The notes under the pieces: model-generated | The model's database searches: none | What the model saw: the letters and a program-made list of their open reading frames with translations, nothing else | What the model was told of the DNA's origin: nothing | Translations under genes and position numbers: made by a program | NCBI GenBank assembly: GCA_977020255.1 | Contig: CDROCS010000506.1 | Location: 1,116,001-1,180,000 of the forward strand | DNA: 64,000 nt | Origin: Obrimoposthia wandeli | Taxonomy: Eukaryota | Reading direction: 5' to 3' | Shown here: one piece after another, positions 1 through 64,000 of the stretch | How positions within the stretch are numbered: the first letter of the stretch is position 1 | How the letters are laid out: every line of letters starts with the position of its first letter

Positions 1-307
1 CAGTGGTAATGGTAACTACTTCACGTTGGATATATTCAGGAAAAATGAGTAAAGCGTCGAGGCTGATACCTTGATCTGAAAATAACTCCAAATGATAAGG
101 TTCCGTATTATGCGCAATATCACTACTAAGGCACAATTGATTATTCACCACTGGCTGAGATAAAGTCTCATCCAGATAAATGGTTTTATTCTGTAAATAC
201 GCTGATTCTAGTTTTACTACGATGGCACAATTATTTGCAATCGCAGCGGTCGGCCACAATGCCGGTAACAACGTCGCCGTCATCACGATTATTTTAAGTA
301 ACTGCAT
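1..307 (-). CDS. Exported hypothetical protein, 5' part only (runs off the window)
   Basis: Hand translation from ATG at 307 gives MQLLKIIVMTATLLPALWPTAAIANNCAIVVKLESAYLQ..., open to base 1, with a signal-peptide-like start (AxA-type site). Not in the ORF track. Confidence 0.6.
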   Translation of the reverse strand, partial: MQLLKIIVMTATLLPALWPTAAIANNCAIVVKLESAYLQNKTIYLDETLSQPVVNNQLCLSSDIAHNTEPYHLELFSDQGISLDALLIFPEYIQREVVTITT

Positions 308-491
308 TTGATATCCTTATCTAGCAATTATGTCTATGTCATTAAATTAGTGCAAAAGCTCCGCTTGAGACACTATTAATACCTTTGTGAGGTAAGGCTT
401 AATTTAGCAGTAATTTACACGTATCGTAACGATCTGTGTCACTAAGTTAACAATCATCAAAAATAAACCACTAAAAATAAGATATCAACAG

Positions 492-519
492 TTGCATATT
501 AAAAGTAATGCGCTATATT
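492..519 (+). promoter_or_regulatory. sigma70-like promoter
   Basis: TTGCAT (492-497), 16-nt spacer, TATATT (514-519); no protein gene follows on this strand. Confidence 0.45.
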
Positions 520-526
520 TAAATTA

Positions 527-694
527 GAAACCGAAACAGCCGACCACTTTATTGGTCAAACAGATGTAATGACATCGTCTTTGGGCTTTCAATGCCGGCG
601 TGCTTGGTTATCTCACTCTAACTTAGGGTTAGCGCTTTCGAACAATACAGCATTCAGATTTACAAAAAAGCTCACCTTATAAGTGAGCTTTTTT
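527..694 (+). ncRNA. Candidate intergenic small RNA (about 165 nt)
   Basis: Lies between the promoter above and an intrinsic terminator; contains hairpins GACCA/TGGTC, GATGT/ACATC and CTAAC/GTTAG. No recognised family. Confidence 0.4.
664..694. terminator. Bidirectional intrinsic terminator
   Basis: AAAAAAGCTCAC-cttataa-GTGAGCTTTTTT. Confidence 0.85.
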
Positions 695-796
695 GTGTCT
701 GTCATATTTTTTTACTATTCTATTTTTACTATATCTGTTTTTACTATTCGGTTTTTATTATTCTTTTTTGATTAAAGCACCCTGCTTCAGGCCTTA

Positions 797-2275
797 CTAC
801 GCATGTTTGTTTACCATCGTCATCAAACGGCTCGACATATCGCTTAGGTCACCACTCACTTGCAACAGCTCACCGATACTTTTAGTCATAGCCTGAGCAT
901 TCAATTCATTACTCTTCGTCACCGAGGTGACTTGTTCACTAGCTGACAGCACCCCGCTAATATTTTTATCTGTGTTAACAACATTTTCGGTAACACAGCT
1001 GATTTGGCCACTCATGTTAGTAACGGCATCAATAATTTCAGCAAATGTTTCGGCGTTTGTTTCAACAGCTTCATAACCATTATTTACATCCGAAGAGCTT
1101 TTTTCGATAAGTAACTTAATTTCGTTAGCTGATTCTGTACTGCGCTTGGAAAGGTTACGTACTTCATCCGCTACAACCGCAAATCCACGTCCCATTTCAC
1201 CAGCCCTAGCCGCTTCAATCGCGGCATTAAGCGCTAATAAATTCGTTTGATTGGCAATATCGGTAATCACCTTAATGGCTTTTTCAATCGCATCATTACT
1301 GTCTTTAATATCCGACATCGAAGTGATAGTCGCCGTCATCGCAATCGAACTGTTATCGGCTTGCTCTTCTGCGCGCAGAGAATCATTGCCCATAGCTTGA
1401 ATAATGCCACTAGCATTACCCACCAAAGTAGCGGTATCTTGCAGTAAATCGTTAATATGGCTGGTTGCCGATACTTGCTCACCGACACCATCATCGATGT
1501 CTTTAGCATATTGTGACATCACCGATAAATGAGTCGTCAGATCGCGAGAGGTTTGCATCAACTGCGTGACAGTTTCACCAACTTGATTAAATAACAGCTG
1601 TAATTCTTCACGGCTTTGTTCCGCCGCCTGTGACGCTGATTCAGCCGCTAACAATGCCGCCTGATTACTGGCTATCGCTTTACTGCGTAAGGTATTGTTG
1701 TAATGATTTGAAAACCAAATAGCGAGAGGAGGTAGCAATAACGCGGAATAATGTTCAACTTTGGCATCTTTTGCAGATAACACCAATTGTGGCAGTTCAT
1801 AACCACTGTAGTCCATCGCGATCATCACCACGTAAGTAATCACCATCACCACTGACCAAAAAAAGCCAGAGCGCGCATTCATTAATAAATAAGCAAAAAC
1901 GGTCATTGCCGCGATCCACATAATCGAATTTGAACTGGCACCACCGGTTTGAAACATTAAATTAGTGAGGTGGATCATACCGCCAAGTTGCATCACGTTA
2001 CCGGCAATAATCGGATTCACAGCCAGTTTGATCAACACAATACTGCAAATAAAACCAATCAGCATGATCATAGAGCTATTCACTAACGCTGTGACGTCAA
2101 GGTTATTCCATTTTAATGCGCTATAACCACCAATGATAATACCAACCAGTGCAAAGGTAATAATACCTCGCCCTTTAATTTTATCATCGTCACTTTTTTG
2201 TGCGCCTAGCAAATACTGATAAAATGGGTTTCCAAGTGATGACATCCATAATCCTTTATTTAAATAAAACAACAT
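797..2275 (-). CDS. Methyl-accepting chemotaxis protein with a multi-TM N-terminal sensor region
   Basis: MCP signature [36 protein letters not shown]; several hydrophobic N-terminal segments. Confidence 0.95.
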
Positions 2276-2380
2276 AAACCTTGTGATTAGAATCTAGCAT
2301 GCTTGCAGTATTAACACTACAAAGCTATCTCTAAAGTATTAACTCGATTCTGCTTATTATTAAATATGCAGTCCACGCCA

Positions 2381-4009
2381 TTAACTAAAACACATAGCTG
2401 CGGACAATAATGCTTGGGTATAAGGCTGCTGGGGCTGATTAAATACCGACTCAGTTTCGCCCTCTTCAACCACTTTACCTGCTTTAAGCACTAAAACACG
2501 GTGGCTTACCGCTCTAACAACACTTAAGTCGTGGGTAATAAAAATATAGCTAAGCTGATGTTGCTGTTGTAACTGGCACAATAAATCTAAGATTTGCTTT
2601 TGTACGGTGCGATCTAATGCGGATGTCGGTTCATCTAAAATCAACACCTGAGGTTTTAATACTAACGCCCGTGCGATAGCAATTCGTTGACGCTGGCCAC
2701 CCGAAAACTGATGTGGGTAGCGCTCTAAAGCAGAAATAGGTAAAGCAACATCAAGCAAGGCTTGCTGGATAGCGATTTCAATTTCTGCAGCGCTATGCTG
2801 ACCTTGTACTTCTAAACCTTCACTGATGATCTGCCGTACTGACATACGCGGACTTAAACTACCAAACGGATCTTGAAACACAATTTGCAAAGCTTGACGA
2901 TAATCACGCATGGCGGTTAAGTTTAGCCCTTGCAGATTAGTGCCGTTAAAATAAATATCACCCTCGCTATTAATCAACCGCAGTAATCCGCGTACCAAGG
3001 TACTTTTACCCGAACCACTTTCGCCGACAATACCCAGCGTTTCCCCTTGATGTAATTGCAGTGATACGCCGTCAACCGCTTTCACGTGATCATAGGTACG
3101 TTGTAATAGCCCTTTCTTTAACGGGAACCACACCTTAAAGTCATTGACCTGCAATAACGGCTTTGAGCTTATCAACGCTGGTATGTCACGTTGTGGCTCT
3201 GCATCTAACAAGGTTTTGGTATAGACATGCTGCGGGTCCGTAAAAATACGCGCCACACTACCCGATTCAACGATTTCTCCTTGCTGCATCACCGCCACAT
3301 CATCCGCTAGATGCCGCACAATATTAAGATCATGGGTGATCATTAATATTGCCATCCCCAACTTAGCTTGTAGTGATTTGAGCAATTCCAAAATTTGTAA
3401 TTGTACGGTGACATCGAGTGCAGTGGTCGGTTCATCGGCGATCAATAAATCCGGTTCATTAGCTAATGCCATCGCGATCATCACGCGTTGACGTTGACCA
3501 CCGGATAGTTCATGCGGATAAGAGTTTAAGCGGTTTTCAGGTTGGGGGATTGCCACCAATGCTAACAATTCCAAACAGCGAGCATGCGCCGCTTTTTTAG
3601 ATAAGCCTTGGTGTAAGTAGAGTATTTCAGATATTTGTTTTTCAATCGTGTGTAGCGGGTTCAAGGACGTCATCGGTTCTTGAAAGATCATGCTGGCACA
3701 GTTACCACGTAGCGATTGCATGACAGCATGGTTTTTACCAATCACTTCTTTACCCATCAATTTAATACTGCCTGTTGGATAATGCGCTGCCGGAAAAGGC
3801 AACAATTGTAAAATAGATAATGCGGTCACTGATTTACCCGAGCCACTTTCGCCAACCAATGCAAACGTTTTACCTTGTTCAATACTAAACGACACACCTT
3901 CAACAACTTGCTGCTGTCCAAAATTAACCGATAGGTCATTAATCTCCAGTACCCTCGCTTTTGGCTCTGAGGTTGGTACAGCTTTAAGCTTAAATTCAAC
4001 GTTACTCAT
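2381..4009 (-). CDS. yejF: Peptide ABC transporter, dual ATPase
   Basis: Two Walker A motifs (GESGSGKS) and two SGGQRQR signatures; last gene of the operon. Confidence 0.9.
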   Translation of the reverse strand: MSNVEFKLKAVPTSEPKARVLEINDLSVNFGQQQVVEGVSFSIEQGKTFALVGESGSGKSVTALSILQLLPFPAAHYPTGSIKLMGKEVIGKNHAVMQSLRGNCASMIFQEPMTSLNPLHTIEKQISEILYLHQGLSKKAAHARCLELLALVAIPQPENRLNSYPHELSGGQRQRVMIAMALANEPDLLIADEPTTALDVTVQLQILELLKSLQAKLGMAILMITHDLNIVRHLADDVAVMQQGEIVESGSVARIFTDPQHVYTKTLLDAEPQRDIPALISSKPLLQVNDFKVWFPLKKGLLQRTYDHVKAVDGVSLQLHQGETLGIVGESGSGKSTLVRGLLRLINSEGDIYFNGTNLQGLNLTAMRDYRQALQIVFQDPFGSLSPRMSVRQIISEGLEVQGQHSAAEIEIAIQQALLDVALPISALERYPHQFSGGQRQRIAIARALVLKPQVLILDEPTSALDRTVQKQILDLLCQLQQQHQLSYIFITHDLSVVRAVSHRVLVLKAGKVVEEGETESVFNQPQQPYTQALLSAAMCFS

Positions 4010-5058
4010 TATGCTCCCTTACGCGGATCAAACGCGTCACGTGCCGCTTCACCAATAAACACCAGTAATACCAAAATCACGCCCATCGACACAAACGCTG
4101 TAATTCCTAACCAAGGTGCTTGCAGGTTGTTTTTGCCCTGTTTAATTAATTCACCTAACGATGGCGAGCCCACTTCCAGACCAAAGCCCAGGAAGTCGAG
4201 CGAAGTTAACGTCGTTAATGCACCGGTAAAAATAAACGGCATAAACGTCATCGTCGCCACCATGGCATTCGGCAGGATATGCTTAAACATAATAGCGCGG
4301 TGAGATTGCCCTAACGCTTTCGCTGCAATCACATACTCGAGGTGACGGCCACGTAAAAACTCAGCGCGCACCACATCCACCAAAGCCATCCAGCTAAATA
4401 ACAACATAATACCCAATAGCCACCAAAAATTAGGCTGCACTAAACTGGCTAAAATAATCAATAAGAATAACATTGGTAAGCCAGACCATATCTCGATAAA
4501 ACGCTGGCCATACAGATCAATACGACCACCAAAATAGCCTTGCGTCGCACCGACTGCCACCCCGATAATCGAGCTAAATATCGTCAAAGTTAACGCAAAC
4601 AATACCGAGATACGAAAACCATAAATAAGCCGAGCGAGCACATCACGACTTTGATCATCCGTGCCTAATAAATTGTTTAGATCGGGGGCTGAAGGTGCTG
4701 GTACGGTTAAGTCATAATTAAAGGTATCGTAACTAAACGGGATCAACGGCCACCACATATCCCCCTGTTCGAGAATAATTTCTTGGATATATTCATCACG
4801 GTAATCCGCCAGAATATCCAGTTCACCGCCAAATTCCAGTTCGTTATAATCATATAAAATAGGTAAATAATAACTGTCGTTGTAACGCACTAACAACGGT
4901 TTATCATTGGCAATAAACTCTGCACATAAACTCAATAAAAATAATCCGCTAAACAGCCATAAAGACCAATAACCACGTTTATTATGTTTAAAGGTTTGCC
5001 AACGATTTAGGTTCATCGGATTTTGTTTTATCCGCTGCCAAGTAGTGATCCAGCCCAT
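4009..5058 (-). CDS. yejE: Peptide ABC transporter permease
   Basis: LGTDDQSRDVLARLIYGFRIS; FANDKPLLV; overlapping stop/start junctions. Confidence 0.9.
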   Translation of the reverse strand: MGWITTWQRIKQNPMNLNRWQTFKHNKRGYWSLWLFSGLFLLSLCAEFIANDKPLLVRYNDSYYLPILYDYNELEFGGELDILADYRDEYIQEIILEQGDMWWPLIPFSYDTFNYDLTVPAPSAPDLNNLLGTDDQSRDVLARLIYGFRISVLFALTLTIFSSIIGVAVGATQGYFGGRIDLYGQRFIEIWSGLPMLFLLIILASLVQPNFWWLLGIMLLFSWMALVDVVRAEFLRGRHLEYVIAAKALGQSHRAIMFKHILPNAMVATMTFMPFIFTGALTTLTSLDFLGFGLEVGSPSLGELIKQGKNNLQAPWLGITAFVSMGVILVLLVFIGEAARDAFDPRKGA

Positions 5059-6152
5059 TATGATTGCGCCTCAAAATTAATCCGTGGGTCAATCAACATA
5101 TAGGTGACATCACTGATTAACTTAATAATTAGCCCCATTAGCGTAAAGATATACAAGGTACCAAATACCACAGGGTAATCACGGTTGATCACCGATTCAA
5201 AGCCTAATAAGCCTAAGCCATCGAGCGAGAAAATAATTTCAATCATCAAGGAGCCCGTAAAGAAAATACTGATCAATGCAGCCGGTAATCCAGCAATCAC
5301 CAATAACATCGCATTACGAAATACATGGCCGTATAACACTTGATTTTCGCTCAAGCCTTTGGCTCTCGCAGTCGTCACATATTGCTTATTAATTTCATCT
5401 AAAAAGGTATTTTTAGTCAGCAAGGTCAAGGTGGCAAAACTGCTGATCACTGACGCTAAAACCGGTAATGCCAAATGCCAGAAATAATCTTTAATCTGCC
5501 CTAAAGTCGATAATTCATCGAAGTTAGCCGACGTTAACCCCCGTAATGGGAACCAATCAAAATAACTGCCACCAGCGAAAAGGACGATGAGTAACAATGC
5601 AAAGAGGAAATTAGGAATAGCGAAACCAATCACCACCGCACTCGAGCTCCACACATCAAATGCAGAACCATGGGAAATGGCTTTTTTAATGCCCAAGGGT
5701 ATCGAAATAAGATACACCAAAATAGTCGTCCACAAGCCCAATGAAATAGACACAGGTAACTTATCCAACACCAAATCAATGACCGAGCTATCACGAAAAA
5801 AGCTATCACCGAAATCAAATTGCACATAGCTCTTTAACATTTTCCAGTAACGTTCATGCAAAGGTTTATCAAAACCGTACAAGCGCTCTAATTCTTTAAT
5901 ATATTCAGGGTCTACACCTTGTGCTCCGCGGTACTGTCCTGAACTGGCATTATTATTTAAATTAATTTTCACTTCGCCCTGACTGTTACCGTCAACACGA
6001 CTCGTCGCCGAAGATTCAATACCTTGTAATTTAGCTAGCGACTGCTCAACAGGTCCGCCTGGTGCCGCTTGAATAATAATAAAATTAAGGGTGATAATGC
6101 CCAACAAGGTTGGGATCATCAACAAACAACGGCGTAATATATAACTCCACAT
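5058..6152 (-). CDS. yejB: Peptide ABC transporter permease
   Basis: [16 protein letters not shown]...APGGPVEQ; [13 protein letters not shown] motif. Confidence 0.9.
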
Positions 6153-6156
6153 TTAG

Positions 6157-7977
6157 CTAATTCCCTTGCTTGCTAATGGTGCCGTCTTGCCACCAACTGT
6201 CGATGGCTAAACCGTACTTAGGTAATTTTTCGGGACGCTGTATTTGCTGCCAGTACGCTACGCGATAACTGCTAATATGCCATTGTGGGATCACTAAGTT
6301 TTTCCACAACAATACTCGGTCTAAGGCTTTCGTCGCCGTGATCAAGCTGTCTCGATCTTCAGCGTTAATGACTTCCATGACCAAGGCATCAACCACAGGG
6401 TCTTGTAAACCAATACGATTGAGCGTACCCGGTACATTGGCAAATTCACTGCCCCACATACTCAACTGCTCATTACCCGGTGATAAGCTTTGCGCTTGGA
6501 TCAGGGTGTAAATATCAAAATCAAAATTATTTAAGCGATTAATATACTGTGATACATCGACAATACGGATCTCAGACGCCACACCGATACGCTGTAAATT
6601 TTTACGAAAGGGTTGAATAACACGTTCGAATGACGGGCTATACACCAAAAACTCCAAACTTAATTGCTTGCCATTAGCATCAACCATCTTGCCTGATTTT
6701 AATGTCCAACCCGCTTGTTTCAATAAGCTGATAGCTTGGCGCTGTTGTTTACGCACGCGGCCATCGCCTTTGGTTTTATCTAAAGTATAAACTTGGGTAA
6801 AAAGTTCAGCGGGGAGCTGTGCTTTAAAAGGGTTCAGCAGGGCTAATTCATCGCCTTGTGGAATACCGCTTGCTGCCAGTTCTGAATTACTAAAGAAACT
6901 GTCAGTTCGCTTATATGCACTGTAAAACAATGTCTTGTTGGTCCATTCAAAATCAAACATTAAGCCCAATGCTTTACGTACATTGGGATCTTTAAATTTG
7001 TCTTTACGCAGGTTAAACCAAAATGCCTGCATCCCTTGCGGATTCTGGTGTTGGATCTCTTCTTTGATGATGTTACCGGACGTAAACTGTTTACCCTGAT
7101 AACCTGTCGCCCATTGTTTTGAAATATTTTCGGCTCTAAAATCAACTTCACCGGCTTTGAACGCTTCAAAGGCAATACTGCCATCTTTGTAATAATCAAA
7201 AACTATATGTTTAAAATTATAACGTCCACGATTTACCGGTAAATCCTTCGCCCAGTAATTGTCATTACGCTGATAATCAATACTACGCCCAGCATCAAAT
7301 TTCTTAATCGTATAAGGTCCTGACCCCAAAGGGACATTTAACGTGGCCTTGGCAAAATCCTTACCTTGCCAGTCTTGCTCTGAAAACACCGGCAGCTGTG
7401 CCAATATCAAGGCTAATTCTTTATTTTTATTATCTTTAAAACTAAATTTAATCACTGATTTACTTTCTACTTCAACCTTGGTGACCTCTTTGTATTGTGC
7501 ACGTAACTGCGGTACGCCTTTTTCCATTAAGACATTAAAAGTAAACTCAACATCACTGGCGGTTAACGCTGAGCCATCAGAAAAACGGGCATTAGGATTC
7601 AAATGAAAACGTACCCAACTGCGATCGGCTGGCACTTCAATAAATTCTGCGACTAAGCCATACAAGGAAAATGCTTCATCACCGCTTTGTGTCATCAAGG
7701 TATCAAACAAATAACCGGTGCCATCAGCAGTAACACCTTTGACGATATAAGCATTAAAATTATCAAAACTGCCCATCGCCGCGCGGCGTAATGCCCCCTC
7801 ACGAGGCGCGTTTAAATTAACATAGTCGAAATGGCTAAAGTCTTTGCCGTAGGCTGGTTGCCCATGCATGGCTATCGCATAACGTAGCGATTCGCTGGCA
7901 GGCGAAGTAGCAAATACAGGTAAAGTGAATAACAGAGAACTGAGAGACAATAATGCAGTACGAAGCAGTTTATCCAT
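6157..7977 (-). CDS. yejA: Peptide ABC transporter substrate-binding protein
   Basis: Signal peptide; AMHGQPAYGKDFSHFDYVN; RGRYNF; heads the yejABEF operon. Confidence 0.9.
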   Translation of the reverse strand: MDKLLRTALLSLSSLLFTLPVFATSPASESLRYAIAMHGQPAYGKDFSHFDYVNLNAPREGALRRAAMGSFDNFNAYIVKGVTADGTGYLFDTLMTQSGDEAFSLYGLVAEFIEVPADRSWVRFHLNPNARFSDGSALTASDVEFTFNVLMEKGVPQLRAQYKEVTKVEVESKSVIKFSFKDNKNKELALILAQLPVFSEQDWQGKDFAKATLNVPLGSGPYTIKKFDAGRSIDYQRNDNYWAKDLPVNRGRYNFKHIVFDYYKDGSIAFEAFKAGEVDFRAENISKQWATGYQGKQFTSGNIIKEEIQHQNPQGMQAFWFNLRKDKFKDPNVRKALGLMFDFEWTNKTLFYSAYKRTDSFFSNSELAASGIPQGDELALLNPFKAQLPAELFTQVYTLDKTKGDGRVRKQQRQAISLLKQAGWTLKSGKMVDANGKQLSLEFLVYSPSFERVIQPFRKNLQRIGVASEIRIVDVSQYINRLNNFDFDIYTLIQAQSLSPGNEQLSMWGSEFANVPGTLNRIGLQDPVVDALVMEVINAEDRDSLITATKALDRVLLWKNLVIPQWHISSYRVAYWQQIQRPEKLPKYGLAIDSWWQDGTISKQGN

Positions 7978-8197
7978 GGCGAGGTTCCTTTTGCCGATGA
8001 AAATGATAATTTAATGAGTTACTAAAATAATAGCATTTAACTTTTGTTTCATTCTTATTTAACACTGATTTACAATGATATAGATACTAAAGTGGCATAA
8101 ATGTTCCCCTTATCAGTAACATTTATTCCCTTTGGGTTATAACAAATAACCTAGATTTACTGCGGATTACACCAATAACATCATCAATAACGTCGGA

Positions 8198-10081
8198 CTA
8201 TCCTTGTCGACGTTTGATGTAAAGTGCTAAGTGTTCTGCCGACAAGGGTTTACTGGCATAAAAACCTTGATAGAAACTACATTGTTGACGCTGTAAAAAT
8301 TCTAGCTGCTGGCGACTTTCAACACCTTCTGCAGTGACATTAAAGCCCATATGTTTAGCCATCGCCAGCACCGCTTCAACAATCGCCATATCCGAAATAT
8401 TGTGCGGAATATTTTGAATAAACGAGCGATCAATTTTCAATTCATTGGCTGGTAAGCGCTTTAAATAACTCAGCGATGAATAACCCGCGCCAAAGTCATC
8501 AATAGCAAAACTGACACCAACATTCTTTAAGTCTGTCATTTTACGAATGGCGTCCTCGGCATGCTCAATCACCACAGATTCGGTGATCTCTAAATTCAAT
8601 TGCATCGGATCCATACCGGTTTCATCTAATACCATGAGTATCGAATCAACAAAGTTTTGATCATGAAACTGTCGAGTACTGACATTGACCGACATCTGCG
8701 GCACATCGACACCTTGCGATTTCCACGCCATAAACTGGCGACACGCGGCTTGTAACACCCAAATACCAATATCGATAATCAGGTCAGTTTCTTCGGCAAT
8801 GGGAATAAACTCGGCAGGTGAAATCAGTTGTTTACCGTCTAAGTGCCAACGCACTAAGGCTTCAACACCAATGAATTCACCGCTTTGGACCATATGCTGA
8901 GGTTGGTAATGCAAAAACAACTCATTTTTCGCAATCGCACTTTTCAGGCAATTATACATGTGTAAGCGCTTGTCTGCTTTACGTTGCATGGTGGCATCAA
9001 AGAACGACACTTTTTTACGGCCATTCGATTTAGCTTGATACATGGCTGTATCGGCTTGTTGTAATAAATCGTCGGCTTGCTGACCCTTGCTGGGGAACAA
9101 GGTGACACCAATACTGGCGCCAATATACAAGGCTTGTCCCTGGTATAAATAGGGTTCAGAAATACGCGCGATTAATTGCTCTGCCAGTAAATTTGCATGC
9201 TGTTCGGCATGCATCGGGTTTTCTGATAAATCAGGCAATAAGATCACAAATTCATCGCCACCAAGACGCGCAATAAAATCTTCTGCGCGGGGGATCTCTT
9301 TTAAGCGCTCTGCAACCTCAACCAAGATACCATCACCCACAGCATGTCCCAATGAATCATTAATGGCTTTAAAAAAATCCAAGTCGATAAATAATAGCGC
9401 CCCGATCACCTGATTACTTTTGGCTAGCTGATATTGGGTTTCAATGGTTTGCGTTAATAAACGTCGATTAGCAAGACCCGTTAACGAATCAAAAAATGCC
9501 AAACGATGGTATTCTTCTTGCGATTGACTTGCGGTAAACATAGACAAACCATAACGTAATTCATTATCCATTAAGCGGAAATTACGTTGGATCAGCGCCC
9601 CAATAGCAGTACAAAAAGACAAAGTGATACTTGAGGGAACATGGCTGTCGATGACACCATTAAAGTTAATCACACCAACACAATCATTTTGATTAAATAA
9701 CGGTATCGCTAAATTAATCGTCTTTAAAAAATCATCTTTTTCAATGATTTGGACGACTTCACTGCGTGAGTGCAACTGTGATAATTCAGTGACATTAAAG
9801 GCGTAATTTGGATTTACACTAACAAGGTGTCGTGGCAATAACGGAATAAGATCGCCGAACGTATCACTAAACAACTGAATATTTACATCAACAAGGTTTA
9901 ATGATTTTTGAGTTTCTTTAACGATTGCATCGACAAAACCAACAAATTCATCATTCCCACACCAATCTATACTGGTTAATTGCAATAACACATGGTTAAG
10001 CCGTTCAGACTTGGCAACTGATTCATCATGTGAGGGCGTTATATTACATTTATCAGACATATTATACGGTTCAGTCATCAT
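8198..10081 (-). CDS. Diguanylate cyclase/phosphodiesterase (GGDEF-EAL) with a GAF-like N-terminus
   Basis: RLGGDEF; GVEALVRW; DDFGAGYSSLSYLKRL. Confidence 0.95.
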   Translation of the reverse strand: MMTEPYNMSDKCNITPSHDESVAKSERLNHVLLQLTSIDWCGNDEFVGFVDAIVKETQKSLNLVDVNIQLFSDTFGDLIPLLPRHLVSVNPNYAFNVTELSQLHSRSEVVQIIEKDDFLKTINLAIPLFNQNDCVGVINFNGVIDSHVPSSITLSFCTAIGALIQRNFRLMDNELRYGLSMFTASQSQEEYHRLAFFDSLTGLANRRLLTQTIETQYQLAKSNQVIGALLFIDLDFFKAINDSLGHAVGDGILVEVAERLKEIPRAEDFIARLGGDEFVILLPDLSENPMHAEQHANLLAEQLIARISEPYLYQGQALYIGASIGVTLFPSKGQQADDLLQQADTAMYQAKSNGRKKVSFFDATMQRKADKRLHMYNCLKSAIAKNELFLHYQPQHMVQSGEFIGVEALVRWHLDGKQLISPAEFIPIAEETDLIIDIGIWVLQAACRQFMAWKSQGVDVPQMSVNVSTRQFHDQNFVDSILMVLDETGMDPMQLNLEITESVVIEHAEDAIRKMTDLKNVGVSFAIDDFGAGYSSLSYLKRLPANELKIDRSFIQNIPHNISDMAIVEAVLAMAKHMGFNVTAEGVESRQQLEFLQRQQCSFYQGFYASKPLSAEHLALYIKRRQG

Positions 10082-10207
10082 TTGATTTTATCCACTATGG
10101 TTTAGGCATAATGCCTAAGCAACAGGTATAAAACAACGGATTTAACATAAACACCCATAAATGATTAGCTGATCACACTTTTTAGGCGTTAAAAAAACTA
10201 AATTTAC

Positions 10208-10229
10208 AAACGTGATTCAGATCACTTTT
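10208..10229. promoter_or_regulatory. CRP-type site upstream of raiA
   Basis: aaaCGTGA-ttcaga-TCACTttt, close to TGTGA-N6-TCACA. Confidence 0.7.
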
Positions 10230-10292
10230 TTTTAACCTGAAAGTCGTATTCTGAAGTTGTACCAAACAATGCAATCACCCAAGGAGATGTCT

Positions 10293-10679
10293 ATGACATT
10301 TGAAATAACCAGTAAAGAAATCAAAGTTACGGCTCCTATGCAGGAAAAACTTGCGATGAAATATGCGAAGCTAGAACGCTTCAATATTCCAATGATTAAT
10401 CCGCACGTAACGATTAGTAAAGACAAGAATAACATTAAAAAAATTGAGGCTAGCATTCATCTTCCTCAAGGCCAACTACTCGCAGTTTCTGAAGGAGAAG
10501 ATCTTTACGCTGCAATTACGATTTTAGGCCAAAAGCTAGAGCGTCAATTAAATAAATACAGCGAAAAACACTCAGCGCATAAAAGCGGTAAAGAGCAGTG
10601 TCGAGCAGGTGTCATTAGTGGTGAAGAACTTCCTGTTGAAAAGATTTCTGACGATGAGTTAGAACTCCAAGAGTATTAA
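10293..10679 (+). CDS. raiA: Ribosome-associated inhibitor A (HPF/YfiA family)
   Basis: MTFEITSKEIKVT...EDLYAAITILGQKLERQLNK; AGGAG RBS before ATG 10293; upstream of pheA as in enterics. Confidence 0.88.
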   Translation: MTFEITSKEIKVTAPMQEKLAMKYAKLERFNIPMINPHVTISKDKNNIKKIEASIHLPQGQLLAVSEGEDLYAAITILGQKLERQLNKYSEKHSAHKSGKEQCRAGVISGEELPVEKISDDELELQEY

Positions 10680-10742
10680 TAAACAGTACTCATAAAAAGA
10701 CTAAAAAATCTTGTTTCTCTATTTAATAGAGGAACAACAAAT

Positions 10743-10769
10743 AAGCGCAGCATAGGACTGCGCTTTTTT
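10743..10769 (+). terminator. raiA terminator
   Basis: AAGCGCAG-catagga-CTGCGCTT followed by a T run. Confidence 0.75.
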
Positions 10770-10923
10770 ATTTCCGCAGTTTGCCTCTGATACCTTGACT
10801 TTGCCTCCCTAGATAAATAAATTAAACCATCAACTAAAAATAAACTATCAATTAAAAATAAATGCGCACTATTAAGCATATATATCGAATAACCTTATAG
10901 AGTACGCACAAGGATTTTATTTC

Positions 10924-12090
10924 ATGGCAGACCTGAACGATATTAGAACTCGTATTACGACACTTGATAGCAACTTATTAGCATTACTATCCGAACGCAG
11001 AGAATTAGCCATCGAAGTGGCAAAGAGTAAGCAATCGACGAGTAAACCAGTACGTGACCAAGACCGTGAACAACAATTATTAGTGCGTCTAATTAACCAA
11101 GGCCGCGAACTTGGCCTTGATAGCAACTACATCATGAACATTTATCACACCGTACTTGAAGACTCGGTATTATTACAGCAAGCCTTTTTACAACAAATTA
11201 AAAACCCTAACGCGGCAATATCAGTTGCCCGTGTAGCTTTCTTAGGCGATAAAGGTTCTTACTCTAACCTTGCTTGTAAAAAATACTTTGCCCGTCAAGA
11301 CGACAGCTTAGTGGAATTAGGTTTCCCAACATTCCAACAAATCATCACAGCAGTCGAAAAAGGCCAAGCTGATTACGGTATGTTACCGATTGAAAATACC
11401 TCTTCAGGCAGCATCAATGATGTTTACGACTTATTACAACACACAAGTTTGTCGATTGTTGGTGAATTAACGCAGCCAATTGAGCATAGTTTAATCACCA
11501 CATGTGATACTGACTTATCAAAAATTAAAACCATCTACGCGCATCCACAACCATTTGCCCAATGTTCACTGTTTTTAAGTGCTCACCCACACATTAAAAT
11601 TGAATTTGTCGACAGTTCATCAGCAGCAATGGCAAAAGTAAAAGAATTAAACAATGAAACTGTGGCAGCAATTGGTAGTATTACTGGTGGCGAACTGTAT
11701 GGTTTGAAACCAATTCGTACCGGTCTAGCCAATCAAACTGAAAATTACAGCCGCTTTATTGTCGTTGCACGTAAGCCCGTTGATGTAGCTGTACAAATTC
11801 CAGCCAAAACAACGTTCACTATGTCGACAGGTCAACAAGCTGGTTGTCTAGTTGAAGCATTATTAGTATTACGCGAACAAGGCGTGAACATGACTAAATT
11901 AGAATCTCGCCCTATTCAAGGTAATCCTTGGGAAGAGATGTTCTATATTGATGTTGCCGCTAATTTACAGTCAGAAAACATGCAGACAGTGATTAAACAG
12001 CTAACGCGCATCACCAACCAGCTGAAAGTCTTAGGTTGTTACCCAAGCGAAGACGTTGCAGCAACGGACGTACCAGAAGATTTACTGTAA
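10924..12090 (+). CDS. pheA: Chorismate mutase/prephenate dehydratase
   Basis: CM domain; LPIENTSSGSINDVYDLL; TKLESRPIQGNPWEEMFYID. Confidence 0.97.
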   Translation: MADLNDIRTRITTLDSNLLALLSERRELAIEVAKSKQSTSKPVRDQDREQQLLVRLINQGRELGLDSNYIMNIYHTVLEDSVLLQQAFLQQIKNPNAAISVARVAFLGDKGSYSNLACKKYFARQDDSLVELGFPTFQQIITAVEKGQADYGMLPIENTSSGSINDVYDLLQHTSLSIVGELTQPIEHSLITTCDTDLSKIKTIYAHPQPFAQCSLFLSAHPHIKIEFVDSSSAAMAKVKELNNETVAAIGSITGGELYGLKPIRTGLANQTENYSRFIVVARKPVDVAVQIPAKTTFTMSTGQQAGCLVEALLVLREQGVNMTKLESRPIQGNPWEEMFYIDVAANLQSENMQTVIKQLTRITNQLKVLGCYPSEDVAATDVPEDLL

Positions 12091-12169
12091 TTTATCTATA
12101 CTAGTTAATCCGTGCTAATTAATCTGTACTAATGAAATCGTAGATTAAACAACAGATTAAAAGACGCAT

Positions 12170-12200
12170 AAAAAAAGAGCATCTTATAGATGCTCTTTTT
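12170..12200. terminator. Bidirectional terminator between pheA and tyrA
   Basis: AAAAAAGAGCATC-ttata-GATGCTCTTTTT. Confidence 0.85.
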
Positions 12201-12262
12201 ATTTGTCTGCAATCCAGCTTAATAGCCGGTTGGCGAGTGCTTAATTTTCAACACCAAAGCTT

Positions 12263-13405
12263 TTAACTCTCAACACCAAAGAATTGGCGATTATCATTCG
12301 CTTGTAACAACAAGTTGCGGCTTTCTTGCAAGAACTGCGTTGAATAATCACCAAACCAATCTGATACCGTTTCAAACGAACGAATAAAGCCATCTTTATC
12401 ATTACGCTCTAACATGTCAGCGGCTTGCATAAAGCGTTCGGCATAACGACGGATCATGGCAATGTTATTGTCTGACGCTAAAATAATATCTGCATACAAG
12501 GTTGGATCCTGTGCAAACAGACGCCCGACCATGGCTAATTCTAAGCGATAGATCGGTGAACTCAGATCCAACAACTGCTGGATATCAGGATTCTCTTCCG
12601 CTAAATGTGCACCATAAACAAACGTCGTAAAGTGACGTAATGCTTGAATCAGCGTCATCGCTTCATCGTGTTGCTTAGCGTCAACGTCATAAATACGCGC
12701 GCCCCAGATCTGCATTTGATCTAACAGCCATTGGTATTGATCTTTACCACGGCCATCACAGCAAACAATCACCTGCTTCGCTAGATTCCCCACGTCAGGA
12801 CCAAACATCGGGTGTAACCCAACAACAGGACCTTCATGAACAGTCAGCATCGCTTGCAACGGTTTATTCTTAATACTGGTAATGTCGGCCAATACACAAT
12901 CTTTTGGTAAACGGCCTAACTTAGCAATAATGGTTTCGGTTAGGTTAATCGGTACCGAGACAACCACCAGCCCAGCATTGGCAAATAACGCATCCGCCTT
13001 ATCCCAATCACCTTGCTCAAGAATATCAACCTCATAACCAGACAAACGGAACATGCGTACAAACAACATACCCAGTTTACCCGCGCCACCAATCACCACA
13101 ACACGACCTAATTCAGGTTTCACTGTTTTGAAACCAGAATCTTTTTCAGACGCATACGACTCGCGCATAACACGGCGTAATACATCTTCAATTAAGTCGC
13201 CAGGGACACCTTTGCTTTCCGCTTCTTCGCGTCTTTTTTCTAACATCGCGGTTTCACGTTCAGGCACATAAATAGGTAAGCCATGCTCACTTTTTATCTC
13301 ACCGACTTCAGCCACTAACGCGATGCGCTGTGCGAGTAAGTCAACCAACTGCTGGTCAACATCGTCGATTTTATCTCTTAATTTACCTAACGGATCCAGT
13401 TTCAC
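12263..13405 (-). CDS. tyrA: Chorismate mutase/prephenate dehydrogenase
   Basis: [12 protein letters not shown]; IIGGAGKLG-type Rossmann motif; GLHPMFGP. Confidence 0.97.
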
Positions 13406-13487
13406 TGACCATTCACCTTATAACGTACTTCATCTGTCGACCTAAGCACTGTGTATTCCGACCAAAACGATGTATTCCGACCTAAAA

Positions 13488-14555
13488 CTATGATCTTTTA
13501 GTTAAACAGTTACTTAACTCAATCGCTGTTTCACGTAATAATGTATCCGTCGTTGCCCAATCGATACAGGCATCAGTCACAGATACGCCATAAGCCATAT
13601 CCGCAATCGGTTGTTCTGACGATTGATTACCACCATTAAGGTGACTTTCAATCATCACACCGATAATTGAGCTGTTACCTTCTTGGATCTGATGCACTAC
13701 ATTTTTCGCTACTAACGGCTGTAGTTCATGGTTTTTATTCGAGTTAGCGTGGCTGCAATCAACCATCAAGCTTGGACGTAATCCCGCTTTAATCATGTCT
13801 TGCTCGGCTAGTGCTACCGCAACTGAATCGTAGTTAGGTTGCTTACCACCACGTAAAATAACATGACCGTCTGGATTACCTTGAGTCTGCAGCAATGCCA
13901 CTTGGCCTTCTTGGTTAATGCCCATGAAGCGATGTGAATGTGATGCAGATTTCATCGCATTGATTGCCGTAGATAAGCTGCCGTCAGTGCCGTTTTTAAA
14001 GCCAACAGGCATAGAAAGACCAGAGGCCATTTCACGGTGAGTTTGCGATTCTGTAGTACGCGCGCCAATAGCAGACCAAGCAAATAACTCGGCAAGGTAT
14101 TGTGGGCTAATTGGGTCAAGCGCTTCAGTTGCTGTAGGAATTTCCATTTCAGCAAGGGTAATTAATAATTTACGTGCGTTGATTAAACCTGTTTCAACAT
14201 CAAATGAACCATCCATATGCGGGTCATTAATTGCGCCTTTCCAGCCAACTGTTGTACGTGGTTTTTCAAAATACACGCGCATAACAATATAAAGCTGGTC
14301 GCCTAACTCGTCATGCAGTGCTTTTAATTTGTGGGCATATTCTAACGCCGCTTTTTCATCATGAATTGAACAAGGACCGCACACCACTAACAAGCGCTTA
14401 TCTGTACCAGCGATAATATTAGCAATCGTTTCACGTGCAGAGTGTATATAACCAAGTGCATGATCTGAAATAGGTAATTTTGATTTTAATTCGGCAGGTG
14501 TCATCAATACTTGTTCAGAACAAATATGTACATTATTTAAGGTATCTTTTTCCAT
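13488..14555 (-). CDS. aroF: DAHP synthase, Tyr-sensitive
   Basis: GPCSIHD; RVYFEKPRTTVGWKG; IGARTTESQTHRE; operon with tyrA. Confidence 0.95.
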   Translation of the reverse strand: MEKDTLNNVHICSEQVLMTPAELKSKLPISDHALGYIHSARETIANIIAGTDKRLLVVCGPCSIHDEKAALEYAHKLKALHDELGDQLYIVMRVYFEKPRTTVGWKGAINDPHMDGSFDVETGLINARKLLITLAEMEIPTATEALDPISPQYLAELFAWSAIGARTTESQTHREMASGLSMPVGFKNGTDGSLSTAINAMKSASHSHRFMGINQEGQVALLQTQGNPDGHVILRGGKQPNYDSVAVALAEQDMIKAGLRPSLMVDCSHANSNKNHELQPLVAKNVVHQIQEGNSSIIGVMIESHLNGGNQSSEQPIADMAYGVSVTDACIDWATTDTLLRETAIELSNCLTKRS

Positions 14556-14839
14556 TACGTTGCTCGTATATCCTATTTATTATATATAAACAACATACCG
14601 CAGCAGTATGTGATTGCAAGTACTATTTTATTACTCAAGTTTGTCCAAAAAACGTGATGAAAGCCTACATACTTTCGAATGAAACCTGTGATAAGATACT
14701 ACTCAGCAATTACCGTTATTTCCTTAACACTAAGATTCCAAAAAAGTCTGGTTTTATGGTATTGACATTATAGTCAATATTTATGATAGTGACGGTAAGC
14801 CCTTACCCCGAACAATACTATAATTGTGGACATAAAATA

Positions 14840-15787
14840 ATGAGTAATCAGTTAGAACAGCTAAGTAAATTAACCACTATTGTTGCAGATACAGGCGATG
14901 TGGATGCAATTAAATTATACCAGCCTCAAGATGCGACGACGAATCCATCACTTATCCTAAAGGCAGCTGCATTACCGACTTACCAACCACTAGTAGCACA
15001 AGCAATTGCTTACGCTAAAGAGAATGCAACACCAGAAACACAAGTTGCTCTAGCATGTGACAAACTAGCTGTATTAATTGGTAAAGAGATCTTAACGACT
15101 ATTCCAGGTCGCATCTCTACAGAAGTTGACGCACGTCTTTCTTACAACACTGAAGCAAGTGTTAAACAAGCGTTACTACTAATCGAACTATATAAAGAAG
15201 TGGGTATTGAGAAAGAAAACATTCTTATCAAACTGGCTTCTACTTGGGAAGGTATCCGCGCAGCAGAACAGCTTGAAGCAATGGGCATCAACTGTAACCT
15301 AACGCTGTTATTCTCTTTCGCTCAAGCGCAAGCATGTGCAGAAGCAGGCGTATACCTGATCTCTCCTTTCGTTGGCCGTATCATGGATTGGCATAAAGCG
15401 AAAACAGGCGAAACTTATGAAGGCGCTAACGATCCAGGCGTTATCTCGGTAAGCACTATCTACAACTACTACAAAGCAGCGGGTTATAACACGGTTGTTA
15501 TGGGCGCAAGCTTCCGTAACACAGGTGAAATCCTAGCACTTGCTGGTTGTGACCGTCTAACAATTGCACCTCAGCTATTAGAAGAGCTACAAAACTCTTC
15601 AGAGCCTGTTGTACAAGCGTTATTCTCTGAAGCTGATGCTGTTGCACCAAAAGCGAAATTAACTGAAGCTGCATTCCGTTGGGATCACAGCCAAGATCCA
15701 ATGGCTGTTGAGAAACTAGCTGAAGGTATCCGTAACTTCGCTATCGACCAAAACAAACTAGAAACGATGATTGCTGACTTGTTTTAA
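14840..15787 (+). CDS. talB: Transaldolase
   Basis: VADTGD...[10 protein letters not shown]; [12 protein letters not shown]; start taken at ATG 14840. Confidence 0.97.
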
Positions 15788-15859
15788 TTGGAATAAATAG
15801 TTCTAATTTGAATAAGACGATACCCAAACGACTTAACGTAGTTTGGGTATCAATGTCGT

Positions 15860-15912
15860 AAAAAAAACGCCCAACGCATTACTCGAAAGAGTCCTACGTT
15901 GGGCGTTTTTTT
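15860..15912. terminator. Bidirectional terminator with an internal GAAA hairpin
   Basis: A8-CGCCCAACG...CTCGAAAGAG...CGTTGGGCG-T7. Confidence 0.75.
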
Positions 15913-15961
15913 ATGCATTATTTAACCAAGCTACCTCGCAGTAACTTAGGTTATATAACAA

Positions 15962-16642
15962 CTATACTTTTGGCCAAGCCAAAGTCTCTGGCTGTGCATA
16001 AGCAACTAATGCTTCTTTACATGCAGCAGTTTCAAACTCTTTACCGTTTAACTCTTCAGCTACAAAGCTAAAGTCTTCGCCACCTAAAGTAAACTGTAGG
16101 CAATACGCGTGTAAGTAAGCACGATCGTATTTCCAAGCGTCAGCACTTTGATACAGCGGATCACCACAGATAGGGCTACCTAGGCTGTTTAATGCTACGC
16201 GTAATTGGTGTGTCTTACCTGTTAATGGTTTTAATACCACTAAACGCTTGCCATCACCGATGCTTTGCGTGAAGAACTGGGTAACAGCAGGGTTAGTTAA
16301 CGTTTTAGTTAAACGCCACATGCTGCGACGTGAACGTTCCATATCGCCTTTTACTAAACCTTGTTTTTTCTTTGGCTTGCTATCGATAACACCCAAGTAA
16401 TATTTTTGGATCTCGTGCAATTCAAATAACTTCGCTAATTTAGCAGCCGCTTCTGATGATTTAGCTAATAACAACAATCCTGATGTCACTTTGTCTAAAC
16501 GGTGTACTGGAAAAACTAATCTGCCAATATCCTTTCTGACAATAGAACAAATACCATCAACGCCGTCTTCATCATGAAAACCAATACCCGCTGCCTTGTT
16601 GATAACCAAGAAATCATTATTTTGAAATAGAATGCTATACAT
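15962..16642 (-). CDS. RluA-family RNA pseudouridine synthase
   Basis: VHRLDKVTSGLLL; TGKTHQLRV; start placed at MYSILFQNNDF. Confidence 0.92.
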   Translation of the reverse strand: MYSILFQNNDFLVINKAAGIGFHDEDGVDGICSIVRKDIGRLVFPVHRLDKVTSGLLLLAKSSEAAAKLAKLFELHEIQKYYLGVIDSKPKKKQGLVKGDMERSRRSMWRLTKTLTNPAVTQFFTQSIGDGKRLVVLKPLTGKTHQLRVALNSLGSPICGDPLYQSADAWKYDRAYLHAYCLQFTLGGEDFSFVAEELNGKEFETAACKEALVAYAQPETLAWPKV

Positions 16643-16692
16643 TAAAAAAACCGATGCTGAAAATGAGGCGGAATTGTACCCTAAATAAGCGA

Positions 16693-16746
16693 TATACCCA
16701 AGTGACTTCAAGATGCTATATCAACCCCCTGAAGTAGCTTGGGATA
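16693..16746. repeat. Short ERIC/MITE-like palindrome
   Basis: TATACCCAAGTGACTTCAAGATGC...CTGAAGTAGCTTGGGATA; the ends are imperfect inverted repeats. Confidence 0.65.
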
Positions 16747-16846
16747 AAATCATATCCACCAGCGATTATTGACGCTAAGATAAGTAATAGAATGCTAGGT
16801 ATGAAAATAATACGCTAGGATAAATAATATTAATAAAAAGAGGACC

Positions 16847-17155
16847 TTGACCGTGTCAGAGATTAAAGCTGAAATTGATATTTACTATTGCAGGCAGTGT
16901 AACTGGATGTTGCGCTCGACCTGGCTAATGCAAGAACTCCTGCATACCTTCGCTGAAGATATCAGTAAAATCAGTCTGCACCCAGACACAGGTGGTCGCT
17001 TTGAGATCCATTGTAACCAACAACTGATTTGGGAACGTAAACAAGACGGTGGTTTTCCTGAAGCCAAAGTATTAAAGCAACGCGTCCGTGACATCATCGC
17101 CCCAGCGCGCGACCTTGGCCACTGCGACCGCACGGTATCACCTGATGCCAGCTAA
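16847..17155 (+). CDS. SelT/SelW/SelH (Rdx) family protein
   Basis: IYYCRQCNWMLRSTW (CxxC); TGGRFEI; GGFPEAKVLKQRVRD. Confidence 0.9.
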   Translation: MTVSEIKAEIDIYYCRQCNWMLRSTWLMQELLHTFAEDISKISLHPDTGGRFEIHCNQQLIWERKQDGGFPEAKVLKQRVRDIIAPARDLGHCDRTVSPDAS

Positions 17156-17858
17156 CACATTACTCACAACAGGCGCTTTAACAGGGCAAGCACAAAGCCA
17201 TGTGATTGCCTTATCTGCACCGGCTCAACCTACCCAGCAGCAACATCTCATCCACAAGCACGCACAGCCTGCATTTGCGCAATTACAAACGCGCGCCAAA
17301 CAAGCCGGTTTTAATCTTGATGTCGTCTCTTGTTTTCGCTCTTTTGAGCAACAGTTGCGTATTTGGAATAATAAATTTAATGGTCTCAGACCCATCTTGG
17401 ATCATGACAGCCAACCCTTAGACTCCGCTATACTTAGTGAAGAACAAAAGGTATTCGCTATATTACGTTGGTCAATGCTACCCGGTGCGAGTCGCCATCA
17501 CTGGGGCAGCGAAATTGATGTATGTGATTACAGTGCATTACCTGCAGATTATCAGTTACAACTGATCCCACAAGAGTATGATGAAGGTGGCTACTTAGCT
17601 GCGCTATCGACTTGGTTAGATAATAATATTGCCGACTGTGGTTTCTATCGCCCTTATCGTCAAGACCTTGGTGGTGTATCACGCGAGCCTTGGCACTTAA
17701 GCTACCAGCCTATCGCAGTACCAGCGCAACAAGCATGCACCTTGGCATTAATTACCGAGACTATCCGTAATGCAGACATTCAAGGTAAAGCGACGATTTT
17801 AGCGAATATAGAACAAATTTATACTCAGTATATCTGCAATGTAGCAGCGGCAAATTAA
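17145..17858 (+). CDS. M15-family (VanY-like) D-Ala-D-Ala carboxypeptidase
   Basis: SCFRSFEQQ; PGASRHHWGSEID; EPWHLSY; start likely ATG 17145, overlapping the upstream gene. Confidence 0.9.
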   Translation: MPANTLLTTGALTGQAQSHVIALSAPAQPTQQQHLIHKHAQPAFAQLQTRAKQAGFNLDVVSCFRSFEQQLRIWNNKFNGLRPILDHDSQPLDSAILSEEQKVFAILRWSMLPGASRHHWGSEIDVCDYSALPADYQLQLIPQEYDEGGYLAALSTWLDNNIADCGFYRPYRQDLGGVSREPWHLSYQPIAVPAQQACTLALITETIRNADIQGKATILANIEQIYTQYICNVAAAN

Positions 17859-17937
17859 GAGCACATACGACGACGATTATTATCAATAACAACTTACAAT
17901 TAATCGCAATTAATTGTAATTATCAACAGGAGGATTT

Positions 17938-18207
17938 ATGGTTTGGCTTATTATTCTGGTTGCCCTCGGTTTTATTCTAGGGTCGATCATGACGTTGAAG
18001 TACACCGCAAACATGAAAATGAAGATACCCAAAGAAATTGAACACCAATACAACAAAGCCTTTCATCTTGATGCCGGTGAACACGCAAAACCACTAGCAG
18101 ATCATGATGACGATGAGCAGAAAGAATATCACAATGAATACCAGAACGAATACGGTAAGAACCCAATGCCAGATGAAGACGATGTTAAAAAAGACCAAGA
18201 GAAATAA
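17938..18207 (+). CDS. DUF2897-like small membrane protein with an acidic tail
   Basis: MVWLIILVALGFILGSIMTLKYTANMK; AGGAGG RBS. Confidence 0.75.
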   Translation: MVWLIILVALGFILGSIMTLKYTANMKMKIPKEIEHQYNKAFHLDAGEHAKPLADHDDDEQKEYHNEYQNEYGKNPMPDEDDVKKDQEK

Positions 18208-18226
18208 CCGTTAACAAAGCGCGATC

Positions 18227-18435
18227 TATACCCATGACCATTCAAAATGCAAAAATCAGCAAGTCGAGAGGTGACCAGATTCAAGGCATGAAGTTGATGA
18301 TCAGTTAAAATAACTTCATAACACCGAAGATATGTTGCCATATTTGAAAAGGGAATAACCATTCTCTGCATATTGCGCCTTATTCTGGTGTTCAAGCTGG
18401 CCTCTGAATTAGCATTTTGAATGGCCATGGGTATA
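18227..18435. mobile_element. 209-bp MITE/ERIC-like element
   Basis: Left end TATACCCATGACCATTCAAAATGC; right end (reverse complement) TATACCCATGGCCATTCAAAATGC; TA at both ends; no transposase. Confidence 0.8.
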
Positions 18436-18501
18436 TATAGAGAAACAATACACAGTAGCTATACCCATTATCTCTGTATACTTTCTATAAACAGCAGCGA
18501 T

Positions 18502-18538
18502 AAAAAAGGCCTATGTATCACTACATAGGCCTTTTTTT
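18502..18538. terminator. Bidirectional terminator
   Basis: AAAAAAGGCCTATGTA-tcac-TACATAGGCCTTTTTTT. Confidence 0.85.
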
Positions 18539-18569
18539 GTCACATGATTAACACCTAAGGTGTATCACA

Positions 18570-19718
18570 TTACTTTTCGCTTGCGGCTTTCTCATCGTTT
18601 GCCGCTTTTTCTGCACGTAATGTCGCAGCAGCGTCTTTCAAACTAATGAACAACTGGCTCATTACTTCTGCTGACAATGGCTGTTTCTTCTCGGTAAAGA
18701 ACGCAATTGAAGTATGGCCTTTAATTTCACCAACTTGAATACGGTAATCATCTTCTTCTAATGTCACCGGCGTTACTTTATTATCAGCCCAGAAATAATC
18801 TGGTTGTTCGTCAAAGCTAACTAACATCGTGGCAGCCAATTTATCTTCGTCTTGAACTGTCATGCCCACTTTGCCTAATACCATTGGCATTAACTTCCAA
18901 GCGTCATCAAACGGAATGTTTAACGTGATCACTGGATGTTGCTGATCAACAAAATCAATCTTCAGTTTCGATGCTTTTTGTTCTGCTGTTTCTTTGTTGT
19001 TAGCTTCAATACGGTTAATTTCGTATTTAATATTAAGCAGGTTTAGCATCTGCACAGCAAAACGGCGGCTATCACCTTTACTTAGAACATTATTAACCTT
19101 AGTACCGTCTAAACGTTCTTCATGGTCGATCAAATCAACTTGTAGACCAACAGTACGTTTACTTGCACCTGTTAATAAAGTGAATTTATAACGTTGCTTT
19201 AATTCGTAGTCTGATACTTCTTTAAATTCTTCAAACGTATCATTGTTGATTAGCCAATCCGTTTCTAACGTATGATTAGTCTCATCTAATTTAGCAATAG
19301 CGACTTTCTTATCAGCTAAGAAGTTAGCTAAAAAAGACCATACCTGCGAGGCAATATCATCTTGTGAACTGCGGCTGTTAAACCAAACCGTCACATTTTC
19401 ACTGCCTTCTTCAACACGTACTAATGGCGATAACGCTAAAATTTGTACAGGTGAACGTACATCAACAGCAGCGCCGACAGGATAATCTTCAGTCCCTTCG
19501 ACTAATTCAGGCACGTCATAACGTTTTGTATATAACGGTGTATCAAGCCCTTCTGCAATCACCAATTCTGGTTTTACTGTTTGCTGTAAATATTCGAAGT
19601 CTTGATTTGCCTGACGTCTTGTATCTGTTCCTGAACAAGCACTGACTAAAATAGCGCACGCTAATACGCTATAGCGTTTCACGTTAGTCAAGCGGTGACC
19701 TGTTGATGACATAGTCAT
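18570..19718 (-). CDS. bamC: Outer membrane assembly lipoprotein BamC (NlpB)
   Basis: Lipobox LVSAC; RRQANQDFEYL; directly downstream of dapA. Confidence 0.88.
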   Translation of the reverse strand: MTMSSTGHRLTNVKRYSVLACAILVSACSGTDTRRQANQDFEYLQQTVKPELVIAEGLDTPLYTKRYDVPELVEGTEDYPVGAAVDVRSPVQILALSPLVRVEEGSENVTVWFNSRSSQDDIASQVWSFLANFLADKKVAIAKLDETNHTLETDWLINNDTFEEFKEVSDYELKQRYKFTLLTGASKRTVGLQVDLIDHEERLDGTKVNNVLSKGDSRRFAVQMLNLLNIKYEINRIEANNKETAEQKASKLKIDFVDQQHPVITLNIPFDDAWKLMPMVLGKVGMTVQDEDKLAATMLVSFDEQPDYFWADNKVTPVTLEEDDYRIQVGEIKGHTSIAFFTEKKQPLSAEVMSQLFISLKDAAATLRAEKAANDEKAASEK

Positions 19719-19745
19719 AGTATTAATATTCCCTAATTCAAAAAT

Positions 19746-20624
19746 TTATGCATCCACTGCAAGCGCGAGTGCCGCACTTACTTGAGCATGATATTGCTGA
19801 TCTAATGCAATTAATGGTAACCGTAAATTCGCCGTTGCAGTTAAAGATAACTGTTTGCATGCCCATTTTACCGGGATTGGGTTTGCTTCGACAAATAAAT
19901 CTTGGTGTAAACGCATTAATTTGTTATTGATTTCAGTCGCTTCTTGGCGCTGTCCTGCTAATGCAAACGTACACATACGGCTCATTGCATCGGCGGCGAC
20001 ATTACTGGTAACAGAAATAACCCCATTACCACCTTGCAACATAAACTCACAGCCTGTTGCATCATCACCACTATATAGTAAAAAATCATCCGGTAGGAAG
20101 GGTTTAAGTCGAGTTAAACGCGTTAAATCACCGGTAGCGTCTTTGATGCCTATGATAGCATTAAGTTCCGCCAATCTAACTACGATCTCATCGCTAATGT
20201 CACAACCTGTACGGCTGGGTACATTATACAAAATCTGAGGTAAATCACAGGCTTCTGTAATAGCTTTATAATGCTGATACAAGCCTTCTTGGGTCGGCTT
20301 ATTATAATAAGGCGTCACACTCAGTCCGGCAGTAACACCTAACTTGTGTAATGCTTGACTCAGTTTAATGGCATTACGGGTGCTGTTTGATCCTGTACCG
20401 GCAATAATCGCGATACGACCTTGTGCCATTTCTAACACTTTTTTGATGACGTCTACATGCTCATCTTGATTAAACGTACAAGATTCACCTGTGGTGCCTA
20501 ATACCGCTAATGCAGTGGTATTGCTCTGGATATGATATTCAACTAAGCCTTGTAAAGAGCAAAGATCGACGTCTCCGTTGTCGAGCATAGGAGTGATAAG
20601 TGCGACGATATTACCTGTTAACAT
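19746..20624 (-). CDS. dapA: 4-hydroxy-tetrahydrodipicolinate synthase
   Basis: GTTGES; TPYYNKPTQEGLYQHY; LYNVPSRTG; GIKDATG; start at MLTGNIVALITP. Confidence 0.97.
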   Translation of the reverse strand: MLTGNIVALITPMLDNGDVDLCSLQGLVEYHIQSNTTALAVLGTTGESCTFNQDEHVDVIKKVLEMAQGRIAIIAGTGSNSTRNAIKLSQALHKLGVTAGLSVTPYYNKPTQEGLYQHYKAITEACDLPQILYNVPSRTGCDISDEIVVRLAELNAIIGIKDATGDLTRLTRLKPFLPDDFLLYSGDDATGCEFMLQGGNGVISVTSNVAADAMSRMCTFALAGQRQEATEINNKLMRLHQDLFVEANPIPVKWACKQLSLTATANLRLPLIALDQQYHAQVSAALALAVDA

Positions 20625-20750
20625 ATTTGCCTTGTTATTACTGACTATAAAACACGTGGCATAGTAATAGTAGGAGTCTGTTGCCGCAAGCATATTCTGG
20701 CTATATGCCTGCCAACATCAATATGCTGGTTGATAAGTTGGCGGATTGTT

Positions 20751-20774
20751 GCATCTTGAAGTTGCTTGGGTATA
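20751..20774. repeat. Solo right end of the ERIC/MITE-like family
   Basis: GCATCTTGAAGTTGCTTGGGTATA is the reverse complement of TATACCCAAGCAACTTCAAGATGC. Confidence 0.6.
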
Positions 20775-20859
20775 TGATGTTCTATTGTTTGTTTACTTTA
20801 ATTGATCCGGGATAGTTTACTTACTTTAATAGGCTCGGAATAAAAGGACATGGAAGAAA

Positions 20860-21399
20860 ATGACGCAGAATTTAGTTATCACCGCTCTGGGCAGTAACAG
20901 TCCTGGTATCGTTCATAAACTTATTGGTCACGTCAGTAACTGCGGTTGTAATATCGTTGATAGTAAATTAGCTATTTTTGGTAATGAGTTTACCTTGATC
21001 ATGCTGTTGTCTGGTGAATGGAATGCGATGATCCAACTCGAATCGAGCTTGCCATTAAAGAGTCAAGAACTCGACTTAATCACCATGATGAAACGCACCG
21101 AACGTCACGAACCAATCAGTTATGATCATACCATTGAAGTCGACATCACCATTCCTGATGCCACCGGTATTATTGAGAAGTTCACGTTATTCTTTACCAA
21201 CAACAATCTTAATTTAGCCGGTCTACGCTCAGAAATTATCGTTGACGCAGGCAGCCCCGATATACTCAAAGCACACTTCACCTTAAACACCACCTCTGAC
21301 TGTGATTTAGCTATTTTAGAATCAGAGCTTTCCGGTCTGTGTACAATTTTGCATGCTGAATATCAATTTATGGTTGATAACAAGCTACTCACAGCTTAA
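20860..21399 (+). CDS. gcvR: Glycine cleavage system repressor
   Basis: LVITALGSNSPGIV...CGCNIVDSKLAIFGNEFTLIMLLSG; divergent from dapA. Confidence 0.93.
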   Translation: MTQNLVITALGSNSPGIVHKLIGHVSNCGCNIVDSKLAIFGNEFTLIMLLSGEWNAMIQLESSLPLKSQELDLITMMKRTERHEPISYDHTIEVDITIPDATGIIEKFTLFFTNNNLNLAGLRSEIIVDAGSPDILKAHFTLNTTSDCDLAILESELSGLCTILHAEYQFMVDNKLLTA

Positions 21400-21433
21400 C
21401 TCAGCTATCTGATAAACCATCTAGCAGTAGATC

Positions 21434-21464
21434 GTTACGGTTAATCAACACCATTAACCGTAAC
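21434..21464. terminator. Perfect 12-bp hairpin after gcvR
   Basis: GTTACGGTTAAT-caacacc-ATTAACCGTAAC. Confidence 0.6.
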
Positions 21465-21466
21465 AG

Positions 21467-22126
21467 CTATAGCGAATAAATATAATCTAAGACTTCGTGT
21501 TTTTCGGCCTTATACGATATTTCTTCCAGCTCTGGATATCAAGACTGTCAGCGTGCAGTATCAATGATAGTTGCATTTTTAATGCAAGTGTCGTCGTAAT
21601 TGTATCGGAAGTGCTATGCGCATTGGTGGGACTGACGCGTGACTAACTCACCTTGCCCATTTTCAATAATATCAAACAAGAATACCGGTGTTATAAAGTC
21701 GTATATTTCTTATTACGGTATAATAATACATAAAAGTACTATTTACAGAGTAAAGTCAGTTCACCACAGTTAAGCATCTTTCATTTTATCGTAAAAATCG
21801 CGCTTCGCCAGGCGCCAGATCCGAATATGTCATCACCTTGAACTGGAACGCTAACTTTGCTGTTAAGCGATTGACTTATGAACTCCACAAATAGCCATTA
21901 CGCGATCGGCTGCTGTGCCGATGAATCCCACACGTTCAATGGTTTCGACTATCGACCCTAATTCAGGTTCGACAGATTCATCAGTGACACTACCACGGCG
22001 TTTAATTAAGCCCTGCCCTTCGCCCTGCCAACCTGTGATTGATTCATTGTCGGTATTCACTTTAAAACTAAATTTGTTTAAGCGATTAAGCAGAAACCAT
22101 AATTGCGTTAATGTTTGCACTGTCAT
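21467..22126 (-). pseudogene. Degraded DUF6314-like gene
   Basis: Clean N-terminus (QLWFLLNRLNKFSF...TGWQGEGQGLIK); C-terminal family-like pieces in shifting frames (TPVFLFDII...HQC; KHEVLDYIYSL*); multiple stops in between. Confidence 0.6.
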
Positions 22127-22138
22127 CTCCTTAAATAT

Positions 22139-22201
22139 TTTTTCATACAAGCTAAATTATTTTTCATATAAACTAAATTCTTTTTCATATAAGCCAAATA
22201 C
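22139..22201. repeat. Three 21-bp tandem repeats
   Basis: TTTTTCATACAAGCTAAATTA / TTTTTCATATAAACTAAATTC / TTTTTCATATAAGCCAAATAC. Confidence 0.85.
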
Positions 22202-22356
22202 TATTTATCACTATTTTGTTCATGCATTATGCCGCGTTATACCGATTACTAATACTCGCTTGTTGATTACCAATAGCCCCTTGTCGATAGACAAAAACTC
22301 CCGCACAATAGCTACATACGATTTATTATCATTTATTAACAGTTAGGACTCATTCC

Positions 22357-22865
22357 ATGCAAACTTTAAAGTCTGGTGATAAAGCACCATCGTTTACTCT
22401 GCTCAATCAACATAATGAAAGCGTTTCACTTGATTCATTCGCAGGCAAAAAAGTCTTAGCTTATTTCTATCCAAAAAGTGACACTCCCGGGTGTGCACTC
22501 CAAAAAGCACAAAACGCATAGATAATATCACAGCACTGGCTGAGCTAAATGTAGAAGTAATTGGCCTTAGCCCTGATGAAGTGGTTCGCCTAACTAAATT
22601 TTCTGACCGTGATGAATTAAATTTTAGCCTACTTTCAGACCCTGATCATGCTGTCGCAGATGCTTTTGGTATCTGGGGCTTGAAAAAATTCATGGGCAAA
22701 GAGTACGACGGCATCCACCGCCTGTCTTTCTTAATCGATGAACAAGGTGTTATTGAGCACGTATTTACTTCTGCATCGCTAAAAGCAGTGCCACTAGAAG
22801 GCGAATACAGCAAGTTTAAGACTAAAGACCATCACCAAGTAGTATTGGATTATTTAGTTTTGTAG
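22357..22865 (+). pseudogene. bcp: Frameshifted thioredoxin-dependent peroxiredoxin Bcp
   Basis: ATG 22357 reads MQTLKSGDKAPSFTL...YFYPKSDTPGC then stops (TAG 22519-22521). The C-terminal part (LNFSLLSDPDH...KFMGKEYDGIHRLSFLID) is in another frame. Confidence 0.85.
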
Positions 22866-22881
22866 ATTGTTAGAACAATAT

Positions 22882-22931
22882 AAAGCCAACAAGATTTGAG
22901 TATTTAAGACTCGGGTTTGTTGGCTTTTTTT
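22882..22931 (+). terminator. Terminator after bcp
   Basis: AAAGCCAACAA...TTGTTGGCTTT followed by a T run. Confidence 0.7.
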
Positions 22932-22950
22932 GGTTTTGAAATAGTCATTA

Positions 22951-22968
22951 GAGCTGGGGGGAGTTGAA
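22951..22968 (-). other. att-like fragment resembling the tmRNA 3' end (T-arm/acceptor stem)
   Basis: Minus strand TTCAACTCCCCCCAGCTC; gammaproteobacterial ssrA ends ...GGTTCAA(A/C)TCCC(C/G)CCAGCTCCACCA. The CACCA and the rest of ssrA are absent. Confidence 0.6.
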
Positions 22969-23204
22969 GCTCGATTGAATCCAGTCATATAAGCATGTTT
23001 GAAATGCAATTTTGTCCTTTCTTATCTAATCAATTACTTATCATATCTAAGTACAGCCGCCATTCTGTAGCCATTTACGTTATAATATTTTGATTGTTCG
23101 ACGGTTATTTTAAATGATGTGTGTATTTACACGGTTATTTTAAATGAGAGTGGTAATAATAAGATATTTATGTTGATTGTTAATTTGAGATATTTTATCC
23201 GGGA

Positions 23205-23615
23205 TTGTTTATTCTTACTGCTATGTTAATTCTTAAATCCATAGATGTGGCTTCATTCATAGCATTATTTAGTGGTTGGTTTTTAGTGTTTACAATGTTC
23301 TATTTTGAACCTAGCACAATAAAAAATATAGCTATATGGAAGCTGAAAATTGAACGTGATGTGACTGCAGCTGAGGATATTAAACTTAAAGTAACAACTA
23401 TAGCTGATGAGCTTCGAGATATTACAAAACTGATTATAGAAGATACTTATATAGCAGCATCATCAAGCATGTTAGCTACGGGTGATAGCCCTGCTAAATC
23501 GAGATTAGAGACGAATCTTGATTTGTTATCAAAATTTGCAGAACCGGATGAAGAAAAATCAAAAGTTTGGTGGGCTGAGTTGGAAAAACTTTTTGAAGAG
23601 CGTCAGGGAACTTAA
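23205..23615 (+). CDS. Hypothetical membrane-anchored protein (possible 5' frameshift from ATG 23170)
   Basis: 136-aa ORF with hydrophobic N-terminus; adding one T in AATTTGAG would give MLIVNFEIFYPGLFIL... Confidence 0.6.
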   Translation: MFILTAMLILKSIDVASFIALFSGWFLVFTMFYFEPSTIKNIAIWKLKIERDVTAAEDIKLKVTTIADELRDITKLIIEDTYIAASSSMLATGDSPAKSRLETNLDLLSKFAEPDEEKSKVWWAELEKLFEERQGT

Positions 23616-23938
23616 CAAGTCAATAAGCATAAGCTAATAATAGATTATTCATGCCGCCATTTCGCCGCCATTGATTTTATTTATTAGTAGCATAATCGCC
23701 TGATCTTTAGCTTCTTTCTGCGCTTGGGTAAAGGGGTATGCTGACCTCGATAAAAAGGGGGGGCTGACCCCGAAATAAAGAAGTGTAGCGACCCCATTAT
23801 GTTATTTTCTATGATTCGCAGTTTCGTAAAAGCGTAAAGCTGCCTAACATAGGCAGTCCTTATGATTGCTGTTTGTTGTGAGTTAACAAGAACCTTAATT
23901 AAAGGGGATATTACTATTATTAATAAAAAGGGTTTAAT

Positions 23939-24757
23939 GTGGAACTTGATGATTTAAGAAGAAAAGTTAAAATCTGGCATTTGAAGTCTTATCGTATTTT
24001 TCTCAGTTTTGTAGGGATTTCAAAAGATAAGACATCAAGGAATCTATTTCGACTATTTCAAATTGCAATGTATGCCGTTGTAATAGTGTTTGTCACGAAT
24101 TGTTTCTCATTCTTTGATAAAGCTGGACGAGGATTTGGAGCCTTTGGTGATTACTTTGGCGGGATGCTTAATCCAATACTAACGTTCTTAACGTTTATGG
24201 GATTACTTATCACAATTATGCTGCAGCAAAAAGAACTTGGATTAACTCGGCAAGAATTGAAGAACTCATCAAGTGCGCTTACGGAGCAAGCTGAGACGCA
24301 GAGAAAACAACGTTTTGAGAATACCTTTTTTGCTTTAGTTGATAATCAAAATAAAACATTTGAGACAATTAATAAGCCGATCCTAAATGGAAATGGTGCA
24401 GTCATGGGCTATAAATTTGATAAATACCTTATAAATTGTCATGACCTACCTACAAGAAAAACTGCTACAAAAAAGCTCGTTGCTCATTACTATCAAGGTG
24501 CTTATCAAATATTGCGATATGTAAATCGTGAATATGAAGATATTCATAATAGCAATGAAAGTGTTAGTTCCCCCGTGTCTATTGAGGAAAACTTTTACGT
24601 TACTACTCTTCGTTCTACTATGCCAATTCAAGTGATTGAATTAATGAGAATATTTTATGAAGGCGATAGTAATATAAAAGGTGACTGTGAGGATGCAACT
24701 ATTAAAATGCTTATAGAACGATATAAGTTTTTTACTTCGCCAGGGGGTTCAACCTAA
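23939..24757 (+). CDS. Putative phage abortive-infection protein (putAbiC-like)
   Basis: GAFGDYFGGMLNPILTFLTF...LQQKELGLTRQEL...QRFENTFFAL pattern; two TM segments plus a coiled coil; next to the integrase. Confidence 0.65.
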   Translation: MELDDLRRKVKIWHLKSYRIFLSFVGISKDKTSRNLFRLFQIAMYAVVIVFVTNCFSFFDKAGRGFGAFGDYFGGMLNPILTFLTFMGLLITIMLQQKELGLTRQELKNSSSALTEQAETQRKQRFENTFFALVDNQNKTFETINKPILNGNGAVMGYKFDKYLINCHDLPTRKTATKKLVAHYYQGAYQILRYVNREYEDIHNSNESVSSPVSIEENFYVTTLRSTMPIQVIELMRIFYEGDSNIKGDCEDATIKMLIERYKFFTSPGGST

Positions 24758-25202
24758 CCGCATCCTCTAAATGCTCTGGTGCAAAATGCGAATACTTCAT
24801 GGTATCTACAATAGATGCGTGACCAAGTATTCGCTGCAGCACCAGAATGTTCCCACCATTCATCATAAAGTGACTCGCAAAGGTATGGCGTAATACATGG
24901 CTCATTTGCCCTTTGGGTAAATTAATGCCCGTCCTATCTACCGCATGACGAAAAGCTTTGATACTGCTACCAAATAAGTGACCGGTCTTTTTAGGCATTC
25001 GTCCCGCTAATTCTACAGATATAGGGATACTGCGCGGTTTATTACCTTTGGTATTAACGAACGTTACTTTATTATTATTTACATGTTCACCGCGTAAATT
25101 TTCTGCTTCACCCCAACGACAACCCGTACTTAAACAAATTTCTGCAATCCGTTGTACGTCTTTCTTACCCCCTTTCCCCGCTTCGAGTAAAGGGCCCGGC
25201 AC
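24732..25202 (-). pseudogene. int: 5'-truncated tyrosine integrase, phage 186/HP1 type
   Basis: ICLSTGCRWGEA (R), HVLRHTFASHFMMNGGNILVLQRILGH, TMKY, ends LNPLAK; the N-terminal domains are missing. Confidence 0.88.
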
Positions 25203-25210
25203 ACAGATTT

Positions 25211-25558
25211 TTATGTTTGTGGCGTTATCAATGGTAGGTTATTCATTATCATCCAATTATCAATACCGTGCATAGTGATAGCGATTAATAACTGCCCATC
25301 CTCTGCTTTTTTTAACTGGATGGTATATGAACTCAAACCAGCTAGTTTTACTTTTTCAAGGTCAATATATTCAGGGGTACAAGGGCAACGATGACACACA
25401 AAGCGACAAACGGTTCTAACATCACAAGTCGCTGCTTCTTTAATATCGTTAATTAAATTGTGAGAGCATAAATACTTAAAATTTATAACTCTTGTTGGTA
25501 ATGATTTATCCATGCTCATCCCCTTTATAACACCGAGAACAGCTAAGAATATATTCAT
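25211..25558 (-). CDS. Hypothetical Cys-containing protein
   Basis: 115-aa ORF (likely start MSMDKSL); no recognised motif. Confidence 0.45.
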   Translation of the reverse strand: MNIFLAVLGVIKGMSMDKSLPTRVINFKYLCSHNLINDIKEAATCDVRTVCRFVCHRCPCTPEYIDLEKVKLAGLSSYTIQLKKAEDGQLLIAITMHGIDNWMIMNNLPLITPQT

Positions 25559-25834
25559 TCATACGATTAAAGAAAGAAACATCACCACCAAGTAGGTACC
25601 ACCCGCGCTGACACTAAGGTGATAAATCATACTTTTGCGTGCTACATGGCATAATGTATATTTCGAAATGTGACGATTACCCCCATTTGTAGTGCATGAA
25701 TATACCGAATATCTCAGCACCTCTCATCGCAAGTGACAAAGGCTATACACCACGAAATAAATGTTCCCTATATCCTCATAGAAAATAAAATCAACGACTC
25801 ATGATGAAATAACCTCATATTTAACCGCGCTTAT

Positions 25835-25857
25835 AAGTTGTATATAAAATACAAGTT
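25835..25857. promoter_or_regulatory. NsrR-type operator
   Basis: AAGTTGTAT-ATAAA-ATACAAGTT, an 9-5-9 inverted repeat with one mismatch, resembling the NsrR consensus gATGyAT-N5-ATrCATc. Confidence 0.7.
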
Positions 25858-26022
25858 ATGTAATATGCACCTCATATTCAGTATGAATAATAGAAGCTTG
25901 CCTAACGAATCAAATATAGTTCAGCCAGCTGCGAAAGTGAATAAGCAAAATATCTTGCATGACACACCGCCGAAATTATTATCACTGCCCCACCCTATAA
26001 CGTACTTATAACGGAATTTATT

Positions 26023-27201
26023 ATGCACTCACTGTTTCTAAGAATGAGACTGATTCATTGGCTAGGCGCTATTGCATTATTTATTAATGCGCTCTTTTTT
26101 ACTGAGCAACTGTATTCGCAAATATTACAATATGTTGTTGTTTTCTTACTTATCATTCACGATCTTGATGAGAAATTCTGGGGGGTAGATTCCCTGCATA
26201 AAATTACTGATTACATGCGCGCATTTGAACAAAAAGATCTGTCGGTCGAATGTCAGGTCAACAGTGAATACAACAGTGAAATGGGCAAAGTATTAAGCGT
26301 TATTAACTCATTTAGACTCAATGTAAAAAATGCCTTAATAGACATTCAAACTCAAGCTATTGCCTCAGATGAAATTGCAAATACCCTGACGTCAAAAACC
26401 AGCGATATTGCACAGCGTATTCAAACGCAAGATCAACGCGTTGATAATATCGCCCACCAGTTTGAAATATTAGATGAACATTCTTTAACATTACAAACCA
26501 AAGCAGAACAAACGCAGGTACAGGTTCGTAATACGCGAGAAGGATTGCAGCTATCAAATGAAGCCATGAGCAATATGGCTGATATGATAGAAACATATGT
26601 CAGTAGCAGTGAAAATCTGAGCGGTAAGTTTGAATTATTATCAGAGCAAGTAAACTCTATTGGTGGCGTTGTATCAGTGATAAACAATTTGGCCGATCAG
26701 ACTAACTTGCTGGCATTAAATGCCGCCATTGAAGCCGCTAGAGCCGGAGAGCACGGTCGTGGTTTTGCCGTCGTGGCAGACGAAGTGAGACAACTTGCCA
26801 TGTCAACTCAAAGCAGCTTAGATCAAATAAATCAGATAATTGACGGTATTTCGACGGCGGTATTGCAAGCTGGCGAGCAGATAGAAGTGCAATCAAACAA
26901 CCTGAGCAACCTTTCATCTCACTCGAAAAACAGTCAAGCAGAAATCAATACAGCCTGTGATAACATTGACAGCATATTGAATTTAATTGGCCAAGAAGAG
27001 CGCCGAGGTCAGGTTACAGAGAATGTTGATATCCGTTATATTCACAAACTTGTGGTTGATGTTTCTCATGAAATACAGACATTAAAAACCTTGTCCAATT
27101 CAAATGCCGATGATTGTAACGAGCTGCAAACCCAAAGTAAGCGTCTTAATGAAGTATCTGATAATATTGTCAATCAATTAGCTGCGTTTAAAACCCAATA
27201 A
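26023..27201 (+). CDS. Short methyl-accepting chemotaxis protein without a periplasmic domain
   Basis: [36 protein letters not shown]; two adjacent N-terminal TM segments. Confidence 0.9.
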
Positions 27202-27212
27202 GGATAATCACC

Positions 27213-27635
27213 ATGAGGCTTACTACCTTTACCGACCTAGGCCTGCGCACTCTGATGTACCTTGCCGATTTACCACCAGGTCAACTGAGTAGTGTGCCGG
27301 AAATATCAACGTTACATAATATTTCCCAGAATCACATGGTCAAAGTCTCGGCTAAATTAAAACAATACGGGTATATAATCGCGATTAGGGGAAAGAATGG
27401 TGGTATTGCACTTTCTCGACCACAAGATGAAATTAATATAGGCCAGGTGATTAGGGATTTAGAAAATCACCTCGATGGCATAGACTGCAATACATCTAAT
27501 TGCCGATTACTTCCATCTTGTGAATTAAAGAAAGCATTGTCAAAATCGATGGATGCTTTTTTAAGTGTGATGGACAGTTATCACCTAAATGATTTGGTTG
27601 CCAACAAACAAAGTTTTATCAACAACCTTCTGTAG
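27213..27635 (+). CDS. nsrR: Rrf2-family NO-sensing repressor, NsrR-like
   Basis: MRLTTFTDLGLRTLMYLA...NHMVKV...RGKNGGI; three Cys (C-x4-C-x5-C) as in E. coli NsrR; may be a paralog. Confidence 0.82.
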   Translation: MRLTTFTDLGLRTLMYLADLPPGQLSSVPEISTLHNISQNHMVKVSAKLKQYGYIIAIRGKNGGIALSRPQDEINIGQVIRDLENHLDGIDCNTSNCRLLPSCELKKALSKSMDAFLSVMDSYHLNDLVANKQSFINNLL

Positions 27636-28218
27636 TATAACTAATGACGGGTGGTGATAGTAACTGCCACTCTTCGTTATATTCTATATCTGGCTGAGTA
27701 TACGTCACCGCACATTTGATCGGTACCGGTGCTGAAACATCCTCAATAATAGTTTTGTCTTTTTTAGGATTATCCCAACTACTTCCTATTGAATCGCCCC
27801 CCTCAAGTATGACTCTTAATTGGAATGTGCCACGTTGTCGATCACAATCGAGATTCAACTCATCGTCTTGATTTCCCACATCAGGAATAAAACAGATATT
27901 CGTATTAAGCCAATAAGTAAAATGTCTTGATAGATAGATGTAAGGGTATCCAAACATTATTTCTGGTTTAGATGGGACAATTTCTTCATCATACATATAA
28001 TGATGATCGCCATCTTTACCTTTCAGTACCGAGTGCAAATAAGCAATATCTTTTATCTCGGTCAATGCCCCTGCAATACTTTTTAACCGACTAATTCTCG
28101 CATCCTTACTGAAATTCAATATCACCGGTACCGCAGTGGCAGCAATAATTGCCAATATGATGATGACATTAATCAACTCAACCAAAGTAAAACCTTGGTT
28201 TTTAATATATTTATTCAA
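27619..28218 (-). CDS. Type IV (MshA-like) prepilin
   Basis: QG/FTLVELINVIIILAIIAATAVP cleavage-methylation motif. Confidence 0.85.
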   Translation of the reverse strand: MNKYIKNQGFTLVELINVIIILAIIAATAVPVILNFSKDARISRLKSIAGALTEIKDIAYLHSVLKGKDGDHHYMYDEEIVPSKPEIMFGYPYIYLSRHFTYWLNTNICFIPDVGNQDDELNLDCDRQRGTFQLRVILEGGDSIGSSWDNPKKDKTIIEDVSAPVPIKCAVTYTQPDIEYNEEWQLLSPPVISYTTEGC

Positions 28219-28605
28219 AACATCAAACTCTATTAATTTTTATATCTATGACCTCACTAATGCGTTACCACAGAAGGTAAATCATCAGTTAATACGCCTA
28301 TGGTAATGATATGTAAAAAACAGTACATAATATAACGTTAATAGTTTAATGATATTTGAGTCACAGCAAGACAGTGCTTATGACATGAGTTATAGGCTGC
28401 GCATATATGAAAATAGAGTGACTCATTTTCGGACACAAAATTGTAAATATCTTCTACGAGTAAAGGCTTGTGCCGTTTTAATATTTCCATCAATGATAAA
28501 ATTTATGCGTTAGTTATCAAAAGTGATTGATAAATGAGTTATTACCGAGCGTACATGCTAATAACTATAAAGTATTATTATATATATTTATTAACCTTGG
28601 ATTTT

Positions 28606-29052
28606 ATGATGAATTACCATGAAATTTTTAATGACAGTTATGAACGTTGTAATCGAAACCCTCAATTTTTTCATCTTTTTTATGATATTTTCCGAGGTAA
28701 AGGTGAGAAATACCGTCAAGTACTCGACCGTATCGAGAATATCGACAATATCGACAATCAAATTCAAATGTTAAACGCTTCTATCATTCTTATTTTTATG
28801 GCTCCCACATCCGAACAAGCCAGAATGTCAGTCAGGCAGTTTGGTAAACGCCATGGGCCTAAAGGCATCGGTGTCGATATAGAAGATTATGATGTTTGGT
28901 TTGAAAGTCTGCTTGAAGCTGTTAAATTATGCGACTCTGAATATAGCGAGCAGACCGAAAAAGTCTGGACGCAGTGTTTTGCGTTAGGCATGAAGATCAT
29001 GAAAGAGGAATTCTTCCCCGTCGAAGACATCAATAATACCTATTCTATTTAA
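28606..29052 (+). CDS. Single-domain globin-like protein
   Basis: FFHLFYDIF...QIQML...FGKRHGPKGIGV..EDYDVWFESLLEAV...W globin pattern with a proximal His; start likely ATG 28606. Confidence 0.75.
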   Translation: MMNYHEIFNDSYERCNRNPQFFHLFYDIFRGKGEKYRQVLDRIENIDNIDNQIQMLNASIILIFMAPTSEQARMSVRQFGKRHGPKGIGVDIEDYDVWFESLLEAVKLCDSEYSEQTEKVWTQCFALGMKIMKEEFFPVEDINNTYSI

Positions 29053-29274
29053 GACACACATAATCTGAATACCGACTTTATCAGTTCGGCTATCGACCAA
29101 TTGATCAACCGATAAAGTTTCACTAACCTCGCTTAAAACACCAACCAACAGCCCTTAAATAATCATTAACACAAACTCTGTGTACAAACGCTTACAAACC
29201 AGCATGAACGAAGATCACGCCCAAATAGTCTATTAAATTATAATTAATATAATACATAGCTTAAGGGATTTAAG

Positions 29275-30482
29275 ATGAAAACAGGACTGACGTTACTCGC
29301 GCTATCATCTAGTTTGATTATTGGCTGCCAGGACTCAACCGCACCAACCGCCAACATTGACATCGCATTCGAAAACATTGCGACAGACGCTGACAAGATC
29401 GCATTTTCTCAGTTTAGAAAGACCATGACTTGGCTTGAACAAGATAAAATATGGCCCGGTTTTAATTATCACAAAATGCCAATATACCTGCTTAAATACG
29501 CCGAAAATGGCAAGAAAATTAAAGGTGCTTACCTGCTTAATAGCCAAGCTAAACACAGTGATGCAGTCGATATTGAAACCGATGGGGTATTGAAAGTTGA
29601 GTTATACAACAACACTACCGCGGTTAAAAAGCCCATAACGCGCTTGGTAACTCAGCTTATACCTTAAACTACAAGACCGATGGTCAAGACTATTACCTGC
29701 ACAAATATCAACAAGGGGCTGTATCAAATGAACGCGGTGAAGCGCAGCCTTATTTAATTACGTTTGCAACCCATGAAGCTTTCCATCAATATCAGAACAA
29801 ATGGGCTTATGGTAACGGTATCCAAGATTTATTTAACGCCTCATCAAAGGGTAAACAGTGTAACGACCGTTATCCTCTCACTGAACAAGAAATAACAACC
29901 CAATTACTGCAAGCTGAAATATTCAAAGACTTACCTAATGACTCGCTGACGACTAAGCAGGCAGAAGTATTACTCAAAAACTATGTTGCTCTGCAGCACC
30001 ATAGAATGGTAAATGATAAATCGCACCAGCAGTACGTCAACAGAATGGGGACATGGCAAGAACGTGCAGAAGGTACAGCACGTTATATCGGCGTACTAAC
30101 GCAGAAAGAATTATTTAAAAATAATGTTAAATTTAACACACCCACATTCTTTGCAAATTATATGACTAGCGCTTATCAAGATGTACCGTCAGCTTATCAT
30201 GAGATGAAGCTAAGAGAGACGTTTGCCTGGGGTTACTTCTATGGTAGTGGTGCTTCAGCTGTTTGGTTAATGGCAAAGATAGGTTACGATATTACCCAAC
30301 TGCAAACATCCGTTACCCCCTACTCTGAAGCATTGGTGCGACTAAAATCCAAAGAGCCAGCTCTCGATTTAAACCAAGCCTACTTTGAGTTAATCAATAG
30401 TAATGAATATAACGCTATGTATGAAAAAGCGAAAACAAGGGCTGAATTAATACTAACTAAAACATCAATGATATGTAATTAA
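29275..30482 (+). pseudogene. Frameshifted lipoprotein with HExxH motif (putative zinc metallopeptidase)
   Basis: Lipobox LIIGC. One extra A in the A5 run at 29626-29630 joins the 29275 ORF to an open frame containing THEAFHQ (29772-29786) and EGTARY, running to 30482. Confidence 0.78.
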
Positions 30483-30754
30483 TCAACTAAACCATTACGT
30501 TTCAAGCCGCGTCGTACATTTTTACACAGTTTACCTACGCGGTTTAATTCATCAAAAGTCGGTGCAGTGCCATGTTTAACTTGGTCTTCCCAATAACACA
30601 GTTCAGAGTCGACTAATTCTAATAATTTCTTCGGGCAACCCTCACACGAATCACCACAAATACTCGATTCAGGTTCGTAGAACGGAAACACGCCACGTAC
30701 TTCTGTTATAAGATTTGTCATAGCGGTAGATAGATTCGGTTTTTGGCTCATCAT
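30479..30754 (-). CDS. Small Cys-rich hypothetical protein
   Basis: ICGDSCEGCPKKLLEL...LCKNVRR. Confidence 0.7.
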   Translation of the reverse strand: MMSQKPNLSTAMTNLITEVRGVFPFYEPESSICGDSCEGCPKKLLELVDSELCYWEDQVKHGTAPTFDELNRVGKLCKNVRRGLKRNGLVD

Positions 30755-30889
30755 TTTTACTCGTCATTTTTATTAATAAGAAGTCCAACTAAGCACCGCA
30801 GAAACGCGTAACTTGAGAATGGAATGACTTTGGAGGTAGGATTATAACGCCCCACCCCCTGATAAAAATTGATATGAGTCATTTACAAG

Positions 30890-30905
30890 TGTGATATAAA
30901 TCACA
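30890..30905. promoter_or_regulatory. Perfect CRP-type site
   Basis: TGTGA-TATAAA-TCACA, upstream of the 30754 gene. Confidence 0.72.
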
Positions 30906-30946
30906 TTTAATATAGCCCTTACTGCCCCACCTATTTAATCAACGAT

Positions 30947-32407
30947 CTATTTAATCAACAAGCCACTCGCGATAGCGGCTAATGTTTTAATACTGCCCTG
31001 AATATCAATTTTAGGGTCGCAAGCACAGTTAATACGGATACAGTGATCAAACTTATTAGTCGCACTGCTTAACTGCCCCGGAATAATACCTATGCCCATG
31101 TCAATCGCCTTAAGATGCAGTTCATGACCATCAATCCCTTGGGGTAATACCACCCACAAAATACAGCCACCTTGTGGATTAGAAACTTGCGTACCCTCGG
31201 GAAAATACTGACGTATTAACGATTGGATCTGGTACACCTGTTTGGCGATCTTAGCCGTTAATTGGCGAAGATGACGTTCATACTTCCCACTGTTATAAAA
31301 CTGCGCCACGACAATCTGTGAAAACTGTGGTGCGCTAATATTAGTAAACGTCTTAAAATAAGACACTTCTTTGTAATACGCGCCCGGCGCGATCCAACCT
31401 ACCCGTAATCCCGAGGCGATGGTTTTAGATACCGACGAGCAATACAGCACCATGCCTTTTTTATCAAAAGCCTTGCAGGGCTTTAATCGTGAACCATCAA
31501 ACGATAAATCCCCTAACAAGTCATCTTCAATCAAGGGAATATCTTTCGTTGCTAACAACTCCACCAGCTGTTTACGATTCGTTTCCGGCATACATGAACC
31601 CAGTGGATTACTGTAACTCGGCACCACTAATACCGCCGATATTTGCCACTGTTCTAACGCTAATTCCAGCGCTTCAAGGCTCATACCTGTAACTGGATGA
31701 CACGGTATTTCCAGCGCTTTATAACCTAACGATTCAATTAACTGCAGTGAACCAACAAAGCCTGGTGACTCTAGCGCAATCGTAGCACCCGGTTTAGCCA
31801 CGGCACGCAAGCACACCGACAATGCCTCTAAACAACCATTAGTGACAATGACATCACTCGCTGATACCTGACAGCCCGATTCATTCATGCGCTTGGCCAA
31901 CACATCGCGTAATAATGTATTACCTGCCGAAAACTGCACTTCAACAATATCTGCCATGTGATGCTTGATCACTTGATTCGATATCTTTTGTAACGCGGGC
32001 GTCGGCATAAACTCACTCGACGGATACGAGGTGCCCATGTTGATAACGTCAGGCTCACCACATTGATGAAATATCTGACTGGCAAGTTCATGGATCTTCA
32101 CCGACTTGGGTTTCATGGTCATACTCATGCCCATACTAGGCAGTTCAATCACCGTGTCAGTGCTATTATTAAAGCATACGTAATAACCCGATTTTGGCCG
32201 TGCTTCAACTAGCCCGATGATCTCAAGTTCTTCAAGCGCCCGTTGGATAGTGGCAATACTCATTTTTCGTTTTATCGATAAGGCTCTAAGCGAGGGTAAC
32301 TTATCACCCGGTAAATATACGCCCTGATTAATTAAGTCGCGTAAGTCGTCAGCTACTTGCTGATATAACAATACTTTTGTTATTACTCTAGTCATTACTC
32401 TCGTCAT
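30947..32407 (-). CDS. MocR/GabR-family PLP-dependent regulator (YdcR-like)
   Basis: GntR HTH (LYQQVADDL...GDKLPSLRAL); aminotransferase-like domain (SSVSKTIASGLRVGW). Confidence 0.93.
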   Translation of the reverse strand: MTRVMTRVITKVLLYQQVADDLRDLINQGVYLPGDKLPSLRALSIKRKMSIATIQRALEELEIIGLVEARPKSGYYVCFNNSTDTVIELPSMGMSMTMKPKSVKIHELASQIFHQCGEPDVINMGTSYPSSEFMPTPALQKISNQVIKHHMADIVEVQFSAGNTLLRDVLAKRMNESGCQVSASDVIVTNGCLEALSVCLRAVAKPGATIALESPGFVGSLQLIESLGYKALEIPCHPVTGMSLEALELALEQWQISAVLVVPSYSNPLGSCMPETNRKQLVELLATKDIPLIEDDLLGDLSFDGSRLKPCKAFDKKGMVLYCSSVSKTIASGLRVGWIAPGAYYKEVSYFKTFTNISAPQFSQIVVAQFYNSGKYERHLRQLTAKIAKQVYQIQSLIRQYFPEGTQVSNPQGGCILWVVLPQGIDGHELHLKAIDMGIGIIPGQLSSATNKFDHCIRINCACDPKIDIQGSIKTLAAIASGLLIK

Positions 32408-32471
32408 TGATGTTAGCTACTTTTATAATTTTATAATTTTATTTTAAACATGAATAATCGATATGGCATAA

Positions 32472-32561
32472 ACCAGTACAGTTTATCAAATTACTCACCA
32501 GTACAGTGACAGATTAACACAACTGTACTGGTTTATTTATCAGTTTCCTGAATCTGTACTG
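32472..32561. promoter_or_regulatory. Array of ACCAGTACAGT sites between the MocR gene and phhA
   Basis: ACCAGTACAGT at 32472 and 32497; its reverse complement at 32522; partial CTGTACTG at 32554. Confidence 0.75.
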
Positions 32562-32619
32562 CATATTTAATTGAGGCTAAACTAATATCAATTGAATAAC
32601 ACAGCACGAGGAAGTCATT

Positions 32620-33456
32620 ATGAACTCATCTTTAGCTATTAAAGCAGATTTAGCCCTAGCAGAAAAAACAAAATATGTTTCACGCCAACCAGACCAAAAC
32701 GGCTACATCAACTATAGCGATGAGGAACATTGCACTTGGGCTACGTTATATAACCGTCAAACCGAGATTATTAAAGGCCGTGCCTGTGATGAATTTATTG
32801 CCGGTATTGATCTACTAAAAATGAGTGCCGACCAAATTCCACAGCTACCAGATATTAATCGAAAACTAAAAAAATTAACCGGTTGGCAAGTAGAGAACGT
32901 GCCAGCTTTAATTGGCTTTGAACGCTTTTTTGAATTACTGGCGAATAAACGTTTTCCAGCAGCGACTTTCATCCGTACTAAAGCAGACATAGACTACATT
33001 CAAGAACCCGATATTTTCCATGAGCTGTTTGGTCATTGCCCATTACTCACCAATCAAGCTTACGCTGACTTTTCTCAGCATTACGGTGAGCTTGGATTAA
33101 AAGCCGACAAAGCCGATCGCCCTATGCTGGCTCGTTTGTACTGGTTTACTATTGAGTTTGGCTTAATGCAGAGTCAGCAAGGGTTAAAAATATTTGGTGG
33201 TGGTATTCTGTCGTCAAAAGAAGAAACTTGCTACAGCTTAGAAAGCGATATTCCCAATCGCCAACCACTGCAAGTTATCGAAGCATTTCGAACCCATTAC
33301 CGTATTGATGAACTGCAAAAGAATTACTTTGTGATTAACCAGCTGACTGACTTACAACAATTAGTTAAGCTCGATTTAATTACTTTAATCAAAGAAGCTA
33401 AAATATTAGGCATGAAACCATCGGCCTATGTCCCGAAAGAAGATAAGGCTTGTTAA
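32620..33456 (+). CDS. phhA: Phenylalanine 4-monooxygenase
   Basis: EPDIFHELFGHCPLL; ARLYWFTIEFGL; GGGILSS. Confidence 0.96.
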   Translation: MNSSLAIKADLALAEKTKYVSRQPDQNGYINYSDEEHCTWATLYNRQTEIIKGRACDEFIAGIDLLKMSADQIPQLPDINRKLKKLTGWQVENVPALIGFERFFELLANKRFPAATFIRTKADIDYIQEPDIFHELFGHCPLLTNQAYADFSQHYGELGLKADKADRPMLARLYWFTIEFGLMQSQQGLKIFGGGILSSKEETCYSLESDIPNRQPLQVIEAFRTHYRIDELQKNYFVINQLTDLQQLVKLDLITLIKEAKILGMKPSAYVPKEDKAC

Positions 33457-33540
33457 CATTTAACCAGACAAAAATAGAATTTAATCGAATTGAAAAACAC
33501 TATTTTAAACACTAATTGAAACATAAGACGAGAACAAATC

Positions 33541-33882
33541 ATGACTGAATTAAACCAACAAAATTGCCAAGCCTGTCGCGCCGATGCCCCACAAGTGAGT
33601 GATGCAGAATTAGCTGTATTAGTTAATCAAATTCCCGATTGGGCGGTAGTAGTACGTGACAATATTATGCAATTAGAGCGTGAGTTTAAATTTAAAAACT
33701 TCAAACAAGCTATCGCCTTTACCAATCGTGTAGCAGAGATGGCTGAAATCGAAGGTCATCATCCAGCGCTATTAACAGAATGGGGTAAAGTGACAATTAC
33801 TTGGTGGTCACACAGTATCAAAGGCCTGCATAAGAATGATTTTGTCTGCGCAGCAAAGACAGATACATTACTGGCTGAATAA
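33541..33882 (+). CDS. phhB: Pterin-4a-carbinolamine dehydratase
   Basis: CQACRADAP; [15 protein letters not shown]; GLHKNDF. Confidence 0.96.
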
Positions 33883-34020
33883 TAAAAATGGCGCTAATCG
33901 TTATGCTAGCAATAACAATGAGCGCCACTTTACGGCCTGATAAACAAACTATTCACTTTATATCATCTAAAGCTTAACAGATGATGTTTACCTTGTATGA
34001 ATACAACCTTACAAATAACA

Positions 34021-36524
34021 TTATATCGCTGGTGCAATAACGCCGTTACTATTATCAACAACCACAGTTGGGCGACCACCTGATGCTGAAACAGCATAAC
34101 TGACCAACTGAGTTTGCATCTCTTTCGTCACCGCAGGGCTTGCTGTCGGATCAATCAAAGAACCATGAGAACCTTGACTAAAGCGAACGACTTTACTACC
34201 CGTAGCCGTGGTATCTGTACTTCCTAATCCAAGCGTGGCGATTAATGCTTCAGTCCCGATTAACGGTTTATTAGCAACCGTGTTTGGAATCGTTTGATCG
34301 CCCGAACCTTCACTGCCGTCACCCACAACTTCGTGCAATATGGTTGGTACAGTAAAGGCACCAAGTGCTGCATAACTTAACGGGTCTGCACCATCAACAA
34401 CAGTCTGCGCTATCGAGCCAAATACTGCAGCAAAAGCGGGATAGTTCAAGTCAATCGCCAGCTTCGCAGCAACAGGCTCAGCAACTTGGTAAGCTGCAAA
34501 TTTTTGTAATGCTGTACTGCCGTTTCCATCTTTAAAACCTAATCCAGCCGCAATGAGTCCTACATAACCGGCATTCGTTTTCAAACCAGCTTCTACCGAA
34601 GGGCCAAAACTTGGTGAATATTGAAATACCCCCGCTAAACCGGCACCAGGCACATTTAGCGCTGAACTTTGTAATTTATAATCGATTAAAAAAGGAGTGC
34701 TAGTAGGGCTAATATTAACATCACCAGCTAATGCAGTGAACGGCACACCAACTATCGCCCCTAAAGACTGACCAGCAAAGTGCACCTTACTACCATCTAA
34801 AACCTTAATATCAGTTCCATCTATATCTAGTGTTACAGGTGCAACCGGCGACTGTAAAGCCGCACGTAAAGAAAATAAGTCGGCTGTTGATTGACGTAAA
34901 TTTTCACGAATACTCAAGAAGCTGCCTAAGTTAGCAAACACTTGTGCGTCCGCATTTGCATAAGGAGCTGCGGATTTAAAGGTTTCACTGGCACTCAAAC
35001 CATAGACACCATCAGCATTTTTTAACAAACCTCGAGTACCATGATAAGGTAAATCAATGGCTACCACTGCAAAACCTTGCGATACATAACCCGCCGCAAC
35101 CGCAGCTGCCGTTTCTTTTAATGTCGTAATACCATGTTGGAAAATAACCACAGGCCAGCCATCCGCAGGCATAGTCAAGCCTGTTAAGTTTGTATCAGGT
35201 AAATATACATCCACCGCGAGGGTTGCTGTACTTAAGGTTTCAGGAATCGGATTATACGCCGTGAGATGGTGTGCTGAATCCACTTGTTTAGTTTCACCGT
35301 TAACCTGATAAGTTAAACCCGTTAAACCTGAATTAGCTAACAATGCGACAGCTTTAGCCTTATCACCAGCAGCAAGAGCCGTAACTACAGATGTGAATAT
35401 CGGTTGCGTCGAGAAGCTAGCTGCAAAATCAGCATTATAGAAAGCACTCGTAGAATCTAATAACTGTAATATTGCAATCGGGCTATCCGATTTCGCTTTT
35501 GCCCAGCGGTTCATATCTCCCGCAGTCTGGGTTAAGAGATCAGACAGATAATAAGGTGCATTGATGCTTGTTTTATAATACTTCGCTGCTGCAAAACTTG
35601 GTTGACTCCCGCCTAAATAGGCGTCAGCAATATCTGCAGCGGTAGCGCCTGTCGCTTGCAATGCTTCCATTTTCAGTCGGACATCGGGATCGGGATGGAC
35701 CGTCAGTCCTCCATGTACTTTTTGTAATGTAGTCAATACATTACCAACTGACTGTGTAGTAAACACCGCAGAGTAAATCGGTGTATCAGTCATACCTTCG
35801 TTAGCTAGCAAGAAGTGATTAAATTGCGTAAGTCCTTTTAAGCCTTGCACTGTAGCATCATCACCAGCAGCGATTGGAGAACTTAATAACTGATAACCAG
35901 TACTAGTCGCTACTCCACGTCCTTGCACATCTTTAAGTTGATCGGTAACCACCACCATGTACGATGTTGTAGGTGAGAAAGGTTTCAGTGGTGTTACTAC
36001 AATAGCGCCGTTTGAAAATGTAGCTGTATAATCGCGATCAAAGAGTAATTTCCCTTCGATACGCCTACAATTTGTCAGGTTACTCGCCGAGCGGGACAGA
36101 TCGCACCACAATTATCGGCGAATCCACTCGTGCGGACTTTATATATCAGTACGCCTTCAGGCATGCTATTCGCGTCTAATTTAATGTCGTTAATCGCATG
36201 ATAATCGGCATCCTTGTCGCCATATACAAGGGGAATGCTAAACGGTACCGATAATTGCCAGCCGTCCAATGCGCCTTGCACTAAGCTAATATCTCGATAT
36301 TGCGCAGTTGCAACGATATCAGCTTCATCAGGTAAGTTAATCGTTCCATCAAGGCTGCCATTAAACAACAAATTATTCGGCGTCGAAACATTTCCAACCA
36401 GTGGGTTATAGCTAATTTTAGCCGTTCTTGCTTCGCTGTTATTAAAATCAGAATCACTATCACAGCCCACTAAGGAGAGGGAGGTAGACATAATAATCGC
36501 TGTTGCTATGATGGACAAGCGCAT
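34021..36524 (-). pseudogene. Frameshifted Pla-1/VolA-type lipoprotein lipase
   Basis: ORF 36524-36075 (lipobox LVGC) and ORF 36111-34021 (IFQHGIT, GQSLG, HGSL) overlap in different frames; a single indel near 36090 would fuse them. Confidence 0.82.
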
Positions 36525-36639
36525 ACTTTTAAATTCCTTTTTATTAGTTTGCTACTTAAGAAAGCCTTAAGTATGTGACATATTGTTACAGTAATTAGGT
36601 GGTAATACCAAAGCATTAGTGACGCAAACGTTACTCATT

Positions 36640-36655
36640 TGTGAATCAGCGCACA
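36640..36655. promoter_or_regulatory. CRP-like site upstream of the lipase
   Basis: TGTGA-ATCAGC-GCACA (9/10 match). Confidence 0.5.
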
Positions 36656-36875
36656 TATTAGTTGCTAATATGTACTAAAGTATTATAAAAATGTGGATAT
36701 CGACGCCTATTAAGCCACGAAATGGCGACGAAATATTAAGAGTAAAATATTAAAAGTAGAATATATTAAGGTGGAAGCTAGGGTGCGGAAATCAAAAACA
36801 GCCCAATTACCGAACGTGAATAACGAGGGAATACAGGCTGTTTTATCAAGTTAAAAGTTAAAACTGAAGTTAAAT

Positions 36876-37943
36876 TTAAACGTCAGTTGGTATATCACCC
36901 CGTTTAGGCCAAGCATTCAATACCGCTTTCACCAAGGTTGCTAATGGGATCGCAAAGAACACGCCCCAGAATCCCCACATGCCACCAAACACTAATACCG
37001 ACATAATAATCGCTACCGGATGTAAGTTCACCGCTTCCGAGAACAACAGCGGCACTAACAAGTTACCATCCAATGCTTGCACGATACCGTACGCGATCAT
37101 CATATAAGTAAACTCTGGTGTTAGGCCCCATTGGAATAAACCAACCAGCATCACCGGCACAGTTACCGCTGCAGCACCGATATAAGGGATCAATACCGAG
37201 AAACCCACTAATACCGCAAGCAGTGCTGCGTATTGTAAATCAGTAAAGAAAAACACCAACCAAGTACAAAAACCAACGATGATAATTTCAAATACTTTAC
37301 CGCGAATATAATTGGCAATTTGGCCATTCATTTCAGTCCACACTTCCATCGCCAGACGACGATTTTGTGGCAAGATACTCACTAAGGCTTTAACCAAAAT
37401 ACGCTTATCTTTAAGCATGAAGAACACTAACAACGGCACTAGAATTGAATAAATCAGGATCGCAGCTAAATCAAATAAAGAAGCGAATGAAGCGCTTACT
37501 ATCATTTCACCTGAATTGACTACGTGATCCTGAACTGCTATCGAGGCAGTCTTGATCAATTCTGCATTAAAAAGATCTGGATTCTCTTGTGGCAACATCA
37601 ACAAGAATTCTTGACCTTGCTTAAGCATGGCTGGCATTGCTTTAACTAAGGTGACGCCTTGATGCCATACCGTAGGAACTAGGCCTAACGTCAGCATGAC
37701 CATCGAGGTAACAAAGAGCAGTAAAATAATGACCGTTGCCCAGGTTCTCGACATCCCCAACCGCATTAATTGTATTAACGGCCAATCCAATAAATAAGCT
37801 AATACTACCGCGACTAAGAAAGGCGTAATTAAGCTACCAGCGAAATAAATAACCGAGAAACCAAATACTAAGAGTAAGAATAAAGTGACTGCATGTGGGT
37901 CAGAAAAACGTTCCTGATACCAGCGTGATACGACAGAGATCAT
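36876..37943 (-). CDS. perM: AI-2E/PerM-family permease
   Basis: WYQERFSDPHA; YIRGKVFEI; DGNLLVPLLFSEAVNLHP. Confidence 0.9.
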   Translation of the reverse strand: MISVVSRWYQERFSDPHAVTLFLLLVFGFSVIYFAGSLITPFLVAVVLAYLLDWPLIQLMRLGMSRTWATVIILLLFVTSMVMLTLGLVPTVWHQGVTLVKAMPAMLKQGQEFLLMLPQENPDLFNAELIKTASIAVQDHVVNSGEMIVSASFASLFDLAAILIYSILVPLLVFFMLKDKRILVKALVSILPQNRRLAMEVWTEMNGQIANYIRGKVFEIIIVGFCTWLVFFFTDLQYAALLAVLVGFSVLIPYIGAAAVTVPVMLVGLFQWGLTPEFTYMMIAYGIVQALDGNLLVPLLFSEAVNLHPVAIIMSVLVFGGMWGFWGVFFAIPLATLVKAVLNAWPKRGDIPTDV

Positions 37944-37989
37944 AAATTTTGATTGCCTTAAGATTGTATGATTTATTAAGTGCTAAATG

Positions 37990-38241
37990 TTAAGTACTGA
38001 GCTGTGTCAGTGATAAGTGTTGGGTTAGTTTGGTGATCTGAATGCGTAATATCAACGCACTATTTTCTAACTCAACGACTTTGTTACCGAGACTGATTAA
38101 AAATTTAGGTATATCTTGACGAGAACCAGGATCGGTCAGTAATACGATAATTTCAGTGCCAAGTTCAGCTTGTTTTAACCAGAGTTTTACTTTAATCAGT
38201 GGTAAAGGACAAGTGTAGGCGCTTAGGTCTAATTGCTGCAT
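37990..38241 (-). CDS. TusA/SirA-family sulfurtransferase-like protein
   Basis: LDLSAYTCPLPLIKVK; DPGSRQDIP. Confidence 0.85.
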   Translation of the reverse strand: MQQLDLSAYTCPLPLIKVKLWLKQAELGTEIIVLLTDPGSRQDIPKFLISLGNKVVELENSALILRIQITKLTQHLSLTQLST

Positions 38242-38422
38242 TGTATTTACCTGCTACTTGTAAGCTAAAGATGAAGCTTATAGGCCAAATAAAATGCCCG
38301 ACGAGAAATTTCGAGCCATTATCAACTGTTTTCAATTGATACACAACAAGCTTACGGTTTGAATATGAAGTAGAGACGACAAGGCGGAAGTAGTGAGGAG
38401 AGTTGACCAGATAAGTAACCAC

Positions 38423-38456
38423 AAAAAAACGGTTAACCCGAAGATTAACCGTTTTT
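38423..38456. terminator. Porin terminator
   Basis: A7-CGGTTAA-cccgaaga-TTAACCG-T5. Confidence 0.8.
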
Positions 38457-38500
38457 AGCCGCTATTTAGCTATTATGTAGAAATATACGAAATTAATCGT

Positions 38501-39490
38501 TTAGAAGCTATAACGCGCTGCTAGGTGGAAATCGTCATCAGTACCTTCAACACCGTTAATGCGGTATTCAGCAACGGTACGTAGGTTTTTGTTAAAGTCA
38601 TAACGCACACCGAATACCAAGTCATCAACAGTGTCTGTTGTTGCTGACGTTGTAGCATTTTCAGTTTCTTGTGTGTTATATAATATTTGTGCTCGTAATT
38701 GCTTAGTGATCTTATATTCTGCCGTTAACTCATAAGCTGTATGGTCTATATTTTGGCCTTCAAACTCTGAACCTTGTGCGAACGTCGCTGCAATTTTTAC
38801 AGGTCCGGTTTTGTAACTTGCACCCACTAAGAAGATTGAAGCATCATAATCATCTGTTGGCGATGCGCCATTATAACCAGCGGCAAGTGTCAGACCAAAA
38901 TCAAGTGCATAAGCCGCTGCTAAACCATAAGCAGCATCACTTTCTAGATCACTTTGGTTGTCATCAAGTCGGTATGAAGCATCAAGCTGCAGCCCAGCAA
39001 ATTTGTTGCTGTATTTGAATAAGCTATTGTCACGCCCTGTGCCATCATGATCTTTGCCTACACCCAGTGCCGCATTACCGTAAGCGTTAGTGTAAGCGCT
39101 ATCTGTCATGTCAGCGACAAGTTCAACCGCACCGTATTGACGGCCAAAGCTAAATGCACCCACATCACTTTTAATACCAGCGTAAGCTAAACGGGTTTTA
39201 GTTTGATCTTGTTTCTCGCCTTCAGCTAAATCCCACTGTAGTTCATAGCGGCCAAATGCTGATAGCGTGTCAGAAATTTCTGATGTTAATTTCGCGCCAA
39301 GTCGGATGTAAGAATCATTACCATAATTAGCATTTTTGTCTTCACCGCTAAAATCATGACCTGCATAAGCACGCCCGTATACGTCAACAGCTTGACCATC
39401 ATCGTTATAAACTTCAACGGCGCCAACCGTTGATGCGAATAAACTTGGTAATACCAGTGCAAGTAGTGATTTTTTCATTTTAGGTTCCAT
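38501..39490 (-). CDS. General diffusion porin (OmpU/OmpC-like)
   Basis: Signal peptide; VYNDDG; TRLAYAG; FGRQYG; C-terminal ARYSF. Confidence 0.92.
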   Translation of the reverse strand: MEPKMKKSLLALVLPSLFASTVGAVEVYNDDGQAVDVYGRAYAGHDFSGEDKNANYGNDSYIRLGAKLTSEISDTLSAFGRYELQWDLAEGEKQDQTKTRLAYAGIKSDVGAFSFGRQYGAVELVADMTDSAYTNAYGNAALGVGKDHDGTGRDNSLFKYSNKFAGLQLDASYRLDDNQSDLESDAAYGLAAAYALDFGLTLAAGYNGASPTDDYDASIFLVGASYKTGPVKIAATFAQGSEFEGQNIDHTAYELTAEYKITKQLRAQILYNTQETENATTSATTDTVDDLVFGVRYDFNKNLRTVAEYRINGVEGTDDDFHLAARYSF

Positions 39491-39497
39491 TCCATTA

Positions 39498-39520
39498 GAT
39501 AAAGATAAAGATAAAGATAA
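39498..39520. repeat. (GATAAA) x about 4, just upstream of the porin start
   Basis: gataaagataaagataaagataa. Confidence 0.8.
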
Positions 39521-39687
39521 TTTGTTGAGTAGTTGCTTTAATTGGAATCAATACTAAAGGGGATATATGACAAAGATGTGTGATAAAGATGAACAAAAAA
39601 TGTAAGATAAATGACAGTTTAATTACGCATTACAACAAACTAAGTCTTTCGAATAATTTATTTCTAGTTATTAAAGGTAACCACACA

Positions 39688-40074
39688 ATGCAAAACAACA
39701 AGCTCAAATACTTCCTGATAATATGTGCACTTTTAATGTTTACCAATATTCTCGTTGGGACATTAGGTGCACATTTATGGCATTCACAACTGGTACTGAA
39801 TAATGGCGTGGCTAACTTTGCCACCGCACGCGACTATTTATTTATTCATACCTTGAGCATGCTATTTTTGGTGCTGTTAGATAACAAGTTTCCAGAAGGG
39901 CGTTTTAGTTGGGTTGCTGGATTACAATTAATCAGCATTATACTGTTCAGTGGTAGTTTGATTTTGTATGCATTAACCGGCGAGAAATGGTTAAGTAACA
40001 TTACCCCATCAGGCGGTAGTGGTTTAATGCTATCGTGGTTATTACTAGTATGGCGTGCGTGTAAGATTAAATAA
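39688..40074 (+). CDS. DUF423 (YgdD/TMEM256) membrane protein
   Basis: GTLGAHL; LFSGSLILYAL; ITPSGGSGLMLSW; start at ATG 39688. Confidence 0.82.
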   Translation: MQNNKLKYFLIICALLMFTNILVGTLGAHLWHSQLVLNNGVANFATARDYLFIHTLSMLFLVLLDNKFPEGRFSWVAGLQLISIILFSGSLILYALTGEKWLSNITPSGGSGLMLSWLLLVWRACKIK

Positions 40075-40148
40075 TCGTTATCATCAATATGGTTCAAGAC
40101 AATAAAAAACAGGTGCTACATTAGCACCTGTTTTTATACACGATTCGA

Positions 40149-43100
40149 TTAATCTAATTGACTCACCGTCATCGTTTCAGAAGTTCGTTTCTCGGAAGAA
40201 TAGCTGATCGCCTGTCCATCATCAAAATCGACCGCGTTATTACCATCGATAGCTTCACCCGAGGTCGACGTCACCTTCACAACCACTTTGTTTTTATTTA
40301 AACGTCGGCTTAAGCGATCGCCCAATACCAACATACATGGCGTTAATACTAACGTCAGCACAGTTGCAAAAGTTAACCCCCCCGCTACCGCAGTAGCCAA
40401 TTGTGACCACCACTGTGTTGATGGCGCGCCAAAGGTAGTACTGCGATTAACAATATCGACATTCATCTGCAATACCATTGGCATCAAGCCTAGAATAGTA
40501 GTGATCGTCGTCAACATCACCGGACGTAAACGTTGCGCCCCAGTGCGTAACACCGCGTCAATCGCCGTCAGCCCCTCGCGTTTGAGTACATTGTAAGTAT
40601 CAATTAACACGATATTGTTATTCACCACAATCCCGGCTAACGAGATCACCCCGATCCCAGACATAACGATACCAAACGGTTCTTGTACCACCATCAAGCC
40701 AAGGAATACCCCAACGGTAGAGAAGATCACCGCGGTTAAAATTAAGAACGCTTGATAGAAAGAGTTAAACTGGGTCACCAAAATAATCGCCATCACTGCT
40801 AATGCAATTAATAGCGCATTTTTAAGAAAATCAGCTGATTCTTGTTGGTTTTCGTTTTGACCACGTAAGCGTATTGCCACGCGAGGGTCGAGATCTAACG
40901 CTTTCATCAACGCCATTAATTTTGGCAGTTGCTCATTTAAGTTATAACCCGGCAATAAATCAGCTTCAATCTTCAGTGCTTGGCGACCATCCACTTTACG
41001 CACCGCGTCTTTTTTCTGCTCTGGCGTTAAGGTTGAAAATACACTTAATGGTACTTGCCCTACAGCCGTTTTCAGACGTAAGTCTTCTAAGCGGGAAATG
41101 TGACGGAACTGCTCAGAAAAACGCACGCGAATATCCATTTCGTCATCAACATCATCGGCGCGATAACCGCCAAGACGTAAACCCGTAGTAACAAACTGTA
41201 CGTTATTACCCACTAACAAAGCATCAGCACCGTAACGGGCTGCGACACCGCGGTCGACTTTAATCTGCCATTCGATACCGGGTTTGGCGCCATTATCACT
41301 GACATTGGTAAAGATACCCTGCGTCGCCACAAAGTCTTTAATTTTCGCTAATGTCGGTTCTAACAACTCCGGATAACGTGAGCTTAATTCCAGCTGTAAA
41401 TCTTTACCTTGCGGTGGACCACTTTCATCTTTACGCGCTTCAATTTCGATACCCGCTAAGGTCGACGTTTTCACTAAAATATCAGCAATGATCTCGTCGG
41501 CTTTACGGCGCTGTTGCCAATCAACTAAGTTAACGCGCAACGACCCTATCTGTTCGCCGTTTTGGTCACTTTTACCTGTGCGAGCATAAAGTGTTTCAAT
41601 CTCAGGCATACCCAGTAATTTGGCTTCAACTTGTTGCATTAACGTGTCTTGCTCATAGATAGAGAGATCACCTTGTGAACGCACGATAATATTAAATCCT
41701 GGCGGTTCCACATTAGGGAAAAACTCAGAACCTTGACCATAAACACCATAGGCTTTAATCACTAAAATAGAAAAGAGTACAGCACCACCTAAACACCACC
41801 ACGGCTTTTTAATCGCGCCATTCAGCACTTTAATATACCAACCCGTCATGCCCGGCATCTGGGTCACATCGCCGGTTTCAGATATTTCAGTTTGTTTCTG
41901 CTCTAATGCGGATAACTTGCGGCGACGACCAAAAATACCACCCAGTGTTGGTACAAAAATTAATGCCATCACTAACGATGCACTCAATGTAGTGATCAGG
42001 GTTAACGGCAAGTACTTCATGAACTCACCCATCATGCCCGGCCAGAACAATAACGGCGCGAAAGCCGCTAACGTGGTCGCTGTCGAGGCAATAATCGGCC
42101 AAGCCATACGTTTTGCAGCCAGAGCATAAGCCTCTTTATTACTGCGGCCTTCATTCATTTCACGATCGGCAAACTCAGTCACCACAATCGCGCCATCCAC
42201 CAGCATACCCACCGCCATGATCAGGGCGAATAGCACGACAGTGTTGATGGTATAACCCCACATTGCCAGCATCAAAATACCAGCAAGAAATGAACCCGGA
42301 ATAGCAATACCAACCAATAAAGCACTACGTGCACCCAGACTCGCAATGATCACAATGACCACCAGCAATACCGCTGACAATACGTTGTTTTGCAGATCAC
42401 TGAGCATGTCTTTTACATCTTCAGAACTGTCGGCAGTAAAATCAACTTTGATCACACCTTGCCAATAAGCACTTTCTTGATTTACTAAGGCTTTGACCTT
42501 ATCAACCGTCTCAATAATGTTCTCGCCCGGTCGTTTCTTGACTTCCAGTGATACCGCGGCTTGACCATCAATACGGGCAAACGAGACCGGATCTTTGTAC
42601 GAGCGACGAACTTCTGCCACATCACCAAAAGTAATCACACGCGTGCCATCGACTTTGACGGGGAGATCTAATACATCTTTTAACGAATCAAATACCGAGG
42701 GTACTTTAACCGGAAAACGGCCTTGACCACTGTCTAACGTACCGGCGGCAACCAATAAATTATTACGCGAGATAAGGTTATAAATATCATTCTGATCCAG
42801 GTTATAGCTTTCCATTAATAAGGGGTCGACTAAGATCTCGATCATGTCTTCGCGATCGCCACCGACACTGACTTCCAATACTTCGGTAAGCGCTTCAATT
42901 TTTTGTTTTAAGTCACGTGACACACTAATCAAGGCGCGTTCTGCCACATCACCCGACAAGATCACCGTTAATGCTGGTTTCTGCGTTGCCATACTGATCT
43001 CTCTGACCACAGGCTCTTCAGAATCATCTGGTAATTGTGCTTTGGCTAAACTGACTTTCTCACGCACGCTGGCTAAGGCAATATTACTGTCGATACCGGC

Positions 43101-43391
43101 ATGGAATTCCAGCTTGATAGATGCATGGCCTTCACTGGCTGTGGAGGTCATTTCTTTCACGCCATCAATACCACGCAGTTCTTGCTCTAGCGGCCGTAAT
43201 AATGCCCGTTCACCATCTTCTGGGGAAATACCATGGTGATTAACTGACACGTAAATAAACGGGATCGGCACATCCGGTTCTGCTTCTTTGGGAATATTAA
43301 GATAAGTCACGCTACCAGAAATTAAAATAAGCAGCAGCAACATGATAACTGTGCGGCTATGATTTAACGCAGCAGTAATAATACCGTTCAT
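40149..43391 (-). CDS. RND efflux permease (AcrB family; VexF-like by synteny with erpA/hemL)
   Basis: GMLVDGAIVV; GIVVNNNIVLID; RLRPVMLTTITTILGL. Confidence 0.93.
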   Translation of the reverse strand: MNGIITAALNHSRTVIMLLLLILISGSVTYLNIPKEAEPDVPIPFIYVSVNHHGISPEDGERALLRPLEQELRGIDGVKEMTSTASEGHASIKLEFHAGIDSNIALASVREKVSLAKAQLPDDSEEPVVREISMATQKPALTVILSGDVAERALISVSRDLKQKIEALTEVLEVSVGGDREDMIEILVDPLLMESYNLDQNDIYNLISRNNLLVAAGTLDSGQGRFPVKVPSVFDSLKDVLDLPVKVDGTRVITFGDVAEVRRSYKDPVSFARIDGQAAVSLEVKKRPGENIIETVDKVKALVNQESAYWQGVIKVDFTADSSEDVKDMLSDLQNNVLSAVLLVVIVIIASLGARSALLVGIAIPGSFLAGILMLAMWGYTINTVVLFALIMAVGMLVDGAIVVTEFADREMNEGRSNKEAYALAAKRMAWPIIASTATTLAAFAPLLFWPGMMGEFMKYLPLTLITTLSASLVMALIFVPTLGGIFGRRRKLSALEQKQTEISETGDVTQMPGMTGWYIKVLNGAIKKPWWCLGGAVLFSILVIKAYGVYGQGSEFFPNVEPPGFNIIVRSQGDLSIYEQDTLMQQVEAKLLGMPEIETLYARTGKSDQNGEQIGSLRVNLVDWQQRRKADEIIADILVKTSTLAGIEIEARKDESGPPQGKDLQLELSSRYPELLEPTLAKIKDFVATQGIFTNVSDNGAKPGIEWQIKVDRGVAARYGADALLVGNNVQFVTTGLRLGGYRADDVDDEMDIRVRFSEQFRHISRLEDLRLKTAVGQVPLSVFSTLTPEQKKDAVRKVDGRQALKIEADLLPGYNLNEQLPKLMALMKALDLDPRVAIRLRGQNENQQESADFLKNALLIALAVMAIILVTQFNSFYQAFLILTAVIFSTVGVFLGLMVVQEPFGIVMSGIGVISLAGIVVNNNIVLIDTYNVLKREGLTAIDAVLRTGAQRLRPVMLTTITTILGLMPMVLQMNVDIVNRSTTFGAPSTQWWSQLATAVAGGLTFATVLTLVLTPCMLVLGDRLSRRLNKNKVVVKVTSTSGEAIDGNNAVDFDDGQAISYSSEKRTSETMTVSQLD

Positions 43392-44536
43392 TATTGTGCC
43401 CTCGTTAAGACAGTATCGACTTGGTCACCCGCGCGTACAAAACCTTGGCCAACCGTGATCACCACAGGTTTTTTACCTAGACCTGTTAACCAAGAACCTT
43501 GCGCATCGGCTTTAAGAATATCGATTGGGGTGAAAACAACATGTTCATCAACCACCGTTTTAACCCCTATCACGCCCTCTTCGTCCAACGCTAATGTTGA
43601 TGGTGATAATTTCACAGCCCATTCTTGACGTAATGGTAATGACAGCTCGGCACTACCACCTGCCGATAGGGTTAAATCAGTATTATCAATCGCGACTTCA
43701 ATGCGGAAAGTATTGGTGGCGGCATTTGCTACCCGAGAAATGTAACGTACTTTCCCTGTAATCTCTTGGCCACTGACTAAGCGTACTTTAGCAACTTGGT
43801 CTAATTGCACATTATTGACATCAAGCTCTGTCACATCAGCTTTGATAATCAGTGGGTTAATATCTGCAATCGTCGCTATCGGATTACCTTTCGCTAAATA
43901 GTCGCCGACTTCCACATGACGTTCATTCAAAATACCCGAGATAGGCGCAATAATAACGGTTTTATCTAACTGTAACTTAATAGTAAACACATTGGTTGAG
44001 GCATCCATTAATGCGCTAGCGGCCTCTGCCAATCGAGCTTTACCTTGAAAACCTTGAGCCGCTAATTTTTCAGCACCTTGATACTCAATTTCACGTTGTT
44101 TATATAACGTCTTAGCACGCATCAATAACTGTGGTAGATCGTTTTTTTCCATACGTACAATAATGTCGCCTTTCTTAACAAAGCTACCGCGCTTAGCCAG
44201 CACAGCTTCGACTCGGCCAGCAATTTCAGCACCTAGATTAGTTTCACGATCGGCAGCCGTACGGCCATAAAGGGAAATAGAACGCGCAATCAACTGGGCA
44301 TCAAATTGCTGAGTACGTACTTGGGGAATAGGTTTGGTGACGACTGCGTTGGCAGTGTTACTCGTGGCGTTGTCTGTTTGCTCGCCTTGTCCACCAGTCG
44401 TGCCCGTTGTCATCCATAACATAAAGGCAGCCGCAATCAGCGATGCTTGAAATAATGGCTTTTTAATTATAGCCAGCGCGGTGAAGTTACTCATCATCAT
44501 TCCTTTGAACATAATTGAGTAACCATGATGCAACAT
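43391..44536 (-). CDS. RND membrane fusion protein
   Basis: Lipoyl-like half motifs (AEIAGRV...; IAPISGIL); coupled to the RND gene. Confidence 0.9.
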   Translation of the reverse strand: MLHHGYSIMFKGMMMSNFTALAIIKKPLFQASLIAAAFMLWMTTGTTGGQGEQTDNATSNTANAVVTKPIPQVRTQQFDAQLIARSISLYGRTAADRETNLGAEIAGRVEAVLAKRGSFVKKGDIIVRMEKNDLPQLLMRAKTLYKQREIEYQGAEKLAAQGFQGKARLAEAASALMDASTNVFTIKLQLDKTVIIAPISGILNERHVEVGDYLAKGNPIATIADINPLIIKADVTELDVNNVQLDQVAKVRLVSGQEITGKVRYISRVANAATNTFRIEVAIDNTDLTLSAGGSAELSLPLRQEWAVKLSPSTLALDEEGVIGVKTVVDEHVVFTPIDILKADAQGSWLTGLGKKPVVITVGQGFVRAGDQVDTVLTRAQ

Positions 44537-44796
44537 ATTTTACAAGATAGGAATGGTTGTCACCTAAAAATAAGACGATCGGTCACAAACATTAAAAAAT
44601 AAGCTATAAGCACTAATTTCTTTATAATCAAAAAGCAGTAACAGGTAATGAGGGTATTAGCAGCACGATTAATTACAGACGGGAAGATATAGAAGACATC
44701 AAAAAAGAAGGCGTAAATAAAAAATGCCGTACTTAACAAGCGCTAAGTACGGACACTATTTTTAATTAAAACCAAGGCTTAGCTTAAAGCCAGAGC

Positions 44797-45240
44797 TTAA
44801 ATTGAGAAGCTTGAACCACAACCACAAGTGGTTGTTGCGTTCGGGTTGTTCACTAAGAAGCGCGAACCTTCTAGGCCATCAATGTAATCAACAGTACCGT
44901 CAACTAAATATTGTAGGCTCATTGAATCAACAACCATAGTTACACCATTCTTTTCAATCACAGTGTCACCAAAGTTAATTTTCTCATCAAAAGTAAAACC
45001 ATAAGAGAAACCAGAACAACCACCACCAGTAACATACACGCGTAATTTAAGCGCTAGATTTTCTTCTTCTGTGATCAACTCTTTCACTCGTGCTGCAGCA
45101 TTATCACTAAAATAAATAGGTAATGCCATGTCATCTGCACTTGCTTCCACAGCAACAGGCATAACAGCTTGTTCAACAATCTCGTTATTGTCAGCCTGAG
45201 TTGCACCAACGTCTGTAAATAGTTCCATATCTGATCTCAC
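44797..45240 (-). CDS. erpA: Fe-S cluster insertion protein (start uncertain)
   Basis: [17 protein letters not shown]; TTCGCGSSF. Confidence 0.95.
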
Positions 45241-45335
45241 TTAAACTCGATTTATACATTCAATTATCTAATACCTGACTAATTCAGTCAACTATCGTTT
45301 GTCGGCTCTTTATCACGGATGTCTATAATCGGCGC

Positions 45336-46034
45336 TTATGACCCCGAGATCGTGTCACTGCTTTGCAATACAGCGCTCCAATCAAAGTTTTGTTTTAAAT
45401 TAAGACCTGAATTCCAACGATTGCCCTTTACCTTACCCAAAAAGGCAACGCGCTCTGGGACAAAACCCAACGGGAATTTAATCGAGGCTTCTATCGTTTG
45501 GAAGTAACGGAATGAAAATGTTAGCTTTTGCTCTTTTTCATCCACCAGTTCACTCCAACGGTACTCCGCAGGTTCACCTGCTTCACTGCCATAAAATACT
45601 AAGTCTGCGCTGGCTTTAATGTGGCGCTTTTTCTTTTGCACTTGCATCAGCACAACTTGCATAAAGTAATAGTTGTCGCTGACTTCAGGAATAAACGTCA
45701 GACTTTCTAATTGCACGCCGTTAATCACGTCTTCAGGTGCCATTATGCGTTGATAAAAAATAAGTTCACGTTTCAGTTCAGCATTTTCATTAAACAAAAT
45801 ACGTTGCTGTTCAGTTAACTGGTCGACTAAAATCTGCGAGGTTTGCAGTTCAACTTCAACTTGTGCTTTAACTTTGCTGGTTTCTGCGAAGTCGGTATTA
45901 AGACGGGCAATTTCATCATCTTTCATGGTGATTTTGGCTGCTGATTCCATGCCTTTCAAATAAGAAAAACCATAACCCAATAATATAGCGAGCGCCAATA
46001 ATACGATGTAACGTGGTTTAATAAACTTAAGCAT
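45336..46034 (-). CDS. Conserved membrane-anchored coiled-coil protein (DUF6776-like)
   Basis: N-terminal TM; LKRELIFYQRIMAPE; FSFRYFQ; lies between erpA and hemL. Confidence 0.65.
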   Translation of the reverse strand: MLKFIKPRYIVLLALAILLGYGFSYLKGMESAAKITMKDDEIARLNTDFAETSKVKAQVEVELQTSQILVDQLTEQQRILFNENAELKRELIFYQRIMAPEDVINGVQLESLTFIPEVSDNYYFMQVVLMQVQKKKRHIKASADLVFYGSEAGEPAEYRWSELVDEKEQKLTFSFRYFQTIEASIKFPLGFVPERVAFLGKVKGNRWNSGLNLKQNFDWSAVLQSSDTISGS

Positions 46035-46235
46035 GTCGGCCTTTTGTCATGATGATGCATAAAAATAAAGCGCTATTTTAACGATTCTGCCGATGAAAAC
46101 AAAGACAAGTTAAATGTAAGTCGCTAAAAATGTGAAAAAGCTACGTTTAAACGGGTTAACAGGTATAATAACGCCCTAAAATATTTTTACTATTTCTTAC
46201 TATATTGTCTCTGACTGTAGATAAAAGGATTGCAG

Positions 46236-47519
46236 ATGTCTAAATCAAGCCAACTTTTCACGCAAGCTCAAGCTATTATTCCTGGTGGCGTTAACTCACC
46301 AGTGCGCGCATTCAATGGCGTTGGTGGTAGCCCACTCTTTATTCAACGTGCCGAAGGCGCTCGTATCTACGATGTAGACGGCAATGCCTATATTGATTAT
46401 GTTGGTTCTTGGGGTCCAATGATCTTGGGTCATAACCATCCTGCAATCAAATCAGCGGTACTTGCTGCTGTTGAAAATGGCTTAAGCTTTGGCGCACCGA
46501 CTGAGATCGAAGTGATCATGGCGCAAAAAGTACAATCGATGGTGCCATCAATGGAGCAGATCCGTATGGTGAGCTCTGGTACAGAAGCGACCATGAGCGC
46601 GATCCGTCTAGCACGTGGTTACACTAATCGCGACAAGATCTTAAAATTTGAAGGTTGTTACCACGGCCATGCAGACTCATTATTAGTTAAAGCAGGTTCT
46701 GGCGCACTGACATTAGGCCAACCTAGCTCTCCAGGTATCCCTGCTGATTTTGCTAAACACACATTAACAGCAACATTTAATGACCTAGCATCAGTTGAAG
46801 CGTTATTTGCTGAATACCCAGAAGACATTTCTTGCATCATTGTAGAACCAGTTGCAGGCAACATGAACTGCATTCCACCACAAGCGGGTTTCCTACAAGG
46901 TCTACGTGTGATTTGTGATAAATACAACGCCGTACTTATCTTTGATGAAGTAATGACAGGTTTCCGTGTTGCGACAGGCTGTGCACAAGCACACTACCAA
47001 GTAAAACCAGACCTAACAACACTCGGTAAAGTAATTGGCGGCGGCATGCCAGTAGGCGCGTTTGGCGGTAAACTTGAAATCATGCAACACATTGCGCCAA
47101 CAGGTCCTGTATACCAAGCCGGTACATTATCAGGTAACCCAATTGCAATGGCGGCTGGTCTAGCGGCACTTAACGAAATTGACAAGCCAGAAGTAGCGGC
47201 GCAATTAAGTGCAAGCACCAAGCAACTTGCTGAAGGTCTTAAGGCTGCGGCGGCACGTCAAAACATCCCATTAGCGGTAAACTATGTTGGCGGTATGTTC
47301 GGATTCTTCTTTACTGACCAAGCTGAAATCACTGGTTTTGAAGGTGTATTCAAATGTGACGCAGAACGTTTCAAGCAATTCTTCCACCTTATGTTAGCTG
47401 AAGGTGTTTACCTTGCACCATCAGCATTTGAAGCTGGTTTCTTATCTACAGCACACAGCAATGCCGATATTGAAGCAACAATTGCAGCTGCTGAACGTTG
47501 TTTTGCTAAATTAGCGTAA
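46236..47519 (+). CDS. hemL: Glutamate-1-semialdehyde 2,1-aminomutase
   Basis: [12 protein letters not shown]; FDEVMTGFR; GKVIGGGMP; GTLSGNP. Confidence 0.98.
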
Positions 47520-47895
47520 CAATCACACACCTAAAAGTATGATGAAAGTACCATTTTCATCATTTAATTAAGCCCTATTTTAGGGCTTTTTTTTGTATTT
47601 TTTTTACCTCGTAAAAGTACTAGTTAAAAATGAGCCTGGCTACTTTGGTTAAAATGACATAAATAGCGTATTAAACATGATTATTTAACTGCAAAATGTA
47701 TAATAGCCGAAAAAAATAACTGTATATCAACGGTTTTATAAAATTAATATTAACGCTAAACTTTTTTCCACACTGGCCGAAAGTATTAACAGTGAGTTGA
47801 TAGCATTAGGATTTAATGAATAAATGTCTAATACTAATTAACTAAGGACGCTTACTGTTGCGCGACATAATTACATAGATGAACATGGACTCATT

Positions 47896-48573
47896 ATGAA
47901 AAAACAACTACTTGCACTAACTCTTCTTACAGCTCTTTCAAACAACGCAATGGCTGACGCTATTGGTACCTATTTTGGTGCTGACGTATGGCAATCAGGC
48001 GTTGATGGCACAATGAGCTACAAAGGCAATGACCTTGCTACTGCTGGCTATGAAGATACTTACAATTACCGTATGTATGTGAAAGTGGAACACCCGATTC
48101 CATTAATTCCAAATGCGGCACTTAGCCTTTCAAATGTCGATGTTGAAGGCTCTTCAGCAAACGAAAATGTTAATTTAAAAACTGTTGATTTCACGCTTTA
48201 TTATGAATTCCTAGACAATGACATCGTGTCTCTTGATGCAGGTGTTACTTGGCGTCAACTGAATGGTACATTTGAAGATGGTTCTACTGATGTGTCATTC
48301 TCAGGTCCATTACCTATGGGTTATGCTTACGGCGAAGTTGGCCTGCCAATGTTCCCACTTAAAGCATTCGCAATGGTAAATGCGATTGGTATCACTGGCG
48401 ATGTATACGGCGATGCTGAAATTGGTCTAGCGTTCATGCTAAACCCAGGCTATGTATTAGATTGGTCTATCCGTGCGGGTTACCGTATTCAACAACTTGA
48501 CTTTAAAGTTGATGACGTAAAAGCTGATGCAACAATTGACGGTGTATTCCTAGGTTTAGAAGGTCACTTCTAA
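47896..48573 (+). CDS. Outer membrane beta-barrel protein (TIGR04219-like)
   Basis: Signal peptide; EHPIPLIPN; YYEFLDND; terminal F. Confidence 0.78.
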   Translation: MKKQLLALTLLTALSNNAMADAIGTYFGADVWQSGVDGTMSYKGNDLATAGYEDTYNYRMYVKVEHPIPLIPNAALSLSNVDVEGSSANENVNLKTVDFTLYYEFLDNDIVSLDAGVTWRQLNGTFEDGSTDVSFSGPLPMGYAYGEVGLPMFPLKAFAMVNAIGITGDVYGDAEIGLAFMLNPGYVLDWSIRAGYRIQQLDFKVDDVKADATIDGVFLGLEGHF

Positions 48574-48772
48574 ACACCAAGCATAGTTAAAATAAATAGC
48601 TAATATAGATAAAAGGCGAGCATCAAGCTCGTCTTTTTTGTTTTCAAATTTAGACAAGATCTCCCTACCTAATACAAACGCTTACATTCAACACATACGC
48701 TTACATCTCATCGATTGAATCAGATTTTCTTAAATGCTCTAATAATTCTTTATATTATTATAAGGATTTAAA

Positions 48773-49054
48773 ATGAAAAAGTTATTCGTACTATCTGTAC
48801 TTGTTATGGGATTGTCTGGTTGTTCTGGTATTCATCAAACAGATGAAACATTTGGTGCACACGCTGAGAATATGAACATATTGTTTATGCAATTCCCAGG
48901 TGGCAGCACTCAAGAACGCGCAATGGAATTAGCGCCTGAAAATGCTGAAATTGTGACAATTAACTCAACCGCTTCAGATACCTCATCGGTACTGGGTGTG
49001 CTAAATCGTATCGTTGGTGTTGATCAAACTAAAGTTGCAGGCACGATCAAATAA
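48773..49054 (+). CDS. Small lipoprotein
   Basis: Lipobox GLSGC; AAGGA RBS. Confidence 0.75.
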   Translation: MKKLFVLSVLVMGLSGCSGIHQTDETFGAHAENMNILFMQFPGGSTQERAMELAPENAEIVTINSTASDTSSVLGVLNRIVGVDQTKVAGTIK

Positions 49055-49132
49055 AAAAACAGTTCTGGTTCGCTACACCCTGTATAGCGAACCAATACTC
49101 AAAGCGCGATTCTTAACTCACAATCCCTCAGC

Positions 49133-51415
49133 TTAATTCACCGCTAAACTATCTGCACCACGTAGTTTCATGTAATCGCCAAAGACCGTCAATGCACCGC
49201 TCGATCCTGTTAATGTCGAGGTTTTGTTATCATCACGACCAACCCATACGGTAACGACATCGCGATTATCTAATCCGACAAACCAGCTATCACGAAGCTT
49301 ATCGGTAGAACCGGTTTTGCCCGCAAAATTAATACCTGGGAATTGCCAGCTTAAACGGCGCGCAGTACCTTGTTTGGCGACCAAGGTCATATTATAAATC
49401 GTCAGGTCGGTATATTTACGATCAAAACGACGATTACCTTTCAGGTCTTGTTGGTAAACCAAATCACCATCTTCATCTACCACAGCGATTAAGCTCGTTA
49501 ACTTATGGTATTCGCCTGCTGTCGCAATCGTTTGATACATTTGTGACACTTGAAATGGCGACATATTTAACGCGCCTAACAGCATCGATGGATAGTGATT
49601 ATCGACCTTTTTAATACCCAGACGTTTTAAACTTTCAATCACATTATCAATCCCCAGCGCCATGCCTAAATTAACCGTAGGGACGTTAAGCGACTGCATC
49701 AAAGCTTGATACAAGGGCACTTCACCACGGTATTTTCGATCATAATTTTTCGGTTGCCAATTATTACCATATTGGTTATTCAAGCGCAGCGGTTTATCTT
49801 CTAACGGTGAGTTAAGATCATAACCTTGTTCAAACGCAGTTAAATAAATCGCCGGTTTAACCACTGAACCAATCGAACGTGACGCATCAAGCGCACGGTT
49901 AAAACCGGCATACTGGGTATTACGCCCACCGACCAGAGCCGTCACCCGACCATAGTGGCGGTCAGTAACGACCATTGCCGTTTCTAAGCCCGAAATATTA
50001 CGGGCTTTCTCTAATCGTGGCAAACTTTGGGTTATCGCCTTTTCAGCAGCACGCTGCGCAAGGGGATCTAAACTAGTAAATATTTTCAATCCTGATTGAT
50101 CATAGAGTGCATCACCAAACGTAGTTTTTAACTCTCGACGCAATAACGACATAAATGCGGGTGCTTTTGATACGCTCATGTGGCCACGCGGAATAATACC
50201 CAAGGGTCTAGCGATTGCGGCGCGATATTCAGCAGTGCTAATCTTGCCATTTTTAGCTAATAAACGAATGATCATGTCACGACGTTCAAGCGCACGTTCA
50301 GGGTAACGCCATGGATCATAAAACGACGGGCCTTTCACGACAGCAACCAAGAATGCCATTTGATCTATGCTCAATTCTGGTACAGGTCGTCCAAAATAAA
50401 AGTAACTCGCTAAACCAAAGCCATATACACCATCACTGTAATTTTGGCCTAAATAAACTTCGTTAAGGTAACCACTTAATACCGCATCTTTACTTAAACG
50501 ATAGTTAATTAACAATGCCATGTAGGCTTCGTTAAACTTACGCCAAAAGCTACGCTGACGGGTTAAAAAGAAGTTTTTGACTAACTGCTGCGTTAAGGTA
50601 CTGCCGCCTTGCACAGTGCGTCCAGCATTCATATTAGCGAATGCTGCACGGACAATCGCAACAGGCGATACGCCGCTGTGATGGTAGAAATTACGGTCTT
50701 CCACCAGCAATAAAGTATCAATTAATAGTTGTGGGTAATTTTGTAATTCCACCAAGATACGGTCTTCTTGGTTAGGTGCTTGCAAGGTATCAAGCAACAT
50801 AGGATCGAGATTAACTGAATTAAGGTATTTACCGGTTTTCTGATCGCGAATACTGACTAAGCGGTTATCAGCAAAGGTTAAAAATAGCGCTTGATTAGGC
50901 TCTGTTCCATCCAGATAAGTAAAGCTGCGGCGTAATAATTCGACTTTAGTCTTCGACACGGCAAACTGTCCCGCAGTGCGTGGTTTTGCGACTTTTAAAT
51001 AATTCAGCAATACCAGTTCTTCAACCAGCTTATCGTGGGGTAAAAACATGCCAGGGGTCAGCTCAAGACTGCGCGCATAGATCTGCGCAGGGGTTTTCCA
51101 AATAGGTCCAGAGAATCGCGCTTGGATCTTGCTGTCTAAATACATGCCATAAAGCACAAAGATGGCCGAAAATGCCAAGCTAAATTTAAACATAAAAATG
51201 GCAAGACTGCGTGTCCAAGGTCGTTGTTTAGCTTTACTGATTTTTTTCTTGGTGGTTTTTCTGGCGGTCGTTTTTTTGGCTGCTGGTTTTGTTGCGGCTT
51301 TTGTTGATAGTTTTGTTGCTGGTTTAGCGGGTGCTTTGCGTTTGCTGACCGGCTTTTTGGGATCATCAGTTACGGGACGTTTAGCCAAGAGAAAGGGTCC
51401 TAGAAATTGCATCAA
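49133..51415 (-). CDS. mrcB: Penicillin-binding protein 1B
   Basis: UB2H region; EDRNFYHH; QGGSTLTQQLVKN; SVVK (SxxK); SLN; KTG. Confidence 0.96.
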   Translation of the reverse strand: MMQFLGPFLLAKRPVTDDPKKPVSKRKAPAKPATKLSTKAATKPAAKKTTARKTTKKKISKAKQRPWTRSLAIFMFKFSLAFSAIFVLYGMYLDSKIQARFSGPIWKTPAQIYARSLELTPGMFLPHDKLVEELVLLNYLKVAKPRTAGQFAVSKTKVELLRRSFTYLDGTEPNQALFLTFADNRLVSIRDQKTGKYLNSVNLDPMLLDTLQAPNQEDRILVELQNYPQLLIDTLLLVEDRNFYHHSGVSPVAIVRAAFANMNAGRTVQGGSTLTQQLVKNFFLTRQRSFWRKFNEAYMALLINYRLSKDAVLSGYLNEVYLGQNYSDGVYGFGLASYFYFGRPVPELSIDQMAFLVAVVKGPSFYDPWRYPERALERRDMIIRLLAKNGKISTAEYRAAIARPLGIIPRGHMSVSKAPAFMSLLRRELKTTFGDALYDQSGLKIFTSLDPLAQRAAEKAITQSLPRLEKARNISGLETAMVVTDRHYGRVTALVGGRNTQYAGFNRALDASRSIGSVVKPAIYLTAFEQGYDLNSPLEDKPLRLNNQYGNNWQPKNYDRKYRGEVPLYQALMQSLNVPTVNLGMALGIDNVIESLKRLGIKKVDNHYPSMLLGALNMSPFQVSQMYQTIATAGEYHKLTSLIAVVDEDGDLVYQQDLKGNRRFDRKYTDLTIYNMTLVAKQGTARRLSWQFPGINFAGKTGSTDKLRDSWFVGLDNRDVVTVWVGRDDNKTSTLTGSSGALTVFGDYMKLRGADSLAVN

Positions 51416-51506
51416 ATACGATCTAATACGATAAAATAAAAAAACGTAATAAAGAATCGTTAGTTTACCCTGTTCCCAGCTCCCAACTCAACCATTGCGA
51501 GGCTAT

Positions 51507-51995
51507 TTACACGACCTTAACCATATATAATTCATTGTCAGCTAGGTCGTCAATCATCCCTGACGGCTTTACAGCTTGTAGCTTAAACCCAGCCTTTTTA
51601 TAAAATGCTATCGCGTTTTTATTGTCTATCATGACGGTTAATTCAAGCTGTTTTAATTTATGCAGCCTAGCCCAGCCGTCAATATGCAACAATAACTGCC
51701 GCCCAAGCCCTCTGCCAATACTCGCTTGTTCAATGCCAATAACCACGGATACCCGCTGACTATCGCCACTAATGTAACCTGTGATAGCAATCGAAAATCC
51801 GAGCAGCTTATACTCGTCTGACTCGATCACATACAGCACTTGGGCAGGCGAGTTAATAAATAACGTCAGATGCTCACAGAGTTCAGCTGCACTATTTTGT
51901 TCACCCATCGCCATAAACGGGGTTTCGTCATTCAGTTGCGAAAGTAGTGTGGTCAAAGCTTGCGCATCACTGACTTTGACGGGTCGGATTATCAT
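51507..51995 (-). CDS. GNAT acetyltransferase
   Basis: GRGLGRQLL; NKNAIAFYKKAGF. Confidence 0.88.
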   Translation of the reverse strand: MIIRPVKVSDAQALTTLLSQLNDETPFMAMGEQNSAAELCEHLTLFINSPAQVLYVIESDEYKLLGFSIAITGYISGDSQRVSVVIGIEQASIGRGLGRQLLLHIDGWARLHKLKQLELTVMIDNKNAIAFYKKAGFKLQAVKPSGMIDDLADNELYMVKVV

Positions 51996-52102
51996 GATAA
52001 ATACTCTCTACTAACGCCGAAGGTTATAACGCCTGAAAATGACGAATTAAAAATTGAAAGTTGAAAATTAACAATTGCAGGAAACAAGCGTATCATAGGC
52101 GC

Positions 52103-52198
52103 ATACCCAAGCTACTTCAAGATACGCAGTAAGTCAGACGAGCGCGATTACACAACAACGTAACGTTTGGTCTGCTCTTTAGCGTATTGTAAAATAAC
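52103..52198. repeat. Degenerate ERIC/MITE-like long hairpin
   Basis: ATACCCAAGCTACTTCAAGAT left end; nested pairings ATACGC/GCGTAT and CAGAC/GTCTG. Confidence 0.55.
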
Positions 52199-52212
52199 AC
52201 CAAGGTTTATTA

Positions 52213-52626
52213 ATGCTCGTAATCTCTAGCAATGTATCAATTCCTGATTCAGAAATTGATATTCAAGCCATTCGCGCACAAGGTGCCGGTGGCCAAAACG
52301 TCAATAAAGTATCAACCGCGATCCATTTACGCTTTGATATCAAGGCTTCGTCATTACCTGAATTTTATAAAGAAAGGTTGTTGGCATTACGTGATCACCG
52401 CATCACCAAAGATGGCGTAATCATTATTAAAAGTCAGGAATCTCGTAGTCAAGATTTTAACAAGCAGGTCGCGTTTGAACGCTTAGTTGAATTGATTAAA
52501 CAGGCGACAGTGATCCAAAAGGCCCGTCGCGAAACCAAGCCAAGTCGTAATGCCAAAAAGAAACGTATGGACACTAAGACTCAGCGTGGCAAGACCAAAA
52601 ACATGCGCGGTAAAGTAAGTATTTAA
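52213..52626 (+). CDS. arfB: Ribosome rescue peptidyl-tRNA hydrolase
   Basis: [12 protein letters not shown] (GGQ); basic C-terminal tail. Confidence 0.96.
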
Positions 52627-54071
52627 CTTTGCTTCCAAGCCGCATGGTAATTACTTAACGCCAGTTTGAATGCCGCTTGTTTCTTTTCCCCAATCGCTGT
52701 TGCAATGGGAATGTCGGCCGTCATGGCATTCACTGCTCGGCCACGTAAATGTAGCTCATAATGCAGATGAGCCCCGGTAGTACGCCCTGTATTACCTGAT
52801 AACGCAATTTTCTGCCCACGTTTTACGCGTTGGCCTTTTTTCACTAGCGCCTTACTCAAGTGTAAGAAACGGGTACTGTAAGTTTGGCCATTCGAGATCT
52901 CGATATACAAACCTGCATACTTATGATTAATCACACGCGATACCACACCATCGCCAGTGGCGACAACTGGAGTGCCAATCGGCGTTGCAAAGTCAGTCCC
53001 ATTATGCGGACGTAATAAACCCGTAACTGGATGTACACGTGTTGGGTTAAAGCTCGATGATATACGGTATTTACTGCTAACCGGACGACGTACAAAGGCA
53101 CGTTCAATGCTTAATCCCGCTTCATCATAATAAGTACCTTCATACAAATAAGCGCTGATATTACGGCTACGGTTATTAATACTCACCGCTTCAATACGAT
53201 TCTCACCCGTGAGTTCGTCACCAATGTATTGACGCGATACCAATACTTTAAACGTATCACCGATCTGTAAATCACGACTAAAGTTAATTTTATCTTTTAA
53301 TAAACTAGCAATAAATTGTGCTTCAAATAACGATAACCCAGCTTTTTTAGCTGAGCCTGCAAAGCTGTATTTCACCTTGCCAATATAACTGTGCTCACGC
53401 CATTCACCCTCTAGGGTTATTTGCTCGAACTCAAAACCATCATCACCCGAGCGTTTATAAACCACTTGATGCGCGAGACTGATTTTTAATTCAAGGCGTG
53501 TTAATTCACCTTCAAACTCGGTAAAGACTAACGTTTGCCCAGGTTTAATACTGTCGAGTGCCAGTACGTTTAAATCCACTTCCAGAATTTGATATAAACT
53601 CGTTTGGCTTAAATCTAACTGCTCGAAAATACCGCCTAAAGTATCACCCTTTTGAATCACGTAATGAATTGTTTTTGGATACGACTTAGCCAGTTCAGCC
53701 GCGATTGATGCTACAGCTGATTCAGTCACCGTTGCACCCTGTGCATTGGCGTCATAAAGCCGTGATGCGGGATCATAGGTAAGATCGGTTGCCGCAGGTA
53801 TCGTACTATCAACTGAAACAACAGGCGTAACAGATACAGCTTCTGATTCTGATTCTGATTCTGATTCTGATTCTTTATTCGATTTTTGATTAGATAGCAG
53901 CGCAGCACTCGTTATTTCTGGCTCCTCTGCGGTCATAGGCGCAGCCTTTATCTCAGCACTTGCTTCGACTTTATCACCCACAGGTAATAACGCAACGATG
54001 ACCAGCAATACACTGGTTAATAGCACCCACATTAGTGCTAGTTTTAATTTATTTTTTTTAATTAACGACAT
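52623..54071 (-). CDS. mepM: M23 peptidoglycan DD-endopeptidase (MepM-like)
   Basis: LysM-like KGDTLG; HNGTD (HxxxD); HLH (HxH). Confidence 0.85.
53841..53874. repeat. (TTCTGA)5 in-frame hexamer repeat encoding ESESESESE
   Basis: ttctgattctgattctgattctgattctgattct. Confidence 0.9.
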
Positions 54072-54207
54072 TAATGAATACCCAATACTCGTTCAAAATA
54101 GCCGTAATTAGCATAATAAGGCCGAAATGGTATACCACAATAAAACAAAGGCATAGTATAGATAGCGTAAAAGTGTGTAAATCAGTTGAAAAATTCGCAG
54201 TCGACTA

Positions 54208-54498
54208 TTAACTCACAACCACATAGCTCGGATCTATTTGGAAAATGCCCAGTACTATGAGTAGATTACCAACAACCGTTAACCAAAAAATGCGCTTGAA
54301 GCTAATTTTACTTATTTTATGCGAAAACAATTTTTGGCCGAGCAGCGCGCCAGGCCAACCGCCTAACAATGCCAGTAAGTGTAATGTTCGCTCAGGCGTG
54401 CGCCATGCTTGGCGTTTAGCTGCCCATTTATCTTTACCATATACCAACAGCGTGATGATGCTCAATACTACATAGCTGTAACCTAGCCATACCAACAT
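54208..54498 (-). CDS. DUF1294 family membrane protein
   Basis: YGKDKWAAKRQAWRTPERTLHLLALLGGWPG. Confidence 0.88.
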   Translation of the reverse strand: MLVWLGYSYVVLSIITLLVYGKDKWAAKRQAWRTPERTLHLLALLGGWPGALLGQKLFSHKISKISFKRIFWLTVVGNLLIVLGIFQIDPSYVVVS

Positions 54499-54673
54499 GT
54501 CATTATCCCCTTAAGTTCAAACTAGCTCTGAAGTCGATACCATTTCAAATATAAAAATCGCAGATACAAAAACGGCAAGCGCGATGCTTGCCGTATTAAT
54601 CTACCTAATTATAACCTGCTCTACCAGTCTGTTTAACACAATAGTCGTTTTCAACGTTAGTAAGCAGTAGCGT

Positions 54674-55624
54674 TTACCACTGATCGGCAGCCCACTGTGC
54701 TAACTCGTCAGCATCCATAAAGCTCCATGCTAATATACGGCTGACTTTTTGGCCTTGTGACATAGGTATCACGCGGATTTGTTTTACACCTAGCGTATTT
54801 AAATATTCTTCAAGTTCTTCGATATGTTCGCCCTTTGAGATAAGGCTGGTAAACCAACATACTTGCTCAGTAAAGTCTTTGCTCTCTTTAGCCATGTCTT
54901 TCACAAAGCGAAGTTCGCCACCTTCACACCAAAGTTCTGTGTGTTGACCACCAAAGTTCAACTTAGTGGTATTGGTTGGCGCTGCTTTACCTTTGTGTAA
55001 ATTGATAATTTTACGTTCAGTGCCTGCGGCAGCGGCTTCCATTGATGCATGGAACGGAGGGTTACACACAGTTACTGAATATCTATCACCATGCTTAATC
55101 ACACCTTTGAACATACTGCCTGGTGTTTTTTTCAAGACGATTTTAATGGCTTTGTTTAGACCTGGATTCGCTTGTACGATAACGTTAGCGGTTTTTGCAG
55201 CCACTTTATCAACATCAGTACCAACAAAACCCCAGCCATAGCTGCGATGACCAAGAATAGGGTAAATACAGTTAGCGCCTGTCCCTATGTCTAATGCTTT
55301 CACACGTTTACCAGTCGGCACTTCGCCATTATTCATTTCTGCCAACAAGTCAGCAATATAGTGAATATAATCAGCACGACCTGGAATAGGTGGACATAAG
55401 TAGCCCGCAGGGATCTGCCAATTCGGTACTTGGTAAAAATGTGCTAATAAGGCAGCGTTCAAACATACAACGGCTTTATCATCACTAAAATCAACCGTTT
55501 CTTCTCCACTCGGATTTTGCGTTATGTGCGTTTGTAACGCTGGGTATGTTTTAACTAAGGCAGTTAAATCATAACGTCCCTGATGTGGATTACGGGGATG
55601 CAATGTGGCAATTTTTTTAGTCAT
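54674..55624 (-). CDS. rlmF: 23S rRNA m6A1618 methyltransferase
   Basis: LHPRNPH; LCPPIPGRADYIH; LDIGTGANCIYP; CNPPFH. Confidence 0.96.
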   Translation of the reverse strand: MTKKIATLHPRNPHQGRYDLTALVKTYPALQTHITQNPSGEETVDFSDDKAVVCLNAALLAHFYQVPNWQIPAGYLCPPIPGRADYIHYIADLLAEMNNGEVPTGKRVKALDIGTGANCIYPILGHRSYGWGFVGTDVDKVAAKTANVIVQANPGLNKAIKIVLKKTPGSMFKGVIKHGDRYSVTVCNPPFHASMEAAAAGTERKIINLHKGKAAPTNTTKLNFGGQHTELWCEGGELRFVKDMAKESKDFTEQVCWFTSLISKGEHIEELEEYLNTLGVKQIRVIPMSQGQKVSRILAWSFMDADELAQWAADQW

Positions 55625-55699
55625 GATAAATCTTCTTTTATTTTGCTGGAACGAACACGGGCGGATAATAGCAGATTCCGATTCATTATGGCTGCTTTC

Positions 55700-58222
55700 C
55701 TACATATGTTTTTTAACCCGGCGGGTCGGCATCGCTTCCAGTGGATTATCTGGCCAATAATGTTTCGGATAACGCCCCTTCATTTCTTTTTTGACGTCGT
55801 TATAACTGCCACTCCAAAAACCGAGTAAATCTTGGGTGATTTGCAGCGGACGTTGAGCTGGTGACAATAATTCAATCACAATTGGCACCCGACCATTAGC
55901 CACTGCCGGTTTATTCGCTTGGCCAAACATCTCTTGAATACGCACAGGTAAACTCGGGGCATTGTTATCGTTGTAACGTAATTTAATTTTTGAGCCTGTC
56001 GGCACAGTAAAGTGAGTTGGTAGTTCTTTATCCAAACGCTGTTGTAGTGACCATTCTAATCGTGATAATAACGCATCCGTTAACGGTATTTTTTTCATCT
56101 GCGCAGGTCCAGTAACGCCCGTTAAGTACGGCAACAACCAGTTTTCTAGATCGGCAATCAAAGCCGCTTCACTGTAATCAACAAAACCCAATTCAGGTAG
56201 CCATTGATGTGCGCAACGTAAACGCGTGAGTAAGGCTTTATTTTGCTCGTTCCACGGCAATACCGACAAACCCGCTTTGCGAATACCAGCCAGTACGGCG
56301 GTTTGCTTTTGCGCTGGGGTAATGTCCGTTAATACTTTACGGGATAACACTAACTTGCCTAAACATTGGCGCTGCTCCGCAATTAATTTCTGCGCTTTTA
56401 AATCCCATTGCACAAACGCCTGCTGGCTAAACAGTTGCGGTAACCAAGTTTGTAATTCGACGAGATCGATGGCACAGGCGTTATACACCATGGCATCGGC
56501 GCCTTGCTCGGTTAAGGATAAGTCCGCCACCACCATTAACTCTGCGCTAGTTAGGCTGGCGTCATTCATCAATTTAACCCCAAGGCCGTTACTTAACATA
56601 TACAGCACATCTTGACCGTGACCAGCTTGACCACGTCCGGTGTTATCACGACGCTGGGCGATACGGTCAGGATACGCTAACGCTAATAACAGGCCGGTAT
56701 AGGCATTAGTGTCTGCGCTATTATTGCTAGTATGGCTGCTACTTTTTATAAAACTAAAACGCTGAGCCCATTGCTGTGCTTGACGTTGTGCTTGTTTAAA
56801 CTGTCCCGCAGCCATTTGTTGCAACGCAAAATCTAAATCAAGCGGTAAGCGTTCACTGCCTTCCAATAAGGCAATCAAACGGCAAGCTAACCAGCTAATC
56901 CCCGGTAATTCCGCTTCCCACGTTTGCGCCGTTAATAACATATGCGCTAACCGTGGCGACATGCCGAATGCCGCTAATGCTTGACCATGTTTACTGCAAT
57001 GTCCTGATTCCAACGCACCTAAATCCGTTAACAAACCTTCCGCATAGTCGACATTTGCCTGTGAAGGTTGATCTAACAATGCCAATTCAGCAAAGCCATT
57101 AACGCCCCATACTTTTAGCTCTAAACACGTTGAGGTTAAATCCGCCGCTAGAATTTCAGGTTCGATTTGTGCTTCTAAACGGCTGTGATCTTCTTCACGC
57201 CATAACCGATAACAATGTCCAACTTGTAGTCGCCCTGCTCGTCCAGCACGCTGAGTAGCTGACGCTTGGCTAATACGCTTTGTTTGCAAACGACTGACAC
57301 CAGAGCGTGGCGAGAAACTAACTTTACGCTCAAGGCCAGAATCAATCACCACCGAAATACCTTCAATAGTTAAAGATGTTTCCGCAATATTGGTCGCCAA
57401 TACAACTTTACGTTGCCCTGCGGCCAAGGGATTAATAGCCGCCTGTTGCTGTTGTTGCGTCAATTGACCATATAACGGCAACACATGCAGACGCGCATTA
57501 ACCAGTTCTTGTAACTGTTGCTGACAACGTTTAATTTCACTCACGCCAGGTAAAAACACTAAAATATTACCGTCTTGCTGCTGCAATGCTAATTTAACGG
57601 TTGCCGCAATCGCGCCCGGTAATGCTTGTTTAATGGTACTGCGCTTTAAATCCACCGGGTGATAACTATACGTCACCGGAAAACAGCGGCCTTCCGCCGT
57701 CAACAATTGTGCATCAGGTAGCATTTTTTGCAAGCCAGCACTGTCGAGTGTGGCAGACATGACTAATAATTTTAAATCATCGCGCAGACCTTGCTGTACT
57801 TCTAATGCAAACGCTAAACCGATATCGGCATTCAATGAGCGTTCATGAAATTCGTCAAAAATAATTAAATCGTAATCGCTGAGTTCCGGATCTTGCTGGA
57901 TCATCCGCGTTAAGATCCCTTCCGTCACCACTTCCAAGCGCGTGGCTTTCGATACCTTGGTATCGCCACGCATACGATAACCGACATCTTCACCGACTTT
58001 TTGTTGTAACTGCGAAGCCATATACGTGGCAATATTACGCGCGGCAAGACGACGAGGCTCAAGCATCAGAATGCGACCACTAAAGAGTTTTTCTTGCAAT
58101 AATTTTAACGGTAATAGCGTTGACTTACCCGCCCCTGGTGGTGCTTGCAAGATAACTTGATTGGATGATGTCAAAGCCGTAAATAAATCGGCTAATACAG
58201 AAGTGATCGGTAACGCTGCCAC
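55700..58222 (-). CDS. hrpB: ATP-dependent helicase HrpB
   Basis: APPGAGKST; DEFH; SAT; QRAGRAGR; ELLSPAQRP; YPKHYWP. Confidence 0.97.
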   Translation of the reverse strand: MAALPITSVLADLFTALTSSNQVILQAPPGAGKSTLLPLKLLQEKLFSGRILMLEPRRLAARNIATYMASQLQQKVGEDVGYRMRGDTKVSKATRLEVVTEGILTRMIQQDPELSDYDLIIFDEFHERSLNADIGLAFALEVQQGLRDDLKLLVMSATLDSAGLQKMLPDAQLLTAEGRCFPVTYSYHPVDLKRSTIKQALPGAIAATVKLALQQQDGNILVFLPGVSEIKRCQQQLQELVNARLHVLPLYGQLTQQQQQAAINPLAAGQRKVVLATNIAETSLTIEGISVVIDSGLERKVSFSPRSGVSRLQTKRISQASATQRAGRAGRLQVGHCYRLWREEDHSRLEAQIEPEILAADLTSTCLELKVWGVNGFAELALLDQPSQANVDYAEGLLTDLGALESGHCSKHGQALAAFGMSPRLAHMLLTAQTWEAELPGISWLACRLIALLEGSERLPLDLDFALQQMAAGQFKQAQRQAQQWAQRFSFIKSSSHTSNNSADTNAYTGLLLALAYPDRIAQRRDNTGRGQAGHGQDVLYMLSNGLGVKLMNDASLTSAELMVVADLSLTEQGADAMVYNACAIDLVELQTWLPQLFSQQAFVQWDLKAQKLIAEQRQCLGKLVLSRKVLTDITPAQKQTAVLAGIRKAGLSVLPWNEQNKALLTRLRCAHQWLPELGFVDYSEAALIADLENWLLPYLTGVTGPAQMKKIPLTDALLSRLEWSLQQRLDKELPTHFTVPTGSKIKLRYNDNNAPSLPVRIQEMFGQANKPAVANGRVPIVIELLSPAQRPLQITQDLLGFWSGSYNDVKKEMKGRYPKHYWPDNPLEAMPTRRVKKHM

Positions 58223-58335
58223 AAAGGCCTCTCTGGATAAAATAAATTAATCAGTAATCGACCTATTTTACCCTAAAAACACCATCCATTAAATTTAAGT
58301 CTATTATTTATAAGGAATAGCAAAAGGAACTTACT

Positions 58336-59595
58336 ATGCGCCTACCGATGCCAATTGTTTTATCTTTATTACTGATGTTCAGTTATAACCACTCAGCGTT
58401 TGCCCATATCGGCTTTTGGTCAAAAACCTATACCATTACCCACCAGCTAACCAATGGTGAAAGTATTGCCAGTGCCAAGCAAATAATGCTGGAAAAAGCA
58501 CGGATCAAAGCCAGTTTTGATGTGCGTGATTATCAATTAATGAACAAGCCGGTAAATCTCACCAACTACAAACAATATGTGCCGATTATTCAAGCCGCCT
58601 ATATCCAAATCACCCCGCAGAGCGAGCCACAAACCATCAAAGATAAAGATGTCTATAAAGACAAAGTCTTTGTGGTGCAGCAAATACGAGCGACTTTTGA
58701 CGAACATTATATTGGCGAGAGCCTAGCGATATTACGTAATAACCTCAGCATCGAAAAAAGCCTGATCACGCTGGATAATGAATTCGATAACAATTTGAAA
58801 AATCTCGGTGAGATAAAATTAGCGATTGCCGAACAACAAATTTCAACGCAGCAAAGCGCGCGTTTAATTCGCCAACAAGATCATGAAGTCATGCAGCTAA
58901 CCTCGGTGCTTGATGATGTGAAACGCTTGTTCTCAGCACATGGCCGCAACCCGCAATTCAACCTCGCGCAATTATTAAAAGTACGCAGTAGTATTAATAA
59001 TGAAGTTATCGAACCCATTCTTAATACTAAAGTACAAACCCGTATCACCAATGTCGAAGAACTCAGCAATGGCGACGTCAAAGTACAAGTGCAAGTGGGT
59101 TGGACACTGCCGATACATCATATGCGTATCTTACATAAGTACGTCCGCGCTGCCGATGTCACAGCGCCTGGAGGCAGCTCGACGTATTTAAAGCTATCGC
59201 GGTTTTATAACGAAAAAGAACGTGCCCCATCGGCGCTTTCAGCTAATATTTATCATTACCTTGCCAGTCAGAAAATTTACTTTGATGTCTCTATCGGCAG
59301 CCAACATCAACGATTAGCGGTATTGTACCCGAACGGCGGTGACGTCATGAACAATTGTAATAACCCGCTAGCCCGTGATGCCGACAGTCCCGATAAAACC
59401 TCTGTGTGTATCGTTGAGCAAGTATTTAACGACCAGCAGATTTTATCGCAACCCAATATTGCTAACCCTCTTACATTCACACTCAATGCCAATGAAATTG
59501 ATGGTCAGCTTAGCGTGAATGTAAAACAAGTATGGCAAAAAGCGGGCGATGAGGAAGATAAACAATGGCGCCGAGACTTATCTAAATTCAAATAA
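58336..59595 (+). CDS. Exported hypothetical protein
   Basis: 419-aa ORF with signal peptide (AFA) and a central coiled coil; AAGGA RBS. Confidence 0.75.
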   Translation: MRLPMPIVLSLLLMFSYNHSAFAHIGFWSKTYTITHQLTNGESIASAKQIMLEKARIKASFDVRDYQLMNKPVNLTNYKQYVPIIQAAYIQITPQSEPQTIKDKDVYKDKVFVVQQIRATFDEHYIGESLAILRNNLSIEKSLITLDNEFDNNLKNLGEIKLAIAEQQISTQQSARLIRQQDHEVMQLTSVLDDVKRLFSAHGRNPQFNLAQLLKVRSSINNEVIEPILNTKVQTRITNVEELSNGDVKVQVQVGWTLPIHHMRILHKYVRAADVTAPGGSSTYLKLSRFYNEKERAPSALSANIYHYLASQKIYFDVSIGSQHQRLAVLYPNGGDVMNNCNNPLARDADSPDKTSVCIVEQVFNDQQILSQPNIANPLTFTLNANEIDGQLSVNVKQVWQKAGDEEDKQWRRDLSKFK

Positions 59596-59598
59596 TTG

Positions 59599-60633
59599 TT
59601 AAAACATAACTAACCGTTGTAATAGCCAAAAACTAGCGGTGCAACCAATCACATAAGCAGGGATTTGAGCTGTCCAATTGGGCAGCTTAGTGAATCTATT
59701 TTTACAGCGCGACATCAGCGTCAGCACAACCAGCACAAACGTTAATTGCCCCAATTCGACACCAACGTTGAATGAGAATAGTGCCATAAACACTTCATTC
59801 TCAGGAACGCCAATGTCACTCAATGCACTGGCAAAGCCCATACCGTGCAATAAACCAAAAATAAAAGCCACTAACCAAGGATATTGAGCCGTTGTGCTTG
59901 GTTTGCCACGGTGCACGATGATAATTTCTTTGGCTAAAAAAATAATGGATAACGCAATGACAGCTTCTACGGGGGGACCAGGAAAATACAACCAATCGAG
60001 TGTTACCGCGGCCAATGTAATACTGTGGGCTAATGTAAAACAGGTAATCGTCCAAATTAGTTTTTTTCTACTCACCACAAGAAGAATCAGAGCAAATACA
60101 AATAATAGGTGATCTAGACCAGCTAAAATATGCTCAAACCCTAATGTGACATAACTAACAAACACCCCGTTCGTGGCAATATTTTGATTTTCGGGTACGG
60201 TAAAAAATGGCTCATCCGAATTCAAGATTTTAGTTAATGTATTACTGTTTTTTTGGTTGCTTTGGTTATTGTTACTATTGCTATTATTAGTATAAGTACC
60301 ATTAGTCAGCACTCTGAAAATAACTTCATAACCCGAGCCTTTTAAACCCTCAATGCTGACGGTAAGACCTGAAAGGTTATTTTCACGAGAAATCAACCAA
60401 GATTGAACATAGGCACCATCAACAGAATGCGATCTTTTAGGTAAATATTCCTGCGTTAAAGCATCAAATTTTACATTCAGTTGCGGAAGTTGACGATTTT
60501 TTATCGGTACTTTCCAGGTCACTTTAAATTGATTATCAATCAAAGGTTGTAGCGTAAGGGATGCTGGGCGAAAATCATCTGCAACCCCATAGGCGCTAAA
60601 AAACAGGGTGAGTAACACCAATAATTTTTTCAC
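59599..60633 (-). CDS. HupE/UreJ-family membrane protein with a periplasmic N-domain
   Basis: LGFEHILAGLDHLLFV; FTLAHSITL; FGLLHGMGFA; FNVGVELGQ. Confidence 0.88.
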   Translation of the reverse strand: MKKLLVLLTLFFSAYGVADDFRPASLTLQPLIDNQFKVTWKVPIKNRQLPQLNVKFDALTQEYLPKRSHSVDGAYVQSWLISRENNLSGLTVSIEGLKGSGYEVIFRVLTNGTYTNNSNSNNNQSNQKNSNTLTKILNSDEPFFTVPENQNIATNGVFVSYVTLGFEHILAGLDHLLFVFALILLVVSRKKLIWTITCFTLAHSITLAAVTLDWLYFPGPPVEAVIALSIIFLAKEIIIVHRGKPSTTAQYPWLVAFIFGLLHGMGFASALSDIGVPENEVFMALFSFNVGVELGQLTFVLVVLTLMSRCKNRFTKLPNWTAQIPAYVIGCTASFWLLQRLVMF

Positions 60634-61469
60634 TACGAGGCCTTGTCTGACTTAGGCTTACGGATATCAATGTCGTAACGCCTCATCAGTTCTTCTTCAT
60701 AAATCTGTTTAAATTTCTTTCTGCGCTGATATTGCCAATCGTCTACTAACTCTGCTTTTATACTCAAGAATGGTTTTGGCGTGGCTTCTATTTTTTCTGT
60801 TATATATACGAAATGCTTACCTAAGCCTGAATCAATAGGGCTTGACCAAGTTTTAACCGCAAGTTCTTTTAGCTTAAGCATAAAAAACTGACCAAATTTG
60901 TGTTCAATTTGTTGGCTAGATTGCAGAGATATTTGCTGAGGCAGCATGCTGGTATCAGCAAAAGGCGTTTGCCCCTCTTCAATAAGTCGCCACAGGTCAT
61001 CAATATACTTATTTAATAGCGCTTTAGGTCGATCGGTTGATACATAAATTTGAGTAAAACTATACGTGACAGGTGATTTATATTGCTCGATATTCTCTTG
61101 GTAAAAACGATTTAGTTCAGCAGAGCTTGGCTCTTGAATCGATGCCATTTCATCTAATAGATATTCCATTTTTTGACGTAATCGTCGTTCAATTATTTTA
61201 TCACCTTGATGTAAGCCTAATTCACGCGCTTCTCTTAAATAAATTTCATTAAGGGCAAAGCTTTCAATGGCAATATCAATTTCTTTGGCAACAGGTAATC
61301 GACTTTTTGAATTCAGAATTTCATTGGTTAATTGTTCAATTCGACTTTCACTGATCAATATTTTATGGGTATTTATCGATTCTTTATTGAGGGCGTCATA
61401 AATAAAAAAAATGATACTGGCAATAATAACAAAATGGATGAGTGGTTCTTGAATAAGCTTTTTTAGCAT
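60633..61469 (-). CDS. PpiC-type peptidyl-prolyl isomerase-like membrane-anchored protein
   Basis: LIQEPLIHF; YLREARELGLHQGDKIIERRLRQKM; WSSPIDSGLGKH. Confidence 0.75.
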   Translation of the reverse strand: MLKKLIQEPLIHFVIIASIIFFIYDALNKESINTHKILISESRIEQLTNEILNSKSRLPVAKEIDIAIESFALNEIYLREARELGLHQGDKIIERRLRQKMEYLLDEMASIQEPSSAELNRFYQENIEQYKSPVTYSFTQIYVSTDRPKALLNKYIDDLWRLIEEGQTPFADTSMLPQQISLQSSQQIEHKFGQFFMLKLKELAVKTWSSPIDSGLGKHFVYITEKIEATPKPFLSIKAELVDDWQYQRRKKFKQIYEEELMRRYDIDIRKPKSDKAS

Positions 61470-61547
61470 AACGTCCTTACTTTTATTTTTATATGCGGAT
61501 GAGGGAGCAACTAAGCGCCCTCATTTTTATGCATTAAATTGTCTTAT

Positions 61548-63467
61548 CTACTTAGGTGAATACCAAATAGGTGAAGAATAAGCACGTTCTTGAGCCACTA
61601 ACTCCGCGGCTTTAGGCACTTTTGCACCTAATCTTACTTTGTCATAAAGCACCCAACGCGGTGTTGGAATTTCTAAGACGCGTACATAATAAAAAGCCGA
61701 TTCGTTTTTATCAAAATTGGGATCTGTCCAAACCGTTGATAGCTGTGCATTACCAATACTATTGCTCCAAGTTGCCGTGTTTAAATCAACCGTATTACCG
61801 ACCGGTTTTGTGGCACGGCCGTCTTGGTTTATTTGGCGGTCATCTGATACTGCAACATCGTAAACTCGTTCGTGGAGTTCCCCTTTATTATCCATCCAAC
61901 CTTTAATGATTTGCACTCGGTCTAAGTTGCCACTTAATGGATCTTTCATTACTGACACCATAAAGGTTGGCGCTTTATTACCTGAAGACTGCTGCAAATC
62001 GCCGCCCATTGGCACACCTTTACTATAACCAATTTTTACCGCATCACTTGCCGATACGTCCGCCGCCTTATAATCCCAACCACCAAAAAATCTGACCGTC
62101 ATTCTTGGGCCTGTCGTGGCGTACGTTTCTTTTCTTTCCATCGCATCAAATAACGCTTCACGGGTATTTTCATGTGCCCAAATACCGGTATATCCAGATG
62201 CAACTAAGGTATAACCTTCAATCGCGCCTAGTTTTGATTCTATAAACGGGTGATTAACACGGCCGACACTGGGTTCAACACTCGGTGATTTACCAAAGAA
62301 GTTTTCTTCTTCAGCGGTAACGAGTGATGTGTGGCTATCGGTCGCACCACCGACACCAAATTTGTACGGGTTAACACCAAACTGTTTCTCGAGTAATAAG
62401 CCTTGTTTAAGTGCCTCACGCGCGTATTCACCTTTTAACATTTCTGGTTTTTTAAGTTCGGAGATATCTAAATTACCGACATCCCAATTTTCATAATCAG
62501 CGAACTCATCTTTTGGGGACAAGTCAGGATGTGCTTCCCCATCACCTTTTATTTGAGTAACTTCGTAATGCGGTTCCCATTTAGCACGAGCTTCGACATA
62601 CGCTTTATCGACCACACCGCCGTGGTATGTTTTTTTAGTTGGAAACATCCAGCCATTAGATAAATTACCATTGTGAGCAAAAGCAAATGCTCTACCGCCA
62701 GTGTCTTTTTCATAAGCCGCTAGCCATTTATATAAAGATTTAGGGTCGGTACTGCCGTAAGGCGAAAGTGTCGTCGCGGGTTGAACCTGTAGTGCTTTAT
62801 CAGCATTATCTCTAAAAATAACATTACGATGAAGGTTGAATCCTTTAGGCACTGAGGTCCACTCATAACCAATAAAAGCGGTAAATAAACCCGGCTCATT
62901 ATGTTTCTCGGCGGCTTCGACAATATCTTTCCATACCCCGTTAAACACTTTAGACCCGGGGCTGTAATCCTCTAAAAATGCTTTCGGTAGTGTGCCTTGG
63001 GAAAAGTTTTGAATTAAATCAAATGCTGCTTTTCCTGCTTCTTGACCGCCTTTTTGAAAAGCGGCGTTATATTCTTTGCCTTTGTCTACAGCGAGAATGT
63101 TAGGTGTACCTGATTTTATATCCGCAGCAATGCCCATTAAGTCGGTATGGTCGGTAATGACCATCCAATCAAGGGGACGAGATAATTTAACGGGTAGGCC
63201 CGTTGATGAGGTGATTTCTTCGCCTTTAGCTAAACGGTAAGCTTCATCAAGACCAACGGTATTACCAAACAAGCCTGCGTCGAGTGATAAACCAGTATGC
63301 AAATGAGAGTCACCCCAATATACATTTACAGGCATCGTTGATGAGGCATAAGGAGAGTAGCTTTGATCTGCAGGACTTTTGTTTGCACTGGAATCTGCGA
63401 TTACAATACTTGAGGCTAGCCCCATTTGAATTGCGACTGTAAGTTGTAATAACTTAATAGTTTTCAT
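61548..63467 (-). CDS. Secreted DUF3604 protein (PHP-like metallohydrolase fold)
   Basis: Signal peptide; YWGDSHLHT; TDH; HRNVIFR; TDSH; [11 protein letters not shown]. Confidence 0.85.
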
Positions 63468-63787
63468 GTAATTTCCTTACTATTTAATGTCAATTACCTA
63501 GTAATTCATTTCACGCCAAAATTTACTTTACGTTATAGACAATAAGGCCTACAACCTGATATTCATTACCTTTAATTAACGATGACGCCCTAACTAACAA
63601 GTCACTAACCAATCAGCAAACGATAAACTATAGATTAGTATTTATTTAATATTTATCTATCAATACTAAAATTATTTTATGAAATAAATGCTTGAAACCG
63701 TCCTAAACGCAATGTGGTTATGAAAGTAGTTAATATGTTAAAAATAATATCGTAGAATAAGTAATCTTATCCAAAGTTCATAATCTA

Positions 63788-64000
63788 ATGAAAATTCAAC
63801 TACAAAAAGCCACTTTAATAAAACGCTACAAACGCTTTTTAGCCGATGTCATCCTTGAAAATGGTGAAGAAGTCACAATCCATTGTGCCAATACCGGTGC
63901 AATGACTGGTTGTGGCGATGCTGGCGATACGATCTGGTATTCGACATCTGATAATCCAAAACGTAAATATTCACGCTCTTGGGAACTGACCGAAAAAGCC
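63788..64000 (+). CDS. sfsA: Sugar fermentation stimulation protein A (5' part)
   Basis: Hand translation: [21 protein letters not shown]...[11 protein letters not shown]...; runs off the window. Confidence 0.93.

Follow-up and report, generated by a model that had tools for sequence, protein, structure and literature searches.

We describe a two-gene locus, mcp-nsrR, in which a chemoreceptor (MCP) gene stands behind an NsrR-type operator and is followed by the gene for an NsrR-type repressor. We consider it likely, on the sequence evidence set out below, that the two genes form an operon that is negatively autoregulated by the product of its own second gene, is derepressed by NO, and thereby installs a chemoreceptor for NO stress with a two-helix input bearing His, Asp and Glu residues. 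By sequence searches the MCP is a member of a small, previously uncharacterised family; it is a candidate nitric-oxide taxis receptor, with relatives that appear to sit in the NO-stress regulons of many bacteria. The window (the whole 64-kb stretch of DNA analysed here) is Moritella DNA, on a contig within a 1.35-Gb assembly.

Organization of the mcp-nsrR locus

The order put forward in the first-pass annotation, an NsrR box followed by an MCP gene and nsrR, was recovered with every element in place and with nsrR starting 11 nt past the MCP stop codon. The near-perfect NsrR-type palindrome that it reported over a TAAAAT hexamer, about 165 nt before the MCP, was likewise present, with 165 nt between the end of the box and the ATG.

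25821-25850, + strand: sigma-70-like promoter match, TTAACC (25821-25826), 18-nt spacer and TAAAAT (25845-25850), with 9/12 consensus matches; promoter-like sites as a whole were no commoner in the scan than in shuffles, and this promoter is a consensus match only
25835-25857, no strand assigned: NsrR-type 11-1-11 palindrome AAGTTGTATATAAAATACAAGTT, 23 nt, overlapping the promoter spacer and the -10 hexamer (sequence, consensus scoring)
25858-26022, + strand: leader from box to MCP, 165 nt (alignment with the Moritella PE36 and DT_65 spacer)
26023-27201, + strand: MCP, 392 aa, a membrane hairpin without a periplasmic ligand-binding domain (PF00015, E = 2.6e-31)
27202-27212, + strand: MCP-nsrR spacer, 11 nt, containing AGGA as ribosome-binding site (sequence reading)
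27213-27635, + strand: nsrR, Rrf2-family repressor, 140 aa (PF02082, E = 1.2e-31, residues 3-131)
27649-27672, + strand: weak terminator-like hairpin after nsrR, inside a convergent pilin-like ORF (27619-28218); such hairpins were not more frequent in the scan than in shuffles

A scan of the intergenic stretch between MCP and nsrR found no terminator-like site, and the two genes are predicted to be co-transcribed. The junction is spanned by a public contig of a related strain that covers 25870-27286, as DNA contiguity only. A metatranscriptome contig is identical over 26317-26473 and, since it may be DNA carry-over (the public runs are available as contigs only), proves neither induction nor transcript ends. 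The leader has no match among Rfam families and no stable fold (z = 0.67); by alignment, the spacer between norW and MCP in Moritella PE36 and DT_65 is homologous to its last ~65 nt. A globin-like neighbour (28609-29049) was considered as a further part of the module and set aside, there being no box upstream of it.

The operator and the repressor

The published NsrR consensus is gATGyAT-N5-ATrCATc (Rodionov et al. 2005, PMC1274295), from which the core of the box, TTGTAT-N5-ATACAA, differs at one symmetric position per half-site. Scored against the 11-1-11 consensus, the box is the sole 23-mer in the window to reach at least 18/22, a score for which 30 dinucleotide shuffles gave a mean of 0.1 sites per window. 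The same site occurs in M. dasanensis with one change, by which the symmetry is improved. The window also contains a box-like site at 21568 for which no target gene is obvious.

The best NCBIfam family for the repressor is NsrR, at 152.9 bits, which does not reach the equivalog cut-off of 182 bits (NF008240); the next family, RirA, scores 99 bits. Its best PDB match is the NsrR of S. coelicolor (5N07), with which the three Cys, D8 and the MRLTxFTD N-terminus align. The three Cys are C92, C97 and C103 (codons 27486-27488, 27501-27503 and 27519-27521), whose spacing fits the C-x4/5-C-x5-C pattern of cluster-ligating Cys and which, together with D8, are the predicted ligand residues.

Conservation and association with NO regulators

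Our comparison drew on 763 kb of related loci comprising 80 species loci (of 107). These 80 were retrieved by peptide patterns that included both His motifs, and conservation of the His within them is therefore partly circular. Conservation of the box and synteny of the gene pair had been named in the first-pass annotation as checks on its reading, and both agreed with it. The nsrR gene lies directly downstream of, and co-directional with, the MCP in 11 of the 80 loci, which belong to six genera (Moritella, Psychromonas, Colwellia, Oceanospirillum, Oleiphilus and Marinomonas). Of 22 intergenic NsrR-box matches that score at least 17/22, 21 precede the MCP or its operon by no more than ~250 nt (Fisher p = 2e-19). 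They are spread over 16 loci, among them loci of Photobacterium and Vibrio where nsrR is not adjacent.

Other members of the family are placed beside other NO functions. The order norR<-norV-norW-(DUF1971)-MCP was observed in Moritella PE36 and DT_65, a Vibrio MAG and Shewanella profunda, DUF1971 (YeaR-like)-MCP in Vibrio, and MCP-nirJ-like-nirS in Sulfuricella. By type of link, the box was present in 16 loci, an adjacent nsrR in 11, norR/norVW in 5, DUF1971 in 6 and nirS in 3. The marine gammaproteobacterial clade that holds the window has at least one NO link in 28 of its 34 rows; in a second clade of beta-, epsilon- and other gammaproteobacteria (40 rows) such links are sparse, with nirS in 3 loci and the box in 1. 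Taking recurrent operator or operon linkage to NO-specific regulators in several lineages as the operational definition of an NO-stress regulon member, the MCP family is one.

Searches of the 300 nt upstream of the MCP in all loci gave nothing consistent for FNR/DNR boxes or sigma-54 promoters. No NsrR boxes were found in the norVW- or DUF1971-linked loci, a pattern that would fit mutually exclusive control by NorR or NsrR. Elsewhere the operon partners of the MCP include weak hemerythrin-like proteins and EAL phosphodiesterases, and EAL or GGDEF-EAL neighbours were present in 22 of the 80 loci; these partners would be in keeping with a theme of NO-linked dispersal. Some hosts can be grown in culture, namely the marine bacteria Moritella dasanensis, Marinomonas sp. 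MED121 and Photobacterium profundum, so that the regulation of the receptor, its cofactor content and the taxis it may drive are open to direct test.

Regulatory wiring within Moritella

Two placements of the MCP occur in Moritella, one together with nsrR and the other behind norVW. A Cys-bearing NsrR was found only where it adjoins the MCP, namely in the window, M. dasanensis and JT01; PE36 and DT_65 are without it, and their MCP, 89% identical, occupies the norW slot. The two arrangements are homologous over the final ~65 nt ahead of the ATG and differ in the promoter part. The norW-MCP spacer of PE36 is 125 nt long and contains a hairpin, which makes co-transcription of norVW and MCP in that strain uncertain. 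A Cys-less paralog of NsrR, which might recognise the same operator, is present in every Moritella as well.

Because neither hmp nor nnrS of Moritella has an NsrR box upstream, and hmp has a sigma-54 promoter with NorR-like repeats, NsrR appears to be dedicated to the mcp-nsrR operon in this genus. A genome-wide scan of M. dasanensis with the core motif returned 9 sites, versus 2 in the control; the MCP site was the only full palindrome of the 9, and for the other eight the analysis covered the list of ORFs around them. Such a division of labour would be unusual, with hmp and norVW under NorR/sigma-54-type control and NsrR apparently kept for a behavioural output, and closely related strains would be wiring the same receptor to either regulator.

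Architecture of the receptor

Pfam detects PF00015 only in the MCP, which is 97% identical to the MCP of M. dasanensis. The AlphaFold2 model (pLDDT 86) has helices at residues 4-26 and 30-69 linked by a 3-residue turn, and hence the protein has no periplasmic domain; the two adjacent, His-flanked transmembrane helices noticed in the first pass agree with this model.

26023-26190, + strand: conserved input module, residues 1-56, comprising the SLFxRMRxxHW segment and TM1, the 3-residue turn, and TM2 ending in HDxDEKxWGV (profile search, AlphaFold2 model)
26056-26058, + strand: codon of H12, within IHWLG
26158-26160, + strand: codon of H46, within IIHDLDEK
26191-26322, + strand: HAMP-like segment, residues 57-100 (helix-connector-helix in the model)
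26623-26991, + strand: core of the MCP signalling domain, residues 201-323, including the hairpin tip (PF00015, invariant block)

In the model, H12 and H46 are level with each other, each close to the cytoplasmic end of its helix, and form one of a series of layers paired by depth along the hairpin (N22/Q36, H12/H46, R9/D49 and R7/E50). In a profile search the HAMP-like segment matched the HAMP region of the chemoreceptors PcaY and Tsr weakly (E = 0.07). In the signalling domain the invariant block spans approximately residues 226-256 and includes the hairpin tip.

The family comprises 147 clusters among 1.84 billion representatives, and the module is nearly always fused to an MCP output. Conservation was assessed with 88 representatives obtained by an all-against-library HMMER search, not by a motif search, and free of retrieval bias on the His. 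Residues R7, H12, N22, T27, Q36, H46, D47, D49, E50 and G54 were near-invariant; H12 was kept in 85 of 86 representatives and H46 in 86 of 87, so that the His pair singled out in the first pass is conserved.

Known domains were sought in the N-terminal module in several ways. Pfam searches to E 10 with eight diverse members yielded a single weak HAMP match (PF00672, in one family member and not in the window MCP), NCBIfam gave generic MCP models only, a PDB profile search gave only a weak HAMP-like match, and an ESM Atlas feature search returned generic two-helix/HAMP fragments and no lead. No known sensor domain, periplasmic or cytoplasmic, was found in the MCP with Pfam, NCBIfam or PDB, and no PAS-heme, globin or other soluble sensor domain with Pfam. 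The MHYT domain (PF03707) was tried as a candidate and rejected, having no match at E up to 10 in the MCP nor in the M. dasanensis genome. As profile searches detected no heme-, metal- or gas-binding domain in the MCP, the case for a cofactor is one of residue conservation and geometry.

A model for the operon and its alternatives

In the absence of NO, holo-NsrR, with a [4Fe-4S] cluster held by C92, C97, C103 and D8, would sit on the 11-1-11 palindrome over the -10 hexamer and block transcription. Nitrosylation of the cluster by NO would release NsrR from the DNA, and the chemoreceptor and more NsrR would be made; once NO falls, fresh NsrR would close the operon again. The receptor would run from its two transmembrane helices through the HAMP-like segment into a long signalling hairpin, and the near-invariant module, on the cytoplasmic side of the membrane, would be its sole plausible input site. 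In the receptor dimer this module may bind an iron cofactor, either heme or a NorR-like non-heme iron, and signal NO, or an immediate consequence of NO, to CheA by way of the HAMP-like segment. A taxis response would then be gained under nitrosative stress.

A more specific proposal, which we make tentatively, is that the two-helix module (SLFxRMRxxHW ... N ... Q ... HDxDEKxWGV) is an NO sensor of a new class, embedded in the membrane. In the dimer, four His (two per subunit) and the Asp/Glu cluster at the inner-leaflet interface would hold heme or non-heme iron, bind NO partitioned into the membrane, and drive the HAMP segment directly. If this is true, the family would supply the first bacterial chemoreceptor dedicated to NO, with NsrR or NorR switching on its expression as required. 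It is in any event a compact and concrete candidate, being a receptor of ~390 aa whose only possible input is a 56-residue membrane module.

The same regulation could possibly serve a receptor that is not an NO sensor, although we are doubtful of this. The MCP might be an energy- or redox-taxis transducer whose HDxDE cluster responds to the redox state of quinones, to proton-motive force or to pH at the interface. It might instead relay the signal of a separate sensor in the membrane, as HtrI and HtrII do for sensory rhodopsins; in either case it would simply be expressed when NO poisons respiration. The lack of a detectable known gas-binding domain is compatible with such a role, the polar intra-helix layers N22/Q36 and H12/H46 could be a protein-protein or quinone contact, many hosts of the second clade are denitrifiers or sulfur oxidisers with no link to an NO regulator, and two-helix transducers with intramembrane signal input (HtrI/II, Aer) are known. 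Against this reading stand the absence of any recurring membrane partner gene, the frequent neighbours (NsrR, NorVW, DUF1971, EAL and hemerythrin-like proteins) being cytoplasmic, the repeated tight coupling to NO-specific rather than Fnr/Arc-type regulators, and the lack of FNR/DNR boxes upstream.

The remaining alternatives concern the operator. The box might be bound mainly by another regulator such as the Cys-less NsrR paralog, which is 49% identical and has a similar recognition helix region (SRNHIAKV vs SQNHMVKV) and lacks all three cluster Cys, in which case the operon would not be NO-responsive. We judge this improbable, given that the box co-occurs with the Cys-bearing NsrR, is missing before the MCP of PE36 and DT_65, where the Cys-less paralog is the only NsrR, and in box-bearing loci of other genera fits the classical NsrR consensus. 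It is very unlikely that the palindrome serves only nsrR autoregulation, with the MCP as a passenger whose function has nothing to do with its place before nsrR: autoregulation of Rrf2 repressors is common and the pair is kept in only 11/80 loci, but boxes precede the MCP in Photobacterium and Vibrio with no adjacent nsrR, the family is also attached to norVW, DUF1971 and nirS, and among Moritella strains the MCP is found now in an NsrR and now in a NorR context. That the palindrome is a chance inverted repeat is scarcely credible; the region is AT-rich and the box-like site at 21568 is without an obvious target, but the shuffle expectation is 0.1 per window and the box is conserved across genera at the same relative position.

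Comparison with known systems

Bacteria detoxify NO and alter their biofilm behaviour in response to it. In the literature searched, no receptor is known to have been described that serves specifically for swimming in NO gradients and is itself turned on by the NO stress regulators; full-text searches brought up no paper in which NsrR or NorR is connected with this MCP family. Heme-based gas chemoreceptors include Aer2 (PAS-heme) and HemAT (globin), and BdlA of Pseudomonas aeruginosa acts in NO-induced dispersal. With these the MCP shares an MCP-type output tied to a diatomic gas or an NO-triggered behaviour, and its EAL neighbours echo the path from NO to c-di-GMP and dispersal. Unlike Aer2 and HemAT, it has no soluble sensor domain, its candidate input being a membrane hairpin with His, Asp and Glu at the cytoplasmic interface.

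NorR senses through a GAF domain with a mononuclear non-heme iron whose ligands are mostly Asp, together with Cys and Arg. These carboxylate-rich ligands recall the invariant D47, D49, E50, H12, H46, R7 and R9 of the MCP module, and the MCP sits after norR/norVW in several genomes, but it has neither a GAF domain nor sequence similarity to NorR, and iron binding by the MCP is pure conjecture. The MHYT domain, a predicted Cu-based sensor of O2, CO and NO as in NbdA, likewise pairs transmembrane helices that carry conserved Met, His, aromatic and Thr residues, and gas sensing has been proposed for it too. In the AlphaFold2 model, by contrast, the His of the MCP are at the cytoplasmic and not the outer helix end, and the MCP has no PF03707 match. 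The archaeal transducers HtrI and HtrII share the two-helix anchor, with little or no external domain, and the MCP hairpin, and have a HAMP domain where the MCP has its HAMP-like segment; they take their signal from a co-encoded sensory rhodopsin, in contrast to the MCP family, which has no conserved membrane partner gene.

The NsrR regulon of gamma- and betaproteobacteria comprises hmp, ytfE/dnrN, hcp-hcr, nnrS and tehB/yeaR-like genes (Rodionov et al. 2005, PMC1274295). The locus described here shares with it a three-Cys Rrf2 repressor, an operator of the gATGyAT-N5-ATrCATc type over the promoter and, by prediction, derepression by NO; in addition, a DUF1971 (tehB/YeaR-like) gene travels with the MCP in Vibrio and Shewanella. 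The first-pass annotation had stated that NsrR normally controls detoxification genes and not chemoreceptors, and indeed no MCP appears in the text or site tables of PMC1274295. Here the target differs from the classical regulon in being a chemoreceptor and not a detoxification enzyme. To exclude anything related to chemotaxis is nevertheless slightly too strong, since E. coli NsrR is reportedly tied to motility genes, with half-sites in flagellar regulatory promoters (Partridge et al. 2009, Mol Microbiol). That link provides a precedent for an influence of NsrR on motility and chemotaxis behaviour, from which the Moritella locus is set apart by a full 11-1-11 site before a dedicated receptor gene that is predicted to be co-transcribed with nsrR itself.

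Operator and operon layout

The arrangement proposed in the first-pass annotation, an NsrR-type operator, a chemoreceptor (MCP) gene and nsrR in succession, was confirmed in the window sequence, and each computable test of the interpretation placed on it, all of them in silico, came out in its favour. The features are as follows.

25835-25857: NsrR-type palindrome (box), AAGTTGTATATAAAATACAAGTT
26023-27201, + strand: MCP, 392 aa
27213-27635, + strand: nsrR, 140 aa

Compared with the published NsrR consensus, gATGyAT-N5-ATrCATc (PMC1274295), the box core, TTGTAT-N5-ATACAA, has one symmetric mismatch per half-site. It scores 18/22 against the 11-1-11 consensus and is the sole site at that score in the window; 30 dinucleotide shuffles of the window gave a mean of 0.1 such sites. 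As had been noticed, the box overlaps a -10-like TAAAAT, which lies within a TTAACC-18-TAAAAT match, and the MCP reading frame starts 165 nt 3' of it; the 11-nt gap separating MCP from nsrR contains AGGA. An Rfam search of the 165-nt leader was without match and folding gave no stable structure. The locus is present in public runs from marine, ice and food metagenomes. A contig of a related strain spans the MCP-nsrR junction, and one metatranscriptome contig, identical over 157 nt of MCP, is weak evidence of expression.

Rrf2 is the only Pfam domain detected in the nsrR product, for which the top NCBIfam model is NsrR at 152.9 bits, below the cut-off of 182. Its residues C92, C97, C103 and D8 align to the cluster ligands of Streptomyces coelicolor NsrR (PDB 5N07).

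The MCP shares 97% identity with a Moritella dasanensis protein. The window is part of C506, which is 2.8 Mb or longer and is one of 6912 contigs in a 1.35-Gb assembly; the window is therefore a bacterial (Moritella) contig within a much larger, probably eukaryotic, assembly. The same assembly contains further bacterial contigs; a divergent, Vibrio-like hmp/nsrR pair is found on C3739, and C1101 has an hmp of Moritella type, 83% identical to that of M. dasanensis.

Several neighbouring features were also recorded. A second NsrR-box-like palindrome, TAGTTGCATTTTTAATGCAAGTG (21568-21590), has a perfect TTGCAT-N5-ATGCAA core and lies in a gap of ~960 nt between a gcvR-like gene and bcp, with no obvious gene downstream; it was not found among the M. 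dasanensis core-motif matches. The bcp peroxiredoxin gene (22357-22865, +) has a frameshift close to the codon for the catalytic Cys, which splits it into overlapping reading frames of 54 and 124 aa; it is whole (169 aa) in M. dasanensis, and the break marks either a pseudogene or an indel from assembly. M. dasanensis lacks, at the corresponding position, some 2.5 kb that separate bcp from the region upstream of MCP (about 23000-25210). This segment holds two unknown reading frames and a C-terminal phage-type integrase fragment (24732-25202, PF00589) and resembles what is left of a small mobile element. A type IV pilin-like gene with a prepilin N-methylation motif (27619-28218, -) is convergent with nsrR, overlapping its end by 17 nt, and is replaced in M. 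dasanensis by a metallo-beta-lactamase-fold gene. About 1 kb downstream of nsrR, a globin-like single-domain reading frame (28609-29052, +) matches Pseudomonas PA3967 (PDB 1TU9, E = 4.9e-7) and Methylacidiphilum hemoglobin-like domains, with Pfam Globin sub-threshold; no NsrR box was found upstream of it.

Conservation of the operator and gene neighbourhood

Context was analysed in the best 80 of 107 matching loci, from gamma-, beta- and epsilonproteobacteria, and all 763 kb of these were scanned with the 11-1-11 consensus at a threshold of at least 17/22. Within about 250 nt 5' of MCP or the first operon gene lay 21 of the 22 intergenic matches, spread over 16 loci (Fisher p = 2e-19 versus other intergenic DNA), and the box is thus conserved elsewhere. 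The predicted pairing also recurs: nsrR is directly 3' of MCP and co-directional in 11 of the best 80 of 107 loci, namely Moritella (2), Psychromonas (2), Colwellia (2), Oceanospirillum, Oleiphilus and Marinomonas (3). Just one box precedes MCP in Photobacterium, P. profundum among them, and in Vibrio sp. Of7-15, which lack an adjacent nsrR.

Other NO-related neighbours were found among the best 80 of 107 loci. MCP follows norR<-norV-norW in five; a DUF1971 (YeaR-like) gene intervenes in three of these. DUF1971 precedes MCP in three more loci, all from Vibrio, one behind a divergent norR; no NsrR box was found in the norVW- and DUF1971-linked loci. Three Sulfuricella-type betaproteobacterial loci carry, behind MCP, a radical-SAM (NirJ-like) gene and that for the cytochrome cd1 nitrite reductase NirS.

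L050, 6112-8909: MCP, NirJ-like, NirS
L051: MCP, NirJ-like, NirS
L053: MCP, NirJ-like, NirS

In Psychromonas, Colwellia, Oceanospirillum and Shewanella profunda, further genes extend the operon 5'; they encode a small protein whose hemerythrin match stays below threshold (PF01814; several members give E = 0.001 to 0.06) and an EAL phosphodiesterase. Operons with this hemerythrin-like gene carry two tandem boxes.

L021, 3723-4986: hemerythrin-like, stand-alone EAL, MCP, nsrR
L022, 2805-4833: hemerythrin-like, stand-alone EAL, MCP, nsrR
L026, 1286 onward: hemerythrin-like, stand-alone EAL, MCP, nsrR
L054, 3690-4896: hemerythrin-like, stand-alone EAL, MCP; no nsrR

These operons may form a module leading from NO to c-di-GMP plus chemotaxis. 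EAL or GGDEF-EAL proteins adjoin MCP in 22 of the best 80 of 107 loci, which is only suggestive of a functional tie because such genes are common. In S. profunda (L054, 965-3156), norV and norW frames that seem shortened or split (360 aa; 152 + 132 aa) stand upstream of DUF1971, the hemerythrin-like gene, EAL and MCP. In a Thiobacillus locus (L055), the neighbouring gene at 6180-9440 (-), convergent with MCP, encodes a 1087-aa multi-sensor c-di-GMP enzyme with Tll0287-like, HAMP, PAS, GGDEF, EAL and CZB domains.

A quick maximum-likelihood tree resolved two clades. Within the marine gammaproteobacterial clade that includes the window, leaving out the Enterovibrio/Fluctibacter branch, 28/34 rows have at least one NO link (nsrR, box, norVW or DUF1971), whereas the 40 rows of the second (beta-, epsilon- and other gammaproteobacteria) show only nirS (3 rows) and one box. 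The predicted NO association is therefore strong in the window's clade and weak elsewhere in the family.

Regulator exchange within Moritella

In every Moritella examined, norR<-norVW adjoins an M32 peptidase gene. Strains PE36 and DT_65 have MCP after norW and before the peptidase gene; this slot is without MCP in M. dasanensis and JT01, where the gene lies elsewhere with nsrR. The nsrR-linked and norW-linked MCPs are 89% identical, and the two arrangements have the last ~65 nt before the MCP ATG in common and differ further upstream. Cys-bearing NsrR is confined to strains carrying the MCP-nsrR cassette. All strains examined, of both arrangements, have a Cys-less NsrR paralog (G000:C506:2826381-2826782 in the window's contig; L002 1471-1917, minus strand; 49% identical), in which the three cluster-ligating Cys are all substituted (D, D/N/S, Y) and which is kept in 5/5 Moritella genomes.

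Neither the hmp nor the nnrS upstream regions of Moritella contain an NsrR box. Those of hmp have a sigma-54 promoter, TGGCACGG-N3-CTGCA (TGGCAC-N5-CTGCA), behind three GT-N7-AC-type repeats (GTTGTCA...TGACAAC-type).

L106, 1200-1345: Moritella hmp upstream region
L135, about 1700-1880: Moritella hmp upstream region

Moritella hmp is thus predicted to be under NorR-type rather than NsrR control. A genome-wide core-motif scan of M. dasanensis gave 9 sites versus 2 in the control, of which only the MCP site has the full palindrome. We infer that NsrR in these strains is devoted, or nearly so, to the MCP-nsrR operon.

The receptor family and its input module

A word-based search returned hundreds of full-length relatives (388-392 aa) in Moritella, Psychromonas, Shewanella, Photobacterium, Marinomonas and Thalassomonas, with an extremely conserved N-terminus. 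Because the 80 genome loci were fetched by peptide patterns built on both His motifs, residue conservation there is partly circular. As an unbiased check, a HMMER profile of residues 1-140 was run against 1.84 billion representative proteins and matched only 147 clusters, nearly all MCPs of ~380 aa. Among 88 full-length representatives, the two His singled out at first pass are indeed near-invariant (H12 in 85/86, H46 in 86/87), as are Q36 (86/87), D49 (86/87), R7 (80/80) and E50 (82, with Asp in 4 more); C77 is not conserved.

Pfam detects the MCP signalling domain alone. An AlphaFold2 model built from a 40-sequence alignment (pLDDT 86) has helices 4-26 and 30-69, a connector and a long helical hairpin whose tip falls near residue 241; the first two helices are joined by a 3-residue turn, which bears out the absence of a periplasmic domain. 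Residues 57-100 weakly resemble HAMP (E = 0.07 to chemoreceptor PcaY). When the helix boundaries are used to measure depth from the turn, the pairs of invariant residues would be N22/Q36 (outer leaflet), H12/H46 (near the inner interface), R9/D49 and R7/E50. No explanatory family for the N-terminal module was found in Pfam, NCBIfam, PDB or Atlas; the family bears what appears to be an undescribed membrane input module. The MHYT domain was considered as its identity and ruled out, the MHYT profile giving no match.

Proposed mechanism and relation to known systems

Holo-NsrR is known to occupy its operator and to be freed when NO nitrosylates the cluster. Here, holo-NsrR would sit on an operator overlapping the -10 element and be released by nitrosylation, and the position of nsrR behind its target gene would give negative autoregulation. 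With nothing else N-terminal to the HAMP-like segment, the receptor input must presumably be the two-helix module. Its two invariant His and its Asp/Glu cluster, at the inner interface of the membrane, could well hold heme or, in a carboxylate-rich site, non-heme iron. A serious rival to such a site is an indirect input, be it redox state, proton-motive force or a partner protein.

The comparative study of the NsrR regulon from 2005 lists no MCP gene, P. profundum included (PMC1274295), and our literature search found no published description of an NsrR or NorR link to this family. The MCP family is a newly recognised, conserved putative member of the NsrR and NorR regulons. The putative Asp/Glu/His site of its membrane module can itself be likened to the carboxylate-rich non-heme iron site of NorR.
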